Of a stretch of DNA of 23,351 nt, positions 1-23,351 are shown one piece after another. Positions within the stretch are counted from its first letter, which is position 1; each line of letters starts with the position of its first letter. The notes beneath the pieces were generated by a model that made no database searches, was not told where the DNA came from, and was given only the letters and a program-made list of their open reading frames with translations. Both the position numbers and the translations under genes were made by a program. Source of the stretch: Elusimicrobiota bacterium (GTDB lineage Bacteria > Elusimicrobiota > Elusimicrobia > UBA1565); contig JBDREN010000123.1 of the NCBI GenBank assembly GCA_043819795.1, forward strand, positions 1-23,351, written 5' to 3'.

Positions 1-1
1 G

Positions 2-667
2 CGCTACCTCCACCCCGAAGAGATCAGGACGTTGCTCGAGGCGGCCGCATCGGTCAAGAAGACCTTGCTGCTCCCTGCCATCTTGCTCGCGCTTTACGTG
101 GGACGACGGCGGGGCGAGATCCTGGGCCTGAAGCGGCAGGACTACGACCGAAAAAACGGATACCTCTACCTCCGAAAAACCAAGAAGGGCGAATCGGACC
201 AGATTCCCGTGCCTCCGGCGGCTCAGCGGGTACTCGACAAGCTATGTGACGAAGGACGATGCGATTGGTTATTCCCGAATCGCCAACTGGACGGCCCCGT
301 CGCCGATATTGACGCCGCCTTCCATCGGGCGAAACAAATAGCCGGGATCACGGACTTCAGATTTCACGATATACGCCATACGGCCATCTCATACATGATC
401 ATGGCCGGGGTGGACTACTTCACCATCGCGCAGCTCGCCGGGCACACCACGCCCACCATGATCGAGCAGCGCTACGGGCACCTTTCTCCCAGACACCGGC
501 AGGCGTCGTCGGTGCTCTTCGGCGCCTATATGGACCGCCTGACGGGAGAGGCACCAGCACAGCCGGTGGGCCCACACAAGCCCCCAGAAGCGCCCATAGT
601 GGCCCAGGTTGCCGGGCTGCTTACGGATCGGCAACCTATGAGGCAAGCCGACGGGACTTCAGGCTGA
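2..667 (+). CDS. Tyrosine recombinase/integrase (phage/ICE type), 5'-partial
   Basis: Frame is open from base 2 (RYLHPEEIRTLL...). All catalytic motifs are present: G-R-R-R-G-E (Arg), LRKTKK (Lys), FHDIRH (HxxR), LAGH, and RYGH (Tyr nucleophile). The short spacing between KTKKG...IPVP and WLFP shows there is no IntI-specific insertion. Confidence 0.93.
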   Translation, partial: RYLHPEEIRTLLEAAASVKKTLLLPAILLALYVGRRRGEILGLKRQDYDRKNGYLYLRKTKKGESDQIPVPPAAQRVLDKLCDEGRCDWLFPNRQLDGPVADIDAAFHRAKQIAGITDFRFHDIRHTAISYMIMAGVDYFTIAQLAGHTTPTMIEQRYGHLSPRHRQASSVLFGAYMDRLTGEAPAQPVGPHKPPEAPIVAQVAGLLTDRQPMRQADGTSG

Positions 668-790
668 CCAAGGCTAATCCAATAATTAGGGGCCTGCTCC
701 CAACGGGATAGGCTGACCGGGCGTGCAGTGTTTGTCCTGCCCCCAAAGACAAGCATCTTCAAAGGACACCGGCGGGACCGACACAAGTCT

Positions 791-799
791 TGCTATCAT
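791..799 (+). promoter_or_regulatory. Possible extended -10 promoter (TGcTATCAT) upstream of the cassette ORFs
   Basis: TGnTATCAT about 75 nt upstream of the 873 start. Motif match only. Confidence 0.3.
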
Positions 800-872
800 C
801 TTGTCAGCTGGCAGAACTAGGCAGACCGGCTGACTCATTAGTTGAACAAAGCCGCTCCGAAAGGACGATACA

Positions 873-1649
873 ATGACATCGAACAGTACCCCAGATCCTG
901 ACCTCCCAGGCTGTGCGGCTCTTGCCCCACTAATGTCTTTCGATCCGAAGGCCTTGCTGTCCGAAGACCGTGACGAGCAGGAGGTCTGCGACTTCGTTCT
1001 TATGCTATCTGTCGTGTATAACGATTTCAAAGATCTTATCTGGGCCTACCACCACCTTGACCACTGCCGACAACCTGAAGATGGGGAAGTCAGTTCCTAC
1101 AACGGACAATACGTGGGGATGCGTAATCACCTAACGCGACTTTTCCACTCCCTCATCTTCGAATTCACGATGCTTCTCAGGGAAAACAAACACATTCTCG
1201 ACCACGCTCTCTTCCGGAAGACACTAGGCTTCGTCAGCAAGGAGAATCGCACTCGCTGGGCAGAACTCCTGGCATTCTCCCGTGGGGAGGCAAACGAGAG
1301 TGCAAAGGACCTCCTAAGAATCTCCATGCTGCTGAGGCACAACATCACCTCTCATTACTATAAGCCAACGTTCCTAGCGAAGGGATACAAGTCTTTTTTT
1401 GAGAATGCCAAGGATGAAGCTCATTCAAGCGCCTTCATTTCCAGGGGCATGTCGCTGGACGCCAATCGCCTCTACTTCGCTGACGCCGCGCTTGATGGTT
1501 GCATCAAGCGCTTGGTCCCTTCCGACAAGATGCACGATATTCGTCAGAGCCTAAACGCGGTGGCGGACTTCATCAATAGAACCCTTATGGATATCGTAGA
1601 GAAATTCATTCAGGCACGCGGCTTTGCATGGCGAGAACACTCTGGATAG
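873..1649 (+). CDS. Hypothetical protein with putative HEPN-like RNase motif; probable integron cassette gene
   Basis: 258-aa ORF with AAGGA RBS upstream. Largely helical-looking sequence with LRHNITSHYY (R-x5-H). The stop codon is 7 nt before an attC site. Confidence 0.75.
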   Translation: MTSNSTPDPDLPGCAALAPLMSFDPKALLSEDRDEQEVCDFVLMLSVVYNDFKDLIWAYHHLDHCRQPEDGEVSSYNGQYVGMRNHLTRLFHSLIFEFTMLLRENKHILDHALFRKTLGFVSKENRTRWAELLAFSRGEANESAKDLLRISMLLRHNITSHYYKPTFLAKGYKSFFENAKDEAHSSAFISRGMSLDANRLYFADAALDGCIKRLVPSDKMHDIRQSLNAVADFINRTLMDIVEKFIQARGFAWREHSG

Positions 1650-1656
1650 GACCGGC

Positions 1657-1713
1657 GCCTAACAATCGATTGAGCGAGCGCGCTTCGCGCGCCGCTCATC
1701 GTAGACGTTAGGC
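1657..1713 (+). mobile_element. Integron attC recombination site (57 bp)
   Basis: GCCTAAC (R'', RYYYAAC)-AATCG-ATTGAGCG (L'')-A-GCGCGC-TTC-GCGCGC-CGCTCAT (L')-CGTAGAC-GTTAGGC (R', GTTRRRY). R boxes are perfectly complementary, L'' has one extra base, there is a second unpaired A, and the spacer is partly unpaired. Confidence 0.9.
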
Positions 1714-1732
1714 GAATGATGGATAATATCCA

Positions 1733-2782
1733 ATGGCTGAGATGAAACCGGAAGTCTCGTTCCCTGGCGGCTCCAAATCACGTGTCAATCGCGCTGGCGA
1801 CAAGATTCGCCAAGATGCAGCGACTGAGGATGATTTTCGTGCTGTTGAAGATTGGAGAGCGGCACACCGTGGTGTTCTTAATACGTTTCAAGAGATTTTA
1901 CGCCGGCGAACACGAGAGATGGGTGTAACAGTCGCTCAACGCCACAAGCGAAAAACAACCATTTTTGACAAATTACTTCGCCTTCCCAAAATGAATTTGT
2001 CACGAATGGATGACATCGCTGGATGCCGCCTGATCTTTAAGACCATTCCAGAGCTCTACAACTTCCGAAAGGATTTTCACACGGCCCGATTTGACCACAG
2101 GCGAGTGAATGAAGTGGACAAGTACGATTACATTAAGTCTACGAAGGGAACGGGCTATCGTGGAGTTCACGACGTTTATGAATACCACGTTCGGTCAGAG
2201 GTTGGGAGAGCTTTGGCCGGACTGCTTGTTGAAATTCAATACAGAACGCATGTTCAGCATGCATGGGCCACCGCCGAGGAAGTGATCGGCTTTGTGACCG
2301 AGAGTCAGCCGAAATTCCAGAAGGGTGACAAGCGCTACGAAAATGCGATGGCGTTGGCCGCCGAAATTTTGGCACGGGCCTCGGAGAAGCGCTCCGGGCC
2401 ATTCCCAAAACTCGCAGATCGCGAGGTCGTAAGACGATTCTTGGCCGTGGATTCCGAGCTGGGTCTACTAGCGATGCTGAAAGGCCTGAATGCCGCAAAG
2501 AAAGATGTCTCCACAAATCGGAACGCAATTCTCATCTTCTCAAAAGACAATAACCTAGAAACCCAAACCTTCCGAGATGCAACCGACGCTCTTAGGGCGT
2601 TGTTTCAGCTTGAAAAAGATCGGCCCGGCAGTGACATCGTTCTGGTACGCGCCGATACGAGCGAAGAGGTCCGCTTCGCTTTCAAAAACTATTTTACCGA
2701 TGCGCGTGATTTTATCCGTTTACTGGAGAGTGGGTGTGAAAAGCTATCCGGTATTAGGGTTGCTAAGCGCGTCAATCGATAA
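1733..2782 (+). CDS. capRel: RelA/SpoT-family small alarmone synthetase, fused CapRel-like toxin-antitoxin
   Basis: SYNTH motifs AQRHKRKTTIFDKL, RMDDIAGCR, DYIKSTKGTGYRGVH and EIQYRTHVQHAWAT. N-terminal SKSRVNRAG..WRAAH and C-terminal DIVLVRA...AFKNYF match the layout of fused CapRel proteins. No HD hydrolase, TGS or ACT domains. Confidence 0.85.
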   Translation: MAEMKPEVSFPGGSKSRVNRAGDKIRQDAATEDDFRAVEDWRAAHRGVLNTFQEILRRRTREMGVTVAQRHKRKTTIFDKLLRLPKMNLSRMDDIAGCRLIFKTIPELYNFRKDFHTARFDHRRVNEVDKYDYIKSTKGTGYRGVHDVYEYHVRSEVGRALAGLLVEIQYRTHVQHAWATAEEVIGFVTESQPKFQKGDKRYENAMALAAEILARASEKRSGPFPKLADREVVRRFLAVDSELGLLAMLKGLNAAKKDVSTNRNAILIFSKDNNLETQTFRDATDALRALFQLEKDRPGSDIVLVRADTSEEVRFAFKNYFTDARDFIRLLESGCEKLSGIRVAKRVNR

Positions 2783-2804
2783 GCCGCTCGTGGGCCGTGT
2801 CGGT

Positions 2805-2835
2805 GCCTAACAACGCGCTTGATCCGCCGAGCGCG
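2805..2835 (+). mobile_element. Truncated attC site (left arm only)
   Basis: GCCTAAC-AACGC-GCTTGATC... begins 22 nt after the CapRel stop. This R'' is complementary to the GTTAGGC at the cassette start (1707-1713). No matching L'/R' arm follows. Confidence 0.65.
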
Positions 2836-2901
2836 GGGGGAGACCCTCTAGCCCGCCCTATCCGCCGTTCATTGGCCCTGGGAGCCTCCGTGCCCTCGGG
2901 A

Positions 2902-2930
2902 GTCGCCACAGCGGCTGTCGCCACAGCGGC
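2902..2930. repeat. 14-bp direct repeat GTCGCCACAGCGGC x2
   Basis: Exact copies at 2902-2915 and 2917-2930. Confidence 0.9.
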
Positions 2931-2989
2931 ATTCGGCTGGCCCAGGAAAATGCTAAAATCGCGGCGTAGTGATTTGCGCGCGGGAAAAG

Positions 2990-3011
2990 TTTGGCCCCCA
3001 TTTGGCCCCCA
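2990..3011. repeat. 11-bp tandem repeat TTTGGCCCCCA x2, putative integrase arm-type site
   Basis: Exact copies at 2990-3000 and 3001-3011, about 55 bp from the tRNA 5' end. The function is inferred. Confidence 0.7.
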
Positions 3012-3064
3012 AGCGTGTTTCGGGCGATTTTGCAGTATCGAAAAGTGTTGGAAAACGTTACATA

Positions 3065-3152
3065 GGAAGGGTGCGTGAGCGGTTGAAACGGACGCTCTCG
3101 AAAAGCGTTAGGCGGCGACCCCGCCTCGTGGGTTCGAATCCCACCCCTTCCG
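3065..3152 (+). tRNA. tRNA-Ser(CGA)
   Basis: Acceptor stem GGAAGGG/CCCTTCC with discriminator G. Anticodon stem ACGCT/AGCGT with loop CT-CGA-AA. Long variable arm AGGCGG/CCGCCT. T arm GTGGG-TTCGAAT-CCCAC. CCA is not encoded. Confidence 0.97.
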
Positions 3153-3200
3153 TGCCTTTTTTCACGGCGATAGACCAATGTTCATGGGAAGGTGTTGATC

Positions 3201-3623
3201 ATGTGGAATCCGCTCACCAAGCTCCGCGAGAAGTTCGGCAAGCCGAAGGCCCCGGGGGCCAAGCACCAGCACATCGACAAAGAGCTCGTAGAGGCCGCGA
3301 AAGACGCCAGCGCTCCCGACCTTAAGGAACTGGAGAAGAAGGGCCTCCTGGGAAAGTTCTTCCGCCACTGGAAGAACCCCGCCTTCCTGAGCCAGATGCG
3401 CACGGTGGCCGCGCGCATGAAGGCCGAAGGCGTGGACATAAAGGATCAGAAGGCCGTCAAGGAGTGGGTCGAGAAGCACGAGGCCGAGATCGAGTCGGGA
3501 CGGTTAGAGGCCCCGGCCGAATCGGAAAAGAAGACCTTTACGAAGTCCGCTCCCAGCGTGAGCCGCAACGCCCCCTGCCCGTGCGGCAGCGGGAAGAAGC
3601 ACAAGAAGTGCTGCGGCCGCTAG
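3201..3623 (+). CDS. SEC-C motif (zinc-binding) domain protein
   Basis: C-terminal VSRNAPCPCGSGKKHKKCCG. ATG 3201 follows a GGAAGG RBS (the ORF track starts at GTG 3192). Confidence 0.85.
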   Translation: MWNPLTKLREKFGKPKAPGAKHQHIDKELVEAAKDASAPDLKELEKKGLLGKFFRHWKNPAFLSQMRTVAARMKAEGVDIKDQKAVKEWVEKHEAEIESGRLEAPAESEKKTFTKSAPSVSRNAPCPCGSGKKHKKCCGR

Positions 3624-3624
3624 C

Positions 3625-4989
3625 CTAGGAGAACAGCAGCAGGGTCGCGAGGGCTAGATAGGCGGCCGTCCCGATGATGTCGGTCAGCGTCGTGACGAGC
3701 GGGCCGGTCGCCGTGGCCGGGTCTATGCCGACTCGCCGGAAGACCAGCGGGACGAGCGCGCCCAGCGTCGCGGCGACCGCCATCGAGACCAGGACCCCCA
3801 CCCCCGTCACCAGAGAGAACTCCCAGCCGAACCTGGCGCCGTAGAAAAGGTGGGCCACCCCCACCATCACCAAGCTCGCGGCCAGGCCCAGCAGGACGCC
3901 GACGCGGAGGTCCCGCAGCACGATCCTGCCTCCCTCCGCGTCCTTGATCTCCCCGGCGGTTAGCCCGCGCACCATGATCATGGCGGACTGGGCGCCGATG
4001 TTTCCGCCCATCGCCGCGATCAGCGGGATGAAAGTGGCCAACGCGACCATCTTGGAGAGCGTGAGCTCGAAACCCCATATGACGCCGGCGACGACCAGCT
4101 GTCCCAGGCAGGTCACGCCCAGCCATGGGGCCCGGTGCCATACCGATTCCCAGGCCGTCTCGGACTCGAACTCCTCGGCCGCCGTGCCGACCATCTTCGC
4201 GAAGTCCTCCTCGGTCTCCTCCTCGACCACCTCGACGATGTCCTGGTCGAGAACGACGCCCAGCAGCCTCCGGGCCTCATCGACGACCGGAGCGCTCTCC
4301 AGCTTGTAATGCGCGAAGAGACGCGCCGCGGCCTCCTGGTCCATCTCGGCCGAGAGCGTCTCGGGGTCCTCGTTCATGAGGTCCTGGACCAAGGTGTCGT
4401 GCGGCGCGACCACGAGCTTCTTGAGCGTCACCGCTCCCCGCAGGCGCCCGTCCGGATCGACGACCAACAGCTCGTCGAGGAACGTCGTCTCGATGAACTG
4501 GAGGGGAGTCCCCTTGTAGATGCGCTCAAGCGCCTGCCGGCTGGTCATGCGCGGGCTCAGCGAGACGTAGTTCGAGCGCATCAGCGCGCCGACGGTCTCC
4601 TCCGGATACCGCAGGAACCGCTCGACCTTCTCTCCGTGCTCCCTGCGCAGAAGGGGCTCGAGCTGGTCCACCAGGGGCTTGGGCAGCTCGCGCAGGATGC
4701 GGCCGGTCTCCGTCGGGTCGAGGTCCTCGACTAGGTCCTCGACATCCTCCTGCTGCAGGGCCGTCATGAGCTCTTCCTGATGCTCGGGCTCGAGCTCCTC
4801 GAAGAGCTGCAGCGCGCGCTGGCGCGGCGAGAGCTTGAAGAGCACCTTGCGCTCGTCGAGGGTGAAGTGCTCCCAGCCGTCCGCCAGGTCGAAGGGGCTG
4901 ATCTGCTGCAGGGCCTTGCGGAGCGAGACGAACTCCTGGCCCTCTAGCAGCTCCTTCAGATCGGAGAGGAAAATCCGGATGACGCGCAT
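3625..4989 (-). CDS. mgtE: Magnesium transporter MgtE
   Basis: Acidic N domain, YPEETVGALM plus CBS pair, RAPWL, PLIAAMGGNIGAQS and GIDPATATGPLVTTLTD. Start at MRVIRIF (4989); the ORF-track extension to 5571 is antisense to the next gene. Confidence 0.95.
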   Translation of the reverse strand: MRVIRIFLSDLKELLEGQEFVSLRKALQQISPFDLADGWEHFTLDERKVLFKLSPRQRALQLFEELEPEHQEELMTALQQEDVEDLVEDLDPTETGRILRELPKPLVDQLEPLLRREHGEKVERFLRYPEETVGALMRSNYVSLSPRMTSRQALERIYKGTPLQFIETTFLDELLVVDPDGRLRGAVTLKKLVVAPHDTLVQDLMNEDPETLSAEMDQEAAARLFAHYKLESAPVVDEARRLLGVVLDQDIVEVVEEETEEDFAKMVGTAAEEFESETAWESVWHRAPWLGVTCLGQLVVAGVIWGFELTLSKMVALATFIPLIAAMGGNIGAQSAMIMVRGLTAGEIKDAEGGRIVLRDLRVGVLLGLAASLVMVGVAHLFYGARFGWEFSLVTGVGVLVSMAVAATLGALVPLVFRRVGIDPATATGPLVTTLTDIIGTAAYLALATLLLFS

Positions 4990-4995
4990 CGGTCC

Positions 4996-5004
4996 ATAGT
5001 AGCA
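4996..5004 (-). promoter_or_regulatory. Extended -10 (TGcTACTAT) 6 nt upstream of the mgtE ATG
   Basis: Minus strand reads TGCTACTAT-GGACCG-ATG, consistent with a leaderless transcript. Confidence 0.55.
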
Positions 5005-5096
5005 TACTCCACCTCCGCTGGGCACCCACTGGAATGAAAACCGTTTTCCTGCTACCCTCAGGGAGCCTTCACATCTTGTCCCAAGGAGACAAAGCC

Positions 5097-5858
5097 ATGA
5101 CGCATCCATCCCGGCCGCACCCCGTGACCTGGGCCGCGCTGCTCGCCTTCGCTCTGGCCTCGACGGCGTTCGCCCAGCAGGCCGACCCTCCTCCGGAAGC
5201 GCCGGATGCCGTCGAAACCCCGGCCCCGGCCCCCGAGGCTCCCGCCCCTCCGGCGCCCGCGGAGGCCGCCGAGTTCGCGCCGGAGCCCATAGCGGAGCCC
5301 GACGCCCCCGAACCTCTCCCCGAGCCCGCCGCTGGACCGCCGGATGCGCCGGTGCTCCCGCCGGATGCGCCGGTGCCCCCGCCGGATGCCGCCGCCGAAG
5401 AGGCGAAGCCGCCCGCTTCAGCCCAAACCGCGCCCGCGGAATGCTGCCCCTGCGCCGAGACGGAGGAGAAGGCCGAGCCCCAGCTCGCGGGATGCTCTTT
5501 CCACCTGAAGGAGCTTGCCGAAGCCTACCGGAGCGCCTACGAAAGCCTGCAGGATTGGATCCCCGAGGCATCCGGGAAGGTCGCGGCCGTCCAGGAGAAG
5601 GAAGATGCCCTGAAGGCCCGGATCCAGGAGAACGAGGCCGCGCTGACCGAGCTCAAGATGAGGGACTCCCGGTCCGACCGGGACCGCATCAAGAGCCTCG
5701 CCCGCACGAACAAGGACCTCTGGAAGGAGCTGAAAGTCATCGGGAAGGAGAAGAGCGCCGTCTGCAGGTCCCTATCCCAGAGCGCCGGACAGAAGGCGAA
5801 GGACTACGCCCGGGACATCCAGGAGCGGCTCAAGCAGGTCCAGACGAAGATGCGATGA
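5097..5858 (+). CDS. Secreted hypothetical protein, Pro/Ala/Glu-rich N-terminus and coiled-coil C-terminus
   Basis: AAGGAG RBS before ATG 5097. Signal peptide ending ASTAFA-QQ, PPDAPV repeats, ECCPC motif and a helical C-terminal half. Confidence 0.8.
   Translation: MTHPSRPHPVTWAALLAFALASTAFAQQADPPPEAPDAVETPAPAPEAPAPPAPAEAAEFAPEPIAEPDAPEPLPEPAAGPPDAPVLPPDAPVPPPDAAAEEAKPPASAQTAPAECCPCAETEEKAEPQLAGCSFHLKELAEAYRSAYESLQDWIPEASGKVAAVQEKEDALKARIQENEAALTELKMRDSRSDRDRIKSLARTNKDLWKELKVIGKEKSAVCRSLSQSAGQKAKDYARDIQERLKQVQTKMR
5337..5390 (+). repeat. In-frame 21-bp tandem repeat (about 2.5 copies, PPDAPVx)
   Basis: CCGCCGGATGCGCCGGTGCTC / CCGCCGGATGCGCCGGTGCCC / CCGCCGGATGCC. Confidence 0.85.
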
Positions 5859-5860
5859 TA

Positions 5861-6039
5861 GCACCGCAATCGCCTTGCGGTGCTTGCGCCTTCTAGTCAT
5901 TAGGGACCCCGTCGCAAGGACGCCGTTGCGCTCAGCGCCGCAGGCTCGCCCTGCGGTGCCTACACCTTCTGGTCATTAGGTATCCCGTCGCGAGGATGCC
6001 GTTGTCGTCCCCGCAGCAAGGCAGGCTTGCGGCGCTTAC
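5861..6039. repeat. Intergenic ~76-bp hairpin-containing tandem repeat (2 units plus a partial third), REP/BIME-like
   Basis: Unit 1: GCACCGCAA..TTGCGGTGC..CCTTCTAGTCATTAGGGACCCCGTCGCAAGGACGCCGTTG. Unit 2: GCGCCGCAG..CTGCGGTGC..CCTTCTGGTCATTAGGTATCCCGTCGCGAGGATGCCGTTG. Third hairpin CCGCAG..TTGCGG. Lies between convergent genes. Confidence 0.8.
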
Positions 6040-9000
6040 TTAATCGTCGCTGAGGCGGGAGGCCAGCTTGGCGCGGTCTTCGGACGGAGGGCGCGCGAAG
6101 AACTCGGAAGGCTGCGAGAGGTCCTCGGGCGGGCGCTTCGGCTTCAGCGGCCTCCAGCCCGTGTCGTGGAGCATCTTGAAGTACGCCCGATAGAAGGCGA
6201 CGTCCGTCGGGTCGTCGAAGAAATTCGCGTTCTCGTAGCTGTTCTTCTCGGCGTTGCCGGTGTAGTTGAAAGAGCCGGTCTCCAAAAGCTTCCCGTCGAC
6301 CACCATGAACTTATTATGGTTCTTCTCGAAGAAGACATCCCCGTCCGGGTTGGGGCCGGCGACGATCTTGACGTCGAAATCGTGATACGCGAACCAATCG
6401 TCGAGCTTCATGAGCTTCGACTGCATGCGGTCGAGGACGACGGCCACGTGGACGCCGCGCTGCTTGGCCTGCAGCAGCTCCTCGGCGATCCGCACTGAAT
6501 AGAAGCTGAACATGGCGATCTCGATCGTGGTCTTCGCGGCGCGGACCGCGCGGATGAGGGTGTCCTCCACGAGCCCCGAGGGAGAGAAGGCCTGGCGCGG
6601 GAAGCGCTCGCCGTTGAGCTCGATCGCGTGGTCCTTGTCCACGGGCGCGGATTCCGGACGCTCCTTCGCCCATTCATGGTCCTCGGCCTCGGCGACCGTC
6701 ACGGCGTAGCCCCGCATCCACTCCCACACCTTGCCGTAGAACGCCACGCGCTGAGCATCGGCCTCGAACTTCACGCTCTCGAAGTGGTGCTCCTCCGACG
6801 CGCGAGTGTAGTTGTAGGAGCCGAACTCCACCATCTTCCCGTCGAAAACGGCGAACTTGTGGTGCATGATCCCCGAGGCGGTGACCCCGCGGAGCACCCT
6901 GACGTCGAATCCCTCGTCGATCAGCGCCTGGATCTGGGCGGTCCGCTCGCGTTCCTGGCCGCTGTGGTTGGTGCCGCGCGGGAAGACGTGCAGGAAGTCG
7001 ATGATGAAGCGGACCTTCACCCCCCGCTTCTTCGCGCGCCGGAAGGCCTCGAGCACCTTCTCGAGGTTGAACTCGTAGAGGGCGAGCTCGATGGTCTTTG
7101 CGGAGGCGTCGACGGCCTTGACCAGGAGGTCCTCGACCGGGTGCTGCGGGCGCACGGCGTTGGACGGGAAGTTCTCGCCGTTGAAGGCGATCTCGCGCGA
7201 GGCCGGCATCTCGGACCACACGGGAGCGGGAGGCGGAGGCTCGGGCTCGCCCTGGAGCCCCTCGGTCAGCTCCTCGTCGGTCGGCAACTTCGGCTCCGCG
7301 GCCGGCGGGACCACCCGCTTCGCGCGGCGGGTCCCGTACATGTCCTCGAAATAGGCCTCGTAGGCGCCGGCGTCCGTCTTATGGTCCAGCAGGAAAGCGT
7401 TCTCGAAGTTCGTCAGGAAGCCGCTCTTGGTGTAGTTCAGCGAGCCGGTGACGACCAGCTTGCCGTCCAGGATCATGAGCTTGTTGTGGTTCTTTTCCGC
7501 CCACTCGGGGCCGTCCGGGTTCGGCCCCGCCAAGGTCTTCACCGGGATCTTGTGATACGCGAGCCACTCGGCGTAGGGCCGCATGAAGTCCTGCCCGGCC
7601 TGCGTCTCATCGAGGAGCACGCGCACTTTCACCTTGCGCTTCTTCGCGTCGAGCAGCGCCCGCGCGATACGGGGCGAGCTCAGCGTGAACATCGAAAGGT
7701 CCACGGACTTGTCGGCCGCCCCGATCGCCTTGACGACCAGGTCCTCGCCGGCGCCGTCGGGGGTGAATAACCAGGCGGGAAACCGCACCCCGTTGAACAC
7801 CACGCCGGCGACCTCGTCCGCGGGAGGCGGCCGCGCCTCGCGCGGCCACTTATGGTCCTTGGCCTTATCGAACGCGACACCGAGCGACCGCAGATGCTTC
7901 CAGTAAGCCGCCAGGGCGCGCACCCGCGCCTCATCGGCCGTGAAATTGACGTTCTCGTAATGGTTGCGCTCCGAGGTGTAGGACCAGTTATAGGAGCCGA
8001 AGAGCCCCATCTTGCCGTCGAACACGGCGAACTTGTTGTGCATGATCCCGTAGCGCTGCGCGCCCCGGACCACCGTCACATCGAACCCCCCGTCCACGAG
8101 GGACTGCAGCTCGAGACTGCGGTGAGGCCAGTAGTCCGCGCCGGGACGCCGCCGCGGGTAGGCGTTGTAGTAGTCGATGATGACCCGGACCTTGACGCCC
8201 CGGTCCTGCGCGCGCCGAAGGGCCTTCAGTATCTCCTGGTTCTTGAACTCGTAGAGGGCTATCTCGATGGACTTCTCCGCCGCGTCGATCGCCGAGACGA
8301 TCAGGGGCTCGATCGGCCGGTCCGGGCGGAAAGCGACCGAAGGGTAGGCGCGGCCGTTGAACTCGATTTTGCGCGCCGAGTACTTCGGCCCCTGCTTGCG
8401 GCCGGAGGCATCCCGGGACTCTCCGGCGTCGGTCTTGGAAGCGTCGTCCGAGAGGGCCCCGGTGACGGCGCTGGCCTCATCGTAGGATCCGGCGTCCTGC
8501 AGCCCGGCCTTGCGGTTGAAGAAGCGCTCGGCGGCCGCGCGCAGGGAAGCCAGCCCGGAACCGCCCCCGGGCGCCTGGAGCCGCGCCCCAAGCCGGGCGA
8601 GGGCGGGCATCCGCCGGCCGGCCCCGCCTTCCTGGGAGAGCGCCCGCGCCGCGGTCCGGAGCCCGGCATGCGAGCTCGCGTCCGGATCGGCGATCCGCGG
8701 GCTCGCGGCCCGCGAGACGAGGACCGACTCCGGACCGGCGACACTTCCCGCCGTCCGGGCGGAACGTCCGCCCGATTCAGGCAAACCTATCGCCGGGGCC
8801 AGCGCACGCGGTCCCCACGATGCCGCCGGGGTCAGCTCGCGCGACCCCAGCGAAGGGAGCGTCCCGGCCAGGGCCGGAGCTTTGTCGAGAGAGGATATCG
8901 CGCCCAACGAACCGGCGCCGAGGCTCCGCACCGATCCGCCGGCGACCGCGGGGACCGCTTGGCTGGCTTGGGATCCGACGGCGGTTTGCGCCACTTGGGC

Positions 9001-9084
9001 GGCCCTTACGGCCGGCCCGTTCAGGGAAAGCACGCAGAGGACGGCGATCGCTTTCCGGAAAAGATGCGGCGCCTGGCGCTCCAT
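6040..9084 (-). CDS. Secreted phospholipase D/Nuc-family protein with four HKD motifs
   Basis: HNKFAVFD, HNKLMILD, HHKFAVFD and HNKFMVVD, each followed by GSxN. N-terminal signal peptide and about 200 aa of low-complexity linker. Confidence 0.92.
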   Translation of the reverse strand: MERQAPHLFRKAIAVLCVLSLNGPAVRAAQVAQTAVGSQASQAVPAVAGGSVRSLGAGSLGAISSLDKAPALAGTLPSLGSRELTPAASWGPRALAPAIGLPESGGRSARTAGSVAGPESVLVSRAASPRIADPDASSHAGLRTAARALSQEGGAGRRMPALARLGARLQAPGGGSGLASLRAAAERFFNRKAGLQDAGSYDEASAVTGALSDDASKTDAGESRDASGRKQGPKYSARKIEFNGRAYPSVAFRPDRPIEPLIVSAIDAAEKSIEIALYEFKNQEILKALRRAQDRGVKVRVIIDYYNAYPRRRPGADYWPHRSLELQSLVDGGFDVTVVRGAQRYGIMHNKFAVFDGKMGLFGSYNWSYTSERNHYENVNFTADEARVRALAAYWKHLRSLGVAFDKAKDHKWPREARPPPADEVAGVVFNGVRFPAWLFTPDGAGEDLVVKAIGAADKSVDLSMFTLSSPRIARALLDAKKRKVKVRVLLDETQAGQDFMRPYAEWLAYHKIPVKTLAGPNPDGPEWAEKNHNKLMILDGKLVVTGSLNYTKSGFLTNFENAFLLDHKTDAGAYEAYFEDMYGTRRAKRVVPPAAEPKLPTDEELTEGLQGEPEPPPPAPVWSEMPASREIAFNGENFPSNAVRPQHPVEDLLVKAVDASAKTIELALYEFNLEKVLEAFRRAKKRGVKVRFIIDFLHVFPRGTNHSGQERERTAQIQALIDEGFDVRVLRGVTASGIMHHKFAVFDGKMVEFGSYNYTRASEEHHFESVKFEADAQRVAFYGKVWEWMRGYAVTVAEAEDHEWAKERPESAPVDKDHAIELNGERFPRQAFSPSGLVEDTLIRAVRAAKTTIEIAMFSFYSVRIAEELLQAKQRGVHVAVVLDRMQSKLMKLDDWFAYHDFDVKIVAGPNPDGDVFFEKNHNKFMVVDGKLLETGSFNYTGNAEKNSYENANFFDDPTDVAFYRAYFKMLHDTGWRPLKPKRPPEDLSQPSEFFARPPSEDRAKLASRLSDD

Positions 9085-9091
9085 TGCCTAG

Positions 9092-9097
9092 ATGGTA
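9092..9097 (-). promoter_or_regulatory. -10 box TACCAT 7 nt upstream of the PLD gene ATG
   Basis: Minus strand reads TACCAT-CTAGGCA-ATG. No SD and no clear -35. Confidence 0.45.
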
Positions 9098-9369
9098 CAG
9101 GGAAACGGGCCGCTCCCGTAGGAGCAAAAGGCCCAAGGAAGCTCGGGCATGGGGCCCAAGGGGGCTTAGGCCCTTCTGCCTATACGGATTATCTTTATTT
9201 TATAATCATGAATTACCAATCTTGGCCTGCCTCCCCAAACGTCGCCCTGCCCGCGACATGGGACCCGGCCCGTTCTTTATACGCGCGCGGCCGCGAACCG
9301 GGAGCAATCATGAATGACCCGCGCGCCGGCAGCCGGACGCGGGCAAGGCGCACAAAGGCGCACGCGAGG

Positions 9370-9398
9370 TTGACAGGGTCCCCCTACCAGGCTACCCT
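9370..9398 (+). promoter_or_regulatory. Sigma70-type promoter for tnaA
   Basis: TTGACA (9370-9375), 17-bp spacer, TACCCT (9393-9398). ATG 9408 follows 9 nt later. Confidence 0.7.
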
Positions 9399-9407
9399 AT
9401 GATTGGT

Positions 9408-10790
9408 ATGGCTTGGCAGTGGAAGACCATCATCGAGCCCTTTAAGATCAAATGCGTGGAGCCGCTGGGCTTCACCACCCCCCACGAGCGGGAATCGGCT
9501 CTGCGCGAGGCGGGCTACAACCTCTTCAACATCCCCTCGGGCAAGGTCCTCATCGACCTCCTGACCGACTCGGGCACCTCGGCCATGTCGGCCGAGCAGT
9601 GGGCGGGAGTGATGCGCGGCGACGAATCCTACGCCGGGGCGCGGAGCTTCTACCGGCTCGAGCGCCGCGTCCGCGAGCTGACCGGCTACCGCGAGGTGAT
9701 CCCCGTCCACCAGGGCCGGGCGGCCGAGCGGATTCTGATGAAGATCATCGGCGGCCCCGGCAAGACGATCATCGCCAACTCGCATTTCGACACGACCCGG
9801 GCCAACGTCGAGGACTCGGGAGCGGAGGCCGTGGACCTGCCGGTGCCCGAGGCGTTCCGGTTCGACAAGACCGCCCCCTTCAAGGGGAACATGGACACCC
9901 TGGCCCTGGAGGCCGCGCTCAAGGAGAAGGGAGCGGAGCGGATCCCGGCGGTCATCATGACGGTGACCAACAACTCGATCGGCGGCCAGCCCGTCTCCAT
10001 GCGCAACCTGCGCGACGTGAGCGAGCTCTGCCTCCACTACAAGGTCCCCCTGCTGCTGGACGCCGCGCGCTTCGCCGAGAACGCCTACCTCATCAAGAGA
10101 CGCGAGCCCGGCTTCGCGACCCGGCCGGTCGCCGACATCGCGCGGGAGATGTTCTCCTACGCCCGGGGCTGCATGATGAGCGCCAAGAAGGACGGGCTCG
10201 TCAACATGGGGGGCTTCCTGGCTCTCGACGACAAGGACTGGGCCCGCCGGGCCCGGGAGGTCCTCATCATCGGCGAGGGCTTCTCGACGTACGGAGGGCT
10301 CGCCGGCCGCGACCTGGAGGCCATCACCCGGGGCCTCACGGAGGTCCTCGACGAGGAGTACCTCCATTATCGCATCCGTTCCATCGAATACCTGGCCGAA
10401 GGGCTGCGGCGGGCCGGGATCCCGATCGTCGAGCCCCCGGGCGGGCACGGCGTCTACGTGGACGCCAAGCGCCTTCTGCCGCACATCCCCCCGGGCCGAT
10501 ACCCGGGCCAGGCGCTCGCATGCGAGCTCTACCTTAAGGCCGGCATCCGCTCGGCCGAGATCGGATCGCTCATGTTCGGCCGGCGCCGCAACGGCCGCTT
10601 CGAGCCCGCGAGGATGGAGCTCCTCCGTCTCGCCGTCCCGCGGCGCGTTTACACCCAAAGCCACATCGACTTCGTCATCGAAGCGTTCGCGGATATCGCC
10701 AAGAGCGCGGCCTCCCTGCGCGGGTTCCGCCTGCTCGAGGCCCCGGAGCACCAGAGCCATTTCACGGCCCGGCTCGAGCCGGCAACCTGA
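9408..10790 (+). CDS. tnaA: Tryptophanase (PLP-dependent beta-eliminating lyase)
   Basis: IEPFKIK, IDLLTDSGT, HQGRAAE, DAARFAEN, MSAKKDG (PLP lysine) and RLAVPRRVYT. The C-terminal HFTARL has His as in tryptophanase, not the FFTARF of tyrosine phenol-lyase. Start 9408 is preferred because ATG 9399 abuts the -10 box. Confidence 0.88.
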   Translation: MAWQWKTIIEPFKIKCVEPLGFTTPHERESALREAGYNLFNIPSGKVLIDLLTDSGTSAMSAEQWAGVMRGDESYAGARSFYRLERRVRELTGYREVIPVHQGRAAERILMKIIGGPGKTIIANSHFDTTRANVEDSGAEAVDLPVPEAFRFDKTAPFKGNMDTLALEAALKEKGAERIPAVIMTVTNNSIGGQPVSMRNLRDVSELCLHYKVPLLLDAARFAENAYLIKRREPGFATRPVADIAREMFSYARGCMMSAKKDGLVNMGGFLALDDKDWARRAREVLIIGEGFSTYGGLAGRDLEAITRGLTEVLDEEYLHYRIRSIEYLAEGLRRAGIPIVEPPGGHGVYVDAKRLLPHIPPGRYPGQALACELYLKAGIRSAEIGSLMFGRRRNGRFEPARMELLRLAVPRRVYTQSHIDFVIEAFADIAKSAASLRGFRLLEAPEHQSHFTARLEPAT

Positions 10791-10792
10791 GC

Positions 10793-12865
10793 ATGAAGCC
10801 ACGCATCATCCTCGTCACCAACGACAAGGCGGCCGCCGGGGTCTTCGAGAAGGCCTGCGAGCGCCGCAAGGTGGCCGCCCAGCGCGTCTCGACGGCGGAG
10901 GAGGCGCACGGCCTCTGGCACGACGAGGACAGCCAGCTCCTCGGCGTGGTGGGCGACAGCGCCACCTTGCAGCCCCAGGAGAAGTACAAGCTCCTGCAGT
11001 ACCACTGCGAGCCGGGCGCGCCGCGGCTGATCGTGCTCGATCCGCCGCAGATCCCCGACCCCCGCGCGCCGGTCGAGACCATCTCGCGCCTGCGCTGGCC
11101 GCTGCACTCGGCCTTCGTCGCGGCGCTCCAGGAGATCGCGCAGAAGCCGATGGTCTTCCTCGCGGACTCGACCCTCTATCTCACCGGCATGCTGCAGGCT
11201 CGGCTCCAGGCCATCGGCATCCGGCCGCTCACCGTCGAGTCCACCGTCGGCCTCGCGGAGATGCTCCAGGGCGCGGACGTGGCCGGGGAGGATGAGGAGG
11301 AGAAGAAGAAGGAAAAGAAAGCCTCCTGGTGGAAGTTCTCCGGTAAGGAGGAGGAAGAAGAGGAATCCCGGCAGCCGCGCAGCCCTTGCGCCGTCGTGCT
11401 GTGGCACGGGGACGCCTTCGACGCCCAGGCGTTCCAGCAGCGTCTCGCCCAGGCCATCCCGGAGGCGCGATTCTTCCTCGTCACCAGCGCGAGCGCCGTG
11501 CACAACGCCGAGCGCTCGCTCGGGCGCAACCGGCCGGCGTTTTTGCCCCGCGACCTCGCGGAGCACACGATCAATATCTTCCTCGGCAAGCAGACCTCCG
11601 ACCCGATGGGCCTGGGGCGCGTGGTGCTCGTCGACAACTTCAAGCCGTCGCTCATCCACCTGACGGCAGGCCTCATGTCCGAGGGCTACGAGGTGGCCGC
11701 CTGCATGAAGGCGGAGGAGGCGATCCAGCTAGTGAAGAGCGACCGCTTCCACATAGCGGTCGTGGGAGCCGCTCTCGCCTACGCTCAGCATACCGGCGTC
11801 GAGCTCGCCCAGAAGATGCGCGAACTGGACCCCGACCTGCGCATCATCCTCATGGTCGACCGCTACCCGCTCCAGACCGCGCTGCAGGGCGTGAGCCAGG
11901 TCGTCGAGGTGGGGCTCGACGACTGCCTGCTCAAGCCGGTCGAGCCCTCGCGGCTGCGCTTCTCGATCAGCCGCGCGCTCGAGCGCCGGCGCCTGCTTCT
12001 GGAGAACGCGCGCCTGCTGGAGGAGCTCAAGGACGCCAACGAGGAGCTCGAGCAGCTCACCGGGTTCCAGTCGAAATTCTTCGCCATGGTGGCGCACGAC
12101 GTAAAGAACCCGCTGACGGCGATACGCGGCTACGCGGAGCTACTGTCCTGGAAGGTGAAGGCGAAGGACCTTCTCAAGTACGTCACGCACATCCAGTCCT
12201 CCTCGAAGGCGCTGGAGGGGCTCATCTCCGACCTCGTGGACTACGCGGCGATCGAATCGGGCAAGCTCCGCGTCAACATGGAGGAGATGGACCTCGCCTC
12301 GGTGGTCTCCGAGGTCCAGTCCCGGGTCCAGGTCACGGCCGACGGGCGAAAGATCGCGTTCCGCATCTCGATGCCCGAGGGCCTGCCGAATCTGCACGGC
12401 GATCCGCTCCGCATCGGACAGGTCATCCAGAACCTCTGCACGAACGCGATCCAGTACACGCCCGAGAGCGGCGGGGTCACCCTCAAGGTCCAGAGCGGCC
12501 CCGCCATGGTCACCGTCAGCGTGCGCGACACCGGCATCGGCATCTCGAAGGAGGACCTCCCGCGCATCTTCGACCGTTTCTTCCAGGCCTCCAACGCCCA
12601 GAAGATGCGCCGCGCCGGGTTCGGGCTGGGACTGAAGATCGCCCAGGAGATCGTCAAGACCCATGGCGGGGGCATGGGCGTCGATTCGGAGCTCGGCAAG
12701 GGATCCGTCTTCTACTTCACTCTGCCGATCCCGAGCGCCGGCGGGGCCGGCGCCGGGACCGAGGCCGAGACGGCCGCGAGGCCCGCCGGCCCGGACGCGC
12801 CCGCCACGCCCGGCCTGCCCATGCTGGGCAGCCCGCACACGCCGATGCCGCAGAAGAAGCAGTGA
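10793..12865 (+). CDS. Cytoplasmic hybrid sensor histidine kinase with receiver-like domain(s)
   Basis: H box VAHDVKNPL, N box NLCTNAIQY, DTGIG, FDRF and GFGLGL. Upstream receiver-like domain (VVLVDN...DCLLKP) and a coiled coil. No obvious transmembrane segment. Confidence 0.92.
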   Translation: MKPRIILVTNDKAAAGVFEKACERRKVAAQRVSTAEEAHGLWHDEDSQLLGVVGDSATLQPQEKYKLLQYHCEPGAPRLIVLDPPQIPDPRAPVETISRLRWPLHSAFVAALQEIAQKPMVFLADSTLYLTGMLQARLQAIGIRPLTVESTVGLAEMLQGADVAGEDEEEKKKEKKASWWKFSGKEEEEEESRQPRSPCAVVLWHGDAFDAQAFQQRLAQAIPEARFFLVTSASAVHNAERSLGRNRPAFLPRDLAEHTINIFLGKQTSDPMGLGRVVLVDNFKPSLIHLTAGLMSEGYEVAACMKAEEAIQLVKSDRFHIAVVGAALAYAQHTGVELAQKMRELDPDLRIILMVDRYPLQTALQGVSQVVEVGLDDCLLKPVEPSRLRFSISRALERRRLLLENARLLEELKDANEELEQLTGFQSKFFAMVAHDVKNPLTAIRGYAELLSWKVKAKDLLKYVTHIQSSSKALEGLISDLVDYAAIESGKLRVNMEEMDLASVVSEVQSRVQVTADGRKIAFRISMPEGLPNLHGDPLRIGQVIQNLCTNAIQYTPESGGVTLKVQSGPAMVTVSVRDTGIGISKEDLPRIFDRFFQASNAQKMRRAGFGLGLKIAQEIVKTHGGGMGVDSELGKGSVFYFTLPIPSAGGAGAGTEAETAARPAGPDAPATPGLPMLGSPHTPMPQKKQ

Positions 12866-14868
12866 CCGATGCCGAGGTCTCCGGGCTCAAGAACGCCTTC
12901 GACGGCGAGCTTCTGACCGGCGACGCCGACCTGCTCACCTACTCCTACGACGCCTCGATGGAGCGCGCGCGCCCCGACGCCGTGGCGATCGTCCGCTCAG
13001 CCGACGAAGTCCGGCGCGTCGTCTCCTGGTGCGCCGCCCGCGGCGTCCCCTACGTCGCGCGCGGCGCGGGCACGAACCTCTCGGGCGGCTGCGTACCCCT
13101 CAAGGGCGGCGTCGTCATCTCGCTTGCCAAGCTCGACCGGATCCTGGCCGTCGACACCTCCGAGGACCACGCCGTCGTCGAGCCCGGCGTCGTCAACCTG
13201 CGCCTGCAGACCGCCCTAGCCGGCGTGGGGCGCTTCTACGCGCCCGACCCGGCGTCCCACAAGGTATGCACGCTCGGCGGCAACGCCGCCGAGAACGCCG
13301 GCGGCCCCCGCTGCCTGAAGTACGGGGTGACCGCCAACCACGTGCGCCGCCTCGAAGCGGTCATGCCAAACGGCAGCCTCGAGACCTTCTCGATCGACGA
13401 CGCCGGGCCCGAGATCGTCAGCCTGCTCATCGGCGCCGAGGGGACGCTCGGCGTGATCACGAAGCTCTGGGTCGGAAGCCTCCCGCTCCCGGAAACCGTC
13501 TCGACCGTGCTGGCCGCCTTCCCGACGCTCGACGCGGCCATGGGCTGCGTCACGGACATCATCGCCGCGGGCGTCCTTCCCCGCTCGCTCGAGGCGATGG
13601 ACCGCGCGACGATCGACTCGATCGAGGCCTACGCGCCCGCCGGATATCCACGGGCCGAGGCCGTCCTGCTCATCGAGGTCGAAGGGACCCCGCAGCGCGT
13701 CGCGTTCGAGCTGGACCGGATCAAGACGATCTGCGCCGGCCGCGACTGCGGCGAGTACCGCCTCGCCGCCGATCCCGCGCAGCGCGAGAGGCTGTGGGAG
13801 GGACGGCGCAGCTCCTACGCGGCGCTCGCCCGCCTCGCGCCCAACGTCCTCGTCGAGGACGGCGTCGTCCCGCGCGACCGCCTGCCCGAGGCCGCCCGGC
13901 GCGTGAGCGCCATCGCCCGAGAGTACGACATCCGGACCACCCTGCTCTTCCACGCCGGCGACGGCAACCTGCATCCGAACATCGTCTTCGACGAGCGCGA
14001 CAAGGCCCTCACGGCCCGCGTCAAGGAGGCCGGCTTCCAGATGATGCGCGCATGCGTCGAGCTCGGCGGCTCGATATCGGGCGAGCACGGCATCGGCATC
14101 GACAAGCGGGCGGCGATGGGCTGGCTCTACCCGCCGGAGACGCTCGACCTGTTCCGTCGCATCCGGCGGACGCTCGACCCGGACGGCCTGGCCAACCCCG
14201 GGAAGATCCTCCCCTTGCCCGAGGAATCCGCGCCGGGGCGGCCGTCCCGCAGGCCCCGCAGGGAGCCGACCGACGCCGCCCGCTCGCTCATCGAACGCGT
14301 CCGGGAGAAAGCAGGCCGCGCCGAGCAGACCGCCGTGATCGGATCCGGCACCAAGACCCCCCCCGGCCTGCGCGCGAAGACCAGCGAGGTCCTCACGACG
14401 CGGCCGCTGTCCGCCATTCTCGACTTCGACCGCGCCAATTACACGGTCACCGCCGAGGCCGGGATCACGCCCAGCGAGCTCAAGGCGGCGCTCGAGCCGG
14501 AAGGCTTCTATGTTCCGCTCCCCCTGCTCCCCGGGACCCTCGGCGGTTTGCTCGCCACGAAGCCCTGGGCCGGCCTGCGCGACGGGCTGCTGGGCGCGCG
14601 AATCCTTCTCGTTGACGGCACGGTGGCGGAGCTGGGCGCGAAGGTGGTCAAGAACGTCGCGGGATACGACGTGCCGCGCCTGCTGCTCGGCTCCTGGGGG
14701 ACCCTCGCGATCATCCTTGAGGCGACCCTCAAGCTGCTTCCCTTCCGCCCGGAGATCCCGAGCCGCCTGCCGGCCCCCGGACGCCCGAGATTCGGCCGAT
14801 GGCACACGGCGCTCAAGAAAGCCTTCGATCCGGAGGGACGGCTCAACAGTTGGGTTCTGACCCCATGA
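12862..14868 (+). CDS. glcD: FAD-linked oxidase, GlcD fused to a shortened GlcE-like domain
   Basis: GTG start overlaps the kinase TGA (GTGA). RGAGTNLSGG, TLGGNAAENAGG, HAGDGNLHP, GEHGIG and NPGK, then GSGTK, GAKVVKNVAGYD and FDPEGRLN typical of GlcE. The ORF-track start at 11386 is spurious. Confidence 0.9.
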   Translation: MTDAEVSGLKNAFDGELLTGDADLLTYSYDASMERARPDAVAIVRSADEVRRVVSWCAARGVPYVARGAGTNLSGGCVPLKGGVVISLAKLDRILAVDTSEDHAVVEPGVVNLRLQTALAGVGRFYAPDPASHKVCTLGGNAAENAGGPRCLKYGVTANHVRRLEAVMPNGSLETFSIDDAGPEIVSLLIGAEGTLGVITKLWVGSLPLPETVSTVLAAFPTLDAAMGCVTDIIAAGVLPRSLEAMDRATIDSIEAYAPAGYPRAEAVLLIEVEGTPQRVAFELDRIKTICAGRDCGEYRLAADPAQRERLWEGRRSSYAALARLAPNVLVEDGVVPRDRLPEAARRVSAIAREYDIRTTLLFHAGDGNLHPNIVFDERDKALTARVKEAGFQMMRACVELGGSISGEHGIGIDKRAAMGWLYPPETLDLFRRIRRTLDPDGLANPGKILPLPEESAPGRPSRRPRREPTDAARSLIERVREKAGRAEQTAVIGSGTKTPPGLRAKTSEVLTTRPLSAILDFDRANYTVTAEAGITPSELKAALEPEGFYVPLPLLPGTLGGLLATKPWAGLRDGLLGARILLVDGTVAELGAKVVKNVAGYDVPRLLLGSWGTLAIILEATLKLLPFRPEIPSRLPAPGRPRFGRWHTALKKAFDPEGRLNSWVLTP

Positions 14869-14891
14869 GGAGCGCGCCAGCGCTCCTCATG
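14864..14891. terminator. Perfect 12-bp intra-operon hairpin
   Basis: CATGAGGAGCGC-GCCA-GCGCTCCTCATG. No U-tract, so it may be a stability or pause element rather than a terminator. Confidence 0.45.
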
Positions 14892-14920
14892 AGCGGACCT
14901 TCTGCTTATCGAGGATTCAG

Positions 14921-16280
14921 TTGAACGACAACGCCGAAAGGAACGGCCTCGCAGCTGCGCCCGAGCCGGCCGCAAGCGGCCGGCTCGGGCGCATTCTGAC
15001 CGAGCTGGGCGAGCGCAGCGACTACGACGCCGCCAGCCAGTGCTCCCGCTGCGGCTACTGCGAGCAAGCCTGCCCGACCTACGTCGTGACGGGCAGGGAG
15101 GCCTGGTCGGCGCGCGGCCGCAACCAGCTCGTGCGCCACCTGCTCGAAGGCGCTTTCAAGGACCCGGGCTCGGCCCGCGAGCCCCTATCCACCTGCCTGC
15201 TATGCGGCGCCTGCACGACGGCATGCCCGGCGGGCGTGGCGACGGTCGACCTCGTCCTCGAGGGCCGGCGCCTGCTCCGCGCCGGTAGCGACCCCTGGCT
15301 CGCGCGGCTGCTGAGCTTCCTGCTCATCGAGCGCCCCCGGCTGCTCGCGGCGCTCCTGAAGCGGGCCTACCGGCTCAAGCGCTGGGGCGTGGCGGGCTTG
15401 GCGGCACGCGCGGGGCTTCTGCGCCTTGCCGGCCTGCGCGGTCTCGGGGAGGCGACCATCCAGGTGGACGAGGCCCCCGGACGCCTTCTGGAGGCCGAGC
15501 TTCGCGCCGATCCCGAGCTCCGGACCGCGGCAGGCGCCCAGTGGGCCTACTTCGCCGCATGCGGCCCGAACTATCTCCTCCCCCGGGTGGGGGAAGGCGA
15601 CGGTGAAGGTCCTGAAGGCCCTGCGTGGACGGGGATACTACCCGAACAACGGATGCTGCGGCCTGCTTCCCTTCAACTACGGGAGTCTCGAAGACGCCCG
15701 CCGGCTGGCGAAAGCGAATATCGAGCGGTTCGAGGCCGCCGGCTGCCCCGGATCGGCGCCCGTCGTGGGCGACTGCTCATCCTGCGTGGCGTTCATGAAG
15801 TCCTACCCCCAGCTGTTCCTCGACGACCCTCCCTGGAGGGATCGCGCCGAGCGTTTCGCGGCACGGGTCCGGGACGCGATCGAGACGATCCCGGCCAGCG
15901 ACGTGCCTCGGGCCGCCGTTCCGGGGCCCATCACCTACCACGACTCCTGCCGGGCGCGCAACGCCCAGGGGCTCGTCGCGCAGCCGCGAGAGGTCATGCG
16001 GGCTCTCGGCGGCGAGGCCTTCCGGGAGCTCCCGGAGGCCGACGCCTGCTGCGGAGGGGCCGGGGCCTTCGCGTTCACGCACCCGCGCCTGTCGGACGAG
16101 CTCCTTCGACGGAAGACGGCCAACATCGCGACGACGCACGCCCGCGTCGTCGCGGCCTCGTCGACATCCTGCCTGATCCAGCTTGCCCACGGGCTGAAGA
16201 AATACTATCCTGAATGCAGGGTCGCGCACCTGACGGAGCTCGTCGCCGAAAGCCTTGACGCCAGCGCCGGTCGCGCGTAG
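14921..16280 (+). CDS. glcF: Glycolate oxidase Fe-S subunit GlcF-like, frameshifted near 15589-15593
   Basis: TTG start with GAGGA RBS. CSRCGYCEQACP and CLLCGACTTACP lie in the 14921 frame; CCG domains (GCCG, TYHDSC, ACCGGAG, SCLIQL) lie in the 15426 frame. Removing one G from the G5 run gives LLPRVG-KATVKVL. Confidence 0.88.
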
Positions 16281-16378
16281 CGGCCGAACGCCTAATAACT
16301 CAAAGGCGCAAACACGGCAAGCGCTATGCGCTTGTCGTCCTGAGGTATGGATCACCCCTGCTGCGCAGGGGCGATGAC

Positions 16379-17515
16379 ATGGGACGAAGACAAGAACTCG
16401 AACGTAGGCAGATGCTCTTGGCGCGCTTCGGACGCCGGATAGCGTCCGAGACGCGCATCGACAGCCTGTTGACCATCATCGCCGAGGAGGTCCGCCACAT
16501 CCTGAACGCGGACCGCTGCTCGGTATTCCTCGTCGACTACGAGAAGAACGAGCTCTGGACCAAGGTCGCTTTGGGGGTCGGCGAGAAGGTCCTGCGCATC
16601 CCCATGGGGCAGGGGATCGCGGGCTTCGTGGCGAAGACCGGCTCGGCCGTCAACATACGCGACGCCTACCGCGACACGCGCTTCACTCATGACTTCGACA
16701 AGATCACCGGGTACCAGACGAAGACCGTCCTCGCCGTCCCGCTTCGCGACCGGGTCGGCAAGGCGCTGGGGGTCTTCGAGGTCCTCAACAAGTCCAAGGG
16801 CTCGTTCAACGACGAGGACGAGGGGTTCCTGCGCATCCTCGCGACGATCGCCGCCTCGGCCATCGAGAACGCCCAGCTCTACGGGAACCTCCGCAAGTCG
16901 CACCTCGAGACCATCTACCGCATGGCCATGGTGGCGGAGTACCGCGACCAGCAGGACACGGCCTCGCACCTCCGCCGCATCTCCCGGTACACGGGACTCG
17001 TCGCCGCCGAGATGGGCCTGCCGCTCGACCTCATCGAGGACCTGCGCTACGCGAGCCCGCTGCACGACATCGGCAAGGTCGCCATCCCCGACGCGATCCT
17101 GCTGAAGCCGGGCAAGCTGACGCCCGACGAGTACGAGGAGATGAAGAAGCACCCGGTCTACGGAGCCCGCATGCTGGAGAACGCCGAATCCCGGCTGCTG
17201 CGGCTGGCGAGAAGCATCGCGCTCGCCCACCACGAGCATTGGGACGGGACCGGCTACCCGGACGGCCTCAAGGGAGACACGATCCCGCTCGAGGCCCGCA
17301 TCGTCTCGGTCGTCGACGTCTTCGACGCCCTCACGACGCACCGCGTCTACAAGGGGGCCTGGAGCATCGACGACACCTTCGACTACATGCGCGAGCAGAG
17401 CGGCAGGCTCTTCGAGCCGCGGGTCATCGAGGCCTTCGTCCTCTGCCGGCAGCATATCGAGGAACTCATGGCCGACGAGGCCCACATGAGAGGCGAGGAT
17501 GCCTACAACGCCTGA
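16379..17515 (+). CDS. GAF and HD-GYP domain cyclic dinucleotide phosphodiesterase
   Basis: GAF domain (GQGIAGFVA...DKITGYQT..LAVP..EVLNK...F...DE), then LHDIGK, HHEHWDGTGYPDGL and DVFDAL. Confidence 0.95.
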   Translation: MGRRQELERRQMLLARFGRRIASETRIDSLLTIIAEEVRHILNADRCSVFLVDYEKNELWTKVALGVGEKVLRIPMGQGIAGFVAKTGSAVNIRDAYRDTRFTHDFDKITGYQTKTVLAVPLRDRVGKALGVFEVLNKSKGSFNDEDEGFLRILATIAASAIENAQLYGNLRKSHLETIYRMAMVAEYRDQQDTASHLRRISRYTGLVAAEMGLPLDLIEDLRYASPLHDIGKVAIPDAILLKPGKLTPDEYEEMKKHPVYGARMLENAESRLLRLARSIALAHHEHWDGTGYPDGLKGDTIPLEARIVSVVDVFDALTTHRVYKGAWSIDDTFDYMREQSGRLFEPRVIEAFVLCRQHIEELMADEAHMRGEDAYNA

Positions 17516-20072
17516 GCCCCGGATGCGCGACGAGTCCCCGGATGGAAACGGGGAGCCGCCCGCCTCCTCGGACGCAGGCGCAGCCCGGCCGGCCCAGACC
17601 GCGGCTCCGGGAGGCTCCGGGAGCCTCCCCCCGCCGAAGGGCGCGGAGCAGCACCCCTCCGCCCCCAAGATCGAGGGCTACGTCCTCACCGCGCCCCTGA
17701 GAAAGACCTCGGTCGCCCAGCTGTGGAAGGGCTGGCGGCTGCGCGACATCCGGCAGGTGGCGGTCAAAGTGTTCACGGAGAGCGTCAAGGAGAACTCCCT
17801 CGCCCTGCAGCAGGAAGTGATGCGCCTGATCCGGCTGGGCAAGCATCCTCACATCCTCGAGGTGCTGGACGCCGACCTGACGGAGCGCTCGGCCTACTAC
17901 GTGACGGATCTGATGGACGTCGGGTCGCTGGAGCGGTACGTGAAGGAGGGAAAGCCCGCGCCCGCCCGAGACGTGGCGCGCTGGATGGAGGAGATCTGCG
18001 GGGCGCTCTCTCACGTGCACGCCATGGGCCTGGTCCACGGCGACCTCCGGCCGGCCAACATCCTGCTGGACCGGGAAGGGCGCGCCTGGCTGGCGGACTT
18101 CGGCCAGTCCCGAGAGGTGACGGAGTCCTCGGCCGCCCCGGAGACGCTGGCCTATCTGGCGCCGGAGCAGACGACGCCCGGGAACGGGGCGCCCTCGCGA
18201 ACGGACGCCCGGTCGGACGTGTACGGGCTGGGCGCGACCATGTACGCGGTTCTGACGGGCGGCACGCCGCGCAAAGAAAGCCGCGGGCGCCTGGCGGCGG
18301 CGAAGGGCCTGCGGGATCGTCTCAAGCTCTACCGGGAGATCGTCCATGCCGAGCCCCTGCTCGGAGCCTGGGAGGCGACGGGGCTCAAGGTCGACATAGA
18401 CCTCTCGGCCATCGTGGGCAAATGCCTGCAGGCGACGCCCGAGAAGCGCTATCAGTCCATGCCGGCCGTGCGGGCGGACCTCGAGGCGCGGCGGCACACG
18501 CGCCCCGTGGGCCCGCTAGCCCATCGTCCGGTATACCGGTTCAGGCGCTTCCTGCAGCGCAACGCGTTCCTGCTCGGCACCGTCGCCGTGCTCGTTGCCC
18601 TGGTCGGGCCCGTGGCGCACGTCCTGCGCAAGGAGGCGGTCCTGAGAAAGCAGGTCGCGTTCTCCTACGCGATCCGGGGACGGCAGCTGGCTCAGGAAAA
18701 GGACTACGCCGCGGCGGCGGTCTATTACGCGCGATCGAACTCTCTGGAGCCGGCGTACGCGACGCAAGCCAACGCGCTGGCCAGCCTCCACCATCTGCGC
18801 GTTCCGGCCGGGGCCTTCAGCGAGGGCTCGCCCCTGCCGCCCGCCGCGTCCCCGCCGGGCGGCGTCGCCGTGCTGGCCGAAGGGACCAGCGCCCGCCTCT
18901 GGGACCTTCGCACCGGGGAGACCATCGGGAAGGCCCTGCTCCACGACGCCGACGTGACGGCAACGGCCTTCAGCCCGGACGGCAAGACCGTCCTCACCGG
19001 AAGCCGCGACGGGACAGCCCGCTTCTGGGGCGCCCGCACGGGCGAGCCCGTGGGCGAGGTCATGCGCCACAAGGGCTGGGTGTCCGCGGCCACGTTCAGC
19101 CCGGACGGGAGCATCGTCGCGACGAGCACGTCCGAGAAAGCGGCCCGGGTCTGGCAAACCGGAACGGGCAAGGCTATCGGGGAGGTCATGCTCCACGAAG
19201 GCTACGTGAAGCGCGTCGTGTTCAGTCCGGACGGCGCGCGCATCGTGACCGCGAGTTCCGACAACACCGCCCGCTTATGGGACGCCCGGACCGGCAGGCC
19301 CCTCGGGATGGCCCTGCGCCATCGAGGAGATGTGACCGACGTCGCCTTCAGCCCGGACGGCGCGCGCGTGGTGACGGCCGGAGCGGACTGGACCGCGCGC
19401 CTATGGGACGCCCGCACGGGCAAGCCCGTCGGGAAGGTCATGCGCCATAGGGGCGTCGTGGCGGCCGCCGCTTTCAGCCCGGACGGCGCGCGCGTGGTGA
19501 CGGGCGGTGCGGACAAGACCGCCCGCCTCTGGGACGCCCGCACGGGCAAGCCCGTCGCCGAGGCGATGCGCCACACCCACGATGTGGCCGCCGTCGCCAT
19601 GAGCCCCGACGGCGGGGCCGTGGCGACCGGGGACGCGGGCGGGACCGCCCGCCTGTGGGACCCCCGCGCGGGCAAGCCGCTCGGGAAGGCCATGCGCCAC
19701 GAAGCCGGCGTGACGGGCATCGCTTTCAGCCCGGACGGCAAGACGCTCGCCACGGCCAGCCGGGACGGTTCCGTCCGTCTTTGGGACGCCCGCACGGGCG
19801 AGCCCCTAGGCGAGGGCCTCCGGCACGGGATAGCCGTGGGCGCGGTCTTTTTCGGCCCCCGCGGCGACCGCCTCTTTACCCAGACCATCGACAAGGCCGC
19901 CACGCGGATGTGGGACACCGCCTGGCTCTCGGAAGATATCCTGCCCGAGCGGCTCTGGGCCGCGGCGCGCATCGCCACCCGCCGAAAGATCGACGATCTG
20001 GGCCGCATCGAGACGATCTCCGAGCCCGAGCTGGACGCACTGCGCAAGCGCTACGACAGGCTGACCCCGTAA
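17499..20072 (+). CDS. Ser/Thr kinase-like domain, hydrophobic segment and WD40 repeat protein
   Basis: VAVK, HGDLRPANIL, DFG, YLAPE and SDVYGLG. Hydrophobic FLLGTVAVLVALVG. About 8 full and 1 partial 42-aa WD40 repeats. The start could alternatively be 17523. Confidence 0.92.
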   Translation: MPTTPEPRMRDESPDGNGEPPASSDAGAARPAQTAAPGGSGSLPPPKGAEQHPSAPKIEGYVLTAPLRKTSVAQLWKGWRLRDIRQVAVKVFTESVKENSLALQQEVMRLIRLGKHPHILEVLDADLTERSAYYVTDLMDVGSLERYVKEGKPAPARDVARWMEEICGALSHVHAMGLVHGDLRPANILLDREGRAWLADFGQSREVTESSAAPETLAYLAPEQTTPGNGAPSRTDARSDVYGLGATMYAVLTGGTPRKESRGRLAAAKGLRDRLKLYREIVHAEPLLGAWEATGLKVDIDLSAIVGKCLQATPEKRYQSMPAVRADLEARRHTRPVGPLAHRPVYRFRRFLQRNAFLLGTVAVLVALVGPVAHVLRKEAVLRKQVAFSYAIRGRQLAQEKDYAAAAVYYARSNSLEPAYATQANALASLHHLRVPAGAFSEGSPLPPAASPPGGVAVLAEGTSARLWDLRTGETIGKALLHDADVTATAFSPDGKTVLTGSRDGTARFWGARTGEPVGEVMRHKGWVSAATFSPDGSIVATSTSEKAARVWQTGTGKAIGEVMLHEGYVKRVVFSPDGARIVTASSDNTARLWDARTGRPLGMALRHRGDVTDVAFSPDGARVVTAGADWTARLWDARTGKPVGKVMRHRGVVAAAAFSPDGARVVTGGADKTARLWDARTGKPVAEAMRHTHDVAAVAMSPDGGAVATGDAGGTARLWDPRAGKPLGKAMRHEAGVTGIAFSPDGKTLATASRDGSVRLWDARTGEPLGEGLRHGIAVGAVFFGPRGDRLFTQTIDKAATRMWDTAWLSEDILPERLWAAARIATRRKIDDLGRIETISEPELDALRKRYDRLTP
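18880..19920 (+). repeat. 126-bp period coding repeats (WD40 blades)
   Basis: The FSPDG-type codon block recurs at 18969, 19095, 19221, 19347, 19473, 19599 and 19725. Confidence 0.92.
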
Positions 20073-20170
20073 CATAGACGGTGAGAGGCCCTGGGCGGGA
20101 TTCCCTCGCGGGATATCCTTCAGACGGCTGTCCAGGAACGGCTCAAGCCGGCGCGGCGGGGGGCGGACGG

Positions 20171-20440
20171 CTACTCTATCTGGTCCAATTGATCCTGCAG
20201 GGCCTTCTGGCTGGCTTCCGCGTCCTCGGCGGCCTGCCGGGCCCGGTCAAGGACGGGCTTGGCTTCGCGCGGATCGAGATGGACGGGGACCTGCGTCTCG
20301 CTGGCGGGAGCCTTCGCGGGCTCGGACGCCTTCGGGGGCTCGGAGTCCTTCTTCGAGCAGCCGGCCCACGAGCCGGCCGCCAAGAGTAGCGCGCCAGCGG
20401 CCAAACAAACAGCCGTCCTATGGTCAAGAGTTCGGCGCAT
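20171..20440 (-). CDS. Small lipoprotein
   Basis: GGGAGG RBS. Signal peptide with lipobox-like WAG-C followed by SKK. Overlaps the end of the upstream lyase gene by 17 nt. Confidence 0.7.
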   Translation of the reverse strand: MRRTLDHRTAVCLAAGALLLAAGSWAGCSKKDSEPPKASEPAKAPASETQVPVHLDPREAKPVLDRARQAAEDAEASQKALQDQLDQIE

Positions 20441-21617
20441 GATCCCTCCCCGACAGGCTCTTCAGTATCGCCTGGTCCAAGTCTTCAATGAGGTCCCGGG
20501 AGTCCTCGATACCGACCGACAGGCGGATGAGCCCGTCGGTGACGCCCGTCTTAAGCCGCTCCTCGCGCGGGATGGCGGCGTGGGTCATCGTGGCGGGATG
20601 GCTGACGAGCGACTCCACGCCGCCCAGGCTCTCGGCGAGCGAGAACACCTCCGTAAGCCCGAGCATCCTGAGCGCGCGCTCATGCCCGCCCTTGAGCTCG
20701 AAGCTGACCATGCCGCCGGCCAGCCGCATCTGGGCCTTGGCCAGCTCGTAGTGGGGGTGCGTCGGAAGACCGGGATAGTGGACGCGCTCCACCTCGGGAT
20801 GCTCCAGGAGGTGGCGGGCGACGGACAGCGCGTTCGCGCAGTGCCTCTCCATGCGCAAGGGGAGCGTCTTCGCTCCCCGCAGGACCAGGAAGCAGTCGAG
20901 AGGCCCCGGCACCGCCCCGACCGAGTTTTGGATGAACGCCAGGCTCTCGTGAAGCCCTTTGTCGGCGCCCACGACCGCCCCACCGACGACATCGGAGTGC
21001 CCCCCGAGGTATTTCGTGGTCGAGTGGACTACCAGGTCCGCGCCCATCTCCAGAGGGCGCTGGATGTAAGGCGTGGCGAATGTATTGTCCACCGCGACCA
21101 GCAGCTTCCTCTCGTGCGCCAAGCCGCAGAGCGCCTTGATGTCCGAGACGAGGAGCATGGGGTTCGACGGCGTCTCGACCCAGAGCAGCTTGGTCTGAGG
21201 CGTAATCGCCCGTTCCACGGCTCCGAGGTCGCAGGTGCTGACGAACGAAAACCTCACGCCGAAACGCTCGAAGACCTTCGTGAACAGCCGGTAGGTGCCG
21301 CCGTAGAGGTCCTCGCAGCTGACGACGTGGTCGCCGGCTCTCAGCGTCTGGATGACCGCGGCCGTGGCGGCCGAGCCGCTCGCGAAGCAAAGGCCCCAGG
21401 CCCCTCCCTCGAGGGCGGCCAGGTTCCGCTCGAGAGCCAGCCGCGTCGGATGCCGCGTGCGGGAGTACTCGAAGCCCTTGTGACGGCCGGGGCCTTCCTG
21501 GACGTACGTGGAGGTCAGGTACACCGGCGTCATAATGGCGCCGGTGGCCGGATCGGGGCCAACCCCCGAGTGGACGGCCTGGGTCGCGAAACGGAGCTTC
21601 TCGGGCTTGTCGGGCAT
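20424..21617 (-). CDS. Cystathionine gamma-lyase/gamma-synthase (Cys/Met metabolism PLP enzyme)
   Basis: YSRTRHPT, DLYGGT, ETPSNP, DNTFATP, HSTTKYLGGHSD (PLP lysine), AESLGGVESL and RLSVGIE. Proximity to cbs favours gamma-lyase. Confidence 0.93.
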   Translation of the reverse strand: MPDKPEKLRFATQAVHSGVGPDPATGAIMTPVYLTSTYVQEGPGRHKGFEYSRTRHPTRLALERNLAALEGGAWGLCFASGSAATAAVIQTLRAGDHVVSCEDLYGGTYRLFTKVFERFGVRFSFVSTCDLGAVERAITPQTKLLWVETPSNPMLLVSDIKALCGLAHERKLLVAVDNTFATPYIQRPLEMGADLVVHSTTKYLGGHSDVVGGAVVGADKGLHESLAFIQNSVGAVPGPLDCFLVLRGAKTLPLRMERHCANALSVARHLLEHPEVERVHYPGLPTHPHYELAKAQMRLAGGMVSFELKGGHERALRMLGLTEVFSLAESLGGVESLVSHPATMTHAAIPREERLKTGVTDGLIRLSVGIEDSRDLIEDLDQAILKSLSGRDHAPNS

Positions 21618-21741
21618 CGCCGCGCCTCAGCCGAAAGAATACGATTATCCCCCCCGCGTCGGCAAGAGCGCGAAAGGTATTGTGCGACAGCTGTTGCGGA
21701 GCTCCCCCCCAGATAGTGCATAATGACCGGGGAGGATACCC

Positions 21742-23121
21742 ATGGCCCAAACCGCTCCGCTCTTTCGCGACATCCTCGAAAGCATCGGCAACACCCCCTT
21801 GATCGAGGCCAGCCGCCTCGAGACGGGCCCCTGCCGTCTGTTCCTGAAGCTGGAGAACCAGAACCCCGGCGGATCGATCAAGGACCGCATCGGCAAGGCC
21901 ATGATCGAGGCCGCGGAAGCGGACGGCCGGCTCAAGCCAGGCGGAACGATCGTCGAGGCGACGGCCGGCAACACGGGCCTGGGGCTCGCCCTCGTGGCCG
22001 CCCAGAAGGGCTACCGCCTCATCCTCGTGGTTCCCGACAAGATGGCGCGGGAGAAGATCTTCCATCTGAAGGCCTTCGGCGCCGAAGTGCGGATGACCCG
22101 CTCGGACGTGACCAAGGGCCATCCCGAGTACTATCAGGAAATAGCTGAGCGCATCGCCGCCGAGACCGGCGCCTTCTACGTCAACCAGTTCGCCAATCCC
22201 GCCAATCCGGCGGCGCACGAAACGACCACCGCTCCGGAGATATGGGAGCAGATGGGCCGCGAGATCGACGCGGTGGTCTGCGGCGTCGGCTCCGGCGGCA
22301 CCCTCACCGGCCTGAGCCGGTTCTTCGCCGGCGCCGACCCGCGCGTCGAGATGGTCCTGGCCGACCCGGAGGGGTCGGTCCTCGCCGACTACGTCAATAC
22401 CGGGAAACTCGGCTCCGAGGCGGGCTCCTGGCTGGTGGAAGGTATCGGTGAGGACTTCATGCCCCCGATCGCGGACCTGTCGCGCGTCAAGCGCGCGTAC
22501 TCCATCGGGGACGCGGAGAGCTTCGCCGTCGCGCGCGAGCTGCTGCGCAAAGAGGGCGTCCTGGCCGGGTCGTCGTCCGGAACGCTGCTCGCGGCGGCGC
22601 TGCGCTATTGCCGCGAGCAGAGCGCGCCCAAGCGGGTCGTCACCTTCGTCTGCGACAGCGGCAACAAGTACCTCTCCAAGATGTACAACGACTACTGGAT
22701 GGCCGACCAGGGTTTCGCCGAGCGCGCGAAGTCCGGAGACCTTAGGGACATCCTGTCGCGCCGGCACCGGGAAAGGGCCACCGTCTTCATCGGTCCCGGC
22801 GATACCCTGCTGGCGGCCTACGGCAGGATGAAGCTCTACGACATCTCGCAGCTCCCGGTGATCGAGGACGGCAAGGTCGTGGGCATCGTGGACGAGGGCG
22901 ACATCCTGATGGCCGTCTTCAAAGACGAGGGCCGGTTCAAGGCCCCGGTCAAAAGCGCGATGACCTCCAAGCTGGAGACCATCCAGGCGGGCGATCCGGT
23001 CGAGTCCCTCTTGAGGATCTTCGACAGGGGGCTTGTGGCCATCGTGTTCGAGGGCTCCGATTTCCTGGGCCTGATCACGCAGATCGACCTCCTCAACCAC
23101 CTGCGCCGACGGATGAGGTGA
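21742..23121 (+). CDS. cbs: Cystathionine beta-synthase with C-terminal CBS domains
   Basis: GNTPL, NPGGSIKDR (PLP lysine), EATAGNTG, GSGGT, EGIG and DSGNKYLSK, plus a C-terminal CBS pair. GGAGG RBS. Confidence 0.92.
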   Translation: MAQTAPLFRDILESIGNTPLIEASRLETGPCRLFLKLENQNPGGSIKDRIGKAMIEAAEADGRLKPGGTIVEATAGNTGLGLALVAAQKGYRLILVVPDKMAREKIFHLKAFGAEVRMTRSDVTKGHPEYYQEIAERIAAETGAFYVNQFANPANPAAHETTTAPEIWEQMGREIDAVVCGVGSGGTLTGLSRFFAGADPRVEMVLADPEGSVLADYVNTGKLGSEAGSWLVEGIGEDFMPPIADLSRVKRAYSIGDAESFAVARELLRKEGVLAGSSSGTLLAAALRYCREQSAPKRVVTFVCDSGNKYLSKMYNDYWMADQGFAERAKSGDLRDILSRRHRERATVFIGPGDTLLAAYGRMKLYDISQLPVIEDGKVVGIVDEGDILMAVFKDEGRFKAPVKSAMTSKLETIQAGDPVESLLRIFDRGLVAIVFEGSDFLGLITQIDLLNHLRRRMR

Positions 23122-23152
23122 CCCCCCGCCGGGAGCGCCGGCCGGCCAGGCC

Positions 23153-23245
23153 CTACCCGACGGCCACGATCACCTGGCCGGCGATCGTCAAGATGATGTT
23201 CGCGAAGGCGTAGGCCCCCGCGTAGCCGAGGGCCGGCATCGGGTT
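23153..23245 (-). pseudogene. C-terminal remnant of a YidE/YbjL/AspT-family antiporter
   Basis: Minus strand translates NPMPALGYAGAYAFANIILTIAGQVIVAVG*, resembling the family C-terminus ([20 protein letters not shown]). The resemblance stops at the inverted-repeat element. Not in the ORF track. Confidence 0.75.
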
Positions 23246-23324
23246 ACGGTGCCGTGCTGGACTTTTGGGAAGTATTCGCCGGCCGCCTCCCGGATTTGAC
23301 CCAAAAGTCATGCACGGCACCGTA
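23245..23324. mobile_element. 80-bp MITE-like element with 25-bp terminal inverted repeats
   Basis: TACGGTGCCGTGCTGGACTTTTGGG (23245-23269) and CCCAAAAGTCATGCACGGCACCGTA (23300-23324) match at 23 of 25 positions. The terminal TA on both sides could be a TA target duplication. Confidence 0.65.
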
Positions 23325-23351
23325 GTAGACGGGGCTAGTCGGTCCGGCTCG

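Follow-up and report, generated by a model that had tools for sequence, protein, structure and literature searches.

A fused CapRel-family toxSAS gene, apparently of integron-cassette origin, near a tRNA-Ser gene in an Elusimicrobiota genome

An open reading frame on the + strand of an Elusimicrobiota contig (positions 1733-2782) raises the question of whether an anti-phage toxin of the CapRel family has been packaged as a mobile integron cassette, and whether departures from the canonical CapRel switch motif give it a regulation of its own. The window, as the whole stretch of DNA analyzed is called here, is 23,351 nt long and comprises the whole of its contig (C123; JBDREN010000123.1 of assembly GCA_043819795.1). 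A first, sequence-only reading had proposed a fused CapRel-like toxSAS bracketed as one excisable cassette by the repeats GTTAGGC (1707-1713) and GCCTAAC (2805-2811), both of which are present, and had taken an FKNY switch, an RHKR motif and a short sensor region as hints of a different trigger or regulation.

The ORF is intact, has a GC content of 50.3% (66.8% for the genome) and encodes a 349-aa product whose C-terminal end reads ...DIVLVRADTSEEVRFAFKNYF..., as that reading had quoted it. Met4 (1742) may be an alternative start; by eye, a 9-codon upstream ORF (1716-1745) has its stop overlapping the ATG at 1742 (ATGA), an arrangement that could reflect translational coupling or point to 1742 as the true start. 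A Pfam search of the 349-aa protein placed a RelA_SpoT domain (PF04607, E 3e-12) at residues 69-180, inside a toxSYNTH domain that together with a basic N-terminal helix covers about residues 10-252 (1760-2488, + strand), as delimited by the residue map to CapRel-SJ46 and by invariant columns. The toxSYNTH domain keeps R70, K72, D94, R99, Y142 and E167, and all clade-invariant catalytic residues are in place. In the residue map R70, D94, R99 and Y142 pair with SJ46 R79, D111, R116 and Y155, which bears out the claim of intact SYNTH motifs, and Q169 and R171 also map to the SJ46 SYNTH domain. The top PDB sequence matches were the CapRel-SJ46 entries 9ERV and 7ZTB (E 1.4e-19); the C-terminal domain gave them a weak additional match, and RelQ followed at E 3e-9; identity to CapRel-SJ46 is 27%.

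The predicted structure points the same way. An alignment-based AF2 model built on 150 sequences reached a pLDDT of 88.7 (a single-sequence fold gave 38.7) and superposed on 7ZTB with a TM score of 0.75 and a Z of 28.1 (rmsd 3.7 over 314 aligned residues, span 10-337), covering both domains; in its switch region the pLDDT is about 65 and the open and closed states cannot be read. Against RelQ and RelP the same model gave a Z of 13-15 (up to 15.4) over about residues 29-220 only, and its N-terminal helix and C-terminal domain align to CapRel alone. A PADLOC run assigned the protein to PDC-S33 with 324 bits (profile positions 5-343 of 349), compared with 290 bits for SJ46; this is a broad profile (10.1101/2024.01.29.577857) that takes in SJ46 and does not separate the query's own clade. 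S33 is absent from the main text of that source, and a literature search for PDC-S33 returned no papers. Identity as a housekeeping small alarmone synthetase of the RelP/RelQ type was rejected, as the RelQ (YjbM) equivalog scores 50.7 bits against a cut-off of 320 and the protein has 349 aa in two domains rather than about 200 aa. A long Rel is encoded separately in the same genome, and the query falls among fused CapRels in a quick tree that held no RelP or RelQ sequences. Judged by sequence and modeled fold, ORF 1733-2782 encodes a full-length fused CapRel toxSAS, and the structure and profile scores did not show the clustering with RelP/RelQ that would have spoken against the sequence-only reading.

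The closest known systems are CapRel-SJ46 of Salmonella phage SJ46 (7ZTB, 9ERV; PMC9712102, PMC11578894) and CapRel-Ebc (PMC13423816). The query shares with CapRel-SJ46 the toxSYNTH plus pseudo-ZFD fold along its full length, the A-[YF]-x-N-Y-F switch and the PADLOC profile. Its switch motif F317-K-N-Y320 (2681-2692, + strand) is the equivalent of SJ46 Y352-P-N-Y355, and the SJ46 docking residues A77, R116, V338, L339, A351 and Y355, with roles as described in PMC9712102, are kept as A68, R99, V303, L304, A316 and Y320. At the eight SJ46 positions linked to constitutive toxicity, six residues are identical in the query, the exceptions being Y352 (F317) and A341, which aligns to R306 in an uncertain register; replacement of A341 by Lys is described as making SJ46 toxic (PMC9712102). 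Where the query does differ from SJ46 is in FKNY for YPNY, in RHKR (residues 70-73) for RLKR, and in its placement in a separate, well-supported clade.

Whether these two motif differences signify altered regulation was judged against a family sample of 150 representatives (50% clustering), of which 90 were near full length and 87 could be aligned across both motifs. The first switch position is Y in 56 and F in 31 of the 87, N319 is invariant (87/87) and Y320 is kept in 84. F also occupies the first position in distant lineages (L070, L078, L084), and in ATfaRel2 the Y54A substitution is reported to abolish neutralization while the effect of Y51A is modest (PMC11782079), a dependence on the second tyrosine that fits tolerance of F at the first; FxxY is thus common natural variation, and its standing as a rare regulatory variant was dismissed. 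RHKR fares no better as a functional marker coupled to FxxY: H71 occurs in nine of the 87 representatives, three of these with Y, F is combined with L in 23, and the middle residue of R-x-K varies, being L in SJ46 and S in the genome's own Rel. All 120 of the closest sequences (64-74% identity, query counted) carry RHKR together with AF-x-NYF, and by sequence the pair is a marker of a widespread clade and not peculiar to this gene. The suggestion that FKNY and RHKR are special did not survive this comparison.

That clade was delimited in a quick maximum-likelihood tree of 70 rows, from which 27 of 97 had been left out (26 close relatives thinned, plus the broken L071). The query lies in a 45-row clade with a long stem (SH-aLRT 100), apart from the 10-row SJ46 clade, and within an RHK subgroup of 40 rows (support 91); those members that carry a name belong to Pseudomonadota, Thermodesulfobacteriota and Nitrospirota. 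Fused CapRels are patchy in distribution: with the centers excluded, they occur in 1 of 300 other genomes of the query's phylum and, in two further phyla, in 9 and 5 genomes out of 400 each. Of these last 14 fused-CapRel matches, which come from evenly drawn genomes, 4 belong to the RHKR/FxNY clade. A set of 50,697 phage records contained no member above 60% identity, and E. coli genomes gave no DNA match to the gene; the dearth of close members in curated phage records is a further difference from SJ46. One 1,173-aa protein (P0244) joins an RHKR/FKNY CapRel to TIR and weak STAND-NTPase matches and is either a true fusion or a read-through artifact.

A more telling difference from SJ46 lies in the sensor. 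The model predicts a compact pseudo-zinc-finger antitoxin/sensor of β-β-α-β order at about residues 256-306 (2498-2650, + strand), with strands at 264-269, 275-280 and 301-306 and a helix at 283-296, carried with its anchor helices in the same chain as the toxin. From L249 to V303 it spans 55 aa, 23 fewer than the 78 of SJ46 (median 62 among 91 aligned sequences), so that the short sensor region noted earlier is real. It is without the SJ46 269-278 segment and roughly the 293-303 loop, and lacks the anchor-1 residues and loop that bind the SJ46 triggers, residues 269-278 being described as contacting Gp54 (PMC11578894). The W178-Y320 span is uniform, at 143 aa in both the 10th and the 90th percentile of 119 homologues, vs 160-168 aa in the SJ46 clade.

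Published accounts single out the sensor region as the most variable part of CapRel (PMC9712102; PMC13423816). Its conservation was compared on 43 shared columns, with pairs matched by toxin-domain identity. At 60-70% toxin identity, the sensors of 28 clade members identified by pattern or profile share 48% identity (269 pairs), as against 62% for score-ranked top hits (205 pairs) and 32% for the SJ46 clade (119 proteins, 5,936 pairs); at 70-80% the corresponding values are 58%, 65% and 46%, and in neither bin are the pairs independent. The ratio of sensor to toxin identity drops from about 0.86-0.89 in the score-ranked set to 0.73-0.80 in the less biased one, so even in the clade the sensor varies more than the toxin domain; a ratio near 1.0, obtained from score-ranked hits with the docking residues included, was inflated and is superseded by the 43-column figures. 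Neither clade set shows any variation at N264, L275, F291, E294 or D301. In these sets the aligned sequences put the greater conservation of the clade sensor as real but moderate, and compactness alone could lie behind it. As the sensor is both shorter and more conserved than that of SJ46, the clade probably answers to a different trigger, which may also be more conserved. The expectation of a different trigger therefore stands, drawn from the sensor and not from FKNY or RHKR.

Taken together, these features make it probable, by analogy with characterized CapRels, that the protein is an autoinhibited, phage-triggered defense acting through tRNA pyrophosphorylation. It would be a single-chain toxin-antitoxin that inhibits itself until a phage-derived trigger binds the C-terminal sensor. 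If it works as CapRel-SJ46 and CapRel-Ebc do, F317 and Y320 would dock at R70/R99 and block the donor-ATP site, the trigger would open the sensor, and the active enzyme would pyrophosphorylate tRNA 3′ ends, so that translation would stop and the infection be aborted. The low SJ46 identity, the long clade branch and R306 opposite A341 all count against a close fit to this mechanism.

A related account, possible though on balance doubtful, keeps the same autoinhibited tRNA toxin and is compatible with the phage-triggered mechanism, but has the clade sensor read a conserved cue in place of a fast-evolving phage protein: a phage-perturbed host protein, a stress signal or a highly conserved phage fold. 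Such a cue would permit function across many phyla after cassette transfer, and the sensor identities, the uniform W178-Y320 span and the five invariant residues all agree with it, as does the description of CapRel-Ebc as needing host FtsZ in addition to T7 Gp0.4 (PMC13423816). The effect is, however, smaller in the less biased set, the sensor varies more than the toxin domain, and many of the invariant positions may be needed for the core or the docking of a compact domain, in comparisons whose pairs are not independent.

The phage-triggered CapRel reading extends to how the gene arrived. Its upstream repeat, GTTAGGC at 1707-1713, is the right end of a complete 57-nt attC site (1657-1713, + strand) with an R″ box GCCTAAC, L boxes and an R′ box G/TTAGGC. 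The bottom strand of this site folds at -21.8 kcal/mol (z -5.6; none of 200 shuffles as good), and in a + strand scan of the genome it was the sole site with perfect R and L scores; it was also recovered in a two-strand scan. A single ORF stands directly 3′ of this G/TTRRRY core site, as in a cassette, with 19 nt between the attC and the first ATG of the CapRel ORF; the 9-codon ORF mentioned above starts right after the attC. The downstream repeat, GCCTAAC at 2805-2811, opens an attC left arm (R″ and L″; 2805-2828, + strand) whose right half is either absent or has decayed. Because 16 attC sites did not align well enough in MAFFT to build a covariance model, the arm was scored with a left-arm weight matrix derived from 11 further attC sites, the 2805 site left out; at 20.6 bits it ranked first among 76,622 AAC-anchored positions of the genome.

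No hairpin was detected at 2805 in three bottom-strand folds of 86-136 nt (z +0.2 to +0.8 vs shuffles), and no R′ box lies in range: the next GTTRRRY is 302 nt away at 3107, a GTTAGGC that belongs to the tRNA-Ser gene. Of R″, L″, L′, R′ and hairpin, only the left arm is found downstream of the CapRel gene, and an excisable cassette was rejected for this copy. Since 2805 is a half-site, the cassette is probably unable to excise by attC x attC recombination. The complete attC and the true left arm lead us to infer that the gene is a cassette in origin, so that of the excisable cassette first proposed, the origin holds and the excisability does not. Decay of its own attC would probably have stranded it, and any present movement would be with the surrounding island, not as a cassette. 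Nor is there a complete integron with adjacent IntI and attI, the neighboring integrase being phage-type; the genome carries its IntI genes on contigs C133 and C91, with none on the window contig, and an IntI inside the assembly gap that splits the island is possible. The C133 integron (388-4332) has two attC cassettes 3′ of intI on the same strand, not divergent upstream, and a further complete attC, much like the C133 site, is seen near the end of contig C13 (48334-48421).

Ahead of the complete attC lies a 258-aa ORF (873-1649, + strand, GC 51.6%) whose stop is 7 nt from the site. It has no Pfam, PADLOC or PHROG match, yet it carries the R-x5-H motif RHNITSH, and among its ESM Atlas neighbors at 0.93 are an unnamed cluster of 10,729 members and one labeled 'putative HEPN AbiU2-like'. 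A HEPN/AbiU2-like assignment is a lead only; the ORF is probably an upstream cassette, and a second defense cassette, behind which the CapRel gene would have come.

Both cargo genes, at 50-52% GC vs 66.8% for the genome, sit in what has the marks of a tRNA-integrated island: a duplicated tRNA fragment, a tyrosine integrase and a foreign composition. The contig begins inside the integrase gene, of which the C-terminal part remains (2-667, + strand; PF00589, E 5e-24; phrog_1, E 4e-44); as an IntI it was rejected, scoring 20.8 bits on TIGR02249, far under the cut-off of 265, and it likely belongs to the island at the tRNA-Ser(CGA) gene (3065-3152, + strand; ARAGORN), which is the sole Rfam match in the window. 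The first 43 nt of this tRNA (3065-3107) are repeated at C235:488-446 with 42/43 identity, and this 5′ duplication is read from the sequence as the attachment site of the island. A 24-nt repeat at 2988-3011 (+ strand), with an exact copy near the other island end (C235:322-299), likely represents an integrase arm site. Because the island ends are on different contigs, the link between C235 and C123 rests on synteny in one of two relatives: in G144 the host gene that adjoins the duplicate on C235 has its homologue upstream of this tRNA, and the SEC-C gene lies downstream, while in G072 the upstream genes differ. The two contigs would be the ends of one island, or of stacked islands, at the tRNA 5′ half, with an assembly gap between them.

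In tRNA-integrated islands it is usually the 3′ end of the tRNA that is duplicated. Here the 5′ half is, so the intact tRNA stands at the downstream end of the island and would need an island promoter. By eye, a reverse-oriented 3′ tRNA fragment near the contig end (C235:1-130), within the island boundary, suggests a second, nested element, and in the relative G072 the tRNA is preceded by two short repeats of the tRNA-Ser 5′ end (GGAAGGGTGC; L090:6530-6640), possibly scars of earlier insertions. Elsewhere in the window, a 1,014-aa ORF on the - strand (6040-9084) has four HKD-type phospholipase D repeats, seen by eye and in a repeat table.

This setting bears on whether the gene is expressed. 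A scan for the sigma-70 consensus found no promoter upstream of either the CapRel ORF or the 258-aa ORF. It is conceivable, if unlikely, that the copy is intact yet silent, a promoterless cassette severed from its integron promoter, in keeping with its closeness to the attC, the lack of a promoter-like site upstream and the lack of an IntI on its contig; yet the ORF has stayed intact with its clade-invariant catalytic residues, read-through from upstream genes of the island could transcribe it, and the scan covered the sigma-70 consensus only.

Association with attC sites extends to the clade, which is often found beside them, unlike SJ46. Of 40 loci with at least 55% identity to the query, 11 have a flanking attC left arm that scores 12 bits or more, as does 1 of 24 other CapRel loci, against about 0.02 per locus expected from genome background; 9 duplicate loci were dropped and 2 had flanks too short to count, the threshold was self-set and fails to pick up the good 1657 site (11.4 bits), and part of the training sites were taken from other places in the counted loci. 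At the other 29 of the 40 loci no arm exceeds the threshold. A neighbor survey of 20 clade loci (85 ORFs, run without a control set) found type I RM genes (L019, L025, L043), PD-T7-4 (L016), FRG/PDC-S15 (L007) and integrases or resolvases (L008, L009, L039, L074), with no recurring partner family and ordinary neighbors at many loci. At L025 (315-5815) the clade member directly follows hsdM-hsdS of a type I RM operon, the type of context used to define PDCs, and precedes an AbiJ-NTD4 gene. Defense genes in attC cassettes are already established, both as BRiCs (10.1101/2024.07.02.601719) and in sedentary chromosomal integrons, where 783 known defense systems are reported from cassettes (10.1101/2024.07.02.601686); the query differs from these in having no adjacent IntI and an incomplete downstream attC. 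The main texts of these two sources do not name CapRel, and a search of the CapRel and integron literature, as far as the texts available extend, found none placing CapRel in cassettes. From family and context an anti-phage role is likely, and the mobile anti-phage cassette of the sequence-only reading keeps this role and probably loses its mobility as a cassette.

Two further accounts compete with phage-triggered tRNA pyrophosphorylation. That the protein is instead a regulated small alarmone synthetase, with (p)ppGpp or (p)ppApp as its product and tRNA left unmodified, is improbable: the SYNTH chemistry is common to both activities and SJ46 is distant, but the N-terminal helix match and the antitoxin domain set the protein apart from RelP and RelQ, with which it shares the SYNTH core, its RelQ score is far under the cut-off, and a pseudo-ZFD with a YXXY-type motif is described as going with tRNA-targeting toxSASs (PMC11782079). 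Among the latter, FaRel2:ATfaRel2 (PMC11782079) and PhRel:ATphRel are two-gene systems whereas the query is one chain; the YXXY-type block of the donor-ATP site is a likeness to FaRel2:ATfaRel2 by the description in that source. Toxin-antitoxin cassettes stabilize integron arrays, and the frequent attC association would suit an addiction cassette that maintains the array or island and senses no phage, but this is very improbable for a single chain that cannot readily kill by antitoxin decay when the gene is lost, for a clade with no attC arm over threshold at most of its loci, and for a family in which all three fused CapRels tested are described as protecting against phage (PMC9712102).

CapRel is a model for phage sensing by bacterial immune proteins, and its mechanistically described members, SJ46 and Ebc, are, on the published descriptions, close relatives in which the sensor is the least conserved part. 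The query clade is large, widespread and apparently untested; literature searches found no study of it by title or abstract, and supplements may hold FxxY members or CapRel cassettes. The FxxY motif is nothing unusual, and this copy has probably lost its mobility as a cassette. A tentative and rather unlikely prospect is that the clade forms a large, cross-phylum, integron-borne CapRel branch whose compact, constrained sensor reads a conserved cue, for instance a host protein that phage perturbs or a phage fold of near-universal occurrence. If true, this immunity would be portable and broad in spectrum, would act by tRNA pyrophosphorylation and would contrast with the fast-evolving sensors of the enterobacterial CapRels studied so far. 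The clade's trigger would tell whether rapid sensor turnover is general to CapRel or limited to one lineage.
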